Source of the DNA: Candidatus Bathyarchaeota archaeon
Lineage (GTDB): Archaea; Thermoproteota; Bathyarchaeia; Bathyarchaeales; Bathycorpusculaceae
Assembly (NCBI GenBank): GCA_963717465.1
Contig: OY970340.1
Coordinates: 576,001-640,000, forward strand
Direction of reading: 5' to 3'
DNA: 64,000 nucleotides
Part shown: piece after piece, positions 1 to 64,000 of the stretch
Position numbering within the stretch: the stretch's first letter is position 1
Layout of the letters: each line of letters begins with the position of its first letter
Position numbers and translations under genes: made by a program
Notes under the pieces: model-generated
Told to the model about the DNA's origin: nothing
Database searches by the model: none
The model's input: only the letters and a program-made list of their open reading frames with translations

Positions 1-1
1 A

Positions 2-487
2 GTGTGCGCCATTCCGCCTCATTTATTGAACAAATACTACAACAGGTACGATATCCCTACGACTGCAGTACTTATGGAACTTGCTAATGATTGGGGATGC
101 GATATCCTTTTAATGCTTGAAAATGAAGAGGCAAAAAAAATCGCAATGATGATGGCTATGGTCCCGAAACCGGAAGATTTGGACCCCGCAATGGAAGAAT
201 CCGCAATTCAAGAGCTCGCCAACATAATAATCGGGTCATTCTTAACAGCAATCTCTGACTTCAGCGGCGTACAACTCATTCCAACTCCACCGCAAAGAGT
301 AGTTGACTCGTTTGATGCCATACTTGACAACTTCTTAGTAAAACAAGCAATGTTTGTGGACAAGGCATTAGTGTTTAACACATGCTTTAAACGTGCTGGA
401 GAAGATGCAAAATCGATACTGATGATTTTTCCAAGTGAGAAGCTACAAAGACGTTTAATAGAGAAATCAAAGGAGTTGCTAGGTTAA
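2..487 (+). CDS. cheC: Chemotaxis phosphatase CheC (5' partial)
   Basis: ESAIQELANIIIGSFLTAISD CheC motif (E..N); truncated at window edge. Confidence 0.85.
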   Translation: MCAIPPHLLNKYYNRYDIPTTAVLMELANDWGCDILLMLENEEAKKIAMMMAMVPKPEDLDPAMEESAIQELANIIIGSFLTAISDFSGVQLIPTPPQRVVDSFDAILDNFLVKQAMFVDKALVFNTCFKRAGEDAKSILMIFPSEKLQRRLIEKSKELLG

Positions 488-510
488 CCAATAATGGAAG
501 ATGCAAGAAA

Positions 511-1173
511 ATGACAAAAGCCAGAAAAAAGCAAAAAAGCCAAAATGGAACTGAAGATCCGAAACTCGACTTAAGTTCTAATATAAGCGAAATTGATATT
601 CTGACTGAAGTTGGAAGCATAGGCGCTGGCAATGCATCAATTGCACTTTCAAGAATGATAAATGAACCTATTAAAATCGAAGTTCCAAGAATACATTTTG
701 TATCACCACATGTCATCCCAAGAATTTACAATAAACACGATACAAATGTAATTGCGACTTTTATGCAGTTAAGAGGCAAAGCGGACTGCGACATTATGCT
801 GATTTTTGAAGAAAAAGAAGCTGAAAAAATTGCTAGTTTAATGGCAAAGGGCGCATTGATAAATTCAAAAGCAATGAGAAATTCTGCTTTAGAAGAATTA
901 GGTTCTATCATGATTGGTTCTTTCTTAAGTGCAATAGCGAATTTTACAGGTTTAGAACTAATTCCGACACCACCTCAAGTAATATTTGACGATTTTGACG
1001 CATCAATCGATGAACTAATTGCGAAACAAGCACTTTGTTCAGATGTTGCTGCAGTCTTTGATTCGCGATTTAGAAGAGAGAATAGTTCAGCTGAAGGATT
1101 GCTTATGATATTTCTAAGCAGAACAATTAGGCGAAAACTTGCTGAAAAAAGTAAAATATGGCTAGAGGTCTAA
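511..1173 (+). CDS. cheC: Chemotaxis CheC-family protein, second copy
   Basis: TEVGSIGAGNASIALS and SALEELGSIMIGSFLSAI CheC repeats; the motif Asn is Ser in both. Confidence 0.8.
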   Translation: MTKARKKQKSQNGTEDPKLDLSSNISEIDILTEVGSIGAGNASIALSRMINEPIKIEVPRIHFVSPHVIPRIYNKHDTNVIATFMQLRGKADCDIMLIFEEKEAEKIASLMAKGALINSKAMRNSALEELGSIMIGSFLSAIANFTGLELIPTPPQVIFDDFDASIDELIAKQALCSDVAAVFDSRFRRENSSAEGLLMIFLSRTIRRKLAEKSKIWLEV

Positions 1174-1191
1174 ATGAAATCAACAGGATGA

Positions 1192-2055
1192 ATGAATATA
1201 ATCGAACAGAAAATAGCCAATGATGATCTCTTGGAGAATATGGCTTTTGAGAGATTAAAAAAAATTCTTTCAGAGACTTTAGGAGTCCAATTTAGCGGTT
1301 ACCGGGATGAATATCTTAAAAGAAGAATAAGCATCAGATTAAGAGCAACAAACACGAACAAATATTTAAGCTACATTTCGTACATAAAGAAAAATCCTGA
1401 AGAAGTCGATAATTTGTTCAATGACTTAACAATTAACTATACAAGCTTTTTCAGAGACAGTGATGTATACAATTACTTAGAGAAAAAGATCTTTCCCAAG
1501 ATTTTTGAATCTGACTCTGTTAGAATATGGAGTGCTGGGTGCGCGTCAGGAGAAGAACCATACTCTTTAGCTATTTTAGTTAACAAGGCAATTGATTTGC
1601 AAGTAACGAGAAAAACGCCAAGTAATGCCATTATTTTTGCAACAGACGTAGACAAGGATGCTTTAGCAAAGGCATCGCTTGGCGAATACAAGAAAACTCA
1701 ACTTCAAACACTAGATGAGGCATCAATCGATAAATATTTCACTAAAGAAGGCGAAATTTATCGAGTAAAGGATTGCCTAAGGCGCTATGCAAAGTTTGAA
1801 AACGCAGATATAATGAAGCCTCCAGCACATACAAATTTAGATTTGATTCTATGCAGAAATGTAATGATTTATTTCTTAAAAGAAAGCCAGCAAGTGGTCC
1901 ACATGCATTTCTTTAACGCATTAAAAGAAGGAGGCTTCTTCGTGGGCGGCAAAGCTGAGATTTTAAGCGGGGAGCCAAGTCAAAAGTTCGTCCAGTATAA
2001 CGCGGAAACCAGAGTTTACATTAAGCCAAAAGCAAATAGCGTCCCTGCTGTGTAG
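1192..2055 (+). CDS. cheR: Chemotaxis protein-glutamate methyltransferase CheR
   Basis: TINYTSFFRD, RIWSAGCASGEEPYSLA, LILCRNVMIYF motifs. Confidence 0.95.
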   Translation: MNIIEQKIANDDLLENMAFERLKKILSETLGVQFSGYRDEYLKRRISIRLRATNTNKYLSYISYIKKNPEEVDNLFNDLTINYTSFFRDSDVYNYLEKKIFPKIFESDSVRIWSAGCASGEEPYSLAILVNKAIDLQVTRKTPSNAIIFATDVDKDALAKASLGEYKKTQLQTLDEASIDKYFTKEGEIYRVKDCLRRYAKFENADIMKPPAHTNLDLILCRNVMIYFLKESQQVVHMHFFNALKEGGFFVGGKAEILSGEPSQKFVQYNAETRVYIKPKANSVPAV

Positions 2056-2064
2056 AATGTTTTC

Positions 2065-2115
2065 AGGTTCTCTTGTCCTTCTTTTTTGCTTGTTTGTTTT
2101 CTTTTTTGTTTGTAA
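2065..2115 (+). terminator. Oligo-T tract, archaeal-type intrinsic terminator
   Basis: Long T-rich run right after the cheR stop. Confidence 0.5.
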
Positions 2116-2185
2116 TTAAAAACATGCACATACCCAAATAACGTTCTTAAAGGAAATTTCAAGTTGCACGATTATGTAAATTAGG

Positions 2186-4195
2186 GTGAAAATGCTCTTG
2201 TCGATTTCAGATAATGATCAATACAGACAAATATTTATCGAAGAGGCCAAGGAACATATAGAAACATTAACCAAGTCTTTGCTGGATTTAGAGAAAGATC
2301 CCGAAAACAAGGATGTTGTCAACATGCTATTTCGGTCAGCGCACACTCTAAAGGGATCTTCAGGAATGATGGGATTTAAGGATTTTCAAGAATTAACACA
2401 TTCGATGGAAGACATTTTTGATCATATGCGCGAAGGCGATAAACCAACAAGCGTTCTAATTAGCACTCTTCTAGAATGCGTCGATACACTTTCTGACAGG
2501 CTTGATAAAATTCAAAATAATACAGAAGGAGAAATAGATGTCGCTAGCATGAAGCAAAAATTACACAGTTCAGACCAGCCAAAACCAGATAAGGTTGAGA
2601 AAAAACAAGACCAAATTTCTTTGCCAAAGAATCTTGAATTAGACAACAGTGAAAAAGAAGCCTTAAAGAAAGCTGAAAGCTCAGGAGAACATGGCTACAA
2701 CGTTGAATTAAAATTCAGTAATGACTGCGCCTACAAGAATATCCGTGCAAACATGTTGCTATCTAGAATCGAGGAATTGGCAGAAATCATCAAAACAATT
2801 CCAAGCCAAAAAGAGTTCGATGAAAAAAACCTTGAAAACGGACTGAAAATTGCAATTACAACCAAGTCAAGCGAAAAAGAAATTGAAAACTGCGCTCGGC
2901 AAGTTTTAGAAGTCGAAAACGTTAACGTGACAACATTAGAGACTAGCATCTCAAAAGAAACCAAACAGCCAGTTGCTCAATCGGTTGTGCAACAAGCAGA
3001 AGACTTGAGAATAGTAAATGAGGTACGTTCAGCCCAAACCGTTAGAGTCAAGTTCGAACAACTGGATAAACTGATGAATTGGGTCGGAGAACTAGTAATC
3101 AACAAGATAGCTTTGCTTCAGGTAACAGCTGATAATAGAAGTGAAGCGTTAAAGCGGATTACTGAAAACATCGATCGGCTAACATCGGATTTGCAGGATC
3201 TTGTAATGCAAGTGCGAATGGTGCCTGTGAGCCAAATATTTGATAGGTTTCCAAGAATGGTTAGAGATTTGGCACTTGCAAGCGGAAAGCAAATCGAGTT
3301 AATAATGGAAGGAAAAGAAATAGAAGTTGACAGAACTGTACTAGACGAGATCGGTGAGCCACTTATTCACTTATTGAGAAACAGCATAGATCATGGAATT
3401 GAATCAGTTGATGAAAGAAAAAAATTGAATAAAGATCCAAAGGGCAAGATTAAACTGTCTGCGCTTCGTAACGGCGACACTGTGATTATTCATGTTGAAG
3501 ATGATGGTGCGGGAATAGATCCAGAAAAACTTAAGGCTGCAGCCATTAGAAAGGGCTTTTCAACAGAAGCTGAACTTGCGAAAATGAGTAGAGAACAAAT
3601 AATAAACATGATTTTCCTGCCTGGTTTTTCAACAGCTAAACAAGTCACGGAAACAAGCGGTAGAGGTGTAGGCATGGATGTGGTGAGAACCAAGATTACG
3701 GCTTTAGGTGGATCGGTTCATTTTGAAACTCAGGTTGGAAAAGGAACAAAAACAATAATAAAATTGCCTCTTACCTTAGCGATTATTCAAGCTATTTTGG
3801 TAAAGGATTCTGGTCAAACATTCGCTATCCCTACTAGTCAAGTTTCAGAGATTGTGCGAGCAAAGAAAAACGAAGTAAAGTCCCTGGGCAAAAAAGAAGC
3901 TATCATTGTCAGGGATAAGGTTATTCCAGTCGTCCACTTGCATAAACTTCTCGGTTTCAGAGGAGAAGAAGAAGAGGAATTTGAACTGCTAATATCTTAT
4001 ATCGGTGACGAAGAAACAAAACTGGGAATAGTGGTAGACTCAGTAATAAGGCAACAGGACATTCTAATTAAGACTTTAAGCGATGCATTATCCGGAATTA
4101 AAGGCATCAGCGGCGCAACTATATTGGGTGACGGACAAGTGGTTTTAGTGTTGGATGTTGCACAGTTCACCAACCGGCATCGTAAAGGAAGCTAA
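2186..4195 (+). CDS. cheA: Chemotaxis histidine kinase CheA
   Basis: Hpt LFRSAHTLKG, HATPase EDDGAGID/GRGVGMDVV, C-terminal CheW domain. Confidence 0.97.
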   Translation: MKMLLSISDNDQYRQIFIEEAKEHIETLTKSLLDLEKDPENKDVVNMLFRSAHTLKGSSGMMGFKDFQELTHSMEDIFDHMREGDKPTSVLISTLLECVDTLSDRLDKIQNNTEGEIDVASMKQKLHSSDQPKPDKVEKKQDQISLPKNLELDNSEKEALKKAESSGEHGYNVELKFSNDCAYKNIRANMLLSRIEELAEIIKTIPSQKEFDEKNLENGLKIAITTKSSEKEIENCARQVLEVENVNVTTLETSISKETKQPVAQSVVQQAEDLRIVNEVRSAQTVRVKFEQLDKLMNWVGELVINKIALLQVTADNRSEALKRITENIDRLTSDLQDLVMQVRMVPVSQIFDRFPRMVRDLALASGKQIELIMEGKEIEVDRTVLDEIGEPLIHLLRNSIDHGIESVDERKKLNKDPKGKIKLSALRNGDTVIIHVEDDGAGIDPEKLKAAAIRKGFSTEAELAKMSREQIINMIFLPGFSTAKQVTETSGRGVGMDVVRTKITALGGSVHFETQVGKGTKTIIKLPLTLAIIQAILVKDSGQTFAIPTSQVSEIVRAKKNEVKSLGKKEAIIVRDKVIPVVHLHKLLGFRGEEEEEFELLISYIGDEETKLGIVVDSVIRQQDILIKTLSDALSGIKGISGATILGDGQVVLVLDVAQFTNRHRKGS

Positions 4196-4330
4196 ACCGT
4201 AAAAAAAGCTAAGCTTCAGTTCTTCTTTTATTTTCTAGATTTTTATGCAATCAAAGTAAGACATATTCCTTAGTCGGAAGAGCATTTAATTGTAATAGCG
4301 TATTTTCCAGAGTGAAAGGCGCGTGGATTT

Positions 4331-4699
4331 ATGACAGAACACACCGAATTAAAATCAGACAATGCTCGAAATGTAATATTAAGTTACGGCGAGACGGTCT
4401 ATTTTGTTAGTAAAGTTAATGTTAAGTTCCAAGAAGGCTTCGAGAAACTTAAAGCCGTTTTTCACGCGAGAAGAGCAGCAGACAATCAAGTTCAAGATTT
4501 AGAAGTTGAAATAAGCCAGGAAACTTATAATTTGCTGATTGAGTACACGAAACTGAATAAATTGGACTTAATTCTTGTTATAAGCATTGAAGGCAACGAA
4601 TCCAAATGGTGCCTTTTAAGTGAAAATTGGCTAAGAAACCAATCAGGCCTCAATTTTTCAGACACAGAATCATGTAGCAAAACAAGATATATCGTCTAA
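4331..4699 (+). CDS. Hypothetical protein within the chemotaxis cluster
   Basis: 122-aa ORF between cheA and cheW; no motif recognised. Confidence 0.6.
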   Translation: MTEHTELKSDNARNVILSYGETVYFVSKVNVKFQEGFEKLKAVFHARRAADNQVQDLEVEISQETYNLLIEYTKLNKLDLILVISIEGNESKWCLLSENWLRNQSGLNFSDTESCSKTRYIV

Positions 4700-4837
4700 T
4701 TCTTTAATCTACTTCTAATTCTTTGATCCATTTCAAATTTTTGATCTACAATATTTACTCTACATACGTAACATCAATTCATAAGCATCAAATATCTAAT
4801 CGTGATACGAATTGTCAAAGCACCAGGAGACTAATAC

Positions 4838-5350
4838 ATGGTTGACATGGATAAGAAAACATTAAGAGAAGAAATCCAAATGTTGACATTCTCAGTCAGC
4901 AAGGTCTTTTACGGAGTTAATGTTCAGCAAGTACGTGAAGTAAAGAATTTCGAAGGTGTAACACCCGTGCCTTATGCACCTAGTTACGTTAAGGGAGTCA
5001 CAAATCTTCGTGGAGAAGTCATTCCCGTAATCGACCTTAAGAAACGCTTTGGAATGGCCACTCAAGAAGGAGTTGACGAAGCAGGCATAATGATAATAGT
5101 TCAAGGTAAACATCCGGTAGGAGTAATGGTTGACTCAGTTCTTGAAGTACTAACGCTTCCAAAGGATGATATAGAAACAAACCCTGACAGTTTAATCGTT
5201 GATAAATCAGAATCCATAATCGGCGTTGCCAAACACAACAATGAACTGATACTATTGCTTGACCTTGCCAAAATCGTATCTAAAAACATTGAAAAAGACG
5301 ATGGAAAGGGATTTCAAATTCAAGTTGAAAACGCACCCATTAAACAATAA
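4838..5350 (+). CDS. cheW: Chemotaxis coupling protein CheW
   Basis: GVTNLRGEVIPVIDL motif. Confidence 0.95.
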   Translation: MVDMDKKTLREEIQMLTFSVSKVFYGVNVQQVREVKNFEGVTPVPYAPSYVKGVTNLRGEVIPVIDLKKRFGMATQEGVDEAGIMIIVQGKHPVGVMVDSVLEVLTLPKDDIETNPDSLIVDKSESIIGVAKHNNELILLLDLAKIVSKNIEKDDGKGFQIQVENAPIKQ

Positions 5351-5371
5351 TCAATCTTTTCGAGGTTTGCT

Positions 5372-6388
5372 ATGGGGCAAATCAAAGTTCTTGTTGTTGA
5401 CGATTCAATACTAGTGCAAAAAGTAATTTGTGATATTTTTAAAAAGGATCAATCAATATCCGTAATTGGAATCGCCAAGAATGGCGAGGAGGCACTTCAG
5501 AAGATTGCAGAGTTGCATCCTGATGTCGTGACAATGGATATAGAAATGCCAAAGATGGATGGATTAACCGCTGTTCAAAAAATCATGGATGCAAACCCCC
5601 TTCCAATTTTAATGGTTAGCGCTCTGACACAGAGAGAAACGAAAATTACATTCAAGGCTTTAGAGTTTGGCGCGGTAGATTTTATACCTAAACCTTCAGG
5701 TTCATTTTTGCTTGATGGGGAAAGTATTGAAGAAGAATTACTCTCAAAAGTTAAAACAGCCGCTGCCGCAGACGTGAAGAGAATCAAGCGTCCAACGATT
5801 GAGAGAGTTTTGCCTCACAGAAAATTCAAGGACAAAGTGATACTAATCGCTGCGTCAACAGGTGGGCCACCTGCCGTAAATCATGTGCTTAAGAACCTTC
5901 CTAATGACATGCCACCTATTTTGGTCGTTCAACATATGCCTAAAGAGATAACTAGGCTTTTCGCTCAAGGCTTGAACGAGAGATGCAAATTCCAAGTTAA
6001 AGAAGCAGAGGAAGGCGATACTGTTCATGCAGGTCTTGCTTTAATTGCACCAGGCGGGTTTCACATGGTCATCACCGGCGATGGCAAAGTCAGCCTAAAT
6101 GAAGACCCAAAAGTAAATTTTGTCCGTCCATCGGCTGACATCATGATGTTTTCAGCCGCGAGTGTTTTTGGTGCTAAAAACGTTGGCGTTATACTCACAG
6201 GTATAGGCTCTGATGGAGCGAATGGAGTAAAAGTCATAAAAGAGAAAGGCGGAACAACAATTGCGCAAAACCAAGAGACCAGCCTTGTATTCGGTATGCC
6301 CAAAATGGCTATAGAGACTGGTTGCGTTGATGTTGTTGCTCCTTTGGAGCGCATTCCAGAAGCGATAATCAGTGCATGTGAAGAATAA
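5372..6388 (+). CDS. cheB: Chemotaxis response regulator/methylesterase CheB
   Basis: REC domain (VVDD, DIEMPKMDG) plus ASTGGP, QHMP, GIGSDGA esterase motifs. Confidence 0.97.
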   Translation: MGQIKVLVVDDSILVQKVICDIFKKDQSISVIGIAKNGEEALQKIAELHPDVVTMDIEMPKMDGLTAVQKIMDANPLPILMVSALTQRETKITFKALEFGAVDFIPKPSGSFLLDGESIEEELLSKVKTAAAADVKRIKRPTIERVLPHRKFKDKVILIAASTGGPPAVNHVLKNLPNDMPPILVVQHMPKEITRLFAQGLNERCKFQVKEAEEGDTVHAGLALIAPGGFHMVITGDGKVSLNEDPKVNFVRPSADIMMFSAASVFGAKNVGVILTGIGSDGANGVKVIKEKGGTTIAQNQETSLVFGMPKMAIETGCVDVVAPLERIPEAIISACEE

Positions 6389-6549
6389 GGATTTGAGCCC
6401 TAACTTCATTTGCTAGTTGCTTATCTCGAATTAGAAGCTTGTTTTCAAATATTGATTGTCAAGCGTTTGTAGTTAATGTAATGGACAAATGCTATTATCC
6501 ATAAAAAAACTCTTTGATGTCAGGATGGAGTAGCATAACGGTGTATTGC

Positions 6550-7113
6550 ATGGGGACAGAGATTAGAACATTTAATGCACTTAAAGAAATATCAGATTAT
6601 TTAATAGATCAATTAACCCAGTATAGATCATCGTATGATGATTATAGTGAATGGCTGGGCACATTGCTTAGGAGTTGCGAGGAGACTAGTAAAAATGAGG
6701 ATTGGTATCAAAAGTCAGCTGCAGCACAGAAAAGTACGCGGTCTCCACCAAAGAAAGCGCCTGAATCAAAGTCCGCTGACAAAAAGGGAACAAAGAAGGG
6801 TGAATCTTCAATTTGGATTCCGTCGGGAACAATACTTATTTCATCGACAGAACAAGGGCAAGCAGAAATTTTGTTTGAAGCAGTTGAAAAGATCGGGGTT
6901 AAGCTTCAAGAGATAGAGAAATTTAAGGCGTCTCTTCAGCAGCTTGAACGTGTGGGTTTAGGAAAGAACGTTAATTATGTTCTTTACATTGAGGATGATG
7001 TTCCTAAGAAAATGGTTACCCGCTCAAAGAACGACATGAACACTGAGGAAGCGTTCAAATTTGAAACTGAGTTTTCCACTCCAGCTTTTTACAGTGATTT
7101 TCCTATCAAATAG
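6550..7113 (+). CDS. Hypothetical helical/coiled-coil protein
   Basis: Clean ~187-aa ORF; function not recognised. Confidence 0.65.
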   Translation: MGTEIRTFNALKEISDYLIDQLTQYRSSYDDYSEWLGTLLRSCEETSKNEDWYQKSAAAQKSTRSPPKKAPESKSADKKGTKKGESSIWIPSGTILISSTEQGQAEILFEAVEKIGVKLQEIEKFKASLQQLERVGLGKNVNYVLYIEDDVPKKMVTRSKNDMNTEEAFKFETEFSTPAFYSDFPIK

Positions 7114-7201
7114 AAAAATTGTAGCAAAAAACCTTGTTGGGTCATCTACAAGGTTAAATATGAAAAAGTTGAATAATAGACACAGCAGGGTGACCAATTA
7201 T

Positions 7202-7733
7202 CTGCCCAAAGTATGCTGTTTCGGGCGTAACAGTTTCAATAAGAATTGACAGTATTCAAGCTGAAAGAACAAGTCAATTATTCCCTACTGCAGACCTATT
7301 TTTTGATGTTAATGCTAAACTTGAAGAAAACAAGAAAGGCACCAATCAAGTTGCCCTCAGCTTCAACCTGCTGATATCTACTAAGCCCAACATTGTCAAG
7401 TACACAACAATCGGAACTGTTAACTTAGATGGACCAGCAGAAGAAATTAAAAAGAAACTTGAGCCAAACCCGAAAACAAAAATTCCACAAATCCTATTTA
7501 CAGTTTACCAACTTGTTTTTAACCCAATCTACATGCTAGCAGGAGTCCTAAACACCCCTTATCCACCGCCTGACTTACTCCATTCAATGTCTGAGAAAAT
7601 CAAAATTTTGCCAGCCACCGAAGAGCAACCTTCTCAACCAAAAAAAGAAGCCACTCCTCCCCCAGCACAACCAAAAACAGAAGCAACTCCTGCACCAACA
7701 GCAGAAAACAAAGAAACACCTAAGGCAACATAA
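7202..7733 (+). CDS. Hypothetical protein, possibly SecB-like fold, with a Pro/Ala/Thr-rich tail; longer than the ORF track shows
   Basis: Frame open from 7194 to 7733 (KYAVSGVTVSIRIDSIQAER...LNTPYPPPD) with no ATG/GTG/TTG until 7533; GGGTGA SD-like motif upstream of a CTG at 7202. Confidence 0.55.
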
Positions 7734-7842
7734 ACGAAGAAAGGATAACTGTAACATAAAAATTAATTGAAAATAAAATCTCCAGCAAGGTCTACAGCCG
7801 ACCTCTAATGTTTTTTTTAGCAAATAGAAAGGGGAATGGGGT

Positions 7843-9267
7843 TTATGGTTGCCATTTATCGATTAGATATTTGGGTATATCTGAAGAGTCTCGTGGGCCA
7901 ACTTGAACTGTCCATCCGCTTAATTCTTCTATTTCACCGCTGAGTTTCGACGCCTTGCCGGGAATAATTATTTTCCTGTGCTTAACTTTGTTTTCGACTC
8001 CTGATGATTTAATTGCGTCAGCAACTCTATCTGCAGTCAATTTTCGTCCTGCAACTCCACTATCGATGGCTGAGCCTCCGGTATCAACAACTATTAAGTA
8101 AGCGTTTAATTTGCCGCTTTCTATGTCAGAGGCTACTGTATAGTACGTCATTGCAAAGTTAGAAGTGAAAAACACGGGCGAGTTTTCATTTGGAATACCG
8201 AACACTTTAAGGCCTGGAGCAACAGCCACGGGTTTACGTGGATCCGTGTAAATGTTCTGCCTTAGCACCGTAACTGGTAGAAGGGACCAGCCGTCTAAAC
8301 TATGCATCACAAGAATGTCAGAGTATCGAAGAATAAGCATTGAAGCAAGGTGCGATTCGCGCCACTTAACTATGTCTTCTGCTGTTTCACCTTTGTCCAG
8401 CCAAGCAACCATGGGAACACCCATCAGAGGATAGCCGGCAAGTTCTTCGCCTTCTTTGCATGCAGCTCTACGCAACATTGTAAAGTTGTTTAGTGTATCG
8501 GCGATACCTTCATTTGTGAAAGTACCTGGATCTAGCACTATGTCCTTTAAACCATAAGCAACCAATGTTTTAACTAGTGAAAGCAAAGCTGTAAGATCGT
8601 TCGGCGCCGAAGCTACCAATGGGCAATTGTACATTAAGGCGAGTTCAGCCATATCTTTCCAGTTTTCACTGGTCGCAGCATAAAGAAGTGGTCTCGCGTT
8701 AAGCGCCGCTGTAAGTCCAGCTTCAGCAATGTTAGGGCTAAAAGTGCATAAAATGATTGGCAGATTAGTGGTTTCAGAAACCCGTTTGACGGCTTGCTTA
8801 AATTTTTCAGCGTCGCCTGAAGTGCATCTGATAGCTATCATGTCCAGTTTTAAGGTGTTACCGATGTATTCGAAACTGTAGTTTTCTACTCGTCTAATTC
8901 TAGAAACGAGTTCTTTTTCAGAGATTTCATCTGTCACGTCAATTGCAATTGCTGTAGGGTTAAAGTATGCAAATTCATGGCGGTACATGACAAGTTTGCC
9001 GCCGATTCTTTTTGCATTTTCGCCCACCCCGACAACTATTTCTCTGACTGGAGGGCTTAGCATTTCTTTAAGTTGATTGTAAGCTTTCTCGTTCTCCCTC
9101 CTTAGAAGCGGTGGACATGATTCAAGTGTTGCTTCGCGGTTGACGATTTTTGTTGAAAATGCCATGCAGTTTTGGAGACCGCATTCTTTGCAGTTCATTT
9201 TAGGCAAGAGTTTATAGATTTCTATCGGACTTAGTTCTTTTATGCCTGCTTTCTTTTTTCCACTCAT
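7843..9267 (-). CDS. cdhE: ACDS/CODH gamma subunit (corrinoid Fe-S protein, large)
   Basis: LPKMNCKECGLQNCMAFS Fe-S motif, NIYTDPRKP; operon context. Confidence 0.95.
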   Translation of the reverse strand: MSGKKKAGIKELSPIEIYKLLPKMNCKECGLQNCMAFSTKIVNREATLESCPPLLRRENEKAYNQLKEMLSPPVREIVVGVGENAKRIGGKLVMYRHEFAYFNPTAIAIDVTDEISEKELVSRIRRVENYSFEYIGNTLKLDMIAIRCTSGDAEKFKQAVKRVSETTNLPIILCTFSPNIAEAGLTAALNARPLLYAATSENWKDMAELALMYNCPLVASAPNDLTALLSLVKTLVAYGLKDIVLDPGTFTNEGIADTLNNFTMLRRAACKEGEELAGYPLMGVPMVAWLDKGETAEDIVKWRESHLASMLILRYSDILVMHSLDGWSLLPVTVLRQNIYTDPRKPVAVAPGLKVFGIPNENSPVFFTSNFAMTYYTVASDIESGKLNAYLIVVDTGGSAIDSGVAGRKLTADRVADAIKSSGVENKVKHRKIIIPGKASKLSGEIEELSGWTVQVGPRDSSDIPKYLIDKWQP

Positions 9268-9282
9268 ACCAATTGCCTCTCT

Positions 9283-10516
9283 TTAAGTCTTAGCTGTAAC
9301 CCAATTAGGAAACTTTGAAGGTTCAGCTTTTTGACCGCTAACCAGATTGTTAATGATGTCCTTCATGGTTTTTACCGCAGCAGGATGTGCCATCATGAAC
9401 AAGTCAACTCCTGCCAACAAAAGAGTTAAAGCAGTAGTTAGTTCCCACAAGGGACCTCTAAGTTCACGTGGTTCCCACTCAACAGGCATTTTAAGCCAAG
9501 CTTCACGTGCCGCCCACGCATTCGTTGTACCAGAAGACATTGGATGTGCCAATTCAGAGTCACCCATCAAGGCTCCGAGCCTGGCGTGCTCCATATTAGT
9601 GAAAGAGTATTCTAAACCGTATCCTAAGGCTGCAGTAGTCAAATCCATAACGATGTCATCTCTGCCTAGGAAATCGTACAGGCGACGATTAAGTTCCCGT
9701 CCTAAGTTCAAGTCCATCGGGGAAAAAGCCAGCGCTGCATGGCCCGTTTTTTTAACGCATTTTGCGACTCTTTCAATATCCATGTCGCCAGTGATTGAAC
9801 TAATTAGAAAGCGTTCTCCTTGGAAAGCGTTACATACTGCTTCGAATACCTCTGCGTCTTTAGCTGAGTCACCGCAGCCGCCGATTACAAGGGGCACATC
9901 AACTGCTTGCAAGACTTTTTCAACTGTTTTAACAGCATCCTGTGGTTTAGTATCTTTAAGCAGCGGGTCAATGCTGATTAAGTGGATGGTAACCATGTCA
10001 GCACCAAATTTTTCAACTGCAAGTTTTGCCCAAGCTGCAGGGTCGCCGATCACTTCACTAACGTGCATTTTAACAGCTTTTGAAAGGGGAACTTCCATGT
10101 CAAAAACGTCAAGAGTTATAACTGGCTTGTGAGCTGTTGGCTGCTCAAAAGTGTAGAAAGCAGGAGAAGTCTCTCCGCCAATTATTATTGAGCTGCGTCG
10201 TGTTCCACCCTCGCTTTTTGTCGCGCCCAGTTTTACCTCAGCAATTCTTACTAGTGTAGGCACCCATTGGTGGCGAAAATGGTGCGGGTAAGATTGCGGT
10301 TGGCTTGCCACCCTTGATGCCTGGAAGCTTAATTTTGGGAATTAATTGACCAGTTGCCGATGGTTCGAAGACTATTTGCAACTCTTTTAAGTCCATCTGA
10401 AAGTCTTCAAGTTCAAGTTGCTGAGACTTAGCAAGCGCGTCTAATATGTCGCTGAGGTTTAGCCCTTCATTAGACGTTTTCTTTTTGTCAACCTCGCTAT
10501 TTGCCAAAAAGATCAC
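9283..10516 (-). CDS. cdhD: ACDS/CODH delta subunit (corrinoid Fe-S protein, small), one frameshift near 10250
   Basis: ORFs 10238-10516 and 9283-10311 join; EVKLGATKSEGGTR, ALGYGLEYS, NAWAAREAW. Confidence 0.9.
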
Positions 10517-11937
10517 CTTTTCTCGGGTTTATTACTATTGCTCTTGTTCGTTTGTACGATGATTACTTTGCGTGCATAGATTTTTGCGTCTTTAAGTATG
10601 ATCTTGAATCCACCAGCTGAAATTGGTAATGATGTGGCTGTTGCAACGGGCAACATGGTTCCTTCTGCTTCCTCTCTAACTATTGCTTCTTCAGCCTCTG
10701 CAACTGGAGCCTCTTCAGCAATCCATCTTGCCACAACGGGATGGTTCATCTCTTGGAGGAATTCTTTTAATGTTTCAACGTTTTGAGCGTTGTCTTCAGT
10801 AGCAATCTTGTCCACTACATCTTTGGGGATGAAGTCTTTAACTCTTTCTTTAACTTCCTTCGGTAGCCAAACTACCCTATGCCAGCCACCATCGGCAGCG
10901 AGAAACTTTTTTGAACGCATGTATTCGATGCTAATTCCATGGAAGCCATCTACTTGTCGCCCACCCGCTGTTGAGTCAGCCAATGTTGAGAATGGTAAGC
11001 CGCTTACTGTTACACCCTTAAAGCTTCGGTGGACTATGCCGAAGCCTTCGACTTCTGGAATGTAGAATGCTATTGCTTCAAAGCAGCCGCATGAAGTGTG
11101 CGGGTGATCGAATGCAGTGTACATCCAGACTTGTGAGACCTCGCCTAAGGTACGGCTTTTAACGGTTTCGTTTACGCCTGCAAATTCGCCTTTTTCAGAA
11201 TCTATTACTTCGCCACGTTCAATAGCGAATACGGGCCCTTTTGGATCAACGCTTGCTGAGGCTTTTCCGTCAAACCAGCTGATGGCGCCACAGTTAGAAT
11301 ATCGTTGGGGAGAAATAATGCATACGTGCGAGGGAGCAAACGATTGGCAAAGAGTGCACCCGTAGAATTTATCAACTTCTTCATCTTTAAGACCTCTGGC
11401 TTTAGCATCTCTGGAATCATATGATTCAATTGCGATGGTGTAGATTTCGGATACTTTGGCTGGGTCAGTGATAAAAGTTATTTGAAGTTTCTCAATTATG
11501 GGCAATTCACTCTTGAAGAGCCTAAGGAGAACCTTGCCGATTGGTTCGAAACTGTTTAAGCCTTTTTGGTATGATTTCTTTGCTAAGCGTAACCAAATGT
11601 CATAACGTTGGTTTAGGTGCATGAAGCCTTCAATGTAGTTTAGGTACTCGTGAATGCGCCTCTCTATTACGCCTTCTAAACTTTGGTCAAGAGTTGGACC
11701 TGCGGCTTCGATTATTAAGCCAAAAGGAAAGGCTCCACCTTCTTTTAGATCTTTAATGTCAGGGCCAACAATTGTGATTTTTCCATCGTCTACCTCGTTC
11801 ATGGGTTTTACTTTGGCGATTTCAAATTTTTCTTTGACAGCTGGACCACCGAGCTCTATTTGCATGTCGTTTTTGCGGATTCTTTCTCCTTCGTATATTA
11901 CGCCTACGTCGACAGGTATGTCTTTAAACATTGACAT
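10513..11937 (-). CDS. cdhC: Acetyl-CoA synthase (ACDS beta subunit)
   Basis: CTLCQSFAPSHVC, PHTSCGCFE A-cluster motifs. Confidence 0.97.
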   Translation of the reverse strand: MSMFKDIPVDVGVIYEGERIRKNDMQIELGGPAVKEKFEIAKVKPMNEVDDGKITIVGPDIKDLKEGGAFPFGLIIEAAGPTLDQSLEGVIERRIHEYLNYIEGFMHLNQRYDIWLRLAKKSYQKGLNSFEPIGKVLLRLFKSELPIIEKLQITFITDPAKVSEIYTIAIESYDSRDAKARGLKDEEVDKFYGCTLCQSFAPSHVCIISPQRYSNCGAISWFDGKASASVDPKGPVFAIERGEVIDSEKGEFAGVNETVKSRTLGEVSQVWMYTAFDHPHTSCGCFEAIAFYIPEVEGFGIVHRSFKGVTVSGLPFSTLADSTAGGRQVDGFHGISIEYMRSKKFLAADGGWHRVVWLPKEVKERVKDFIPKDVVDKIATEDNAQNVETLKEFLQEMNHPVVARWIAEEAPVAEAEEAIVREEAEGTMLPVATATSLPISAGGFKIILKDAKIYARKVIIVQTNKSNSNKPEKR

Positions 11938-11940
11938 TTC

Positions 11941-12489
11941 TTATACTTCTCCTTCTTTTTCAAATTTTGATGTCATGACTTTAAGATTTGAAGCCCACTC
12001 TTCCAGCGTCGCGTTTGGAAACGACCAACTTGCGTGAGGATGATAAAGATTATCAAGAGTCATTGTTCTAAGGCTTGGTGCAAAATGCTTTAACCCTGAC
12101 AGTATGAGCGCTTCCATGTAGTAGGGAAGCCCAACGTACATTACTAGGTCATAGTGGCCTTTGCCGTCAAGTCCCGTCCATGTTGGATCCACGAGCCTGT
12201 TGCTGATATCCATAGCAGACATGAAGCCTGCTGGTTCATATCCTCGTTTAAGGAATTCGCCGACCATGTGGGCAGTTGCTACAATTGGCACTTTTGATGC
12301 TTTTGCAAAGTCGATTATGTAATCGATTAATTGTTTTCCTTCCATGTAACGTTCAGTTGCATAGCTACCTACAATAAGGAGTGGACGAGCAGCTTTCTTA
12401 ACCAGCGCCACTGCAACATCGGGTTTCTGTATTGGTTGCGCCTTTTTTGTTGCAGCTATTTCTGCGCATTCCCAAGGTTCACACGACAT
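11941..12489 (-). CDS. cdhB: CODH epsilon subunit
   Basis: KKAARPLLIVG, WTGLDGKGHYDLV, LSGLKHFAP. Confidence 0.93.
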   Translation of the reverse strand: MSCEPWECAEIAATKKAQPIQKPDVAVALVKKAARPLLIVGSYATERYMEGKQLIDYIIDFAKASKVPIVATAHMVGEFLKRGYEPAGFMSAMDISNRLVDPTWTGLDGKGHYDLVMYVGLPYYMEALILSGLKHFAPSLRTMTLDNLYHPHASWSFPNATLEEWASNLKVMTSKFEKEGEV

Positions 12490-12495
12490 TCATCA

Positions 12496-14854
12496 TCACT
12501 CCTTTACTTTGCGTATCATTCTTGGAAGCAAAGTTGGGTCTGGAATAACGTTTTCCCTCCAGTTTTTGGCTTCCAATATCTTTATGATTTCATCTTTCAT
12601 GGTCATCGGTATATCTGCGGGAGTTCGAACAAAAAGATGAATGTCATTTGGCATGATTCCATAGTAACGCTTGTGTAAATCAATGTAATGTGAGAGCTTT
12701 ATTGAGCGTCCTTTCCAAGTGTCGTTTGGTCTGATGCAAAGTTTTGCGATTGTAACCATTGCTTCTTGTGGTGTTTCCACTGTTTGGAATAAGTGTTCAG
12801 GGGCAGGGCCAATGTTAACTTTATCGCCTGTGCGTGCATCAAAGACTTCCCAGTTTTCTGGTTTGTCTTCTCTGCCCAAGAGCATGCGACGGTATTTGCT
12901 TCCGTGTGGACCGACAAGCACTGGAATGCCTAAACGCCAAAAGCCTGCAGCGATTGCAACTGCTTTCTGTGAGTAAGCACCCCATGCTAAGCCGACTGCG
13001 CCTAAACGGTTATAGATGTAATCTGCTATTTCCTCATAGTTTCCCCTTAAGCTTCGTTTTGCAAATATGTTTGCTACTTTTATAGCGGCTCCTGCAATGT
13101 GAGAGTTTGCTACGCATGAACCAACGTTGAGGACTCCTCCAGCTTCAAACCCGCCTGGGAATTCTTCGTACAATGTTTTGCCATCCGAGTTCTTATATGA
13201 ACCAGCGGACATGGCTGAGCAACCTGAGGTTACTACGATGTAGCGTCTATTTGCGAATTCTCTGCATATATCATAAACGTCCTTTCCGCCATGTGGATAA
13301 TTGCTGCAGCCTACTACTGCAAGTATGCCGGGGATTTCGCCGAGCACGATTGGACTGCCAACGTTTCTGATTTCTATATCCTGAACTGCGCCTCTTCCAA
13401 CGCGGCAGAGGTTGTTCTCTTCAAGCATGAATTTTTCTCCAGCTTTAATTATGAAACTGTGGATGCTGAGTTTAATCTGGGCATGCTTCTTCACATCGTC
13501 CGCATCCTATGCAGTACTCGTATAATTCAGTGAGTTCAGCCATTGAACCTTCAGCAGCTGCCTTAAGTGCCTGGGGGATCTTGAGGTCTTGTGGACAGGA
13601 TCTGCGGCATTGGTTGCATTGTCTGCATGTTTTTGCAAGTGTTTTAATTTCTTCGATTTCTGGAAGATTATTCAGTTTCTTTCTTATCGGCGCAATCTTG
13701 ACGGGCTACTTTAACGGCGACTTCGCCGACTTTTTCAGGATCAAGAATCAGTACACCTGGAACTTTTCCGCTTACAAGGTCAGCGACAATTTCATCTGCT
13801 GGATCGTTCGTGCGGTTCTTGAAGCCCATGCAGTTCTTTTCTGATGCTGCGATTACTGGAGCATGGACTTTTGCGGCTTCGTCAGAAATGTCTGTTCTGA
13901 CGCATTGTTCGTCTAAAACGACTACGTCTGCGAATCCAGCGCGGATAAATCGTAGTTGCCAACTGAATTGGGCCGACGATTCTGCCTCGATTATAGTATC
14001 TGGTGATGTCGTGTGCAGTGCAGCATAAACCTACTACTTCGATTTGATCATTGACTTTGGTGTCTTTTGCGTAATCGATAATTCCGACTGAGGGAACTAC
14101 GTTGTGTCCAATGCACATGATCACCGGTTTTGAAGTATCCACAGAGCCTATCCCTAGTGAGACAAGTGGGAGCTTCTGGATCAGCTTTAGGCATTCCCAA
14201 AACTGAAACTTGAGCGATGTCGCCAACTTCCATTCCAAGATGATCTATCATTCCAACATGGAAGGCTTTTGATTCAAAGTCTAAGTTGTTGCTTTCCTGT
14301 CCGGTATGTGCAACTGCGAGTGTTTGAGTAATTTGTTCTTCAGCATAATCTAGAACTTCAACTAAGTCTCCTAAAGTTTCAGGCTTTATACCCGTGACCA
14401 AACGGGTTATTGGAGCTTCCACCTTAATGTTCAATCCGCCAATGTCAAGCGGGGTTCTGCTACCATATTTTTCAATCAAATGATTAACCATGTGACGTGA
14501 ATGAGCCGTGTGAGTTGCTGCACCAATGCAACAAGCTAAGAGTACAATTCTGGATGATTGAGCACCAATGTCCAAGCCGCATGCTCCACGCTTTCCAGCT
14601 GTTAAATCACATTTTCCAAAAGTGCACAAACAGCAAAGATCACAATCAGGCATGTAGAAGGGTTTATACCTGTTTAAGAGTTTCAGATCCCAGTCCCTCA
14701 ATGTTGTAAGGGAGGGCTTCGGGGTTGGCCCCATGGGCTCAGCCCAGTTATCTGTGACAAGTTTGCCTATTGAAACTTCAAGGTTCTTGATGAGACCTGT
14801 GCCACTTATCATCTCGTCTATCTTCAAGTTTACTTTTTTGCTAGATAAGGTCAA
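12496..14854 (-). CDS. cdhA: CODH alpha subunit, broken by about four single-base frameshifts
   Basis: [28 protein letters not shown], two ferredoxin motifs, [16 protein letters not shown]; shifts near 14170, 13965, 13705, 13477. Confidence 0.93.
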
Positions 14855-15306
14855 AACCTCCGTAAAGGTTTAAATGGAAGGTAACATTGCAACATTTTAA
14901 ACCTTTCCTGAAGAATCAAGGGGTTTATTGATTAAACTTGAGCAGCTGTTGCATGAAACACTTGAAACTAAAACTGTCAATGCCGTGACAATTTCAAAGC
15001 AAAAACTCTTATTTTTCAGCAGCAAACCCCATTTTCGTTATGTCCGCTCATCCATAACGGCTTTCTTTAAAAACATTTTGACTAGAATGAAAATAAAGAA
15101 ATGCTCTAACCCAAAGAAACAAGCAAAAGGTGAAAAAAACAGTGGATGTAAGCGGTGTCGACTAAAGCACTCTAAAAAGCTCAATTTCCCGCGTAATATC
15201 TATCTTCTTTACTAACATTTGCAATAACACCTGCCTTTCAATTTTCCATTTTTGACATACAAAGTTTAATTTGTCTCAATGATTGTAAAGGATATAGGGA
15301 ATTGGA

Positions 15307-18150
15307 ATGGCTACTTTAAATCTGGAAAAACTTTTCAACCCCAAAAGTGTCGCAATAATCGGCGCTAGCGATGTTGAAGGCTCAGTTGGGAACGCCATAG
15401 TCAAGAACTTGACTCAAAGAGGCTATGCTGGGAAAGTGTATTTTGTTAATAACCGCAAGCCAGAAATTCTCGGCGTAAAAACATACGCTAAAGTTTCTCA
15501 GATTGGTCAGCCGATAGATTTAGCGATTATTGCCACGCCGGCTAAAACCGTGCCTGAAGTCATGGTGGATTGCGGCTTAGCAAAAGTTAAAGGAGCCATC
15601 GTTGTTTCCGCTGGTTTTAGAGAAACTGGAGCAGAAGGAAGAGCTCTTGAAGCTGAAATTCTAAAAATAACAAAAAAATATGAAATACGTTTAATTGGCC
15701 CCAACTGTATCGGCATTATTCGTCCAAGAAATAACTTGAACGCGACGTTCATCGATAAAATGCCTAAAGCTGGCAATGTAGCTTTTATCACTCAGAGTGG
15801 CGCTTTAGGGCAAGCCATTTTAGACTGGGCTATTCATCAAAATATTGGGTTTAGCAATTTTGCTTCTGTTGGTTCCATGACTGATGTTGATTATGGAGAC
15901 TTGATTGATTATTTTGGGACTGATCCACACACCAAAAGCATACTTATGTACGTGGAGACGATAACTGAAGCGCGCAAATTTATGAGCGCTGCGAGGCACT
16001 TTTCAAGAACCAAACCTATCATTGTTTTGAAATCAGGTAAGTTTAAAGAAAGCGCCATCGCTGCAGCCTCGCACACTGGTTCACTTTCAAGCGAAGACGA
16101 AATCTATGATGCAGCTTTTAAACGGGCAGGTGTCGTACGTGTAGAAGAAATCGCTGACTTGTTTAATGCCGCTGAAGTTCTAAGCAGTCAACCTTTACCA
16201 AAAGGTCCACGATTGGCAATAATCACGAATGCCGGTGGCTCAGGAGTAATGGCCGTTGACGCATTAATCAAGCAAGGAGGCAAATTGGCTACTTTAAGCC
16301 AAAAAACCTTAGACGTACTAAGCAGCGTGCTGCCATCTTATTGGAACAAAAACAATCCAATTGATCTTATGCAGGATGCAAAAGCTGAACGCTACCGCAC
16401 TGCACTAGAAGCCTGCTTGAACGACCCTAACATTGATGGCATTTTGATTATTTTTTCACAGCAAGCTACCCCAGCAGTTGTAGAAATCGCAAATGAAATA
16501 GTAGAAGTCGTGAAGAGTAAAGTTTACCAGAACAAGACAATTTTAACTTGTTTCATGGGATATGGTCAAGTTCAGCAGGCAAACGATATTCTAAAAGCCA
16601 GCAACATTCCCATTTATCCAACGCCTGAACAAGCCATCAGAACCTATATGTCTATGCATCATTATCAGCGAAACGTTGAATTGATGTATGAGACTCCTGA
16701 AGAGTTACCAGTCGATTCAGCACCTCCAAAACGACCAATCATGGTTATTCTGCAAAACGCAGCATTATCGGGCAGACAATTTTTAACTGAGGAGGAAGCA
16801 AAAAAAGTTCTCAAATACTATACTTTTCCAGTTGTTAAAACAGAAAACGCTAGAACTGAAGAGGAGGCCGTTGCTCAGGCTTCACGCATCGGATACCCAG
16901 TTGTGTTAAAAATCAACTCTCCCGAGATTACGCATAAAACTGAAGCGGGAGGGGTAATTCTAAACTTACACGATGAAAATCAAGTTCGTGTAGCATTTGC
17001 TTCTCTCATAAAGCATGCTTTAAACTTCAAACCTAATGCTCAAATTTTAGGCGTCACCGTACAATCCATGGTTTCAGAAAAAGGCTATGAAATCATGGTT
17101 GGCGGTAAAAACGACCCAGTTTTTGGTCCAATTATACTGTTTGGCACAGGCGGCATCGGTGTAGAATTATTCAAAGACTATGCAATTGGATTATCGCCCC
17201 TAAACACAACACTTATTTTAAGGATGATGGAGGAAACCAAAGTTTACCAGTTGCTTAAGGGTTACCGAAACGCGCCTCCAGCAGACGTTAAGCGGCTTGA
17301 AGAAATTATGTCACTATTGTCTCAACTTATGATTGATTTTCCACAAATCAAAGAGATTGACATCAACCCGATTTTGGTTAATGAGAATATGGCTACGATT
17401 CTTGATGCGCGTATAATGGTTGATAAAGAGTGGGTTTGTAGACGGTTTGATCCTCATGAGCACTTGGTTATTAGTCCTTATCCCAAGAAGTACCAGATAA
17501 CTTGGCGTCTAAAGAATGGACAAGAAATCATGCTTAGACCGATTAAACCAGAAGACGAGCCGCTCTGGGTTGAAATGTACCGCAGTTTCTCCGAAGAATC
17601 TATTCGCTACAGGTTTTTCCAGATGCAAAAAGATGCCCCCCATGCTGAACGAGTACGCTACTGCAACATTGACTATGATCGAGAAATAGCCATCGTGGCT
17701 GAAACGTTTGAAGCAGGTAAGAAAATGTTAGGTGTAGCTCGTTTAAGCATTGAAGCAGGCGGTAAAACTGGCGAATTAGCATTTATCGTCAGTGATAAAT
17801 GGCAGGGTTTAGGTTTAGGAACAAAGCTGGTCGATTACGTGCTGGAAATTGCAAAGGAAATGGGCGTTGAAACAGTATACGCCATAATGTTAGTCGACAA
17901 CTATCGTGCGTTAAATTTAACCCAAAAAATGGGATTCAAAAATGAGTACCAAAATGACGGCACCGTTAAAGGAATCTTAGATTTGACTACCGAAATCGAT
18001 TACAGATGCTTCGACACTGAGACTAATCAAAATAAGGCAACTAATGAAAATCGTATACAAAACCAGGAAAACAATGTTGCGCCATCTGAAGCTAAATCAA
18101 TTGCAACTTATGTGCCAAGCGCTGAAAAGAAACTTGTTAAGCTTAGTTAA
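15307..18150 (+). CDS. Acyl-CoA synthetase (NDP-forming) alpha/beta fused to a GNAT (Pat/PatZ-type protein acetyltransferase)
   Basis: IGPNCIG, QSGALG, ASHTGS, ATP-grasp HKTEAGGV/DINP, C-terminal GNAT (WQGLGLGTKL). Confidence 0.9.
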   Translation: MATLNLEKLFNPKSVAIIGASDVEGSVGNAIVKNLTQRGYAGKVYFVNNRKPEILGVKTYAKVSQIGQPIDLAIIATPAKTVPEVMVDCGLAKVKGAIVVSAGFRETGAEGRALEAEILKITKKYEIRLIGPNCIGIIRPRNNLNATFIDKMPKAGNVAFITQSGALGQAILDWAIHQNIGFSNFASVGSMTDVDYGDLIDYFGTDPHTKSILMYVETITEARKFMSAARHFSRTKPIIVLKSGKFKESAIAAASHTGSLSSEDEIYDAAFKRAGVVRVEEIADLFNAAEVLSSQPLPKGPRLAIITNAGGSGVMAVDALIKQGGKLATLSQKTLDVLSSVLPSYWNKNNPIDLMQDAKAERYRTALEACLNDPNIDGILIIFSQQATPAVVEIANEIVEVVKSKVYQNKTILTCFMGYGQVQQANDILKASNIPIYPTPEQAIRTYMSMHHYQRNVELMYETPEELPVDSAPPKRPIMVILQNAALSGRQFLTEEEAKKVLKYYTFPVVKTENARTEEEAVAQASRIGYPVVLKINSPEITHKTEAGGVILNLHDENQVRVAFASLIKHALNFKPNAQILGVTVQSMVSEKGYEIMVGGKNDPVFGPIILFGTGGIGVELFKDYAIGLSPLNTTLILRMMEETKVYQLLKGYRNAPPADVKRLEEIMSLLSQLMIDFPQIKEIDINPILVNENMATILDARIMVDKEWVCRRFDPHEHLVISPYPKKYQITWRLKNGQEIMLRPIKPEDEPLWVEMYRSFSEESIRYRFFQMQKDAPHAERVRYCNIDYDREIAIVAETFEAGKKMLGVARLSIEAGGKTGELAFIVSDKWQGLGLGTKLVDYVLEIAKEMGVETVYAIMLVDNYRALNLTQKMGFKNEYQNDGTVKGILDLTTEIDYRCFDTETNQNKATNENRIQNQENNVAPSEAKSIATYVPSAEKKLVKLS

Positions 18151-18377
18151 CAGGCATTACCTAATCTGAGCATAATCAAACCAAAAATCTAGATTATAAC
18201 TCGGCTGGAGACAGTATTTACTAAACAAAATGGTAGTTTGCTTGGAAAGCACGCACCTTTAGTCTTCTTAAGTGAATTTAGGGTCATTAAATTGTCTATT
18301 CAACGGAATAAATTAACATTTCTTTAAAAATTTATAAATCGAAAAGTGCAATAATAGCAACTAATTGGTGTAAAAAA

Positions 18378-18965
18378 ATGAGTAATGAGAATTTAAGTAA
18401 GCTTGCGAATCCTGCACCGTTAGGACTTATCGCCTTCGGCATTACTACTGTTCTGCTGAATTTGGCTAATGCGGGTCTCTTTAACGTTGATAGTGTGATT
18501 TTAGCTATGGGCATTGCTTATGGAGGATTAGCACAGGTTCTTGTTGGAATCATGGAATACAGGAGGGGTAATACTTTTGGCACTGTAGCGTTCACGTCTT
18601 ACGGCTTGTTTTGGTGGAGCCTTGTGATGATTCTAGTGTTACCTAATTTATCGTTCACAAGCGGTGCATTTGGCAGTCCAACTTCCTCTTCACTGGCAGC
18701 GTACTTTTTGATGTGGGGAATTTTTACCTTCGCAATGTTTTTCGGTACATTGAAAGTTAATCGAGCTTTGCAATTAGTATTCGGGAGTTTAGCGGTACTA
18801 TTCTTCATGCTGACGATAGGAGCGTTAATCAGCAACACGACATTTACCATGATCACAGGCATAGAAGGCGTCGTGTGCGGCCTTAGCGCAGTATACCTCG
18901 CAATTGCAGAAATTTTAAACGAAGCATACCACAAAAATGTGTTACCCATAGGGGTAACGAGCTAA
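18378..18965 (+). CDS. satP: Acetate uptake transporter (SatP/YaaH/GPR1 family)
   Basis: [12 protein letters not shown] signature; hydrophobic multi-TM protein. Confidence 0.92.
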
Positions 18966-19038
18966 TACACCCTTTCTTTCCCTATTTTTAGGAAAGATTT
19001 TTATTATAAAGTGGTGGAAACAAGCTTAGTTGATTATA

Positions 19039-21006
19039 ATGTCTGAAACAAGCCTTCCTTTCGATGAAAAATATTCTCCAAATGGTGCAGAAATCTCGTC
19101 TATAGAGAAAAGAAAGCAAGAATGTGAAAAGTCAATAAGAAACCAACAAGAATACTGGCTGGAAAAAGCTAAAGCTATCGATTGGTTTAAACCGTTTGGC
19201 AAAGTCTTAGACGATTCAAATCAACCGTTTTATAAGTGGTTCGTTGATGGAAAACTGAATGCTTCCTATAACGCCTTGGACAGGCATATAAAGAGCCATC
19301 GAAAAAACAAGATTGCGTATTATTGGGAAGGCGAAATGGGAGAAACAAGAACTTATACTTACTATCAGCTCTACAGAGAAGTAAACAAGCTTGCAAAAGT
19401 GCTTAAAGACTTCGGCGTCAAAAAAGGCGACCGAATCGCAGTATTCCTACCTGTTATTCCAGAATTGCCCATTACTCTGCTTGCAACAGCAAGGTTAGGC
19501 GCAGTTCATACAGTTGTCTTTTCAGGGTTCAGTGCGGAAGCGTTAGCTGACAGAGTAAACGATTGCCAAGCAAAAATCCTAGTAACATCAGATGGATCAT
19601 TTCGAAGAGGAAAAGCGGTTGCCATTAAAGATAATGCAGATAAAGGTTTACCGAACATGCCTTCTATCGAGAAAGTTATTGTGGTTAAACGAACCGGGCA
19701 AGCGGTTCAAATGAAGGAAGGCCGAGACGTTTGGTATCATGAAGTTTTGGCTGCAACTAAACCGAACACGTATGTGGAGCCTGAAGTTGTGGATTCTGCT
19801 GACCCGTTATTTGTCCTTTACACTTCAGGGACTACAGGCAAGCCGAAAGGAGTCCAGCATGCCACAGGCGGGTACCTTGTTTGGGCTTATTGGACGCTTA
19901 AGTGGGCCTTCGACCCAAGAGAAGATGATATTTTCTGGTGTGTAGCCGACATAGGCTGGATTACAGGTCACACCTACAACGTCTATGCGCCCTTAAGCAT
20001 GGGAATTACATCTCTTCTTTTTGAGGGTACACCTGATTACCCTGCACAGGACCGATGGTGGGACATTATTGAAAGAAATGGCGTAAACATTCTTTATGCA
20101 ACGCCGACTGCTATTAGAATGTTCATGAAGTTCGGTGAAGAATGGCCGCAAAAACATGATCTCAGCACTCTGCGCATCTTAGGAACTGTGGGTGAGCCCA
20201 TAAATCCTGAAGCATGGAAATGGTACTATCGTGTAATTGGCAAAGAAAAACTGGCGATAATCGATACGTGGTGGCAGACAGAAACAGGTGGATTCATGAT
20301 TTCTCCAGCCTCAGGAATAGCACTAACCCCCTTAAAGCCTGGATCAGCTACATTGCCAATGCCGGCAGTTAACGCTGATATCTTTGACGAAAAAGGACAG
20401 CCAGTTCAAGCAGGCACTAAAGGTTTCCTTGTGATAAAATCGCCTTGGCCAGGAATGCTGCAGACTCTTTGGAAGGATCCTGAACGCTTTAAGCAGACGT
20501 ACTTTGGCAAGTGGCAAGGAATATACTACACTGGCGATTACGCAATCCGAGACCCTGAGGGCTACTTCTGGCTTTTAGGCAGAGCAGATGAAGTGCTCAA
20601 AGTTGCAGGTCACCGCATAGGCACAGTCGAGCTTGAAAGCGCGTTGGTTTCGCACCCTGCGGTATCAGAAGCAGCAGTAATGGGAAAAGAAGACGCATTG
20701 AAAGGTGAAGTCCCTGTAGCATTCGTAACATTGCGAAGCGGTTTCACGCCATCGGACGAACTAGAAGCCGAACTGATAAAGCATATTAGAAACACCATAG
20801 GCCCAATCGCCACTCCAGACGCAGTTATCATAGTTAACAAACTGCCAAAAACACGAAGCGGCAAAATAATGCGAAGACTACTCAAAGCTGTTCTGGTTGA
20901 AACTCCACTTGGCGACATGTCAACGCTTGAAGATGAAGGCTCAATAGAAGACATAAGAGCCACATACCACGATATTCGAAATCGAATAATTAACAATAAA
21001 AAATAA
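19039..21006 (+). CDS. acs: AMP-forming acetyl-CoA synthetase
   Basis: YTSGTTGKPKG, DTWWQTETGG, LPKTRSGKIMRR. Confidence 0.97.
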   Translation: MSETSLPFDEKYSPNGAEISSIEKRKQECEKSIRNQQEYWLEKAKAIDWFKPFGKVLDDSNQPFYKWFVDGKLNASYNALDRHIKSHRKNKIAYYWEGEMGETRTYTYYQLYREVNKLAKVLKDFGVKKGDRIAVFLPVIPELPITLLATARLGAVHTVVFSGFSAEALADRVNDCQAKILVTSDGSFRRGKAVAIKDNADKGLPNMPSIEKVIVVKRTGQAVQMKEGRDVWYHEVLAATKPNTYVEPEVVDSADPLFVLYTSGTTGKPKGVQHATGGYLVWAYWTLKWAFDPREDDIFWCVADIGWITGHTYNVYAPLSMGITSLLFEGTPDYPAQDRWWDIIERNGVNILYATPTAIRMFMKFGEEWPQKHDLSTLRILGTVGEPINPEAWKWYYRVIGKEKLAIIDTWWQTETGGFMISPASGIALTPLKPGSATLPMPAVNADIFDEKGQPVQAGTKGFLVIKSPWPGMLQTLWKDPERFKQTYFGKWQGIYYTGDYAIRDPEGYFWLLGRADEVLKVAGHRIGTVELESALVSHPAVSEAAVMGKEDALKGEVPVAFVTLRSGFTPSDELEAELIKHIRNTIGPIATPDAVIIVNKLPKTRSGKIMRRLLKAVLVETPLGDMSTLEDEGSIEDIRATYHDIRNRIINNKK

Positions 21007-21134
21007 AATCTTCTATTTTTTTATCTGAAAAAGAATCAAAAATTATTTAATCCCTCAAGTTTTTGGCACGGTTGAAGCCAGCTTTAAATCAAAAGTCACT
21101 TTCAGCACCAGCAGCCACGTAATAGAAATACTTG

Positions 21135-21899
21135 CTATATGTAGCCTGCTGTCTTCATTATCGCTTTAACGGAAAGATAGGCAGGATTATCAGATGGCAG
21201 ATCAAGCAGTGATTTACCGTTAAGAACATAATCATCCAATTGCTCATCGGCGAATATTTTGCCAAGATACTTGAATTTTAATTGTTCCTCAGCTTGTTTT
21301 CCCAGTTTGGCTGGAAAACGGTAACCGCCTAAAAGATAGAAATTTTCAAATTGGATGTCAACTTCTTTAGCTATTCGGTAAGCTCGTTTTACATGATCAA
21401 ACGACTTTTTGGAGTTGTCAAGAATGTCAAAAATATCATCTACTTTTGACGTTATTCTGCGGTTTAAATGCTCAAGCCCCGCTGGAGAATCAATCAAAAC
21501 GTAATTGTAATTCTTAGTTAATGATCCTAATGCGCCCTTCAAAGCTGAGTTTGGCATGCAGTAGCAGCCTTCAACCCATTTAGTGCCAACAGCGAGAAAG
21601 TCAAAGTTATTGCTTTCGTACAAGCCATTTTCCCAAATTCGGCTTTCAATACGCTCAGTTGGCGGAATTCCAACGGTTGTGCCTCCCTTCTCGATGAACG
21701 TGCTAACAAGCAATTCAGCAATCGTGGATTTCCCAGCTTCTTTAAGGTCTATTCCAAGCATTTCAGCAAGGTTCTGGTCAGGATCAGCATCCACCAATAG
21801 CAACGGCGCCTGTTTAGCTTCGATAAAGCATTTCGTCATAAGGGCAGTATAACTGGATTTTCCCGTTCCACCGCGACCGACCGTGACAAGAGTTTTCAT
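21135..21899 (-). CDS. cooC: CooC-type Ni-insertion ATPase
   Basis: GRGGTGKS, DADPDQNL, EGCYCMPN, AGLEHL. Confidence 0.88.
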   Translation of the reverse strand: MKTLVTVGRGGTGKSSYTALMTKCFIEAKQAPLLLVDADPDQNLAEMLGIDLKEAGKSTIAELLVSTFIEKGGTTVGIPPTERIESRIWENGLYESNNFDFLAVGTKWVEGCYCMPNSALKGALGSLTKNYNYVLIDSPAGLEHLNRRITSKVDDIFDILDNSKKSFDHVKRAYRIAKEVDIQFENFYLLGGYRFPAKLGKQAEEQLKFKYLGKIFADEQLDDYVLNGKSLLDLPSDNPAYLSVKAIMKTAGYI

Positions 21900-21920
21900 G
21901 TTTAATAATCCTCAAAAATG

Positions 21921-22700
21921 TTATATAGTTTTCTTTAGCAGAAGCTCACATATATCGTCTATGGTCTTAACTGCTTCACTTGTCATGTTCTTTAATGGTG
22001 TTTCACCAAGCATGTCAGCTTCAATGACTTTCTGGTCGAAGGGCACAAAAGTAAGCAGGGGCAAATTGTTTTTTTCAGCAAAGCTACTAACAGCTTCTCT
22101 TTGAGCCTTGTTCATGATTCTATTTCCAACAAGGTACAGTTGCTTCATGCCAGCATCTTTAGCCATATCATGGATGTGCTTGGCAATTTCCAGCGATTTC
22201 AAGTTGGAGTCTGCAACGATAAGTAATGCGTCCACGTGTCTTGCAGTGCCTCTGCCAATATGTTCAACGCCAGCTTCCAAATCCAGTACAATGGCTTCAT
22301 CGCGTTCCACAACAAGATACCGCAGCAGAGAGCGTATGACAGCGTTTGGAGCACACATACACCCTGCACCCATCGACTGCACGGTACCCATAACGATCAA
22401 ATTCACGCCGAGCGGAGTATTAACCGCATAATCACGTACTATGTCGTCAACGGTGAATTGCAAGCGGTAGACGCCTGAGTAACCTGTATCAGTTTTCGAA
22501 TCGATTAAGGGCTTGTTCTGTGAGATGGGAACAATTTTGCGAGTTTCCTCGGCAGCTAAACCTAAAGTTAAACCAAGATTAGGAGAAGAATCAGCATCGA
22601 GCGCTATGGTTTTTAACCCTCGCTTAGAAAACCCGCGTGCTAAGCCGCCAGCAATTAGGGTTTTTCCAACTCCACCCTTGCCAGAAACTGCTACCTTCAT
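21921..22700 (-). CDS. cooC: CooC-type Ni-insertion ATPase, second copy
   Basis: GKGGVGKT, GCMCAPN, DLEAGVEH. Confidence 0.9.
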   Translation of the reverse strand: MKVAVSGKGGVGKTLIAGGLARGFSKRGLKTIALDADSSPNLGLTLGLAAEETRKIVPISQNKPLIDSKTDTGYSGVYRLQFTVDDIVRDYAVNTPLGVNLIVMGTVQSMGAGCMCAPNAVIRSLLRYLVVERDEAIVLDLEAGVEHIGRGTARHVDALLIVADSNLKSLEIAKHIHDMAKDAGMKQLYLVGNRIMNKAQREAVSSFAEKNNLPLLTFVPFDQKVIEADMLGETPLKNMTSEAVKTIDDICELLLKKTI

Positions 22701-22729
22701 TCAATTACACAACAAGAGTGTTATATCAT

Positions 22730-23560
22730 CTAACTATTATTTTTTGATGCTGAAACGGTTATGCTTACTATAGAATTAGCCGCTTCTTTAACCTCTTCAG
22801 ATGTCAAGCCTAAATTGTTGAGGGCTTCTTTAGCTTCAGGTTCGCTAATGATACAGTCAAGGGGAAAAGTTTTTTCCTGCATAATTTTTACTGTTTGGAA
22901 TCCGGCTTTCTTTATTTTGTCGATGTATTCGTCTTTAATCTCTGCTCCAGAAATGCATCCTGCGTATGCTTCAACGCTTTTTTCCATGGCTTTAGGCAGC
23001 TTCTTTAGCAGAACGATGTCTGAAACCATCAACCGACCATTAGGGGCAAGAACTCTGAAGGCTTCTTCAAACACTCGCTTCTTGTTTGGTGCAAGGTTGA
23101 TTACACAATTCGAGATTATTGCATCGATTGAGTTGTCTGCTACGGGCAAGTTCTCGATTTCTCCAAGCCTGAACTCCACGTTTGAGTAGTTACCTTTCTT
23201 GGCATTCTTACGAGCTTTTTCCAGCATTTCGGGGGTCATATCTACTCCGATAACTTTTCCTGTTTTACCAACTTTCTTAGCAGCTAGGAAACAGTCAAAA
23301 CCTGCGCCTGAACCTAAATCTAAAACCCGCTCGCCCTCTTTCAGCGATGCTAAAGCGGTTGGGTTACCGCAACCTAGACCGAGATTAGCGCCTTCGGGAA
23401 CTTGATGGATTTCATCTTCAGTGTAACCGATCATTTTGCTTATCTGTTGGTCTGTCGGAGCTGAACAGCAACTGACATTCGATTGGCAACAAGTTCCATT
23501 AGTCTTAGCAACTTTAGCGTATCTTTTTCTTACTACTTTCTTGATTTTATCTTCTTTCAG
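22730..23560 (-). CDS. arsM: Arsenite S-adenosylmethionine methyltransferase; probable CTG start
   Basis: [31 protein letters not shown]; frame extends 42 codons upstream ([22 protein letters not shown]...SCC) to CTG at 23560. Confidence 0.92.
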
Positions 23561-23562
23561 AA

Positions 23563-23811
23563 CTATCCCTCCTGTTTAGTTACTCCTTTAAGCAGAGGAC
23601 CAAGAGTCTTCGTTACTGCACCGACTAGTCTATCTGCTTTAATCATCATTATACAACAAACTTTACCATCTTTCTCGCATGCAACAATAGCAATTTTGTC
23701 ATTAGGATTGAAATTTGCCTTTTCACGCAAATCTTTGGGCAACACGATCTGCCCTTTTGCATCCATTGTTATTACTGCATCAATTCTGCAGGTATCTCCC
23801 TCACAAGCCAT
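23563..23811 (-). CDS. AbrB-fold small protein resembling the HgcAB-associated HgcC family
   Basis: MDAKGQIVLPKDLREKA AbrB pattern plus KVCCIMMIKA vicinal Cys. Confidence 0.75.
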   Translation of the reverse strand: MACEGDTCRIDAVITMDAKGQIVLPKDLREKANFNPNDKIAIVACEKDGKVCCIMMIKADRLVGAVTKTLGPLLKGVTKQEG

Positions 23812-23851
23812 GAGAATCATCATGGATAATCTACTCAAAACCAATATAAAC

Positions 23852-23880
23852 TTTTCTGATTTTTCTGAAAAATCTGAAAA
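23852..23880. promoter_or_regulatory. Imperfect 29-bp palindrome in the divergent ars promoter
   Basis: TTTTCTGATTTTTC-T-GAAAAATCTGAAAA, arms complementary at 13 of 14 positions. Confidence 0.55.
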
Positions 23881-23984
23881 TATCAACAATAACCTATTAA
23901 ACACAAAAAATGAATTTTCCTACCAATCTCCTTAAATACATGCCTCCCGAACACTATAAATTATTTTTAATAGCAGGAAAGCGC

Positions 23985-25049
23985 ATGGAGCAACCTAAGC
24001 CTCATCTTTCATGGTTAAGCAAATTCCTGACACTTTGGATATTCCTAGCCATGCTTGCTGGCGTTTTAATTGGCTATATTTATCCAAATACCTCGACAGT
24101 TATCGGCTCTTTAAGCATAGGAACAACCTCAATTCCAATCGCTATCGGGTTAATCTGGATGATGTATCCACCATTGGCTCGAGTCCGCTACGAGGACCTA
24201 AAGAAAATAGTTGCAGCAAAAGAGGCAAAAACCATGTTTGCAGAGTCACTTTCTTTGAACTGGATAATCGGGCCATTATTAATGTTCGCTTTAGCATGGG
24301 TATTTCTTGGAAGCTACCCAGCACTTCGGGATGGCGTAATACTCATAGGCTTGGCACGCTGCATCGCAATGGTAATTGTCTGGAACAATCTTGCAGAAGG
24401 CGACAACGAATGGACCGCGATACTTGTCGCAATCAACTCGATTTTTCAGATCCTCATGTATTCAGTTCTCGCCTACTTTTACATAACAATTGCGAGCTCT
24501 TGGATATCGGGAACTGGACAAATCGTAGACATCTCCCTATTACAAGTTGCCCAATCAGTAACAATCTACTTAGGAATACCATTTTTCGCAGGAATCATAA
24601 CTCGATTCTACTTTATCAAATCTAAAGGCAAAGAATGGTATGGAAAAAAATTTATGCCCAAACTAAGCCCTACCTCGCTTATTGCGTTGATATTCACAAT
24701 AATCGTGATGTTCTCTTTAAAAAGCCAGTATATTATTAGCTTACCGTTAGACGTGGTTAGAGTTGCTGTTCCGCTTCTAATCTATTTTGTAGTTATGTTT
24801 TCCGCAGCTTTTGCGTTAGGATACTATTCAAAGCTTGGTTATCAAAGAACTGCATCGCTTTCCTTCACAGCCGCTAGCAATAACTTTGAACTAGCCATAG
24901 CTGTAGCAGTCGCTGTTTTTGGCTTAGCGTCCCAAGAAGCTTTTGCGGCAGTAATTGGTCCACTTGTAGAAGTTCCTGTTATGATTAGTCTAGTGAACGT
25001 TGCTATATGGTTACGGAAAAAATATTTTGCTAGTGAGAAGGAGATTTAG
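23985..25049 (+). CDS. acr3: Arsenite efflux transporter Acr3
   Basis: [41 protein letters not shown]. Confidence 0.95.
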
Positions 25050-25050
25050 T

Positions 25051-25443
25051 ATGAAACGAGTTCTGTTTGTATGTATTGAAAACGCTGGCAGAAGCCAAAT
25101 GGCAGAAGCATTCGCCAAAAAATACGGAGAAAACAAGTTCATCGCTTCCAGTGCAGGAAACAAGCCTGCTGGCAGGGTTAACCCTATTGTTGTAGAAGTC
25201 ATGAAAGAGAAAGGCATCGATATTTCTAAGAATAAGCCTAAAGAGCTTACTTTTCAAATGGCTAACGACTCAGACCTAATAGTTACCATGGGCTGCAGCG
25301 ATCAAGGAATTTGCCCCGGACCGTTCTTTAAGCCAACAATCGAGTGGAAACTCGAAGACCCAAAAGGAAAGCCTATAGAAAAAGTTAGAGAGATAAGAGA
25401 TGAAATCGAGCGACAAGTGCAAGAGTTAATAAGAAACAGCTAG
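25051..25443 (+). CDS. arsC: Arsenate reductase (LMW-PTP family)
   Basis: FVCIENAGRSQMAEAF, W.LEDPKG. Confidence 0.9.
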   Translation: MKRVLFVCIENAGRSQMAEAFAKKYGENKFIASSAGNKPAGRVNPIVVEVMKEKGIDISKNKPKELTFQMANDSDLIVTMGCSDQGICPGPFFKPTIEWKLEDPKGKPIEKVREIRDEIERQVQELIRNS

Positions 25444-25451
25444 AGGAGTTT

Positions 25452-25638
25452 ATGGAAATGGGCTTCTACGTGGGAATAAAGGAAAAAGCTAAGCCTGTAA
25501 TATTTGAGAGCAAAAAAAGCACCCAGTAACGCACCTCAATACGACGTCATTTACGGCCCGTTTAAAACAAGAGAAGATTCAGAAAAGTACGTTAATGCGA
25601 TGGATCAAGGTGTTGCGTGCGGTGACTCAGATTTTTAA
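25452..25638 (+). CDS. Small hypothetical protein (~61 aa), one +1 slip in an A-run
   Basis: GAGGAG SD, then MEMGFYVGIKEK...YDVIYGPFKTREDSEKYVNAMDQGVACGDSDF*; absent from the ORF track. Confidence 0.5.
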
Positions 25639-25683
25639 CGTGAGAATATTAAGCTATTAGCCAAGTGCCCATAGGCTAAACTA

Positions 25684-26361
25684 TTAAACGTTTTTCCTTT
25701 CAGGGCTTTTTAAAAAGTCTTCGATAGCTTCAAGTCCTTTCATCGGTTTATCACTGTAAAAATCACAGCCTAATTTTTTTGAAATTTCCTCTGTGACAGC
25801 GCCTCCTCCTATTACTACTAAGATTTTGTTTCGAAGACCTTCGCGCTTAAGTTCCTCTATAGTTTCGCGGGTCAAGGAAAAAGCAGAAGCCTGCATGCAG
25901 GAAACAACCAGCGCTTGTGCTTTGATGGTTTTTATTGAATTAATAATGGAATCAGGCGTATCTTCTCTGCCAATCTTATAGGCAACCTTGTATCCTGACG
26001 ATTTGAAAAGCAAGGCCAAAATATCCTTCATCAATGTATGTCCATCACCTCTCATGCAAGCTACAACAACACGTCCTTTAGCATTAGTTGTCTCAGCGCT
26101 CTGCCTATCAAGGAACGACAAAACTCGAAAGGTAGGCACCAAAGCATTAGAAATTTTCTTCATAACCTGCATTTCTTCTCGCTCAGACTTTCCAGCTTTA
26201 TAGGATACTGCAATTTCTTCCCACACTGACGCAATTTCCATCAATATGTCCCTTACATTAACGCCACTTTCTAGAGCGCGTTTTACAATGCCCACTGCTT
26301 CCACGTCACCCCTTAAAAGGGAATCACGAATTTTTCCAAGCGAACTTTGACCCACAAACAT
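25684..26361 (-). CDS. Cobalamin-binding (corrinoid) domain protein
   Basis: N-terminal helical cap, GDGHTLMK (variant DxHxxG), VVSCM, VVIGGGAV. Confidence 0.75.
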   Translation of the reverse strand: MFVGQSSLGKIRDSLLRGDVEAVGIVKRALESGVNVRDILMEIASVWEEIAVSYKAGKSEREEMQVMKKISNALVPTFRVLSFLDRQSAETTNAKGRVVVACMRGDGHTLMKDILALLFKSSGYKVAYKIGREDTPDSIINSIKTIKAQALVVSCMQASAFSLTRETIEELKREGLRNKILVVIGGGAVTEEISKKLGCDFYSDKPMKGLEAIEDFLKSPERKNV

Positions 26362-26538
26362 TCCACAATATACGCCAAAATACGTCTACATAGCATTTTC
26401 CCAGCTACTAAAACTTGCCTCCACTGTTCGTAAGGTTTTAGAATCCTGTAAATACTGAAAAGAGGGAACTGCTAACCTCTTAAGTGATAGATAAAATTGA
26501 AGCAAATCCTGTTTTAATATTTATATATTCGGTTAATT

Positions 26539-27612
26539 ATGGCTAAAGCCATGAGCTCCAAAAAAATCGATTTTGAAAAGTCATTACTTAACGAAGTTGT
26601 CGGAAAAGGGAAATGTGCAAGTTGCGGCACATGCGTCGTCGTCTGTCCCTTCGGCAGCTTGGAATTTAAGAATGGAAAGCCTAATCAAATAAAAGAATGC
26701 AAAACCTGCGGCATTTGCTCGCAAGCTTGCCCAAGATACGAGTGGACTATGGCTGGTGCAGAGAACGTTGTTTTCGGTAGAGCAAGAAAGCCTGAAGAGG
26801 AATATGGAGTTTCCCGTAGGATAGCGATTGCTCAAGCTAAACCGGATAACATTCAGAAAGTCCGTCAAGATGGTGGAGCCGCCACTGCGATGCTGGCAGC
26901 TGCGTTGCAGAATGGATTGATTGATGGAGCCGTAGTTTCTGGAAAAAGCCAAGAAAAGCCTTTCCTTCCAGTTCCATTGCTTGCATTAACTCCGCAACAA
27001 ATTGTTGAAGCGGCAGGAACAAAATACACCTGTTCAAATAGTCTTCTTGGTTTGCCTGAAGTGATTAAGCAGAAAAAGACGCAAATCGCTTTTGTTGGCA
27101 CACCTTGCCAAGTTCAAGCTGTTAGAAAAATGCAGATGAGCGGGGTTAAAAAGTTTACAACATCAATTAAGTACGTTGTCGGTTTAATGTGCTCTGAATG
27201 CTTTGACTATGAAGGGCTCATAGATGCACACATTAAAGGTAAACTTGGGATTAATCCAAATGACATAACGAAAATGCAAATCAAGGGAAAGATGCTCGTA
27301 ACCACTCCAGCAGGAACCACAGCTATTCCTCTCGCAGAAATAAAACAATACGTTGGAAAGGGTTGTGGCGCGTGTGAAGACTTTAGCTCTGAACTCGCAG
27401 ATGTCTCAGTCGGTGGACTAGGACTCGATGGGTGGACATTCGCGATTATACGCACTGAAAAAGGCGAAGAACTATTCACAAACGCTGAAAAAGCAGGGTT
27501 CTTAGAATCAAAACCAGTCGAAGAAGGAGCCTTCTCAAAAAGCCTGCTGCTTAAACTTACAAGGAAGAAACGTGAAAAAACCCCAGCAGCTCAAGCTCCA
27601 CCAAAACAGTAA
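26539..27612 (+). CDS. F420-binding FrhB/FdhB/FpoF-family protein with 2x[4Fe-4S]
   Basis: Two CxxCxxCxxxCP, QDGGAAT, AAGTKY, FVGTPCQ, VGLMCSECF, CGACEDF. Confidence 0.9.
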   Translation: MAKAMSSKKIDFEKSLLNEVVGKGKCASCGTCVVVCPFGSLEFKNGKPNQIKECKTCGICSQACPRYEWTMAGAENVVFGRARKPEEEYGVSRRIAIAQAKPDNIQKVRQDGGAATAMLAAALQNGLIDGAVVSGKSQEKPFLPVPLLALTPQQIVEAAGTKYTCSNSLLGLPEVIKQKKTQIAFVGTPCQVQAVRKMQMSGVKKFTTSIKYVVGLMCSECFDYEGLIDAHIKGKLGINPNDITKMQIKGKMLVTTPAGTTAIPLAEIKQYVGKGCGACEDFSSELADVSVGGLGLDGWTFAIIRTEKGEELFTNAEKAGFLESKPVEEGAFSKSLLLKLTRKKREKTPAAQAPPKQ

Positions 27613-27715
27613 GAACCAAGATAATTCCCTCTCTATTCTTTTTGATATTTTACGGGTATTATTCTGTTGGCATAAAGAGATTTTTTAGTGTTGTTCTGAT
27701 CGCGTGTTGTTGTGC

Positions 27716-28358
27716 TTATGCAATGTTTAGTTTGAATTGATTTAAAACTTGTCGGCAAGCAGTCGTGCATTCTGATTTAAGCAATTTACTTAAGTCTTGA
27801 GCAGAGTCTATGTCCATGGCTACACTCCTTGATTGGTATAATTTCAAAGTCAAGCCTTTGCTATATGCCTCCTTAGCGTGTTTCTCAAAGCTCCTCGGCC
27901 CAAAAGCTGCATGAATTAAGTTTGGTGGACTTTGGAAGAGAACGTTTGTACCGCCATCACCTGAGCAAGACAACACAACAGTTGGATCGTTATCGCTTCC
28001 CAACTCAACTATTTTGTCCACATCGGCAGTGGAAAGCAATGGGATGTCGGCGGGAAGTACGAGTACAGCTTCTGCCCCTTTCTGTATGCACCATTCAGTT
28101 GCCTCATCAATCGCAGAGTTCAGACCATGATTTTTCTCGCTAATATGGGAAGCACCGAATTTACCCGCTACATCACGCACTACGAGATCATTACTAACTA
28201 CAACAATCTTCGTAACGGTTGAGTTTTGTCAGCGCGGTTAAAACGTCCTCAAGCATAGCTAGTGTTAGTTCTTTGCGCTCTTGCGGACTCAATACTGTAG
28301 AAAGACGTTCTTTTGAGACCCCCAAGCCCTTGACAGGTACAACCGCGTAAACAAGCAT
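27716..28358 (-). CDS. cofC: 2-phospho-L-lactate guanylyltransferase, frameshift near 28215
   Basis: AVVPVK...KERLS, LPADIPL, DGGTN, MDIDS. Confidence 0.88.
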
Positions 28359-28436
28359 GTTCAAGCCACCAGAAACCTTTCGTTGAGGCGACTGCGAGTT
28401 TATTGAAGTGTTCAATTGTCACCTAAAAATATTTAG

Positions 28437-28459
28437 ATGGCGCGTAAAAAACGCGCCAT
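28437..28459. terminator. Perfect 9-bp hairpin between mer and cofC
   Basis: ATGGCGCGT-AAAAA-ACGCGCCAT, just downstream of the mer stop. Confidence 0.55.
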
Positions 28460-28467
28460 TCAACTTT

Positions 28468-29466
28468 TTAATCTTTGAATTGGGGAATGATCTTGCTGCC
28501 GATTAAGTCGATGGCAGTCTTTACGTTTGAGCCGACTGGTGAACCGACTACGAATTGGCTTATGCCGAGCTTGCGAAGTTCTGCTATGCGAGCGATACAC
28601 ATGTCAGGTGTTCCGCTTATCGAGAAAGCGTTGATCATTTCAGGGGTTACTAAGCCGAGTGCTTTTGGGAAGTCTCCGGCTTTCAGTGCTGCACCGATTT
28701 CACTTGCTTTAGTCGGGTTTATGCCATGCTTTTCAAGAATTGCAGCTGGGCTTCCAGCAACGATGAAGGCTACTACGGGTGCTGCAGCTTTAAGGGCCTT
28801 CTTTAGGTCTTCGTTAACGCTGAATGATGTGTAAGCTGCAATGTCAACGTCGCTTGGGCTTCTATTTGCTTGTTTCATGCCTTCGCCTATTGTTTTAATA
28901 GCAAATGCAACGTCGCCTGGGTCGCTGGCGTTCACTAGGACACCGTCTCCAATTTTGCCAGCCATCTCCAGCATTTTCGGTCCCTGTGCACCAATATAGA
29001 CAGGAATTTTCCGTTTTATCTTAAAGTTGAATTTGGACCCGTTAGTCTTGAAGACTTCACCTTGGTACGCAACTACTTCGCCAGCGGTCATTTTTCGGAA
29101 GATTTCAACAGTTTCTTTTACGGCTGCCATTGGTTTGCCCATTTCGACTCCGATTTGTTCAAGAGTAGTCTTGTCTCCTGCACCTATGCCAAGCAGAACT
29201 CTTTCAGGAGCCATCTCGTCTAAGCTTGCGATGGCTTGTGCAGTGATAACTGGGTTAACCATCCAAGGATTAGTTACGCCTGTGCCGATGATTATCTTGT
29301 TTGTGTATAATGCTGCGGCTGCAAGCGTAGTGTAAACGTTTCGGTTTCCAAAGTGATCTGTAATCCACAGATTGCTAAACCCGTTCTTTTCCGATTGTAT
29401 GGCATAGGCAGCTATTTTCCAGTATGCTTCGCTGGGAACAAATTCTATTCCAAATTTAAGCGGCAT
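28468..29466 (-). CDS. mer: F420-dependent methylene-H4MPT reductase
   Basis: KFGIEFVP, WITDHFGNRN, GVTNP, GAQGPKML, FVVGSP. Confidence 0.92.
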   Translation of the reverse strand: MPLKFGIEFVPSEAYWKIAAYAIQSEKNGFSNLWITDHFGNRNVYTTLAAAALYTNKIIIGTGVTNPWMVNPVITAQAIASLDEMAPERVLLGIGAGDKTTLEQIGVEMGKPMAAVKETVEIFRKMTAGEVVAYQGEVFKTNGSKFNFKIKRKIPVYIGAQGPKMLEMAGKIGDGVLVNASDPGDVAFAIKTIGEGMKQANRSPSDVDIAAYTSFSVNEDLKKALKAAAPVVAFIVAGSPAAILEKHGINPTKASEIGAALKAGDFPKALGLVTPEMINAFSISGTPDMCIARIAELRKLGISQFVVGSPVGSNVKTAIDLIGSKIIPQFKD

Positions 29467-29471
29467 ATTAA

Positions 29472-29768
29472 TCAATCTCCCTTGTACATTTGGTGAACTA
29501 TTTGTTCAGCCAACTTTAACATTTGAAGTTCACCCAGTGCAGCAACCGTTTTCTCCGCATCAAGAAGCACGGCAGCTTCTAATACGGCAGTTAAACCTGC
29601 CTCACTGCTTGCAGTGCCGTTTTTCATATGGAGAAGAATGGTGTTTGCAAGGGTAACTGGCATTTTATGTTCATTTTTCGCACTTAAAATGACACCAATT
29701 AATTGTTCAGATAGGACTCCCCACTTCTCAGCGGGAACTGTTTCAACAAGTTTTGAATAATCCGTCAA
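29472..29768 (-). CDS. Small hypothetical protein co-oriented with mer
   Basis: TTG start after AAGGAGG; ends next to the mer start. Confidence 0.65.
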   Translation of the reverse strand: MTDYSKLVETVPAEKWGVLSEQLIGVILSAKNEHKMPVTLANTILLHMKNGTASSEAGLTAVLEAAVLLDAEKTVAALGELQMLKLAEQIVHQMYKGD

Positions 29769-29978
29769 GGTTCCTCCTTTGGAAAGGAAATTGCATGGTG
29801 ACACTTAAAAAGCATTCGTCCAAGGAAACAGCTTTCAGAAAACCACTTATTATGTTAAAGGTGATTGCTAAACGCGATCTTTCTCCAGTTTTTGAGTCGC
29901 TGTTTCCGACACTATTTTTGAGATAAATTTAAGTTTCATTGCATAATTAGCAATGATGACCAAATAGAGGGTATCAAC

Positions 29979-30736
29979 ATGAACATTATTCAGGTAATTC
30001 CAGTTGAGAATTTACCATTAATAAAGAATAAAGATAACCTCGGCCAACTCATCGTTAAAGCTGCAAAAAAACAGGGTACGCCGATTCAGGAAAATGACGT
30101 TATCGTTGTCACGCATGTTGTTGTTTCGAAAGCTGAAGGAAACGTGGTTAACCTCGACCAAGTTACTCCTTCGGAGCGAGCAAAGGAAATAGCGCAAAAG
30201 ACCGACAAAGACCCTGCGATGGTTGAGGTTATTCTTCAAGAAACCAAAGATATTATTCGTCTTGGTTCAAACAGTATCATAACCGAGACGAAAAGCGGAA
30301 TAGTCTGCGCTAATGCTGGGGTCGACCGATCAAATGTTGATGGTGAAAGAAATATTGTGCCACTGCCAAAAAACCCTGATGAGTCTGCGCAGAACATTAG
30401 GAAAGAAATAAAACGGTTAGCAGGCGTCAACGTTGCAGTTATAGTTTCTGATACTCACGGCGACCCTTCCGTATGGGTGAAATAAACGTTGCAGTCGGCA
30501 TAGCAGGAATCAAGCCTATCAGGGACAGGCGAGGCGAAAAAGATCTTTTCGGATATGTTCTTAGAATAAAGCAGACAGCTATTGCGGATGAATTATCTTC
30601 GGCAGCGGAACTTGTCATTGGCCAAGCGAATGAAGGAATACCAGTTGCCATCATAAGAGGATACAAATACAAAATTGATGAAAACGCCTCAAGAACAGAC
30701 CTTACTAGACCAAGAGAAAAGGACCTTTTCAGATAA
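29979..30736 (+). CDS. cofE: F420-0:L-glutamate ligase, frameshift near 30465
   Basis: VVSKAEG, CANAGVDRSN, SDTHG, DLFGYVL, ADELSSAAELVIGQ. Confidence 0.92.
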
Positions 30737-30942
30737 ACTAAAGTTAAACTTCAAGATTAATTTTGGTTCTGAGAAAAGGAAATCGTATTTTTTATTTTTC
30801 TTTTTGAGGTTTAGTTTGGTAACGTTTGCAGTTTTTCTAAATTGAAAAATTAATTTATTTCCTTTTTATTCGATTTTAAGATTGGATGGCTGGCAGATTA
30901 TAGTTAATTTTAAATATAACTGTACTAATAATCGCCTTTAAT

Positions 30943-31089
30943 TACTGGTGTCTAATGAGTGTTGGTCGTCTCAAGTAGTGACCCATTATCTGATTGGCAT
31001 CTTTTAGCCCCTAAGGCGTTCCCAGACTTATCAATCAAAGATTTCTCTCATTTGGCGTTATCCAACAATTCTATAGTTAGAGATCAGTA
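30943..31089 (+). ncRNA. Putative structured 5' leader RNA
   Basis: Ends pair (12 of 13 bp) with nested stems inside; starts ~27 nt after the TATA-like TTTAAATA. Confidence 0.45.
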
Positions 31090-31124
31090 CTTTCTCAAGA
31101 CAGCAGCAAATTCAAGGAATAATT

Positions 31125-32260
31125 ATGGAAGAGACTGAAGAAGAGCCTTCGCATCTTAATCATGAAAATGAAGAAATTAAAAATCGTGGTCCCTTTTCAC
31201 TTTTAGACGGTGCAACTGCACAGGTTCCGTCAATAACTCCTGAATTGTATTTTGAAAGCAAGACAGCTAGAGATCACAGCAAATCGCTTGAAGAACGGCT
31301 CGAATGCTTTGAAATAATACTTGATTCAGAAGTAGGCGATACAAACCTAACCCGAGCAAGAAACATTGAAAGAGAAGTTGGACTTCGACAAATATACCTT
31401 AAATTCGAAGGCGGAAATCCAACTGGAACACAAAAGGATCGCATCGCCTTCGCACAAGCTCTTGACGCGCTTCGCAGGGGATACGATGAAATAACAGTTG
31501 CTTCATGCGGCAACTACGGCGCAGCAATCGCGTTAGCTGCATCCTTGGCTGGATTACGATGCCTAATTTACATTCCTGAAGGGTACCACGCTAATAGAAT
31601 CAAAGAAATTAAGCAGTATAGGCGCTGAAATAATTAAGACTCCTGGAGATTATGAAGAATCAGTGAAGATTTCTCGTGAACAAGCTGAAGCAAAACGGCT
31701 ATTACGATGCGAATCCAGGCGGAAGCAACACAAACATTCAATTCAAAGCGTACGGCGAAATAGCTTACGAGATTTACGATGAACTCAGAGATGCACCTGC
31801 AGCTGTAGCTGTACCAGCCTCAAACGGCTCCACGATAGCAGGAATCTACAGAGGCTTTCTAAGCTTATACAACCGAGGAAAAACATCCCGCATTCCACGC
31901 TTCATTGCAGGTTCGTCTTACGGCATGAACCCAATAATAAACGCCTTCATCAAAAATATGCCTCACTGCTGCGACCTGAAACCTGAAAAAATCAGAAACA
32001 CGTCAATTAATGAGCCTTTAATCAACTGGCGTTCAATCGACGGTGACTACGCGCTTTCAGCCATCAGGCAAACTCATGGATGGGCTGCATATGCAACTGA
32101 CAAGAGCATGATGGATTACGCACGTTTAATACGTGATAAAGAAGGCTTAAGTGTCCTTCCAGCGTCCACAGCCGGGTTAATAGCACTTTTGGATAGACAT
32201 AAAAAGGAACCTTACCCTGGCGACCGATATGTGGTAATCCTTACTGGGCGCAAAGCGTGA
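31125..32260 (+). CDS. PLP-dependent threonine-synthase-like enzyme, frameshift(s) around 31620-31690
   Basis: LKFEGGNPTGTQKDR, ASCGNYGAA, VPASNGST, LPASTAG. Confidence 0.85.
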
Positions 32261-33319
32261 GCGAGGCATGCCAGCAAGAAAGAGCATTAGTCTACTGCGA
32301 AAGAGAATATCTGAATGCAAACGGCAAGACAGCTCACGGACTTGTACGGTACACAACAAGATACCAAATCGTAGGCGTCGTTGATTCTACTGCTCCTGAG
32401 GGAGACGCAGGAGAAGCATTAGATGGAAAGAAGAGGGGAATCCCACTATTCCACGATTTAGAAGAAGCAAGTGAAAAAACTAAGCCAGACACGTTTATAA
32501 TCGGAGCAGTTTCTGAAGGAGGCATTCTTGCCAAAAGGCTACGATAAAGCAGTCATTTATGCTTTGCAGCAGGGCTTAAATGTTGTTTCAGGACTGCACC
32601 AATTTATCTCGGATGATGAAAGGTTCACTTCAATAGCTGACAAAAACGGCTGCAAAATCACAGATGTCCGCAAAATGTTTAGAGACCACAAACGCTTCTA
32701 CACAGGCGAAATTAGCAAAGTAGGTTCAACCAGAATTGCCACTTTAGGCACAGATTCAGCCATTGGCAAGAGAACCACAGCAGTCACGTTAGTCAACGAA
32801 TTGAGGAAACGCAAACGCAAAGCTGACATGATTTACACTGGACAAACCGGATGGATGCAAGGTTGGCCACATGGAGCAGTCATCGACGCCGTGATAAACG
32901 ACTTCGTTTCAGGCGAAATTGAAGGAGCAATAATCGATTCTTGGAGAGATGAAAAACCCGAATTCATAATAATCGAAGGACAAGGAAGCTTGGTTCACCC
33001 ATTCTTCCCAGGCGGATTTGAAATATTAGCTGCGGGACAAGTTCACGGCTTCACGTTGCAAGATGCCCCTGGCCGTCCATGCCTTGATGGTTTCCCAGGA
33101 TACCCAATGCCTGATCCAATGCGGGTGGTAAAGATAGCTAAACTTCTTTCACAACGCCCACTCGTTGGAATAAGCATCAACCATGAACACTTATCAGATG
33201 ATCAAGCTAAAAAAGCCAAGGCTAAGCTGCATAAGAGATTCAAGGTGCCTGTGGAAGACCCAGTAGTTGATGGCGTTTCACAGATCGCTGATGCCATCGA
33301 GAAACTCAGGGATGGTTGA
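32257..33319 (+). CDS. DUF1611 family protein (DgcN-like), frameshift near 32530
   Basis: GKTAHGLVRY, VSGLHQF, GTDSAIGKRTT, TGQTG, IEGQGSL. Confidence 0.85.
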
Positions 33320-34767
33320 TGCAACGAACATTCAATGCTTCAATTCTATAGAGGTTCAAGACCCAGAAGATTAACGGAAAAGCTGTAAGCACCAAAATTA
33401 CCCTCGAAAAAGTTAATGGTAAAAGCTTCGTTTTTGATCTTCTCGTCAAGTACGAGGAAACAGTATCGATGGATCATTTGGCTTTTTTGAGATTGGCAGC
33501 GGTTATGCCTGTTCTCAATTACGGGCTTTTTACTGAAAAAATCACGTTAAAATATTCACTATCCAACTCTGATGTTTCGCTCTTGGAGGATCTTTTGGAC
33601 ATTTTCAGCAAAGACATATTCATCAACAAGCTGATACGTAGAAAGAACCCCTACATTCTACCTGAATTCAGATTATCAGAGGAAGACGCAACAGAAGAAA
33701 ACGCTAAGCCACTAGCACGCTTAATCCCAGCAGCTCTCACTGAGGACACGCCTCTGAGTTCAAAGCTTGATGCAAACTCATGCGGGGTGCTTTCAAGTAG
33801 CGGAAAAGAGAGCCTCTTGACTTACGCTATGTTAAAGGAGATTGGAGCAAAAGTTTATCCCTTGTACATCAACGAGAGTGGAGGACACTGGCGAACTGCA
33901 CTTCCGGCTTACCGTTACCACGCGGCAAACGAGCCTAATACTGGGCGAGTCTGGACGAACGTTGACAGGTTTTACAGTTTCATGCTGGATCATATGAGAA
34001 TCATTAGATCTGATCACAGACACGTTTGGTCAGATACTTACCCCATTCAGATTATGCATATTTCCAGTCTACGTGTTTGATTTGCTGCCAGTATTCGCGT
34101 CAAAGAAAATTGGCAACTTGTTGATCGGAAGTGAATTTGACGATCCCCGTATTTCTCCCTTCTACAAGGGAATAAAGCATTATTACGGCGTCTACGACCA
34201 AACGCAAGACTTTGACTTAAGAATGGAAAAATGGTACAAAAAGCGGATGCCGGAAATGCGCCAATGGAGCGCGGTTAGACCAGTTTCAGGACTCATTGTG
34301 GAGAGAATATTAACGAAGCGATACCCAGAACTTGCCAAGTATCCAGCGTTCATGTCACAGCGTCCACTTCCAAAGCAAAGACATTGTGCCATGCGGCGAC
34401 TGCAGCAAGTGTCTTGGAATTCAATTATTCCTTCGCGCTAACAACGTTAACCCCGCCATCATGGGCTACAGCAAAAAAGGATATCGACCTGTTCTCGAGT
34501 CGATTTGCAAAAGGCGGGCTGCGGCTTGATGAGGATGAACGTGAGCATGCTGCTTTTCTCGCAAGCAAACACGACTCCACGATAAAGGGCACGGAGCATC
34601 CTCATGTTGAAACCATCCACCTTAACAATAGCACAGGCGACTTGCAGCTTGTACCAAGGCAGTTTCGAGCGCCTATTTTGAAGATAATCAAGCAGTACAC
34701 AAATGGCTTTACGAAACTGGAAAAAGATGTTTGGGTGCCGACTAATGAGCCGCATCTAGAGGCTTAA
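33312..34767 (+). CDS. PP-loop adenylating enzyme (QueC/MurL-like), several frameshifts
   Basis: VLSSSGKESLL PP-loop-like motif; QRSCHS...PCGDCSKC Zn motif; pieces join across about four shifts. Confidence 0.7.
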
Positions 34768-35224
34768 TCATGCGTATGGCGTCATGTGAACCGTTGTGCT
34801 CAAAGCGGTAGTAACCAGCAATTCTATGTTTGATCGTGTAACCAGCTTTTTGATATAGCTTGATCGCGGCATGGTTTCCTTCAGACACTTCTAGCTGAGA
34901 TATCTTCTTCCCATGCTCCTTCATGTCATTTTCAGCGGCCACAAGAAGCCTTCGCCCTACACCTTGCCTTTGAAAATGTGGGTCGACATCGATGGTTTCG
35001 ACGTTGCCGATTTGGCTGCGCTTGCGATAAGTAATGATGATGAATCCGTGTAAGGTGCCGTTTTCAGTTTCGACGAGAGTTGAACTGTTGGCTTTAAGGA
35101 TTAAATGTGCGAGTTGACGCTTAGAATAAGCCGTTAGTCCTGGAAAGGAAGCCTTCTCTATTTGGTAGATTGCTTCGATGTCGTCGATTTTTGCTAGACG
35201 AATTAACCTTCTGTTTTTTTCCAT
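34742..35224 (-). CDS. RimI-like GNAT N-acetyltransferase
   Basis: IDVDPHFQRQGVGRRL, LEVSEGNHAAIKLYQKAGY. Confidence 0.88.
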   Translation of the reverse strand: MEKNRRLIRLAKIDDIEAIYQIEKASFPGLTAYSKRQLAHLILKANSSTLVETENGTLHGFIIITYRKRSQIGNVETIDVDPHFQRQGVGRRLLVAAENDMKEHGKKISQLEVSEGNHAAIKLYQKAGYTIKHRIAGYYRFEHNGSHDAIRMIKPLDAAH

Positions 35225-35343
35225 ATGTCAAATTCTTGCAAGTTAAGGCTTGAACCAGGTTCTTGCAGTCAAATGAGAAAAGGGAGACTAACATATTTAT
35301 TTCGGCTTTAATGGTTCAATTATTGAATTAGAAGTGAAATGGC

Positions 35344-36280
35344 TTGAAAGAAGCAATCAAAGACCACGAATTCAAAGGCAAAATGAGCGTGAATGAGCTC
35401 GTCTTGCAGATGGATAAGGCTTGGGGTTTTACAGCTGGCAAACTTGCCGTTGGTGTAAACATCCTTGAAAGCATGATTAACGCCGAAAGGTTGCGTAAAG
35501 TTTCTTTCTTTTACGGGTAACCTTGTTGCTACGGGCACTCGCGGCGTAATAAGGGAGCTTGTGAAACGCAAACTCGTAGATGTCGTAATAACTACCTGTG
35601 GGACATTGGATCATGATATGGCACGTTGCTGGAAAGACTACTACAAAGGCAGTTTCGTAATGAACGATTCTAAACTGCATCAACAAGGCGTAAACCGCTT
35701 AGGAAACGTACTCGTCCCCAACGACAGCTACGGCATAGTGATCGAGCAGAAAATGCAAACTTTGCTAGGAGATTTGTATAAAGAGGGTAAACGTGAGGTT
35801 TCAGGCAGCGAATTAATCCGTGAAATCGGCTTACGCTGCTGCAATGAAAGCTCGATTCTTTATTGGGCAGCTAAAAACAAAATTCCAGTATTTGTGCCGG
35901 GCATAACTGACGGCGCAGTGGGTTATCAAACATGGTTCTTCAGTCAAGACCATGATTTCAAACTTAACTTACTTAAAGACGAAGGTGAACTCAACAACAT
36001 CATATTTGATTCCCCGAAAAGCGGAGCCTTAATCGTCGGTGGAGGAATCTCAAAACACCACACAATCTGGTGGAACCAGTTTAAAGACGGATTAGACTAC
36101 GTCGTTTACATCAGCACCGCAGATGAGTGGGATGGCAGTCTCAGCGGCGCAAGACCACGCGAAGCTGTATCATGGGGAAAAATTAGTGAAAAAGCCAAAC
36201 GCATAATGATCGAAGGTGACGCAACAGTGATCATGCCCATAATGACTTGCGCACTCGTTGATAGGCTAAAGAAAAAATAA
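35344..36280 (+). CDS. dys: Deoxyhypusine synthase, frameshift near 35488
   Basis: TTG start at 35344; FLSFTGNLVATG, NRLGN, GGGISKH, DGSLSGARPREAVSWGK. Confidence 0.92.
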
Positions 36281-36373
36281 AAACAACCAATAGTCTTAAT
36301 ACCATTTTTTGATACATCATTTGCTAATATGCAATGCACAAGATTTATTTGATTAAAGTTTCAAGCGTAGCTC

Positions 36374-38312
36374 ATGAATGGAACTGATGATTCAACACTT
36401 GAATATGATGATCCATCACTTGAGTATGACCCTTGCAAAAAGCAGTATAATTTTCTTTTTGCAATAACTGGTTCGATGAGAATTGTCGCTAATGATGACA
36501 AAAATAGTATTTTTAAAAACTCAAAATACCCGAGAGAACTTCCAGAACTCGATAAACGACTTAGCTCAATATTTAGTGATATGTTTGATAGTTTTAAACT
36601 CAAAAATCTTCAAGAGTTTTTTACCTACTTTCAATCCTGTCCTTATGAGAATGTATTGGAAAGAATTGAAAGAAGAATAGAAGAGGAAAAGTCGAATAAT
36701 TTTATTAGTTACACGATTCCTTATCTGCCATGCAAAGCCATTGATTTCAAGGATAATAAAGAATATCAAGTTTGCAATTGGGATAATGAGAAACTGTATC
36801 TTAAAGCCGCAAATAAAATACACTCTTCAATAGTCCCAAACCTTGAAAGCGAACAAAAACGTTTACTTTTTAATGAGTATGTGATAGTCGATTCGGATCT
36901 TGAAGAATCAAAGTCAAATTCTTCTGACGATTGGAAAGTTGCTTACGATATACTTCTATGTCTTGGGCGCAGAAGAAGCGGTATTTTTTCGCGAAAACTA
37001 GCAGTGCGTGTATTCAACCTATGCCTACCAGTAGGTAGAATTAAACCGAAAGACCCTTTGAGCTTTTCCGAGAGTCAAAAATCTTTTCAAAGCGAAGTTT
37101 CGAGTTATGTCATAGTTCCTATTGTAACATTAAATATCGCTCCTCACTCTGCTTCCGACGAAAAACCGAAATATTTCAGAGATACAGTATCAGTCAGCAT
37201 TATAATGGCGCCAGTCGATGAGAAAAACGAAAAAGCTCGAAGGGTATCTGTACACGAAATTGCTCATATCCGATCCGATACCGAATTTGAACTTATCAAT
37301 TCACCGTTGAAAAGTTTTATCGATGAATTTAAAAAGAAAAATAAAGAAATAAATATAGATGATTTTACAAAATCAGGAAAAAGTCATTGTCTCTTAAGAA
37401 CAATTTGTAAAATTATGTTTTTTACTCTAGGAAAAGGATTTAAGAAAAATGAGAACCAGTCTGATATTTGGACAAATATTTTCGATCAAATTGAGTGTTC
37501 AACTCATTTTACCCAATCAATTTTTAGGTGATTCTCTTGATAATCTTACTATTAGTCAATTTTACACTTACCCGGATAAGTGCGTCATAAGAGAGGAATT
37601 AAGAAATATAATATCACCGGAAGAAATTCTTCCCGATAGGATTAAGCATCCTCATCCAGATACCATTAATTTTAAAAGTATACTTGTGATTGATAATGCA
37701 AAAATTGATTCAAACCATTTATCTTTTTATAAAAAAAGAGATTCAATGATTACCATATTCAAGGGTCGTGTAAATGAAGATTTCCCCAATTATTCAATGA
37801 AGTGGAGTTTATTTTGGAATCTTTACATGAGTATTAGCCTGTCATTCCTCCATGCAAAAATTGCATCAATCTACAAAAAACTTGAAAAAGACCACGAAGA
37901 ATCAGAAATGTTATGCACTATTGAAACTGACATGGTTCAGGACCTCGATGAATTTTATGACCTGGATATTAGACAGCCGCTCTATAAGGAATTTTATGAG
38001 AGAATGAAGAATATTGACGGCGTAAATCGAGACTTCAAAATGCTAAAAGAAAAACTCAAAAACCTTAAAAGCAATGCATTGTTAATAGAAGAAAAACGCC
38101 TTAATGAGCGTATTGAATCACTTACGGGTATCTCTGTTTTTGTTGGAATTGCTGGCGTGCTCCTTGGTTTATTCATAGCTATGAAGGAGCTATTGGGAGC
38201 TTTTATTGCAGGCATTATCGTGGTGATGTGTCTAATAATTTTCGTGCTGCGTAAGAAAATTAAAAAAGTCTTGACAGGAAAGCAGATTGCTCCACTTCAG
38301 CGAAAAAGTTAA
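36374..38312 (+). CDS. AT-rich hypothetical membrane protein, probably one gene with a frameshift near 37500; two C-terminal TM helices
   Basis: Overlapping ORFs 36374-37531 and 37449-38312; coiled-coil then hydrophobic hairpin. Confidence 0.6.
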
Positions 38313-38341
38313 AGAGGCTTGGTTGAAAAAAGTTAAAGTGT

Positions 38342-39406
38342 TTAGGTTACGTCTTTAAATATCCAGCTCATGTCTGGTCCTTTTCGTTTTTCTGGAACTC
38401 GCTCGCAGAGTGCGTGTGCTATTAGTGGTAGTGCGATTGTGGCGTCGCAGTAGCATACTGCTCTTGTCCCTGCTTGGCTGTTGATTTTGCCCCAGCTGAT
38501 TGCCTCTTCAAGTGTGCAGCCTGATAATCCGCCCCATTGTGGAGCGTCAGTGGTTATTTGTATTGCATACTTGTGTGGGTAGTAGTATTCTTGTAGGCTT
38601 TTTCTTAAGCCGCCTTTTCTTCCTTTCACGCCTTGATCTTGAGTCATCGGTGAAACTGAAATGGCTATGAGTTGTGTGAGGTCTTTTGGTACTCCACCGC
38701 CGATATAGACGACGCCGACATCCTTAGTTCTTGTTCCGATACTGATGAACTGGTCAAACTCTTTAACAGAGTCAAGAACAACGTTGTGCCCCTGATTCTT
38801 AGCCATAAGGAATGTTTCGCCATAGGCACTGTCAACCATTGCTGGACTGAAAATGGGGACCCCATTTTCTGCTGCGACTGCGCTTATGGCTGGAATTTTT
38901 TTCTTGCCAAGATACTTGCCAAGCAAGTATAGGAATTCTGCTGAAGTGTAATTATAATTAGTTTTCAGGGTCATGACGAAGTTTGTTACCACTTCTTCCA
39001 TTTTACGGTAATCTGTTTCTTTGCCGAAAACGTCGTAATACCTGTTCACGTCTGCTTTTAGCAACGCTTCATCATCAACCATGTGGCTGCCTTGCCAGTA
39101 ACCAAGACCCATGGCATCAACTATATCTTCGGAAACATTGGCGCCGGTGGAAACTAAAACATCGATGAAACGGTTCTCCATGAGCCAATTAATAATTGTC
39201 CATTGACCAGCGGTACTCATGGAACCGGCAAAACCCATGGCAATCGTTAAGTCTTTTTCCTTTAACATGTTTTCCCAAACATCAACTGCTTCCCCAAGTT
39301 TCCTTCCTTGATAAGCAGTTTTGCTCATTTCGGAAAGAAGCTGTGAAACACTTTTCTTTTTAACCTTAATAGGCTCAAGCTTCTTTTTGAAGTACATGTC
39401 ACTCAA
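38342..39406 (-). CDS. Deoxyhypusine synthase-like protein, second paralog
   Basis: LVSTGAN, IGGGVPKD, WGGLSGCTLEEAISWGK, CDATIALP. Confidence 0.9.
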   Translation of the reverse strand: MSDMYFKKKLEPIKVKKKSVSQLLSEMSKTAYQGRKLGEAVDVWENMLKEKDLTIAMGFAGSMSTAGQWTIINWLMENRFIDVLVSTGANVSEDIVDAMGLGYWQGSHMVDDEALLKADVNRYYDVFGKETDYRKMEEVVTNFVMTLKTNYNYTSAEFLYLLGKYLGKKKIPAISAVAAENGVPIFSPAMVDSAYGETFLMAKNQGHNVVLDSVKEFDQFISIGTRTKDVGVVYIGGGVPKDLTQLIAISVSPMTQDQGVKGRKGGLRKSLQEYYYPHKYAIQITTDAPQWGGLSGCTLEEAISWGKINSQAGTRAVCYCDATIALPLIAHALCERVPEKRKGPDMSWIFKDVT

Positions 39407-39575
39407 TTAATTTGCACCTCGAAGTAAATTATTGGGCTTGTATATGAAATTTGTCATTACAAGAACATTCAAAAAAAGAGAAACGTTTTTCAAAAGAATA
39501 TTAAACTTTGATTAGAAATAATGTATATCAAAAAACTTTAAACAACCCACTAAACACTATGCTTAGAGGAAAGTT

Positions 39576-40091
39576 ATGGGCAAGCAGAATACGCGGGCTA
39601 AGAAAGATCAGGAAAATTTGAAGGTTTTGTTTGCTCTGATAGCGCTTGGCGGCAAAAGCGATAGAGAGATTGCCAAGATCTTGAAAATGAGCAACGCAAC
39701 GTTGTCTAGGCGAAAAAAGAAGCTGGAGCAAGAGGGTTACATAAGGGAACACACGGTAATACCTGACTTCCACAAAATGGGACTAGAATTCATCGTATTT
39801 TCATTCGCAAAAACCACGGATGTAATAACACCAGCACAAGTTGAAGAAGCACAAAGCTTGATTAATAAACAGCCCGAAGTGCTATGCCTTCTGGAAGAGC
39901 GCAGCTTAGCAGGAACAAACTGGGTTGCCGTGTCCGTACACAAGGATTACAACAGTTACTTGGAACTATCTGAAAAATTGCAAAGAGAATCAACGTTCAG
40001 ACCAAATGTGGAAACGCACAGCTTCATGTTTTACACCGGCAAAAAGTTTCCAAAAACATTCTCACTACGAAACCTGGAAACACTATTCTAA
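39576..40091 (+). CDS. Lrp/AsnC-family transcription regulator
   Basis: SDREIAKILKMSNATLSRRKKKLEQEGYI wHTH, IPDFHKMG. Confidence 0.85.
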   Translation: MGKQNTRAKKDQENLKVLFALIALGGKSDREIAKILKMSNATLSRRKKKLEQEGYIREHTVIPDFHKMGLEFIVFSFAKTTDVITPAQVEEAQSLINKQPEVLCLLEERSLAGTNWVAVSVHKDYNSYLELSEKLQRESTFRPNVETHSFMFYTGKKFPKTFSLRNLETLF

Positions 40092-40126
40092 ATATAAAAA
40101 CTTTCTATCATTAGGTCCAATGTTAA

Positions 40127-40234
40127 TCACTGCCCGACAGCTCAGACCAGCTTAACCCAGAACTAGGCGCATGGTGCTTCAAAGCAAACCTAGCAAAAGT
40201 GTACTCAGCCAACATTGGACCAATGGGACCATAA
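40127..40234 (+). pseudogene. Orphan 3' end of a paralog of the downstream Mo/W oxidoreductase
   Basis: Reads SLPDSSDQLNPELGAWCFKANLAKVYSANIGPMGP*; 57 bp identical to 42881-42937; followed by a T-tract. Confidence 0.85.
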
Positions 40235-40632
40235 ACCGAAAATCTTTCCTTTTTCTTTCCTTTTTCCTTTTTTTAAACTCCAGACTATGCCTGTTTATGG
40301 CTATGGCTATTTTAGAAGATGAAATAACGTACTAACTCGCATGCATAAGATAGACTGAGTTCTGCAATTTCCATAATATATGTTATATAAAGTGGCAGAA
40401 ACTGCAAAGAATTTGTTTTATATAAACAGAACCTTATTAGACCTTAAACATTATTAAAGAAAATAGTTCAATTATGTAACAATGTTACGGATTAAAAGAG
40501 AAAGTGTTCTGTTTTGTCGCAAAAAGCGTAATGCGCTTATTATCTAACCTTAAATAGCCATCAAACCGCATATAGGTTATTTCGTCCTAAAAACAAAATA
40601 AAAATGGGAGATAAACAAAGATAGGAGATTGA

Positions 40633-42949
40633 ATGATGAGTGTAAAGGTTGAAGATATAAAGAAATTCGATGGACAACACAGATGCGTCTGCGGTTTCTG
40701 CAGTACTGGATCTTGTCAATTGCTTGAAATAGTTCAAGACGGTAAGATCGTTAAGGTTGAGCCTGACTGGGAAAGCCCGTTTAATCCTGGGCCGTACTGT
40801 CAGAAGTGGAAGTACAGCTTAGAATACATTTACCACAAGGACAGGCCGAAGTACCCAATGAAGCGCATTGGCAAACGCGGCGAAGGCAAATGGCAAATAA
40901 TATCCTGGGCTCAGGCATATAGCGAAATATCAGCTAAAGTGAAGGAAATCGTCGCAAAATACGGCGGCCCATCCGTATGTGGCTTCTTTGGCACAGGCCG
41001 AGCCGCAAACTTAGGTCTAGGACTGGCTATTTTCCACGTATTAATAGGCAGCCCGAACTTTGGCTCTATAGCGGCTCAGACATGAGCCGGACCCACGAAC
41101 CAAGCCTTAGGATTAGGCTATGGCGTGGGAATAACATATGCAATGATTATCCCAGGTAAGACAAAAGGTATCTTTACAATTGGCACAAACCCAAGTGAGT
41201 CATGGACGTATTCATGGCCCGCATTCATTGCAGGATTAGAAGCTGGCACAAAAATGCTCAACGTCGACCCAAGATTCACGGAGACAACCAGACATTCTGA
41301 AATGTGGTTAGCGCTTAGACCCGGAACTGACACGGCCCTACTGATGGCTATAATTAATGTCATCATAGAAGAGGATCTATACGATCATGAATTTGTGGAA
41401 AAATGGACCTTTGGATTTGACAAGCTAAAAGAAAGGGCTAAACAGTATACACCTGAAAAAGCTGCGGAAATAACATGGGTTCCAGCTGAAAAAATCAGAG
41501 AAGCAGCCCGATGGATAGTGAAAAACCAGCCATGCACATTCCCATATGGCTATGCAATCGAATCAGCAGGCAGGAATTCTCTAAGCAATGTCCGCTCCAA
41601 ATATATGCTACCTGCATTAACTGGCAACATCGACATAGAAGGCGGCGAATACCTTCACGCAAAACCGAAATTCCACTCAGTTGTTGAATCAATGCACGAC
41701 ATAGTTGCGTTAGCAGATACGGATTCAATGATGAAACAGGTAGGAATAGACAACCATAGGGCGCTAAACTTCTATATTCATCCTCTGATGCAACAGGCAA
41801 GCCGATGGAAAAGGATACTGGGGTGACACTCACTCCTCAGGATCAAGAGGTCCAAACTTCTGCAACTTTATGGATACAATGGTATCGGAGAAACCCTATC
41901 CAATCAAGGCTATGCTATCCGGTGAAGTAGGTCCAATGAGGAATTATCCAAATATAAAGAAGGTTTATGAGGGTCTCAAGAAGCTTGAACTCTTCGTGTA
42001 CATTGAAGACGCTCAAATGACTCCTGAAGCCATGCTAGCAGACTACGTACTACCTGGCACCAGCCAATTCGAAAGACCTTCCGGCTATGCAACTCTTACT
42101 GGTCAAGGCGAGATTGAATTTGAGATTGCAGGAGACCGCGCAATGGCAAGCAAGATACCTGGTCTGTGGGATCTTGAAGACGATACGATCATATTCCGAA
42201 ACCTCGCTGTCGGAGTACTTGGTAAGGAATTAGTTGATAAAGTTTGGAAATGGAAGACTCCCGAGGAATTCCAAGACTGGTTCTACGAACCCGCAGGTTG
42301 GACTCGAAAACAAGTTATTGAGGAATGGAAAGGTGTACCACCATATGAGCCCAGATTCAAGAAATACGAGGAAGTTAACCCAGAGACTGGACTGGTTAGA
42401 GGCTTTGGTACTCCTGAGGGCAAAGTTGCGTTCTACTCGACTATTCTTGAGCAGATTGAATACGATCCGTTGCCGTATTATCAGGAATGCGCTTGGACAC
42501 CAATTAGTGCACCTGATATTGCAAAAGACTACCCATTCATTATGACTAGTGGAGCCAGATTCCAAGAAGCCCACCATGGCGAACTACGACACATCAGCTT
42601 AATGCGGCATTTGCGTCCATTCCCACGTGTAAAGATGCACCCACTGACAGCACGCAACATGGGTATCGGAGACGGCGAATGGGTCTACATTGAAACACCT
42701 GTTGGCAGATGCATGCAGCAAGTACGGTACGATTTCGGAGTTAACCCAAAGGTAGTTTCTCCTGAACATGGCTGGTGGAGACCAGAATTGCCAGCTGAAG
42801 AACCAACACTGTACGGATGGACAGACTGGAACATCGACGTAACAATTCCAAACGATGATGAACAACTCAGCCCAGAACTTGGCGCATGGTGCTTCAAAGC
42901 AAACCTAGCAAAAGTGTACTCAGCCAACATTGGACCAGTAGGTCCATAA
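40633..42949 (+). CDS. Mo/W-bisPGD oxidoreductase (DMSO reductase superfamily, acetylene-hydratase-like) with in-frame UGA at 41083 (candidate Sec) and one +1 frameshift near 41800
   Basis: CGFCSTGSC...C [4Fe-4S], RPKYPMKR.GKRGEGKW, VDPRFTET, LRPGTDTAL, ADYVLP, C-terminal MPT-dinucleotide domain (HGWW). Confidence 0.9.
41092..41129 (+). promoter_or_regulatory. Candidate SECIS-like hairpin just 3' of the in-frame UGA
   Basis: CCCACG/CGTGGG, AA bulge, CCA/TGG, A bulge, AGCCT/AGGCT, loop TAGGATT. Confidence 0.6.
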
Positions 42950-42990
42950 ATTAAATTTTTCCCTTTTTGTTTTTTCTTTTTTTTCTTTTG
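42950..42990 (+). terminator. Oligo-T terminator
   Basis: Dense T-tract directly after the stop codon. Confidence 0.6.
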
Positions 42991-43276
42991 ACATAAGTTT
43001 AAGCAAAATTAAGATTACTTTGCCCAAACGCTTCTTGCCTCAGAACGTGTTTAGCCGTGATATATTTAGAGCCAGACGTAATTAGGCTTCTTTTAAGCTT
43101 CTTTAATATTATATCTTCATAATGAATATTCCAATTTGGAATTTATTTGAAGCTTTTGCAAAAATTTTTTATCAATTTTCCCATTAATTCAAACTATAGT
43201 TCTGAAATATCATGATTATAAAAACGATAAATCTTTATATAATATTTTTGACATATTAAGATAGCAGGGAAGGTAA

Positions 43277-43453
43277 ATGGTTAAGAACCTGAAAGTAGTT
43301 AGCGTCGAAACCGTCTATGAAGAAGAACATTACATTGTTCAAAGCTACAAGATTGATGAGGATAAAAATGACGCTACCGATTTTGACAAGGACGAAATAA
43401 AAGGAAACATGAAAAAAGAAGCATCTAAGCCGCTTCATTTACGTCGAATCTAA
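43277..43453 (+). CDS. Small acidic hypothetical protein (58 aa)
   Basis: GGAAGGT upstream; MVKNLKVVSVETVYEEEHYIVQSYKIDE...; below the ORF-track cutoff. Confidence 0.4.
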   Translation: MVKNLKVVSVETVYEEEHYIVQSYKIDEDKNDATDFDKDEIKGNMKKEASKPLHLRRI

Positions 43454-43730
43454 TGAAGTAACGCAAATTAACACCTGATATGGTTGTAGTCACGGCGACT
43501 ATTGTAATTTCTCTAAAAGAAGAATCGCTAATCAATAAAGCGATGTGAAAAGTAAACAGAAGATAGGATAGTCATCGCCAACTAGGTTGCGTGTTTGGAA
43601 AACAATTAAGTTAAAAAGATGCGGATCTTTGCATGATTCGAATGGTTAATTCTATTCCTAATATGTGAACAATGCAGTGCTTAAAGTAAAATAGATTTGA
43701 AAGATTAAAAAAAAGTTTTGATGGTTGCGA

Positions 43731-44099
43731 TTATTTCTTGCTTACGAGCCGTTCTCCTATCGCACCATACATCCATGGTCTCGTCACGTTAAGATCAATC
43801 ACTTCAGACATTACAATTTTTCCTTCACTGACAAACTCTCGAATTTTGTCAACCACTTTAAGTGGGTCACCGTCTGTTTCAATCTCGTAGATTGCCAAAT
43901 AACGTGCAGGGGCTTCATATGGGCCTTGGTCACCTTCAGCTAACTTGAAACGTTGGGCAGCAACTATGCCAGGAACTTTTGTCACTTGTGGCAAGTGCTG
44001 AGTGTCATACCAGTCATTATATTCCTTTTCCATTCCTTCTGAAGGCCCAGAAAAAACTGTGTATACATACTTTTTCTTAAACGACATGCTATCTTCCAT
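43731..44099 (-). CDS. EthD/DUF4286-like dimeric alpha-beta barrel protein
   Basis: EYNDWYDTQHLPQVTKVPGIVAAQRF...YLAIYE. Confidence 0.75.
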   Translation of the reverse strand: MEDSMSFKKKYVYTVFSGPSEGMEKEYNDWYDTQHLPQVTKVPGIVAAQRFKLAEGDQGPYEAPARYLAIYEIETDGDPLKVVDKIREFVSEGKIVMSEVIDLNVTRPWMYGAIGERLVSKK

Positions 44100-44202
44100 C
44101 TCCCATTTTAGTCATAAAGATAGTTTACTTTTGGTATTAATGTTTTCTTTTATCATCAAACTAATCAATGAAATACTTAGCTGAGAAGCATTTGCTGACG
44201 GG

Positions 44203-46150
44203 TCACATTTTTTCAGGAGCTGTAACGCCAATTAATGTTAAGGCATTATGAAGTACAGTTTGGATTGCTTTTGTTAAGGCTATTCTTGCGTCGCTGAGTT
44301 CTTGTGAGTCTGCTTTAATCACGGGCAATGCATTGTAGAATGTGTTGAATTTGTCGGCTAAGGCATTTACGTAATCTGCGATCATGTTGGGTTTAAGGTA
44401 TTCTGTTGCTTCAATAAACATGTCTGGGAAACCTGCCAAAGCTAAGATTAATTCTCGTTCCAGTTTTTCTTTTAGTAATTCGAATCCTGGTTTTTCGGGT
44501 TCCCGTGCTGCTTTGCGTAAGATGCTGCATGCTCTAGCGTGGGTGTATTGGACGTAGGGTGCACTGTTGGTTTCAAAGTTTAGCACTCGATCCCAAGTGA
44601 AAACCACGGATTTTGAAGCGTCCACATCCACAAGCGAATATCGTACTGCTCCGATGCCTACGAAATCTGCAATTTTGCGCTTTTCTTTCTCGGTCAGCAT
44701 TGGTGATCGCTTGGAAACTTCTTCGTAAGCCCGTTGAACCGCTTCGTCTAAAACTTGGTCGAAAGTGATGTAGTGTCCTCTGCGGCTGCTCATTTTGTAT
44801 CCTGGAAGAGTAACCAGATTATAAGCGAAATGTACAAAATTATCTGCAAAGTCACCCTTACCAAGTGCGTAAAGAGCAAGTTTTAATTGCAATTGTGCAA
44901 GCGACTGCTCCATGCCGATAACGTTGACCACTTTCTCAGCCAAATTAAACTTCCATAGCGTATAAGCTACGTCACGTGTGGTGTACAGTGTGGTGCCGTC
45001 AGCACGAACAAGCGTTAATGGCGGAACCTCATAGTTTTCATGCAGGCCCAACTTGGGTTTTAATTTAAGTTGGTTAACAGCTTTTTCGCCGTCAAACTCT
45101 AAAACTCCACTTTCACTGAAAACGTAGCCTGAAGCTTTGAGTTTCCGTAAAACCTCAGATACTTGGCTGCTCCAGACGAAATCGCTCTCCCAATCCCAAG
45201 AATCATATGTAACTGACACACGTTTTTGCGTTTCTCTGAAACCGTCAAGACATAATTCGCTGACTTCCCGAATTAGCTGTTTTGCTTTAGGTTCACCTTC
45301 TTCGTATGCACGATTTAACCGGTTAATTTCCTCTTCAGGATTTTCATCTTTGCTAACCTGCATCAGAAGCGTTTCAAAAAGCACAGGGTATTTTTCTTTC
45401 AATTCGGAGGCGATGGAAAGCCACTCGTCAATTTCCTTATTTACTTTAGCTAAATCGTCCGCAGAATCTGGGTCAATTGCTTGGCGAACTCTTTTTAAAC
45501 GGTTGATTTCAACGATGCAACATGTAACCGTGTAGATTTTGCCAACGAACAAGTCGGCTTTTTCAGTGGGTTTTGGTCGACCAAGTTTGTCATAACCGTA
45601 GGCGACAACGCTGGATTGGCGACCAACATCATCAATGTAGTAGTGAGTTGAAACCGTGTGCCCCCTACATCTGAGAATGCGTGCTAAGGCATCTCCAAGC
45701 ATCGGGATTTCTTGCTTGTCCAATATGAATAGGATGCAGAGGATTAACACTTGTATGTTCGACGATGATTTTTTTAGGCTTATCGGTTTTAACGAAACCG
45801 TAGTTAGAATTCAACTGCTTAACTGAATTCAAAGTTAAAGCGGAGAATTTGGTAAAATCAACATAAAAGTTGATGTATCCTGCACCGGCAGTAGCAACTT
45901 TTTCAATTAATTTAAAGCTGGATTTATCGATGTTATCGACAAGTTGGTTAGCAATATCAAGAGGCTTTTGCCCCAGTTTCTTAGCTAACTCAAAGCAAAG
46001 TGAAGAAGCCAATTGTCCATACTCAATGTTTGGCGTCTTGCTCAAGTTTATGGTTGTATGCTTGGTTTCTGGAAAGGACTTTTCTAAAGCTTGAGCTAAT
46101 GCTGCTTCGCATTCTTGGCGGAACAGGGCAAAGGGGTTTTCAGTAGTCAT
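44203..46150 (-). CDS. argS: Arginyl-tRNA synthetase, frameshift near 45705
   Basis: EHTSVNPLHPIHIGQARN, KMSSRRG, PYVQYTHARACSIL. Confidence 0.95.
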
Positions 46151-46242
46151 CCGTTTTTTTTCTCCTTTAAGTTGCTAAACCTTAATAGCAAGTTGTATTT
46201 TAATTGAAGACAATCATTTATCTTGTATGGATTCGGAAAGCC

Positions 46243-47095
46243 ATGAAAACAACAATAATCTATTCAGAAAAATGTTTAGGTTATGGAATAAGGCACATTG
46301 AAGGACCATCACGAGTTAAAAAAGCTCATGATATACTGGAGCAGAAGGGGTACAAGTTCGTTGAGCCAACTCCAGCAACAGAAGAGCAAATTCTAAGAGT
46401 TCACGACAAAGACTACATCGATAACCTCAAGAAAGGTTCAGTTGAAGATGAAGATACGCCAGCATATAAAGACATTTATGAGTATGCAAGGCTTTCAGCT
46501 GGCGGAGCAGTTTTAGCCTCAAAAATAAACGGTTTTTCACTTATGCGCCCACCCGGACATCACGCTGGAAAAAACGGTAATGCTCTTGGAGCTCATACTC
46601 GTGGATTTTGCTACATCAATAATATAGCAGTTGCTGTTAAGACGCTTGGCAAGAAAACTTTGATTTTGGATATTGATGGTCATCACGGAAATGGTACTCA
46701 AGATATTTTTCAAGATGACAGTAACGTAACCTATGTTTCGTTGCATTGTTATCCGCTTTATCCGCATACTGGAGCAACTTCTGAAGGAAACTGCTTATAA
46801 TTTTCCTTTGCCAGCCGACTGCGGTGAAAAACAGTATTTAAAGACTTTTGATAAAGCTTTAAGCATGGTTGACGCAGACAAGTTTGAAGTGGTTGCTGTT
46901 TCAGCTGGTTTTGATACGCACAGGGGTGATTTAGCATCTTTGAATTTAATTGAAAAAAGTTATTGGGCTATTGGCAAAAGAATTGCTTTGCTAAAGAAGC
47001 CGACATTTTTTGTTTTCGAAGGCGGATACGTGGGTGAAAACAACGGTTTGGACATCGACATGTTTCTGAAAGGTTATGAAGAAAACATGGTTTAA
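46243..47095 (+). CDS. Histone deacetylase-family (AcuC/HDAC) deacetylase, frameshift near 46795
   Basis: RPPGHHAG, GFCYINN, DIDGHHGNGTQ, SAGFD, FEGGY. Confidence 0.9.
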
Positions 47096-47129
47096 TCTTT
47101 ATTGAAAAAATGAAAATAATAAAAAGATG

Positions 47130-47747
47130 TTACTTGCGTTTTTGGGCTAAAGCTTTCTTGTTTAGGGCTTCAAGTTTTTCTGCTGCTTTTGTCGCTCTTT
47201 TTTCAGCATCTGCTAGCAAGGGTTTCCAGTCTTTGTTTTTAACGATGTTGGTTAACTTTTCCATTTGTTCAGGCAGCCTTGCCAGTGCATCGTTGAATCT
47301 TTTTTCTGCAGCTTCATCTGAATCCACAATTTCTAAGGCTTCTTCTGGGCAGGCTTCAATGCATTGTGGTTCTCCTTCGCATAGGTCGCAGGCAACTGCT
47401 TTTCCAGTATCAGTATGGATGTTGATTCCTCCGTGCTCGCAAGCTTGTATGCACCAATCGCAACCTTTGCATTTTTTATCGTTAATTATTAGTATGCCCG
47501 TGTTTTCTGATTGAATTATCGCTTTCTCAGGACATGCTTTGACACATTTCGCATCTTTGCAAAATCTGCATGCCAGAGTAAAATTAAAAAACGGCGTCAT
47601 CCGAACAACTCGTGCCCTGGAACGTATAGGATTCCAAACCAATTCGCCTTTTTCCAGAGCGCAAGCATACTCACAGATTCCGCAACCAGTACATTTGCCA
47701 GGGTCAACAGAAACAAATCTTCTCTTGCTTGACTTTGCAGATTGCAT
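47130..47747 (-). CDS. 4x[4Fe-4S] dicluster electron-transfer protein (DmsB/CooF-like)
   Basis: Four Cys clusters (CTGCGICEYAC, CRFC...CP, CKGCDWCIQAC, CDLC...CP). Confidence 0.85.
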   Translation of the reverse strand: MQSAKSSKRRFVSVDPGKCTGCGICEYACALEKGELVWNPIRSRARVVRMTPFFNFTLACRFCKDAKCVKACPEKAIIQSENTGILIINDKKCKGCDWCIQACEHGGINIHTDTGKAVACDLCEGEPQCIEACPEEALEIVDSDEAAEKRFNDALARLPEQMEKLTNIVKNKDWKPLLADAEKRATKAAEKLEALNKKALAQKRK

Positions 47748-47899
47748 TTTTCTAACAGACCTTTATGAGTATGGGAATATTTGTGTGCATCATTAGCTAA
47801 TAACCATTACTTAACAAAAACCATTTTTTGAAGGAAATTTCCATAAACTCAGGAATTGACGTGCGTTTCGCTTCTAAAAGTGGACATATCTTCCTTTTT

Positions 47900-48375
47900 T
47901 CAGATTTTTATAAGAAGCATTTGCAACACTATGTCCGGTGTTTGAAGGATTGCTACGGTGGCTTTCATTTTATAGATCACTTCGTAAGCTTCATCCACGG
48001 GTTTTAAGCCGATCTTGTGCGTAAGATCCCTGGTGGCAACGCACTGAAAAAGTAAAGCTCTTATGGTCTCTAAGATCTGATAAATCAGTTTTAGGCCCTT
48101 AAGAGGCTGGTTCAGTTGTTTCCCTACTTCTCGAAGAGGCCGCAATGGAGGGAGATCTTGGAGAAGGTTGGTGCTCTGTCTTTTCGGGAAGAAGTTCGCC
48201 ATCATCGAAACGCTTATGGTGTCGGGCAAGTCTACCACGACAGCTGCCCTTCGCTATAAGACATTTTCGAATTACTTTACTTCGATCTGTCCTGCGTTCT
48301 CTCAAGAACTCTTCGAATAGCCGCGACAAACCGATCAGGTCGATCTTCTTGAACAGAGTGTGACAAGTGTTGATG
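47900..48375. pseudogene. Mosaic of gene remnants
   Basis: Minus-strand HSVQEDRPDRFVAAIRRVL (hydrolase C-terminus-like), a start-less plus-strand C-terminal fragment, and a 33-bp antitoxin fragment. Confidence 0.45.
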
Positions 48376-48450
48376 ATTTAGGAGTAAAATATAGAAGTAA
48401 AAAGGATATATTTTTAGGTAAGAAAGTAAGATTATATTAAAAGATTATAA

Positions 48451-48742
48451 ATGACTCAGAATGAAAAAGCCGATCTTACAATTCTTAGCGCAAAAGGTCA
48501 AGTTGTCATACCTGCAAAAATAAGGTCTAAGAATGGGCTTGAAACCGAAAACAAAATTTCTCGTTTATGAATGCAACGACTCAGTAATTCTGAAAAAATT
48601 TGAAGAGCCTAACTTATCAAAAGAGCTTGAAGCCATATACAAAAGAGTTGATGAACGAATCGCAAAATATGGCGAGCTCTCAAACGACGAGATAAACCAG
48701 ATAATCCATGAGCATAGGCAGAAGAAAAAAAGTTCAAAGTGA
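48451..48742 (+). CDS. AbrB/MazE-type antitoxin, frameshift near 48531
   Basis: MTQNEKADLTILSAKGQVVIPAKIRS.. joins MGLKPKTKFLVY. Confidence 0.8.
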
Positions 48743-48752
48743 CAATTGAAGA

Positions 48753-49163
48753 ATGAAAGTTGTCCTTGACACCAATGTTTTGGTTTCAGCGTTAATTAAA
48801 CCCGGAAAACCACGTGACCTCTTCAATAAATTGATAAAACATAAACAGCTAGTTTTATCCAAAGCTATACTCGAAGAGTTTCTGGATGTAATAGAAGACT
48901 CCAAGGTAGCAAAGTATACAAATGAACAAGATGTAACAATCTTTCTCAACATCTTGGGGAACGCTGCAAGAATAATAGAAATAAAATCCAAATTCAAAGC
49001 TGTCAAGGAAGACCCCAATGACGACGTTATTATTAGAACAGCATATGATGGAAAAGCTGACTTTATCATTTCAGGCGACAAGCACCTGCTTGCATTGAGA
49101 GAGTTCAAAGGGATAAAAATTTTAACTATTGATGAAATGCTCAGTGTGCTACACCATCTTTAA
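48753..49163 (+). CDS. PIN-domain toxin
   Basis: VVLDTNVLVSA, DPNDD, IISGDKHLL. Confidence 0.9.
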   Translation: MKVVLDTNVLVSALIKPGKPRDLFNKLIKHKQLVLSKAILEEFLDVIEDSKVAKYTNEQDVTIFLNILGNAARIIEIKSKFKAVKEDPNDDVIIRTAYDGKADFIISGDKHLLALREFKGIKILTIDEMLSVLHHL

Positions 49164-49174
49164 CTTGACTAATT

Positions 49175-49410
49175 TGTGCTTCTTTTGTTCCTCGTTCTGT
49201 TTTTGCATTTTTACCAAGGACTTCGTGGACAAACAGGATGACTATGGTAATTGCTGCAAATACGGTGGCTGCAATGTAGAAGACATAATGTAAGGCTGCC
49301 TGCCGGAGGGAAACGACTTATAGATTGCTGTTCCAGCTTGTGACTGCCCGACGAGCACAGAAACAGTAAAAGTGCTAAAGCACAGCACCAACAATAGGTG
49401 CGCCAATGCT
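49175..49410 (-). pseudogene. C-terminal remnant of an MFS-type transporter
   Basis: SIGAPIVGAV.. STFTV.. AALHYVFYIAATVFAAITIVILFV across frameshifts; cut at the tRNA fragment. Confidence 0.55.
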
Positions 49411-49412
49411 GT

Positions 49413-49480
49413 TGCGGAGGGTGGGATTTGAACCCACGAACTCCTGCGGGATAGGAGCCTCAGTCCTACGCCTTTTGGCC
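49413..49480 (-). repeat. tRNA-Leu 3' fragment (att-like direct repeat)
   Basis: Matches 50915-50981 with one substitution and one extra T. Confidence 0.92.
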
Positions 49481-49550
49481 GTAATGACAAAAGTCCTAAT
49501 CGGCGAAACGTTAAAATCTATAGTTACAGTTATATAAACCTGGTGATGCT

Positions 49551-49751
49551 TTGCCGACTACTGTTCAGGTAGATGAAAGGACTCTTCAAATGCTCAATAA
49601 AGCTAAAAAGGAAATGAAAGCGAAAAGCCATGATGAAGTCATAAAAAGGCTGCTCACCGAGCGAAAAAAGATTCCTGGCTCCATGTTTGGTTCAAACCGC
49701 AAGCTTTCTTCTTTCACAGAAGAGGATCGGGCGGAGTTTCATGAGTTTTAA
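49551..49751 (+). CDS. vapB: VapB-type antitoxin
   Basis: MPTTVQVDERT..L...K...KSHDEVIKRLL; overlaps the vapC start. Confidence 0.85.
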   Translation: MPTTVQVDERTLQMLNKAKKEMKAKSHDEVIKRLLTERKKIPGSMFGSNRKLSSFTEEDRAEFHEF

Positions 49752-50151
49752 TTTTGTAATTGATTCTTACGCTTGGATTGAGTATTTTAAAGCTTCCAAA
49801 ATGGGCGAAGTTGCAAAGGAATACATAGAAAGTGAGCACTCAGTTACGCCAACAATTGTGGTTTCAGAGATTAGTCGAAAACTGCTGAAGGATATTAGGC
49901 TTGGAAACGAAACTCGCGAAGGACGACTTCAACGGTTAGAGTTTATAAGATCAACGAGCCGGGTAGCGGAATTGGATTTTGAAACCGCAGTTGCAGCAGG
50001 AGAAATTAATGAAGAACTGAAAGAACAGGCAAAGGGATGGGGCTTAACAGATTCAATTATACTATGCATCGCCAGAAACTTGGGCGGAAAAGTAGTCACA
50101 GGTGATGAACATTTTCGCGAATTAAGCGAAGTAATATTCATCAAAAAATAA
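49741..50151 (+). CDS. vapC: VapC PIN toxin
   Basis: VIDSYAWIEYF, WGLTDSII, VVTGDEHF. Confidence 0.9.
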   Translation: MSFNFVIDSYAWIEYFKASKMGEVAKEYIESEHSVTPTIVVSEISRKLLKDIRLGNETREGRLQRLEFIRSTSRVAELDFETAVAAGEINEELKEQAKGWGLTDSIILCIARNLGGKVVTGDEHFRELSEVIFIKK

Positions 50152-50181
50152 ACCCGATGTTGTAGATTAAGTGCCCTTTGT

Positions 50182-50240
50182 TGGTGTTGAGAATGGGATT
50201 TGAACCCACGAACCCCTCGGGATAGGAACCCCAATCCTGC
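50182..50240 (-). repeat. Degenerate tRNA-Leu 3' fragment
   Basis: TGGTG..GA..TGGGATTTGAACCCACGAACCCCT-CGGGATAGGA..; about 8 differences from the tRNA. Confidence 0.85.
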
Positions 50241-50255
50241 TATCACTAGGTATTG

Positions 50256-50645
50256 CTATTTTAAAAATACGACATTTTCAAGGTTCTTGAAGTGTTCATC
50301 TCCAGTTACTACGTCAGCTTTTTTAACTAATGCTGTTGCGTAAACTATCGAATCAGCCATGCCCCAGCCATTTATCTCTTTTTTCAAACGAACATTTACC
50401 TTAGCGGATTCTACAGCGATTAACTCATCCAAATATACTAGAGCACTTCTTTCTTTTATGAAAGACTTCTGCTTCTCGGCAAGCTCGCGACCTTCTACTT
50501 TTAGGGTTTTAGAGTAAACTTCTGCCAGACATATGGTTGGAGTGATTTTTTCTTCTGAATTTTCAATGATTGCTTTCGTTTTCTCACCTGTTTCTGTACC
50601 CATAAAATACTCAAGCCAAGCGTACGAGTCAATAACGTATCTCAT
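50256..50645 (-). CDS. vapC: VapC PIN toxin
   Basis: YVIDSYAWLEYF, WGMADSIV, VVTGDEHF. Confidence 0.9.
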   Translation of the reverse strand: MRYVIDSYAWLEYFMGTETGEKTKAIIENSEEKITPTICLAEVYSKTLKVEGRELAEKQKSFIKERSALVYLDELIAVESAKVNVRLKKEINGWGMADSIVYATALVKKADVVTGDEHFKNLENVVFLK

Positions 50646-50836
50646 TAGTAGCGATCCTTATGGTCTCTGAGATCTGATAAATCAGTTTTTTTCATGGTAC
50701 CGAACATGCTTTCAGTCTTCTCAAAGTGCTCAATCAAAATTTTGTTTATTTCATTAGAAATATTTCGAGCCCCAGCTTTCTCTTTAAGCCGCTGATAAAC
50801 ATCATCGCGCAAAATAACTGTTGTTTTCTTTGACAA
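50645..50836 (-). CDS. vapB: VapB-type antitoxin
   Basis: KTTVILRDDVYQRL RHH-like N-terminus; TAATG coupling to vapC. Confidence 0.85.
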   Translation of the reverse strand: MSKKTTVILRDDVYQRLKEKAGARNISNEINKILIEHFEKTESMFGTMKKTDLSDLRDHKDRY

Positions 50837-50911
50837 GCCATCACCATAAACATCTATGTTTTACTAACTTTTAAAAATTTCATCCTGAAAAACGGGAAAC
50901 AAGAAATTTAA

Positions 50912-50999
50912 TGGTGCGGAGGGTGGGATTTGAACCCACGAACCCCTGCGGGATAGGAGCCTCAGTCCTACGCCTTTGGCCATGCTGGGCGACCTCCGC
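50912..50999 (-). tRNA. tRNA-Leu(GAG), intronless, CCA encoded
   Basis: GCGGAGG acceptor stem, TAGGA-CTGAGGC-TCCTA anticodon arm, long variable arm, GTTCAAATC T-loop. Confidence 0.95.
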
Positions 51000-51149
51000 T
51001 TTAATGCTTATGCCTAAAGCGTTTTTGGGAAATATAGAATCATTCAGCCCATTTAAAGGCTTTACCGTAAAATTCCATGCTAACAGGACAACGTACTTTA
51101 GGCCCCTGCTTTGGCAGGCGAAAAGCGCCACGAATCTGGCAAAGATCAG

Positions 51150-52328
51150 TTATTTTACGGCTCTGATTACTCCTTCAATCTTGTTTAACTCGTCGATCAC
51201 GTTTTGTTCGACTCTTTGGTGCACAAGATAAACAGCCGTTGCATAACCCTGTCCTATTTGCCTAGATGGGTTTTCTCTGATGTTAACTCCATGGTCTGCA
51301 AGGACTTTGGCTATTTTGGCGAACATGCCTGGTTTGTCTTCGTGATAGATGAATAATTGGTAGGTTGGTCGCTGTTCTTGTTCGATGTTTTCTCCCGCGT
51401 TTACGGTGTTTGAAAAGTCTCCGTGTAGCAAGTAGTCGATTATGACTTTGGCCATTTCCACTGATGTTTTCTTCTGGGCTTCAATCGTGGATGCACCTAG
51501 ATGAGGAGTAAAAATAACATTATCCAATTCTCTCAGCTTGGAGCAAAATTGTGATTCTTCTGCCGATGGCTCTTCTTCAAAGACATCTATTGCTGCACCT
51601 GCTATGCCTCCCGCTTTCAGAGCATTGTACAATGCTTTTTCTTCAACGTTTGCTCCGCGGGCTGTGTTAATCAGAAAAGAGGTTGGTTTCATGAGCCATA
51701 GCTCTTTTTCTTCTACGATGGGTTGGTTTCCGCTAACATGAATGCTAACGTAATCAGCTTGAGACAGGACCTCTTCTTTTGTCACCTGTTTTATTCTCGA
51801 GGATGGCTTTGCAACTGGATCGTAACCTATTATTTCCATGTTAAAGTTGCCTACGAGTTCGCTGAGGCGTTGACCTATTCTGCCACACCCAATAATGCCA
51901 AGAGTTTTTCCTGAAAGTTCTGTTCCCTCAAAACGCTTCTTTCTCCAAACGCCCTCTTTAAGAGAATAATATCCTTGAGGCACTTTTCTTGAAATATCAA
52001 GCATTAACGCAAGCGCCAATTCTGCAGTTGCATTAGTGTTCCCAAAAGGAGCAGACTTAACGACGACTCCTTTTTCTGTGGCGGCTTTTATGTCAATGTT
52101 GTCTACTCCAACGCCGGCTCTCCCCACGATTTTTAATTTACCTTTTACACCAGCCTCAATCACTTCCTTGGTGACTTTGGTTGCGCTTCTTACAACTAAC
52201 GCATCAAATTCTCCAATCTGCGCTCGAAGAGAAACAGGGTCTCGCTTTTGTTTGTCTGCTTCAATTGCAGCTTGTTGAAAAAGTTTTATTCCTTCCTCAT
52301 CCATGCCATCATTCAGTAACACTTTCAT
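51150..52328 (-). CDS. serA: D-3-phosphoglycerate dehydrogenase with ACT domain
   Basis: [41 protein letters not shown]. Confidence 0.9.
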
Positions 52329-52408
52329 ACAGATCAACCATAGATTCAATAACTAGTTGTATTCCGAAAATTTAGTTATTGCTGCCTTTTAACCTGTTCC
52401 TTCCAAAA

Positions 52409-52994
52409 CTAGCGAGATATCAAGAAAAGCCCAATATCAGCAAACAAGTTCGGCAAAAAACTTACTCTATTTTTCTTTCTTATGAACCCTGAGCGCTCAA
52501 TGTAAAAATTCCTTTTTTTGCAATACTCCTCAAAATCTGCAATGGCTAAAAAATGCAGGTTCGGAGTATCATACCATTCATAAGGCAACGCCTTCGTCAC
52601 AGGAACTCTGCCTTTAAAGAAAATCTGAAGCCTCGCAGATACATTCACAAAGTTTGGAAAGCCCACAATTGTTTTTTTCCCCACTCTTAAAGCCTCCTTG
52701 AGCACTAAATCAGGCTTTTTCACCTGTTGAAGTGTTTGATTCAAGATAACGTAATCAAAGCTTCCATCAGCAAATTCACTCAATCCCGAATCAATATCCT
52801 CCTGAAAAACACTCAGACCCAACGCTACACAATGCTGAATTGCTTGATCACTTAGCTCGATTCCTTGCGCCCTAACCTGCTTTTCCGTGATCAGAAGGGT
52901 TAGGAGCTCACCGTCGCCGCAGCCGAGATCAAGCACAGAAGAGCCATTTTTGATCCATTCTGAAATTATTTTATGCTCCATTTTGAAGCGTGTA

Positions 52995-53017
<23 letters not shown>
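52409..53017 (-). CDS. metW: Methionine biosynthesis protein MetW
   Basis: [24 protein letters not shown]. Confidence 0.92.
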
Positions 53018-55489
<2,472 letters not shown>

Positions 55490-55534
55490 TCATGCTCCTT
55501 TTTTGTTTTTAGGTTGGTAAGACATTATCATCCG

Positions 55535-55547
55535 ATAACGCCGTTAT
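55535..55547. promoter_or_regulatory. ATAAC-N3-GTTAT operator in the metY / HTH-CBS divergent promoter
   Basis: ATAACGCCGTTAT; recurs at three other promoters in the cluster. Confidence 0.7.
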
Positions 55548-55609
55548 ATGCTTTTTTGCAGCTTTTATTCCAAAAAGAATATGAGCAACCAGCAACAAAA
55601 CGCATAGTC

Positions 55610-56164
55610 ATGCTTCCAACAGCAGAAGATATCAGTCGAAAACGCCGCCAACTAGGCCTAAAACAAGCAGAACTCGCTAAAATGGCAGGCGTAAGCCAAT
55701 CCTTAATAGCCAAACTTGAAGCAGGAACCATCGACTCTTCATACACCAAAGTAAAAACCATATTTGATGTTCTTGAGCGATTAGAAGCAAAAACAAAAAT
55801 CCAAGAACGAAAAGTCGTACCCAACAGAGTAATCAGCATACAAAAAGATGAACCAATCTCAAAAGTCGTCCAACTCATGAAGGAACATGGCTACTCACAA
55901 ATTCCAGTATTTAACCGCAATCAGTCTGTAGGAAGCATTTCAGAAAAAACCATTCTACGGCAGATTTTAGACGGCAACGATTTGACCCAAATATCCGATC
56001 TACCCGTAAAAGAAATCATGGAAGAAGCCTTTCCACAAGTTGCAGAAGACGCCCCACTATCCCTAATTTCAAGCTTACTTCAGACCTATCAAGCAGTACT
56101 AGTAGCAAAACAAGGATCAATAGTAGGCATCATAACAAAAGCCGATTTGCTAAGGATCGTTTAG
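55610..56164 (+). CDS. XRE-HTH plus CBS-pair transcription regulator
   Basis: LKQAELAKMAGVSQSLIAKLE, YSQIPV, GIITKADL. Confidence 0.88.
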   Translation: MLPTAEDISRKRRQLGLKQAELAKMAGVSQSLIAKLEAGTIDSSYTKVKTIFDVLERLEAKTKIQERKVVPNRVISIQKDEPISKVVQLMKEHGYSQIPVFNRNQSVGSISEKTILRQILDGNDLTQISDLPVKEIMEEAFPQVAEDAPLSLISSLLQTYQAVLVAKQGSIVGIITKADLLRIV

Positions 56165-56187
56165 CTCAACTCAAACAACTAAAAGCT

Positions 56188-57405
56188 CTATCCAAGAGCA
56201 GTCATGAACCTGTCAATTTCCTCACGAGTATTGTATATGTAAAAGCTTGCACGGGCAGAAGACGGCAACGTGAAAGTTTTATGCAAAGGTTGTGCACAGT
56301 GAAAGCCGCTTCGAATGGCTATGCCATAGTTATCGAGTACAAGTGCGACATCGTGAGATGAAAGACCCTCAACATTGAACGCGATGATTCCACTGCTAAA
56401 AGCTTTATTGCTATGCCCATAAATGGTGACACCTTTGAGTTCACCTAATCTTTTGAGGGCATAATCAGTTAACAGCCTTTCATGAGCCAAGACTTCCTTT
56501 AGCCCTATTTCTTGCAGGTAATCAACTGCAGCACCCAAGCCTATAGCACCGGCAATGTCAGGAGTGCCAGCCTCAAACTTTTCAGGCAGCACAGCATAAG
56601 ATATGTCACACTGCTCTTTCTCCTCATCGAATGACACCTCTTTTATCATGCTCCCGCCACCGTGGAAGGGCGTTAACTTCTCAAGAACAGATGTTTTCCC
56701 ATAAAGCACACCTATTCCAGTTGGACCAAGCATCTTATGACCGGAAAAAGCCAAAAAATCAGCATCTAAATCCTGGACATCCACGGGCATGTGCGGAACA
56801 GATTGAGCGCCATCAACCATCATCAACGCGCCATAATTATGAGCCAACCGGGCTAACTTTTTAATGTCATTGATTTCTCCAGTTACGTTTGAAACATGCG
56901 TTAAAGAAACAATCTTAGTCTTCGATGACAACTTCTTTTCAAAATCCCCATAATCAAGCGAGCCATCGCTCTTAATATCCACATATTTTACCTTAAAGCC
57001 TCTGATTCGAGAAAGAATGTTCCATGGAACAATGTTGCTATGATGCTCCATCAGCGAAAGCAAAACTTCATCGCCTTTCTTTAGCGAATGAAGCCCCAGC
57101 GAGTAAGCTACTAAGTTGATCGCTTCAGTAGTTCCTCTGACAAAAATGATTTCACCGGTTTCCTTGGCATTTATGAAACGGGCAACTTTTTCACGCGCTT
57201 GCTTTTCCATTTCTGTTGCTTCCAAGGCAAGAGTGTGAACACCTCTACTGATGTTGGCGTTGTGTTTTTCGTAGAAATCTACTATTGCTTTGATTACTTG
57301 CATTGGTTTTTGAGAAGTAGCTGCATTATCAAAGTAGATTAAAGGGTAATTGTTGATTTTGCGTTTCAGTATTGGAAAGTCTTCTCTAATCTTGTTAACG
57401 TCCAT
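56188..57405 (-). CDS. sufS: SufS-type cysteine desulfurase
   Basis: YFDNAATSQKP, EHHSN, FSGHKMLGPTGIG, RSGFHCAQP. Confidence 0.93.
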   Translation of the reverse strand: MDVNKIREDFPILKRKINNYPLIYFDNAATSQKPMQVIKAIVDFYEKHNANISRGVHTLALEATEMEKQAREKVARFINAKETGEIIFVRGTTEAINLVAYSLGLHSLKKGDEVLLSLMEHHSNIVPWNILSRIRGFKVKYVDIKSDGSLDYGDFEKKLSSKTKIVSLTHVSNVTGEINDIKKLARLAHNYGALMMVDGAQSVPHMPVDVQDLDADFLAFSGHKMLGPTGIGVLYGKTSVLEKLTPFHGGGSMIKEVSFDEEKEQCDISYAVLPEKFEAGTPDIAGAIGLGAAVDYLQEIGLKEVLAHERLLTDYALKRLGELKGVTIYGHSNKAFSSGIIAFNVEGLSSHDVALVLDNYGIAIRSGFHCAQPLHKTFTLPSSARASFYIYNTREEIDRFMTALG

Positions 57406-57438
57406 GCAATTACCCTTTCTAGTAGGTTATTTTGATAA

Positions 57439-57451
57439 ATAACATCGTTAT
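57439..57451. promoter_or_regulatory. ATAAC-N3-GTTAT operator upstream of sufS
   Basis: ATAACATCGTTAT. Confidence 0.7.
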
Positions 57452-57537
57452 ATAAATGTTCTTTAAATGACCAACCAATTCCCTTAGATCCACAATGAGA
57501 AAAACAATTTGAACCATGAAATTTATTAAGTTAAATT

Positions 57538-57550
57538 ATAAGACTGTTAT
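57538..57550. promoter_or_regulatory. Operator variant upstream of the HTH regulator
   Basis: ATAAGACTGTTAT (one mismatch), just after a TATA-like TTTATTAAG. Confidence 0.6.
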
Positions 57551-57565
57551 AAAGGATAAGGTAAA

Positions 57566-57907
57566 ATGAGTGCTCGATGCGAAACTATTGGCAAGTTCGT
57601 AATGCCTGTTTTTAGGTCACTTGTTGCAAAAGAACTTGTGAACACCTATCATTTAACGCAAGTTGATGCCGCCAAGAAGCTTGGAACAACCCAAGCTGCA
57701 ATAAGTCAATACCTTACTTCAAAACGGGCAATCAAAGGCAGTGAACAATTCGTTGCGTTGTTGCCGAAAATTCAGGCTAAAGCAAAAGACACTGCCGAGC
57801 GTCTTGTTAAAAATGAAGTAAGCTGGAAGAATGTGACAGCAGATTTTTGTAAACTCTGCCTAACATTCTGTAAAGAAGATCAAGCAAGCCAAGATTATAA
57901 CATCTAA
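57566..57907 (+). CDS. Archaeal HTH transcription regulator with Cys motifs
   Basis: RCE...P.FRSLVAKEL...LTQVDAAKKLGTTQAAISQY...FCKLC. Confidence 0.85.
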   Translation: MSARCETIGKFVMPVFRSLVAKELVNTYHLTQVDAAKKLGTTQAAISQYLTSKRAIKGSEQFVALLPKIQAKAKDTAERLVKNEVSWKNVTADFCKLCLTFCKEDQASQDYNI

Positions 57908-58056
57908 CTACCGTTCTTTAAGCAGATTGTTGTAGTCATCCCAAACTGCAGGAGTTCGTTAACGGAGCTTCAATTTTGGTATTTGCGGCTCAAATAATTG
58001 GTAATTGTAGATTTACTTGCTAAGCTGTTTACCATAAGAGTTTTAAGCAACAATCT

Positions 58057-58069
58057 ATAACAGTGTTAT
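58057..58069. promoter_or_regulatory. ATAAC-N3-GTTAT operator upstream of cysK
   Basis: (T)ATAACAGTGTTAT(A), just after a TATA-like TTTTAAG. Confidence 0.72.
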
Positions 58070-58094
58070 AATTATTGTAAAAGGTGAAAAAGAC

Positions 58095-59048
58095 ATGCAA
58101 ATATCAAACAACGTATTAGACACAATAGGCAAAACACCCCTAGTACGCCTAAACCGATTAGTTGAAGGCTTAAACGCCACGGTTGTCGGCAAACTAGAAT
58201 CCAGAAATCCAGGTGGAAGTGTTAAAGACCGCATATGCCTCAGCATGATAAATGAAGCTGAAAAACAGGGACTAATCAAAAAAGAAACCGTTATCATTGA
58301 ACCTACAAGCGGAAACACCGGTATAGGCTTAGCCATGGTAGCAGCCGTAAGAGGATACAAACTTATCTTGGCAATGCCTGAAACCATGAGCATCGAGCGA
58401 AGAAATCTGCTAAAAGCCTACGGTGCACAACTCGTTTTGACACCAGGATCGGAAGGGATGAGCGGGGCAGTCAAAAAAGCGGAAGAACTTGCCAAAAACA
58501 CGCCGAATAGTTTTGTTCCCCAGCAATTTAAAAACTTTGCAAACCCGAAAATTCACAAGGATACGACTGGACCAGAAATTTGGAATGATACTGATGGAAA
58601 AGTGGATATTTTAGTTTCAGGTGTCGGCACGGGAGGCACTATAACAGGCGTTGCACAGTACATTAAATCGTTAAAACCAACGTTCAAGGCGATAGCTGTT
58701 GAGCCAGCGGCATCACCAGTGCTGAGCGGTGGAGCTAAAGGACTGCATAAAATTCAAGGCATAGGCGCGGGCTTTATCCCAGAAGTGCTGAAACTTGACT
58801 TAGTCGATGAAATATTCAAGGTAAAAGATGAAGAAGCGATACAAACTGCACGCCAATTAGTACAAAAAGAAGGCTTGCTCGTAGGAATATCTTCAGGAGC
58901 AGCTGCGTTTGCTGCACTAGAAGTAGCCAAGAGAGCAGAAAACAAGGGCAAACTCATCGTGGTTATTCTTCCTGATACTGGAGAGCGATATTTGAGCACT
59001 GTGCTATTCCAAGAGCCGCCTGCGCCAGACAATAGTCCAAAGATTTAA
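58095..59048 (+). CDS. cysK: Cysteine synthase A
   Basis: [39 protein letters not shown]. Confidence 0.97.
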
Positions 59049-59112
59049 AACCTAAAAACAATCTGTTTCTTTATATTCTTCTTTTGCGCCTTAAAAAGGG
59101 AAGTGAATATAA

Positions 59113-60171
59113 ATGGCAAGAAAGGTCGGTAAATCGCTTCCGAAAAAGTGTAGGGAATGCAAAGAAAGAGACTTATCTTCTGACTGCTGGAACCCTGAGA
59201 AAATGCTGAGCACTCTTATGCAGAATGTTGATACAGTAGAGAAGAATTGGCTTGAAGCAAGCTTACCGCTACTTGTGGACCAAATAATGGCCAATTATGA
59301 TAGGTTTGGAGGAATGGATCATCTTGAAGGAAGAGACCTCCCATCGAAAGATGTAGTTATTTCAGTCCTTGAAGACTTGTTCATGGTTCTTTTTCCAGGT
59401 TACATTGGGAAAGCAGAAATTACTAAGGCCAACATAAAATATCAGCTTGGAACGACCTTAACTTCAATTTATACAAGACTCACAGGCGAAGTTGAAAAAA
59501 GCCTCAAGTATATTTGTCGAAAAATCAGCGAGTGCCCTGAGGATATATGCCAGAAAAGAGCTCAAGTAGTAGTTAAAGAACTGCTGGAGAAAATACCTGA
59601 AATACGCTCTAAATTGAGTGGTGACATTGAATCAGCCTTCAGCGGGGACCCCGCTGCTACGAGCACGGAAGAAGTGATACTTAGTTACCCATGTGTTCTT
59701 GCAATAACAACTTACAGAATAGCCCACGAACTCTACCTTAGAGGAGTACCGTTAATTCCAAGAATAATGAGCGAGCACCTGCATTCATTAACGGGCATTG
59801 ATATTCATCCTGGAGCAAAAATAGGCAAAAACTTTTTCATTGATCACGGTACAGGGGTTGTAATCGGAGAAACAACTGAAATAGGGGATAACGTGAAACT
59901 TTACCAAGGAGTAACATTAGGTGCCCTAAGTTTCCCAAAAGATGAAAAAGGAAACATCATTAAAGGAAGAAAAAGGCATCCAACTGTTGGAAACAACGTT
60001 GTAATCTATTCTGGAGCAACACTTCTGGGACCTGACGCAGTTATAGGAGATAATGTGGTCATAGGCGGAAACGTTTGGGTTACAGAAAAAGTGGAACCAG
60101 ATACAAGAATAACCTTAGCAACCCCAGAACTAAAATACAAAAAAGAAAACCACAATAAAAAAAGCAAGTAA
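59113..60171 (+). CDS. cysE: Serine O-acetyltransferase (long CysE/EpsC type)
   Basis: [32 protein letters not shown]. Confidence 0.93.
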
Positions 60172-60178
60172 ATCTGTC

Positions 60179-60622
60179 TTAAATCAATCTAAAGTTTTCT
60201 TTTACACTTGTCAGTACTACATGCGTGTTTGTTCGTTCAATGTGAGCCATGGACAGCAACTTTTTAGTGAAGTGGCTTAGTTCTTCTCTATTCTTAAACT
60301 TTGCAACTATCATTGCGTCTGTTGATCCAGTGACATCGTATACGCCGCAGACGTTTGGAATTTTAGCTATTTCGCTTTCCATTTCCAAGAGTCTGCCTTT
60401 TGAAACAGTAATCTCGGTTATAACAGTCAATTGGTAACCAAGTTTTTCATGATCCAAAATAGCTGAGTATCCTTTGATTAGACCCTCATCTTCCATTTTC
60501 TTGATTCTCGAAAGAACCGTGCCGACCGAAACGCCAACATTCTTTGCGATTTGTCGGCTTGAGAACCTTGCATCTTCTAAGAGGCTTTGCAGGATTTTAA
60601 CGTCTGTTTCATTTAAATTCAT
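60179..60622 (-). CDS. Lrp/AsnC-family regulator
   Basis: DARFSSRQIAK...RIKKMEDEGLIKGY, VYDVTG. Confidence 0.92.
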   Translation of the reverse strand: MNLNETDVKILQSLLEDARFSSRQIAKNVGVSVGTVLSRIKKMEDEGLIKGYSAILDHEKLGYQLTVITEITVSKGRLLEMESEIAKIPNVCGVYDVTGSTDAMIVAKFKNREELSHFTKKLLSMAHIERTNTHVVLTSVKENFRLI

Positions 60623-60821
60623 AAATCATCTCACCTTGCACATTTTTTCAGCTATACACACTTTTTAGTGACATACTTCTAATTATCTCCATATTATCTT
60701 AATAAAAGTTTAGCTTAATCAAGTAACCAGTTTGATAAATAACTGCAAGCAAATATTTCTTAGCATATATAAAGAGCAATCTTAAATTACCACGTTAAGA
60801 CCCAATAATCAGCGTGCGAAA

Positions 60822-62372
60822 ATGCAAGTAAAATACGACACTATACTCGTGCTCGACTTCGGGGGGCAATACTGCCACTTAATAGGTAGAAGAATCAGGG
60901 AACAAGGAGTCTACTCAGAAATAGTTCCACACGATATAACACCGCAAGAAATTAACGCTTTAAACGAGAAGTTCAATGTTAAAGGCTTAATTTTCTCAGG
61001 AGGACCCTCAAGCGTTTACGAGCCAAACGCTCCAAAAATTGACCCAAATATTCTAGAAGTCAACTTGCCAATTCTTGGCCTCTGCTACGGGCATCAATTA
61101 ATAGCTCAATTGTCAAAAGGCAAAGTTGAACCAGCAACATGCAAGGAATACGGGATCGCCCAAGTATTAATCGACAAACCCGTTGGCGTGTTAGAAGGTT
61201 TAAGCCAAAAAGAAAAGGTTTGGATGAGCCATGGGGATACTGTGTTCAGCTTACCCGTAGACTTTGAAGAGTTGGCGCATACTGAGAACTGCCCAGTTGC
61301 AGCCTTTAGACACAAACAAAAGCCCATTTACGGTTTACAATGGCATCCAGAAGTTATTCACACCGAAAACGGCGAACGTATGCTCCACAATTTTATCTTT
61401 CAAGTCTGCAAGTGCGAAGCTAACTGGCAAATGGAAGACCTAATAGAAAAAATGGTTAAAGAATTAAAAGCTGAAGTTGGCCAAGGCACAGCCATAATTG
61501 GCCTTAGCGGAGGCATCGATTCAAGCGTTGCCACAGCCATCGCAGCACGTGCATTGGATAATAGGTTAACAGCGGTTTTCGTTGACCATGGTTTCATGCG
61601 AGAAGGTGAGCCTGAATCGATTAGAGAAACGTTTCAGAAATTCAACATTAACTTCATAGTTGCCAATGCCCAAGAAAGATTCATGCAGAAACTTGAGGGC
61701 GTCAGTGAACCTGAAAAGAAACGCAAAATAATGGGAGAAGAATTTATTCGCGTTTTCGAAGAGGAAGCCCTCAAATCAGGAGCAGAATACCTTATTCAAG
61801 GAACAATTTATCCTGACAGAATAGAATCGGGGTTCCGAAAAAACTCGGATAAAATAAAAAGTCACCACAACGTGGCAGGGCTTCCTGAAAAAATAAAATT
61901 CAAAAAAATCCTGGAGCCTCTGCGCGACTTGTACAAAGATGAAGTGCGAAAGGTTGCCAGAATGCTTAATCTGCCAAATGAAATAGTTATGCGGCAACCG
62001 TTTCCTGGACCTGGACTTGCAGTTCGAATAATCGGTGAATTGACACTTGAGAAAGTTAGAATCACGAAGAAAGCTGACAAGATAGTCAGAGAGGAAATTG
62101 AGAAGAATGGCTTAGCTGAAAACCTTTGGCAGTACTTTGCCGTCTTAACAAACACTAGAGCAACAGGGGTTAAAGGTGATGCTCGAGCCTATGGCTACGT
62201 AGTTGCCGTTCGAACCATGGAAAGCCGTGAAGCCATGACTGCTAGCTTTGCAGAAATTCCATATCCAATTCTGGAAAAAATCTCAACTCGAATAACAAAC
62301 GAAATCCGCGAAGTCACGCATGTGGTTTACGACATAACTCATAAACCGCCCGCAACTATCGAATGGGAATAG
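60822..62372 (+). CDS. guaA: GMP synthase (fused GATase plus synthetase)
   Basis: LDFGGQY, GLCYGHQ, QWHPEV, LSGGIDS, KSHHNV, KPPATIEWE. Confidence 0.97.
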   Translation: MQVKYDTILVLDFGGQYCHLIGRRIREQGVYSEIVPHDITPQEINALNEKFNVKGLIFSGGPSSVYEPNAPKIDPNILEVNLPILGLCYGHQLIAQLSKGKVEPATCKEYGIAQVLIDKPVGVLEGLSQKEKVWMSHGDTVFSLPVDFEELAHTENCPVAAFRHKQKPIYGLQWHPEVIHTENGERMLHNFIFQVCKCEANWQMEDLIEKMVKELKAEVGQGTAIIGLSGGIDSSVATAIAARALDNRLTAVFVDHGFMREGEPESIRETFQKFNINFIVANAQERFMQKLEGVSEPEKKRKIMGEEFIRVFEEEALKSGAEYLIQGTIYPDRIESGFRKNSDKIKSHHNVAGLPEKIKFKKILEPLRDLYKDEVRKVARMLNLPNEIVMRQPFPGPGLAVRIIGELTLEKVRITKKADKIVREEIEKNGLAENLWQYFAVLTNTRATGVKGDARAYGYVVAVRTMESREAMTASFAEIPYPILEKISTRITNEIREVTHVVYDITHKPPATIEWE

Positions 62373-62432
62373 AGCGAGCCATAACTGTTTTATAAAGACA
62401 AGTTGAATATTGAAGCACGTCTGAAGGTGAAA

Positions 62433-63521
62433 ATGCTGAAAGCTGTGATATTAGCAGGCGGGTTTGCAACCAGACTCAGACCATTAAGCTGTGCCAGACC
62501 CAAAACACTTTTCCCAATAGTAAATAAACCGTTATTAGAGTGGATTTTTGAAAGACTCGCCAAGAGTAACGTGCAAGAAGCGATAATGGCCGTCAACGCA
62601 CTAACACAATTTTATCTTAAGCAGCAAAAAACACAGAAACACGGTTTAAGAATAAGGTTTTCCGTTGACCCCAAAACGCCTCTGGGAACGGGTGGACCGA
62701 TAAAAAAGGCTGAAAAATTCATCGGACGAACCGAACCTTTTCTTGTCTTAAACGGAGACATATTTACGGACATAAATTATGTTGAACTGGTAAATGCTCA
62801 TAAAAAAACAGGGGCGTTAGCGACATTAGCTCTCTGCAAAGTTGAAGACCCTTGCCAGTTTGGCGTTGCAGATTTAGACGAAAATAACTGCATAAAAAGA
62901 TTCGTGGAGAAACCATCCAGAGACAAAGCACCCTCTAACTTGATAAACGCTGGAGTATACGTTTTCAACCCTGAAGTTCTTGACTACATCCCAAAAGGAA
63001 AAGCAGTCTCAATAGAACGAGAAGTTTTTCCTAAACTAGCTGAAGAAAACAAGTTGTACGGACACTTAGTTAACGGGTTATGGATGGATATAGGTAAACC
63101 TGAAGAGTATTTGGAAACAAACAAGATAATTCTGGATTCTCTAAACAATCCTCAAAATTACAGTAAAGCCCAAAATTACGAAGTTAAAATGCCGATCGCT
63201 CTGGATAAAAAAGTTGTCATTGGCGAAAAATCAGTTATAGGACCATACGCTATCCTAGGAAAAAACGTTACAGTTGGAAAACATGCAAAAATAAGAAACT
63301 CAGTCGTTTTTCCAGACACAATAATTGGCGATGGCACAGTAATAGATGGCGCCGTAATCGGTGAAGGTGCAGTACTGGGGAAGAATGTTAAGGTTAACAA
63401 GGGATGCATGATTGCAGATCGTGTTAAAATAAAAGACAACGTTAACTTAACAGAGGAATCTTCGGTCTGCCCAGCTAAAGAGGTATCTGAAAACATTTTA
63501 AAAAGAAATATCATTTGTTAA
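62433..63521 (+). CDS. NDP-sugar pyrophosphorylase (mannose-1-P guanylyltransferase-like)
   Basis: LAGGFATRLRPL, PLGTGG, FVEKP, WMDIG, C-terminal hexapeptide repeats. Confidence 0.9.
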   Translation: MLKAVILAGGFATRLRPLSCARPKTLFPIVNKPLLEWIFERLAKSNVQEAIMAVNALTQFYLKQQKTQKHGLRIRFSVDPKTPLGTGGPIKKAEKFIGRTEPFLVLNGDIFTDINYVELVNAHKKTGALATLALCKVEDPCQFGVADLDENNCIKRFVEKPSRDKAPSNLINAGVYVFNPEVLDYIPKGKAVSIEREVFPKLAEENKLYGHLVNGLWMDIGKPEEYLETNKIILDSLNNPQNYSKAQNYEVKMPIALDKKVVIGEKSVIGPYAILGKNVTVGKHAKIRNSVVFPDTIIGDGTVIDGAVIGEGAVLGKNVKVNKGCMIADRVKIKDNVNLTEESSVCPAKEVSENILKRNIIC

Positions 63522-63543
63522 TAGTAAGAGTTGAAAAAGAATT

Positions 63544-64000
63544 ATGAGTTCAAAGAAACTTTTTGGAACGAATGGAATTCGTGGATTAGTTAACAAGGAA
63601 TTAACCCCTGAAATGGCCATCAAAGTCGGCTCATCGATTGGAACTTTTTTTAAAAGAAAAGACTTGCTTGTAGGCTACGATGCGCGCACAAGCGGACCAA
63701 TGTTTTCTAAAGCAGTTATTTCTGGCCTAACATCAACAGGATGCAATGTGTATTTAGCTGGAATGGCACCGACACCCGCACTTCAATTTGCAATTAAAAA
63801 TCATAAAATGGACGGTGGAGTAATAATAACTGCATCACACAATCCTCCAGAATACAACGGCATCAAAGTCATCTGGAAAGATGGAATAGAAACTTCTCAT
63901 GAACAAGAAGAAAAAATAGAAAACATTTACTTTAAGGAAAAGCAGGTTCTTGCAGAATGGAATAGGCTCGGAGAAAAACGGGAATTACCTGCAATAAACG
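63544..64000 (+). CDS. Phosphohexomutase (GlmM/PMM), 3' truncated
   Basis: KLFGTNGIRG, GYDARTS, ITASHNPPEYNGIK; no stop before window end. Confidence 0.92.
   Translation, partial: MSSKKLFGTNGIRGLVNKELTPEMAIKVGSSIGTFFKRKDLLVGYDARTSGPMFSKAVISGLTSTGCNVYLAGMAPTPALQFAIKNHKMDGGVIITASHNPPEYNGIKVIWKDGIETSHEQEEKIENIYFKEKQVLAEWNRLGEKRELPAIN

Follow-up and report, generated by a model that had tools for sequence, protein, structure and literature searches.

Whether a TGA codon inside an otherwise open gene ends the protein or is read as selenocysteine (Sec), and what would mark it for such reading, is the question raised by positions 40633..42949 (+) of the window, the whole 64,000-nucleotide stretch of Bathyarchaeota DNA that was analysed. 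The gene found there encodes an acetylene-hydratase-like Mo/W-bisPGD enzyme and comprises ~771 codons if a one-base frame change is bypassed. The initial annotation had ORF 40633-41085 ending at a TGA (41083-41085) with its frame continuing beyond, and put the offset to the ORF at 41125 at 492 nt, a multiple of three; the translation bears out the continuing frame, which is open downstream to 41826 (...GSPNFGSIAAQT-U-AGPTNQALGLGYGVG...), and the offset holds as well. A second TGA, at 41824-41826, closes the first frame; the C-terminal part, 383 codons in the +1 frame, runs to the true stop, a TAA at 42947..42949 (+), where the C-terminus (...KVYSANIGPVGP) agrees with the paralogues. Directly 3' of this stop lies a T-rich tract resembling an archaeal terminator (42950..42990, +), in which no conserved stem-loop was found, and T-runs also come after the stop in each of the 10 Sec copies whose 3' flanks were compared.

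Three Pfam domains distributed across the two frames, Molybdop_Fe4S4 (PF04879), Molybdopterin (PF00384), and Molydop_binding (PF01568), make up the domain set of the MopB/DMSO reductase superfamily (N-terminal Fe4S4, oxidoreductase, and C-terminal dinucleotide-binding). In the N-terminal [4Fe-4S] domain, the Cys residues form the motif C18-x-C20-x2-C23-S24-x3-C28 ... C56, located at 40684..40800 (+) by translation, by Pfam (Molybdop_Fe4S4 covers residues 19-68), and by alignment to 2e7z, the W-bisPGD/[4Fe-4S] acetylene hydratase from Pelobacter acetylenicus. A profile of eight paralogues matches 2e7z_A over its full length (E 2.5e-135, 455.7 bits) and the next-best structure, PsrA (2vpw), with 252.7 bits, so that acetylene hydratase is the closest in overall sequence and the best full-length solved relative. 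The two enzymes share the domain order Fe4S4, Molybdopterin, Molydop_binding and the lack of an export signal, and, as for 2e7z, no partner-subunit gene adjoins the enzyme gene within the window. Members of the superfamily carry a protein ligand of the metal (Cys, Sec, Ser, or Asp) after the GSPN motif, and here the TGA at 41083..41085 (+), codon 151, falls in the Cys column, opposite the ligand-region Cys of 2e7z (...MYMC...) in the HMMER alignment. Of the 120 full-length homologues, 119 have Cys in this column and one has Asp; codon 151 is the predicted Sec and Mo/W ligand.

The genome contains 11 paralogues of this type, the window copy among them, which are 48-83% identical to one another, and in 11/11 the TGA at this motif is the sole in-frame TGA. 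Eight of the 11 are otherwise open over 766-788 codons, and two copies besides the one in the window are broken (C1:2798703 and C1:132008/132723). A further paralogue in the same genome, at C1:1818227, is of the Cys type and has TGT at this position. Among 150 other genomes of the order that were searched, nine carry Cys-type homologues and none a Sec-type homologue. The homologue in one relative (G075) does contain a TGA, which stands at a Trp codon of a gene that has Cys as ligand, and this genome, with no SepSecS matches (0), provides a contrast case to the Sec-type TGAs. Among the 40 differences listed, of 359 between the window and metagenome contigs, none falls at 41083-41085.

The source genome is a one-contig Bathyarchaeia assembly of 3.05 Mb with a completeness of 88%, and the initial annotation's placement of the DNA in a Bathyarchaeia-like archaeon agrees with the deoxyhypusine synthase, whose nearest named relatives (84-86% identity) bear that name. 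All components of archaeal Sec synthesis and delivery, that is, tRNA-Sec(UCA), PSTK, SepSecS, SelD, and aSelB, are encoded in it. There are two tRNA-Sec(UCA) genes, a SepSecS (489 bits), a SelD that itself carries a TGA in a GUSCK motif, and two PSTK-aSelB fusions, each a single ORF beside SelD or tRNA-Sec. With 151 and 134 bits, the PSTK parts stay under the TIGR03574 cut-off of 290.5 bits, and they match Pfam KTI12 at 1e-34 and 6e-39; a SelB winged-helix domain was found in neither fusion (Pfam, E up to 0.01). Other genes with UGA at Cys positions are present too, namely the 10 other copies of this family and an HdrA-MvhD gene, which has two TGAs; another two-TGA gene, at C1:2822990-2824228(-), matches no Pfam family at 1e-5. 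The initial annotation had remarked that archaeal Sec is established mainly in other lineages; its selenoprotein reading is supported, but the claim for the lineage is less novel than it supposed, because section 3.4.1 of Mukai et al. (2022; PMC8762117) describes a Bathyarchaeota Sec system in which PSTK and aSelB are fused. The arrangement reported in that section for the same lineage, PSTK and aSelB in one ORF beside SelD or tRNA-Sec, is the one found here, with the difference that both the fusion and the tRNA-Sec gene occur twice in the present genome; the word SECIS does not occur in the text of that paper, and its relevant passages name no molybdoenzyme.

The proposal of a selenoprotein with Sec at the metal-ligand position is thus supported by the Cys column, the paralogues, and the Sec machinery, and, as judged from sequence, the TGA at 41083-41085 is almost certainly read as Sec at the metal-binding site, an in-frame UGA aligned to Cys being conserved among paralogues. 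It is very unlikely that this TGA acts as a plain stop or nonsense codon and that the locus is a dead gene or a pair of genes (for a 150-aa Fe-S piece and for a remainder of ~600 aa), since, although gene callers do split the gene in this way and C-terminal pieces of 560-607 aa are recorded for this genome and other assemblies, a single TGA occupies the ligand Cys column at the same motif in 11 diverged copies, the Sec kit of the genome is complete, and a split would part the metal ligand and Fe-S domain from the cofactor-binding domains.

A separate matter is the frame change in the window copy, which the initial annotation neither spelled out nor weighed. A DNA alignment with the two closest paralogues (the copies in L026 and L027) shows it as one extra A in GCAAGCC, with AA at 41799..41800 (+) where both paralogues have a single A. 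Taken as it stands in the assembled sequence, a genuine 1-nt insertion at 41799/41800 would make this copy a real pseudogene, with other copies doing the work, and a family of 11 that already includes two other broken copies can afford losses. This reading is unlikely, however, for one letter is missing near 41806 in 4/4 covering contigs from three metagenome runs; these contigs share 90-98% identity with the window (97-98% for two of them), and the comparison is one with contigs, the sequencing runs with this stretch having shares of 0.05-0.14 (no RNA run is among those listed for it). Apart from the Sec TGA, the copy shows no other lesion, both frames being open and the paralogue alignment running end to end. 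In addition, four other genes of the window are split across frames, the essential ArgRS, a histone-deacetylase-family gene, a PALP enzyme, and DUF1611, a pattern that fits consensus errors. The completeness of 88% for a single 3.05-Mb contig also speaks for an artefact. On the strength of the contigs and of these four split genes, the extra A is most likely an error of the assembly consensus, and the real gene is probably intact.

If the codon is read as Sec, the next issue is the signal. A candidate Sec insertion signal lies within the coding sequence, a 38-nt hairpin at 41092..41129 (+) whose stem begins 6 nt downstream of the TGA; the hairpin has a minimum free energy of -19.9 kcal/mol (z -3.6), compared with z -0.07 for the 150-nt 3' flank and z +0.16 for the 5' flank of the window copy. 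In the 11 copies, 89% of cells keep the pairing, against 23-47% with slid partners, and 5/14 pairs are changed on both sides, a combination of pairing and double changes reached in 1/500 shuffles, although the copies are kin and the pair counts overstate their independence. Four-fold synonymous columns are frozen at 5/7 positions of the hairpin and at 14/135 elsewhere (Fisher 4.6e-4), and synonymous diversity reaches its gene-wide minimum immediately behind the Sec codon. The HdrA-MvhD gene, which is unrelated, has stems starting at +6 after both of its TGAs. The Cys paralogue at C1:1818227 has a fold of -9.8 and no stem at +6, and the TGT-bearing homologue of another member of the Bathyarchaeia (L054) a fold of -10.9. 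A conserved hairpin inside the ORF and directly 3' of the UGA is the bacterial type of SECIS, as in E. coli fdhF, which is read by SelB; the differences here are that the machinery is of the archaeal PSTK/SepSecS/aSelB kind, that the fusions are without SelB winged-helix domains, and that an Rfam search of 40300-43400 (E up to 10) gave no SECIS, only four chance-level snoRNA/miRNA rows.

Comparisons beyond the gene family give a more mixed picture. A genome scan covered TGAs with an open frame on both sides (n=364) and TAA/TAG controls (n=700); folds of -18 or below were found at 15/364 TGAs and 8/700 controls, and among folds of -17 or below the first paired base lay at +6 in 8/19 TGA cases and 1/12 controls. 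Six of these eight +6 cases are paralogues of one family, leaving ~3 independent sites, and the genome-wide excess of folds at TGAs is suggestive only. In the SelD gene of the genome itself, no hairpin follows the TGA (z +1.0) or lies in the flanks; in that of a relative (G039), the stem behind the TGA begins at +6 and is unremarkable (z -1.2, 27/200 shuffles). A Sec-type HdrA was also sought in G039, which has SepSecS, and all HdrA homologues there are without stops. A fold control on Cys-type homologues from other genomes carries no weight: short local alignments misplaced the column in most of its 80 loci (33 unmapped, 20 non-Cys), and G+C-rich bacterial sequences fold strongly anyway (mean of -17.4 kcal/mol over the 27 Cys loci). 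Its two usable cases are the L054 homologue and the paralogue at C1:1818227.

The strongest competing explanation accepts the TGA as Sec and holds that the hairpin is not its signal, being a by-product of conserved codons or having another role, such as pausing or mRNA stability, with the real SECIS lying elsewhere or being unnecessary. The stem arms do encode invariant residues (GPT ... GVG), the SelD of the genome manages its Sec TGA without such a hairpin, the fusions have no winged-helix domain of the SECIS-binding kind, and the archaeal SECIS elements described in passages of the literature lie in untranslated regions (PMC9499178, PMC9723677). A by-product of amino acid conservation would, however, account poorly for the frozen synonymous positions, for the compensatory changes, or for the same +6 spacing at the two HdrA-MvhD sites, and no stem-loop of the SECIS kind was found in the 3' or 5' untranslated regions, the 3' flanks of the 10 copies compared starting with T-runs and sharing no hairpin and those of the window copy being unstructured. 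This alternative is possible but on balance doubtful, and the hairpin may be an in-gene Sec insertion signal placed as in bacteria, by analogy with the bacterial arrangement.

As to chemistry, the enzyme departs from acetylene hydratase in several respects. The ligand is predicted to be Sec here and is Cys in 2e7z, the Fe-S motif reads C-x2-C-x4-C here and C-x2-C-x3-C there, and the present genome has 11 copies. The residue after the second Fe-S Cys is Ser24 in the window copy and Asp in acetylene hydratase, as the HMMER alignment to 2e7z confirms for the absence (CGFCS) pointed out in the initial annotation; of the eight aligned paralogues, the seven closer ones have Ser here too, and the divergent eighth has Gly (CAFCG). 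This Asp, according to work by Seiffert et al. from 2007, is reportedly essential for hydration. Because this mark of acetylene hydratase proper is missing, it is reasonable to suppose, as the initial annotation did, that the substrate is probably a different one. No twin-arginine leader is present in the translation, so the enzyme is probably cytoplasmic. The enzyme gene is preceded, at a distance of ~540 nt, by a gene for a winged-helix regulator (171 aa; Pfam HTH_24 1.3e-7, MarR 9.5e-6) at 39576..40091 (+), which is likely dedicated to it; an HTH_24-type ORF occurs just upstream in 5/8 intact paralogues checked, and a winged-helix regulator in 6/9 copies examined, the window copy included.

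Sec as Mo/W ligand at the homologous position is a feature of formate dehydrogenases (FdhF, FdhA) and of formylmethanofuran dehydrogenase B (FwdB) in the same superfamily, and the formate dehydrogenase FDH-H (1aa6) and others match the gene at 127-139 bits over its N-terminal half. The gene nevertheless stays far under the Fdh-alpha cut-off, with 210 bits for the N-terminal half against 666 bits, and it falls in the acetylene hydratase clade, for which the relevant part of a review (PMC10100899) lists Cys; the Sec users named there are limited to FwdB, FdhG, and cytoplasmic Fdh. Eggerthella and Gordonibacter have catechol dehydroxylases (Dadh, Cldh, and relatives) that are described as the closest kin of acetylene hydratase and as forming expanded, substrate-specific and substrate-induced families, found also in environmental bacteria and archaea (PMC7028382). 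Expansion is common to both groups, and homologues at 29-36% identity in Gordonibacter, Ellagibacter, and Eggerthellaceae are the one line of support for the dehydroxylase clade; the word selenocysteine does not occur (0 occurrences) in the available text of PMC7028382, whereas a Sec ligand is predicted here. A metal-liganding Sec, the missing hydratase Asp, and a regulator for each copy together point away from acetylene hydratase and to a substrate-specific redox family, for example reductive dehydroxylases of aromatics like the related catechol dehydroxylases, the last being an idea based on family likeness.

The best explanation of the locus combines a Sec codon at the Mo/W ligand, an in-gene hairpin as its signal, and a frameshift that is an assembly error, and the three jointly are held with good confidence. 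The product would be a cytoplasmic enzyme with Sec at the Mo/W-ligand position, one of 11 Sec-type paralogues. Its Sec would be made by way of SerRS, PSTK, and SepSecS with selenophosphate supplied by SelD, and delivered by aSelB, which in this genome is fused to PSTK. In bacteria, SECIS recruits SelB locally, and in Methanococcus, the signal lies in the 3' UTR. Unlike the latter, the hairpin at 41092-41129, 6 nt after the UGA, might recruit or position Sec-tRNA-Sec:PSTK-aSelB on the spot, and such a local complex would keep the ribosome from terminating. To our knowledge, the recognition of UGA by archaeal aSelB is an open question, with no SBP2 known and no SECIS-binding domain found. The hairpin matters more than the Sec form of the enzyme: a signal beside the codon, together with an aSelB fused to PSTK, would make UGA recognition testable with short RNAs and a reporter.

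A wider proposal, as apt to fail as to hold, is that Bathyarchaeia with PSTK-aSelB fusions decode Sec-UGA through a local hairpin in the ORF at a distance of 6 nt, and that freedom from UTR signals allowed a burst of new selenoenzymes, here 11 of the acetylene-hydratase/catechol-dehydroxylase-like kind with Sec as ligand, each with its own regulator, which would transform plant-derived aromatics anaerobically. Bathyarchaeia are among the most abundant archaeal groups of sediments. Every one of these genes is split by gene callers, which implies that for such archaea selenoproteomes and molybdoenzyme inventories are undercounted. In the text passages of the literature compared, neither Sec in the acetylene-hydratase-like clade nor an in-gene Sec hairpin in this setting was found in print. 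If true, the hairpin would represent a third arrangement, in which archaeal/eukaryal biosynthesis is combined with bacterial-style placement of the signal, and the 11 copies, as a Sec form of the acetylene-hydratase/catechol-dehydroxylase clade, would constitute a new class of selenoenzyme.

The stretch at 40633-42949 (+) contains, as judged from Pfam and translation, a single gene of the Mo/W-bisPGD superfamily. Its first frame carries Molybdop_Fe4S4 and Molybdopterin domains; Molybdopterin ends in the last 383 codons, which also hold Molydop_binding. Translation from ATG 40633 confirms the clean in-frame TGA and the local sequence reported in the initial annotation: the frame meets TGA at 41083-41085 (codon 151; GSPNFGSIAAQT-U-AGPTNQALGLGYGVG) and is then open until a second TGA at 41824-41826, with the homologous protein resuming in the +1 frame from about 41800 and ending at TAA 42947-42949. 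The gene thus has two interruptions of different kinds, an in-frame TGA and a 1-nt insertion. When longer relatives were sought with the first 398 residues, 120 full-length proteins (about 700-1200 aa, 36-46% identity) were obtained, and their MAFFT alignment has Cys in the codon 151 column in 119/120 and Asp in one. A profile of eight paralogues matches the acetylene hydratase structure 2e7z_A over the whole length (E 2.5e-135, 455.7 bits), ahead of polysulfide/thiosulfate reductase 2vpw (252.7 bits) and then formate dehydrogenases. The residue alignment places codon 151 opposite the Cys of ...AMYMCIGNT... in 2e7z, which we take to be the tungsten ligand Cys141. Ten further copies in the genome, 48-83% identical in their N-terminal part, each contain exactly one TGA, which in every Sec-type copy falls within the same motif (...AAQx-U-AGPT...); eight copies are open over 766-788 codons apart from this TGA, and in a more distant paralogue (36% identical) the ligand position is Cys (TGT). 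None of the 40 differences listed, of 359 between the metagenome contigs and the gene, falls at 41083-41085.

The genome, in which the window sits within one 3,053,889-bp contig, encodes two tRNA-Sec(UCA) genes (C1:845693-845779, +; C1:2829638-2829725, -), which score 71.8 and 61.8 bits (cut-off 47), are also called by ARAGORN and differ by paired changes in the acceptor stem. SepSecS (489 bits) adjoins the first tRNA-Sec, and SelD (L012:1492-2508, +; 240 bits) itself carries one TGA, at codon 14 in the motif VHG-U-SCK. Two PSTK-aSelB fusions of 732 and 730 aa (L017:670-2865, +; L018:1084-3273, -), mutually 54% identical, each combine KTI12/PSTK, GTP_EFTU, domain 2 and aSelB_III in a single frame, one neighbouring SelD and the other the second tRNA-Sec; the G-domain motifs of the second fusion are GHCKHGKT and EMPGN, versus GHVDHGKT and DLPGH. 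The paired tRNA-Sec genes and fusions may serve two Sec delivery systems that work in parallel. G075, a related genome of the same order, yielded no SepSecS; a homologue there (L136, G075:C50:2300-5500) carries TGA instead of the Trp codon in GKRGEGKW/GERGENKW and has Cys at the ligand. Unlike the Sec TGAs, this codon arose by nonsense mutation or is an error of sequencing. Together, the Cys column, the 2e7z match, the Sec machinery, the paralogues and the G075 contrast make it very likely, on sequence grounds, that TGA 41083-41085 is a Sec codon. The selenoprotein proposed in the initial annotation, which was to be judged by homologue alignment, further UGA-at-Cys genes and a genomic search for Sec machinery, is supported on all three counts.

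The enzyme appears to be of the acetylene-hydratase-branch type, a predicted cytoplasmic enzyme of one subunit, with its [4Fe-4S] domain at the N-terminus. Whereas Asp follows the second Fe-S Cys in 2e7z, the aligned residue is Ser24 here, so one defining hydratase feature is missing, and the absence of this Asp noted in the initial annotation stands. Passages in the literature describe Sec as a Mo/W ligand otherwise from redox enzymes (PMC10100899), and report that acetylene hydratase is most closely related to the catechol dehydroxylases found in gut Actinobacteria, which form expanded substrate-specific families and occur in environmental bacteria and archaea as well (PMC7028382). Relatives of the enzyme include Gordonibacter, Ellagibacter and Eggerthellaceae homologues. 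A winged-helix (HTH_24/MarR) regulator gene lies directly upstream of the window copy (39576-40091, +) and of five of the eight intact copies examined, six of nine in total (L026:731-1303, L027:3061-3579, L029:2979-3581, L031:3307-3912, L032:3-1202), and old-yellow-enzyme-like flavoprotein genes stand beside two copies (L028:2941-4161; L027:3793-4137). Our best guess, a tentative one, is that the copies may act on plant-derived aromatics as substrate-specific redox enzymes, reductive dehydroxylases or the like; a function as hydratase, or as chalcogen or oxyanion reductase, is possible.

The second interruption of the window copy lies at 41799/41800, where the DNA alignment has GCAAGCC in the window against GC-AGC in the two nearest paralogues, i.e., one extra A, followed a few codons later by an in-frame 3-nt difference from the same paralogues. 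The extra A alone divides the two frames, and without it the product, about 771 aa long, lines up colinearly with the paralogues. In public metagenome runs, one letter is missing at this site in all covering contigs (X1 2/2, X2 1/1, X3 1/1; the site is not covered in X4). The four covering records match the window at 90-98% identity (differences 29/306, 4/197, 25/630, and 7/273), and two of them, at 97-98%, are closer to it than any paralogue. Runs X1-X4, labelled as peat and freshwater-sediment metagenomes, contain enzyme-gene pieces 97-100% identical to the window (40400-43100), and also numerous variants at 88-95%, probably from paralogues or related strains. Elsewhere in the 64-kb window, at least four genes are split between overlapping frames: arginyl-tRNA synthetase (N domain 45665-46150, catalytic and DALR domains 44203-45750, -), a histone-deacetylase-family gene (46204-46800/46733-47095, +), a PALP enzyme (31125-31628/31676-32260, +) and DUF1611 (32257-32547/32528-33319, +), which points to frequent single-base indel errors of the assembly. 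The extra A would leave the window copy a true pseudogene if it were genuine, which is unlikely given that every covering contig lacks it, that a broken arginyl-tRNA synthetase in the same window is hard to believe as real and that completeness is 88% though the genome is one contig; the same evidence suggests an assembly error, and the frameshift is probably an artefact of this kind.

For the adjacent deoxyhypusine synthase gene (38342-39406, -), the closest named relatives, 84-86% identical, are labelled Candidatus Bathyarchaeota or Bathyarchaeia. Less than 3 kb from it lies another deoxyhypusine synthase gene (35561-36280, +), in which the match begins at profile position 56 and which may be truncated or frame-shifted. 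Elsewhere in the window (7843-11937, -), CdhD, a second truncated CdhD-like ORF and CdhC/ACS beta of CO dehydrogenase/acetyl-CoA synthase indicate a Wood-Ljungdahl-type module in the organism. Of 24 genomes sampled from the same genus, none yielded SepSecS, and of 16 others from the same order one did (G039); a search of all 40 at E up to 1e-40 found no Sec-type enzyme. A further sample, of 150 genomes from the order, contains homologues in nine, every one of them Cys-type at the ligand. The best relatives in species-representative genomes of other lineages reach only 27-44% identity. In a large protein collection, C-terminal pieces of 560-607 aa (P0124-P0130; 63-79% identical, NCBI contigs of 75-201 kb) start at the first start codon past the region of a hairpin at 41092-41129 (MIPGKTKG..., MGLTYANIIPGK...). 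Since three of them group with copies from our genome at 90% or more, there seems to be another assembly, from a close relative, and the protein records suggest that in at least this one assembly the gene is called in the same pieces.

A Sec-encoding system with fused PSTK and aSelB has been described from 'diverse Bathyarchaeota' (PMC8762117, section 3.4.1; a passage of the review PMC9499178), and the lineage claim of the initial annotation is therefore not new. The window copy is supported as one frame-shifted member of an 11-copy Sec-liganded acetylene-hydratase-like family; searches on acetylene hydratase, selenocysteine, and archaea gave no Sec form, judged by title. The relevant passages of PMC9499178 and PMC9723677 locate SECIS elements in untranslated regions and, for Asgard archaea, at 30-500 bases 3' of the genes. 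The word SECIS is absent from the text of PMC8762117 and PMC5424206, no SECIS elements were found described in text for Bathyarchaeota or Bathyarchaeia, and a search combining archaeal SECIS in coding sequence with selenoprotein and molybdopterin gave nothing by title or abstract.

The 38-nt hairpin at 41092-41129 lies inside the coding sequence and folds as UGA-N6-CCCACG-(inner stem, 7-nt loop)-CGUGGG (MFE -19.9 kcal/mol, z -3.6; as good a fold in 1/200 shuffles). In the 11-copy alignment, standard pairs occupy 89% of cells versus 23-47% with the 3' partners slid by 1-3 columns, and both sides change in 5/14 hairpin pairs, equalled by 1/500 shuffles; in the most diverged copy (C1:1822504) the inner stem differs with pairing retained. 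Because the hairpin arms encode conserved residues, synonymous sites were examined in the seven closer intact copies, at four-fold-degenerate columns with an invariant residue. A single codon is used in 5/7 columns within Sec+1 to +15 versus 14/135 elsewhere (Fisher 4.6e-4), and synonymous diversity is lowest gene-wide in 15-residue windows starting at 149-158, around and just past Sec150 in the numbering of the copy used. Because the comparison is made within one set of genes, the difference is not accounted for by common descent. The flanks of the window copy fold no better than shuffles (150 nt post-stop, z -0.07; 150 nt pre-start, z +0.16), in the Sec copies listed the 3' flank opens with T-runs and has no stem-loop in common, and Rfam gave no match on the gene region. 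An unrelated 858-codon HdrA-MvhD fusion with FAD/Fer4/FlpD domains (L119:124-2697 = G000:C1:1519923-1522496, -) has two in-frame TGAs in Cys-rich motifs (...DCSI-U-IEGP..., ...MCNW-U-GYAG...), with a strong stem at +6 nt from each. A separate 413-codon frame (L120:91-1329 = G000:C1:2822990-2824228, -), which matches no Pfam family at 1e-5, contains two TGAs separated by 60 codons (...VISF-U-EEPY..., ...FMMS-U-GCPM...). The SelD gene of the genome has no significant hairpin after its TGA (z +1.0) and none in its flanks, the stem at +6 in G039 SelD (L137:15993) is unremarkable against shuffles (z -1.2), and a domain search found no SelB winged-helix domain in either PSTK-aSelB fusion, all of which count against such a hairpin as a general rule. 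For the enzyme family, the hairpin is nevertheless a reasonably probable candidate for the Sec insertion signal, and this conserved element 6 nt past the UGA is the most interesting feature of the locus.

Follow-up and report, generated by a model that had tools for sequence, protein, structure and literature searches.

A hairpin directly behind predicted selenocysteine codons of a bathyarchaeal genome as a candidate in-coding recoding signal

Which signal could direct an archaeal ribosome to read an internal UGA as selenocysteine (Sec), and could a hairpin inside the reading frame, directly behind that codon, be this signal? The question is raised by a molybdopterin oxidoreductase gene in a 64,000-nt stretch of DNA (the window) from a Candidatus Bathyarchaeota archaeon (GCA_963717465.1, contig OY970340.1, positions 576,001 to 640,000). 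According to the relevant passages of reviews published until 2026, the SECIS elements of archaea are located in untranslated regions (UTRs), Sec use among archaea is restricted to Methanococcales, Methanopyrales and Asgard archaea, and a SECIS-binding factor is not known from archaea (PMC13188914, PMC9499178, PMC8211752). No description of an in-coding Sec element in archaea was found in the literature searched, which consisted mostly of papers available without subscription (including the accessible parts of PMC11431864, PMC3541580 and PMC5424206), and 'Bathy' is mentioned neither in PMC11227280 nor in the accessible part of PMC13188914.

The in-frame UGA and its hairpin

The features of the locus to which the text refers are as follows.

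40141..40275, + strand: orphan copy of the 3′ end of a paralog (last ~30 codons, stop and T-tract), compared directly with 42861-43010
40633..42949, + strand: MopB gene, encoding a DMSO-reductase/MopB superfamily molybdopterin oxidoreductase of about 772 aa if intact; L017 is an intact paralog
41083..41085, + strand: in-frame UGA, residue 151, predicted selenocysteine at a metal-ligand Cys position
41086..41091, + strand: unpaired 6-nt spacer GCCGGA, from folding (6-7 nt in MopB, HdrA, MvhD and a secreted family)
41092..41129, + strand: bulged hairpin of 14 bp, a predicted recoding element within the coding sequence (folding, paralogs, environmental contigs)
41108..41114, + strand: apical loop UAGGAUU, +23..+29, with G at loop position 3 only, unless a U.U pair closes the loop
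41806..41806, + strand: extra base causing a frameshift, not present in 4 contigs from 3 runs
42950..42991, + strand: oligo-T tract right after the stop, a putative archaeal-type terminator; no structured 3′ element was seen here

The open reading frame that starts with the ATG at 40633 extends for 150 codons to the TGA (41083-41085) and stays open for 246 further codons. The gene ends with TAA (42947-42949) and passes directly into the T-rich tract, as an earlier note on this DNA, made from the sequence alone, had stated; no hairpin-type terminator was found within 40100-43300. In the assembly the gene is frameshifted near 41806, as judged by comparison with the frame of L017. The extra base at this position is missing from all four related contigs listed (three runs; depth_with equal to depth) and is therefore probably a sequencing or assembly error; argS, also within the window, is likewise split, which makes a long-read error likely at 41806. 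The orphan copy upstream of the gene we infer to be a relic of duplication.

Both halves of the gene match MopB-family models. The closest solved structure is that of acetylene hydratase (2e7z; residues 18-763, E 1.6e-104), and the UGA aligns with the Cys of its 'MCIG' motif, which we take to be a metal ligand. The column of acetylene hydratase Asp13, a residue next to the Fe-S motif and presumably catalytic, is occupied by Ser in the MopB protein. The homolog comparison included 121 sequences besides the query, 10 of which, owing to split gene calls, begin downstream of the site; Cys was found at the UGA column in 108 of the remaining 111. The genome contains 11 MopB paralogs with TGA at the ligand position, and these Mo/W enzymes appear in databases as fragments of ~600 aa. 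It is likely, on the evidence of these alignments, that the UGA at 41083-41085 encodes Sec. General reassignment of UGA was ruled out, since TGA terminates 471 of 1797 long ORFs in the genome; a signal that discriminates Sec codons from stops is therefore needed.

The predicted stem spans +7 (41092) to +44 (41129) and comprises 6+3+5 = 14 bp, with an AA bulge on the 5′ arm and an A bulge on the 3′ arm. When +1..+50 is folded, the hairpin has an MFE of -19.9 kcal/mol and accounts for 78% of the ensemble; its position, pairing, bulges and loop are exactly those first described (z -4.34; 0/200 dinucleotide shuffles equally stable). The protein-preserving null is weaker, with z -2.4 and 21/1000 sequences equally stable when the codon usage of the genome is applied, and 42/1000 with uniform synonymous codons. 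Much of the stability at this particular site is thus explained by the protein sequence alone (21/1000). Among the rows listed for 43 environmental contigs on 41030-41190, no change occurs at the TGA or in the lower-stem arms; differences are seen in the bulge and in the loop, and four upper-stem bases are altered in one divergent contig.

The earlier note had also seen in the GAA of the 5′ arm an echo of the methanococcal GAA/A motif. This resemblance did not hold up: the G is paired, no A lies opposite the bulge, three S-S pairs are absent above it (the pairs there are C-G, C-G and A-U), GAA is present in only 3 of the 11 paralogs, and position 41098 varies in environmental contigs. No Rfam SECIS family matched 40200-43400 or six other loci at E <= 10.

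Hairpins at the other predicted Sec codons

All 11 UGA paralogs of the MopB family keep the hairpin and fold at -16.0 to -22.2, versus -7.9 and -10.8 for the two Cys paralogs, -8.4 for the Asn paralog, and -4.1 to -17.0 for archaeal Cys rows (24, with some loci repeated). The alignment of the 11 paralogs contains 14 pairs, with 89% of cells paired (slid controls, 23-47%) and five pairs changed on both sides (1/500 shuffles), so that the comparison of covariation and of UGA with Cys homologs proposed for this hairpin came out in its favor. What looked like compensation in the most divergent paralog proved to be a one-base register shift, with three unpaired cells, and was rejected. For the eight close MopB paralogs the synonymous null gave only z -1.5 to -2.4; a scan of the eight intact paralogs placed the peak of synonymous identity on the hairpin (best of 726 windows). 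Three frameshifted paralogs were left out of this full-length scan and of the tree described below.

A sharper separation of UGA from Cys genes was observed for HdrA and MvhD, whose relatives were drawn from genomes with SepSecS (present in 12 of 401 genomes of the class); identical 48-mers were counted once in the HdrA, MvhD and SelD folding comparison. The 14 distinct HdrA-TGA 48-mers have folding energies between -20.7 and -27.7, and their stem starts at +7 in 11 and at +8 in three; the 27 HdrA-Cys sequences have energies of -3.1 to -14.1 and no +7 stem. In MvhD the stem is present in 12/12 TGA sequences (-22.3 to -23.5) vs 0/17 Cys sequences, and the +7 stem is absent from all 44 Cys hdrA/mvhD sequences. 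Against the synonymous null, HdrA has z -6.2. It shows no compensatory pairs, because HdrA is too invariant to covary (one sequence with an indel, L227, was left out of the alignment, A4). The two-Sec hdrA-mvhD gene carries a separate hairpin for each UGA, and these two are the best and second-best non-overlapping of 776 synonymous-identity windows (6 genomes). A +7 stem of <= -16 follows only 2 of the 471 ORF-ending TGAs of the genome, and the coordinates of these two are those of the Sec codons in hdrA and mvhD; such a stem also follows 2 of 2000 Cys codons.

The element takes another form in selD. Eight of 13 SelD-TGA sequences fold into a single rod that extends from +10 to +96 (~87 nt, 94% paired), separated from the UGA by 9 nt, with z -4.0 to -5.5 for the three tested; the other five form short hairpins from about +7/+8 (four) or a multibranch structure from +8 (one). 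The view of selD as an unstructured exception (z -0.4 at 48 nt) was abandoned, since longer folding gave the rod. Only two compensatory pairs were found in the rod (49/500 shuffles). In Cys selD, relics are 73% paired vs 94% in the TGA rods, the base of the rod is retained (P >= 0.92) in 3 of 28, and some sequences reach -19.6 within 48 nt. Synonymous identity at the hairpin is 0.90 in selD-TGA (n=3; gene mean 0.45) vs 0.47 at the same region in selD-Cys (n=4; gene mean 0.51). The five non-rod TGA genes were left out of alignment A2 and the divergent Cys gene L212 out of A3.

Two further candidate Sec families, UGSC and an unnamed secreted family, were found beside Sec clusters of distant relatives. 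UGSC (PF24696) has TGA in three of four matches, two of which have the hairpin; the gene of G037 lacks it (-9.6, 123/300 nulls). The secreted Ig-like family has TGA in 8/8 matches (5/16 genomes), each with a stem from about +8, in which 7 of 11 pairs are compensatory (0/500 shuffles; slid controls 0-2). The assignment of Sec to this family is less sure, because the only full-length homolog in the database carries Leu instead of Cys where the UGA lies.

A gene for a URO-D-like methyltransferase (C1:2822990-2824225, minus strand) contains two TGAs. Homologs, which were missed by word search, were found by HMMER: the first TGA aligns with Cys in 14/14 of them, and the second lies one column off a Cys conserved in 14/14. 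Site 1 gave no +7 stem, whichever length between 48 and 141 nt was folded. At site 2 a +7 hairpin of modest stability is predicted (-17.9; z -0.9 against the dinucleotide null; 8/300 in the synonymous null). The gene lies ~3 kb from a second PSTK-SelB, whose G-motif is GHCKHGKT, and a second tRNA-Sec, and may for this reason use a separate decoding route. Coding-potential screens recovered the known sites and one methyltransferase site, and failed to detect one of the MopB paralogs and the remaining site of the methyltransferase; the list of selenoproteins is therefore incomplete.

Taken together, a stem begins 6-7 nt after nearly every predicted Sec UGA across six unrelated families (9 nt for the selD rod); it has been lost or has decayed in the genes with Cys, and is maintained under both compensatory and synonymous constraint. 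Most weight is placed on the six unrelated peptides with one geometry, because kin and paralogs are not independent. The predicted Sec codons without the element are two, namely methyltransferase site 1 and the UGSC gene of G037. The hairpin is a real, selected RNA element. That it has some other task (protection of the mRNA, or a pause or decay that depends on selenium), or arises as a side effect of the conserved peptide behind the ligand, appears very improbable: the low synonymous z values of the close MopB paralogs and the relics in Cys selD would suit such an origin, but unrelated peptides give the stem at a near-equal distance, compensatory changes occur in both MopB and the secreted family, and the stem is missing from every Cys hdrA/mvhD gene, with HdrA far beyond its synonymous null.

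We also asked where the Sec genes of the MopB family came from. Neither the Sec clade nor a TGA ortholog was found in 11 Sec-using relatives or in 331 further genomes from the same family, for each of which at most three candidates were scored; one candidate, in G585, was rejected, as its TGA lies off the ligand site. TGA occurs at the site in 0/79 bacterial homolog loci. In a FastTree tree (70 rows, midpoint-rooted), the eight intact Sec paralogs cluster with six truncated products that come from other assemblies (support 99), and the sister of this group, P0013, has Cys. This topology fits a local Cys-to-Sec change in the MopB clade, followed by amplification. The earlier note had offered as an alternative the acquisition of a bacterial selenoprotein gene together with its SECIS, which would then have been amplified. 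The absence of the Sec clade from the relatives searched and the bacterial names borne by many homologs speak for such a transfer, but it is hardly credible in view of the Cys in the nearest full-length relative, the lack of TGA in the bacterial loci, the same arrangement in native archaeal genes (hdrA, mvhD and selD), and the failure to find a bacterial-type winged-helix SelB reader, described in the next section.

Decoding machinery, distal elements and a possible mechanism

The host genome (3.05 Mb, 88% complete) encodes SepSecS, SelD (itself with a TGA), two tRNA-Sec and two PSTK-aSelB fusions; the tRNA-Sec carries a U6:U67 mismatch (t.t pair). Neither SelA (PF03841) nor the winged-helix domains of bacterial SelB (PF09106/PF09107) were matched in this 88%-complete genome, and the E. 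coli controls scored. The SelB half of the fusion aligns end to end (3-454) with methanococcal SelB (4AC9), whereas its alignment with bacterial SelB stops at residue 262-302. A metagenome scan for the fusion returned one locus. PMC8211752, in the part concerned, reports a lack of SECIS RNA binding by methanococcal aSelB. The bacterial SECIS-binding C-terminal domain, whose presence in the host SelB the earlier note had proposed to check, was not found, and its suggestion of an archaeon with bacterial-style or hybrid recoding stands in part. The bacterial position of the element is borne out by its tracking of UGA vs Cys, its covariation and the failure to find a UTR SECIS; bacterial-style machinery (SelA, winged-helix domain) was not found. 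The label 'hybrid' fits, because the Sec machinery is archaeal (SepSecS, PSTK-aSelB).

A distal element was sought around 13 genes. In this genome, the sequence becomes T-rich at the 3′ ends of the 11 MopB copies and of hdrA. A home-made eaSECIS-like GAA_A pattern, run without a positive control, matched 0/13 3′ and 0/13 5′ regions, and a home-made pattern of AUGA/GA with apical AA, not validated on true positives, matched 0/13 3′ regions; the AUGA/GA eSECIS-like pattern gave one weak 5′ match (-6.9) among 13 regions (control rates 0.25% for GAA_A and 2.75% for AUGA/GA, of 400). Hence a canonical UTR SECIS, which the earlier note had named as evidence against its proposal, did not appear within the reach of these patterns. 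The k-mers common to the flanks of the 13 genes did not go beyond T-tracts and promoter/RBS words, and no stronger synonymous peak was found elsewhere in hdrA-mvhD or MopB. A conserved 3′ segment was observed downstream of hdrA in 5 of 8 genomes.

We consider it fairly probable, judging from the sequence comparisons, that the hairpin is the primary local in-coding signal for Sec at these UGA codons, served by the archaeal machinery and with no need of a UTR SECIS. When a UGA occupies the A site, a helix that begins at +7 would be located where the mRNA enters its channel. The stem would pause the ribosome at this point; the paused ribosome could hold off aRF1 or slow release, and PSTK-aSelB:GTP:Sec-tRNA might then decode the UGA. 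Recognition would probably be mostly by position and helix and not by loop sequence, because loops differ between families and stems range from about 27 to 87 nt; direct contact of the hairpin with domain IV of aSelB or with an adaptor is possible.

A different division of labor, which we regard as unlikely, is that the hairpin acts as a helper of the SRE type (selenocysteine redefinition element), lowering termination, while an unrecognised distal SECIS recruits PSTK-aSelB, as in eukaryotes. The archaeal/eukaryotic type of the machinery is consistent with this arrangement, as are the lack of a common loop motif, the two UGAs without a hairpin and the segment conserved 3′ of hdrA; according to the parts consulted of PMC4561486 and PMC8704476, the place of an SRE is directly behind the Sec UGA, and its role is limited to assisting a UTR SECIS. 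However, the 3′ ends here enter oligo-T directly, the 13 genes share no k-mer or known SECIS pattern, and no synonymous peak in hdrA-mvhD or MopB exceeds that of the hairpin; moreover, SREs occur in a subset of eukaryotic genes, while here there is one element per UGA at nearly all Sec codons examined.

The loops bear on another possibility, that of a sequence-specific SECIS of the bacterial type, with the loop G bound by an unrecognised adaptor or by a PSTK-aSelB domain that replaces the winged helix. No loop motif is common to all families. The loops start at +19 to +25, within the bacterial range of 16-37 nt (consensus as given in the section consulted of PMC13188914), G occupies loop position 1-2 in 37 of 50 hairpins, and some unpaired synonymous loop bases are conserved. 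Yet this G is found in 35/39 hairpins of the other families and in only 2/11 of MopB (9 of 11 MopB loops break the rule), the loop of the selD rod is >50 nt away, PF09106/PF09107 have no match in the genome and domain IV is methanococcal-like; we therefore judge loop-specific recognition to be quite improbable.

Returning to the hairpin as the primary local signal, a bolder form of this reading is put forward tentatively, as somewhat more doubtful than probable. In it, Bathyarchaeia would possess a further mode of Sec decoding, with no signal other than a hairpin at the mRNA entry channel that is locked in position and largely free in sequence, and the fused kinase-elongation factor would read this hairpin without a SECIS-binding protein or UTR element. 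If true, it would connect bacterial SECIS with eukaryotic SREs as a living intermediate, and, as such a hairpin evolves easily, it would have let the lineage invent selenoproteins: (i) 11 Mo/W enzymes in one genome, (ii) a secreted Ig-like family and (iii) a two-Sec cobalamin methyltransferase, which adjoins a second, GTPase-degenerate PSTK-SelB/tRNA-Sec cassette.

An archaeon that combines eukaryote-type machinery with a signal in the bacterial position would break the usual pairing of the two. It would also provide a testable model for the descent of SREs from bacterial SECIS discussed in PMC4561486 (part consulted). How aSelB reaches the UGA could be tested with the 45-nt element in an existing Methanococcus reporter (PMC9622424). 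The rule 'UGA + stem at +7/+8' may predict archaeal selenoproteins that are split by gene callers.

Comparison with known systems

The PSTK-aSelB Sec system of Bathyarchaeota was described by Mukai et al. 2022 (PMC8762117), and the fusion, the U6:U67 mismatch and the lineage are all the same here; in the parts accessible, the text and text supplement of that paper never mention 'SECIS', and it is the cis signal that is added by the present analysis. As to the lineage, a genome of the same family encodes a protein whose distance from one named Candidatus Bathyarchaeia is zero. As regards the protein, acetylene hydratase (PDB 2e7z) is the best solved-structure match and the UGA falls on its ligand Cys; the MopB enzyme differs in its predicted Sec ligand, in Ser for Asp13 and in the presence of 11 copies in one genome.

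The hairpin resembles the bacterial SECIS (bSECIS, E. coli fdhF type) in being a coding-region stem-loop immediately 3′ of the UGA, one per UGA, with a small apical loop 16-37 nt away and a sequence that varies between genes. The consensus of Zhang and Gladyshev, as given in section 5 of PMC13188914 (accessible part), sets a loop of 3-9 nt, a distance of 16-37 nt from the UGA and an MFE <= -7.5; the values here are 7 nt, +23 and -19.9. It further has G in the first two loop positions, whereas the loop G of the window lies at position 3 (and would fall within the first two only if the U.U pairs). Other differences are the archaeal host with SepSecS/PSTK, in which SelA and a winged-helix SelB domain IV were not found, a stem base nearly fixed at +7/+8, and the ~87-nt rod of selD.

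Like the eukaryotic SREs (SELENON, SPS2) and HREs, as these are described in the parts consulted of PMC4561486 and PMC8704476, the element is a stem-loop within the coding sequence that follows a Sec UGA by a few nt, and the machinery is likewise of the SepSecS/PSTK/EFSec type. It differs from them in that SREs assist a 3′-UTR SECIS in a subset of genes, while here a UTR SECIS was not found by the home-made patterns. SREs were proposed as descendants of bSECIS by Mariotti et al. 2015 (PMC4561486, part consulted).

The GAA_A SECIS of Euryarchaeota and the eSECIS-like elements of Asgard archaea also belong to archaeal hosts with aSelB, and the core selenoproteins are the same (SelD, HdrA and MvhD/VhuD). 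According to the accessible parts of PMC13188914, PMC11227280, PMC4989117 and PMC9622424, their location is the UTR, from which they act at a distance, and one element can serve two UGAs; bacterial SECIS models had no match in the genes of Loki (PMC4989117). The present element lies in the coding region and lacks the GAA_A bulge with three S-S pairs, and the Asgard/eukaryote-like AUGA/GA core occurs in 0/13 3′ regions (by a pattern not validated on true positives). The hairpin lacks defining features of each of bSECIS, eaSECIS and eSECIS; on the favored reading it belongs neither to the bSECIS nor to the SREs, being bSECIS-like by its position, and SRE-like by its geometry and by the machinery that accompanies it.

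A two-TGA methyltransferase and a secreted Ig-like family

The source genome encodes a candidate new selenoprotein with two Sec residues, a URO-D/MtaA-like methyltransferase whose operon partners encode a corrinoid protein and an activator of the RACo type.

L247:4991-6226 (contig C1 of the source genome, 2822990-2824225), minus strand: methyltransferase gene with two in-frame TGAs, each at or next to a conserved Cys position (the first TGA aligns with Cys; the second lies one column from a conserved Cys)

A second, GTPase-degenerate PSTK-SelB (the fused kinase-elongation factor of Sec decoding) and a second tRNA-Sec are encoded approximately 3 kb away, and perhaps the methyltransferase has its own decoding cassette.

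An in-frame TGA was also found in an unnamed family of secreted Ig-like proteins.

L252-L259 and L240 (genomes G617, G220, G110, G525 and G103): secreted Ig-like protein genes with in-frame TGA

The TGA is present in all eight matches of this family, in the context CU, UxxC or UxC, and is followed from position +8 by a covarying predicted hairpin. Fifteen of the 16 database homologs span only the region downstream of the TGA; the sole full-length homolog carries Leu at this site.

UGSC and selD genes

Three genes of the UGSC family (PF24696), all from Bathyarchaeia, contain a TGA and adjoin a Sec cluster.

L243:305-1927, minus strand: UGSC gene of G531
L244:2325-3968: UGSC gene of G567
L248: UGSC gene of G037, a genome of a distant family

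UGSC is counted among predicted prokaryotic selenoproteins, and is absent from the archaeal families named in section 10 of the same source (PMC13188914). Both predicted Sec genes seen in G037 are deviant: its selD (L023) folds into a multibranch structure and its UGSC gene (L248) has no hairpin. A different element may be in use in this genome.

Folding of the selD genes with TGA predicted a rod of approximately 87 nt, starting at +10.

L010:1531-1644 (contig C1 of the source genome, 951702 onward): selD with TGA

Across the genus, Cys is what the majority of selD genes encode, often in genomes without a SepSecS match, and these Cys genes retain decaying relics of the rod.

Surroundings of the MopB gene

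Three features lie near the molybdopterin oxidoreductase (MopB) gene.

Window 39576-40091: gene for a helix-turn-helix regulator, which on visual inspection resembles Lrp/AsnC
Window 40141-40275, just upstream of the MopB gene: orphan copy of a MopB paralog's 3′ end, covering its final ~30 codons, stop codon and T-tract
Window 44203-46150: argS, frameshifted

The MopB paralog L017 is flanked by a gene resembling this regulator. The frameshifts in argS and in three of the 11 MopB paralogs (the window gene, at 41806, and the source-genome paralogs located at C1:132694 and 2799134) point to indel errors in the assembly.

The hdrA-mvhD gene

A segment of approximately 60 nt located 3′ of the hdrA-mvhD stop is alike in five of the eight genomes compared (L034, L035, L036, L039 and L040) and missing from the source genome, G217 and G229.

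L015:8392-8442, minus strand: mvhD hairpin with a conserved tandem GA/GA internal loop

Such a loop was not seen in the hairpins of the other families; it recalls the core of the eukaryotic SECIS.
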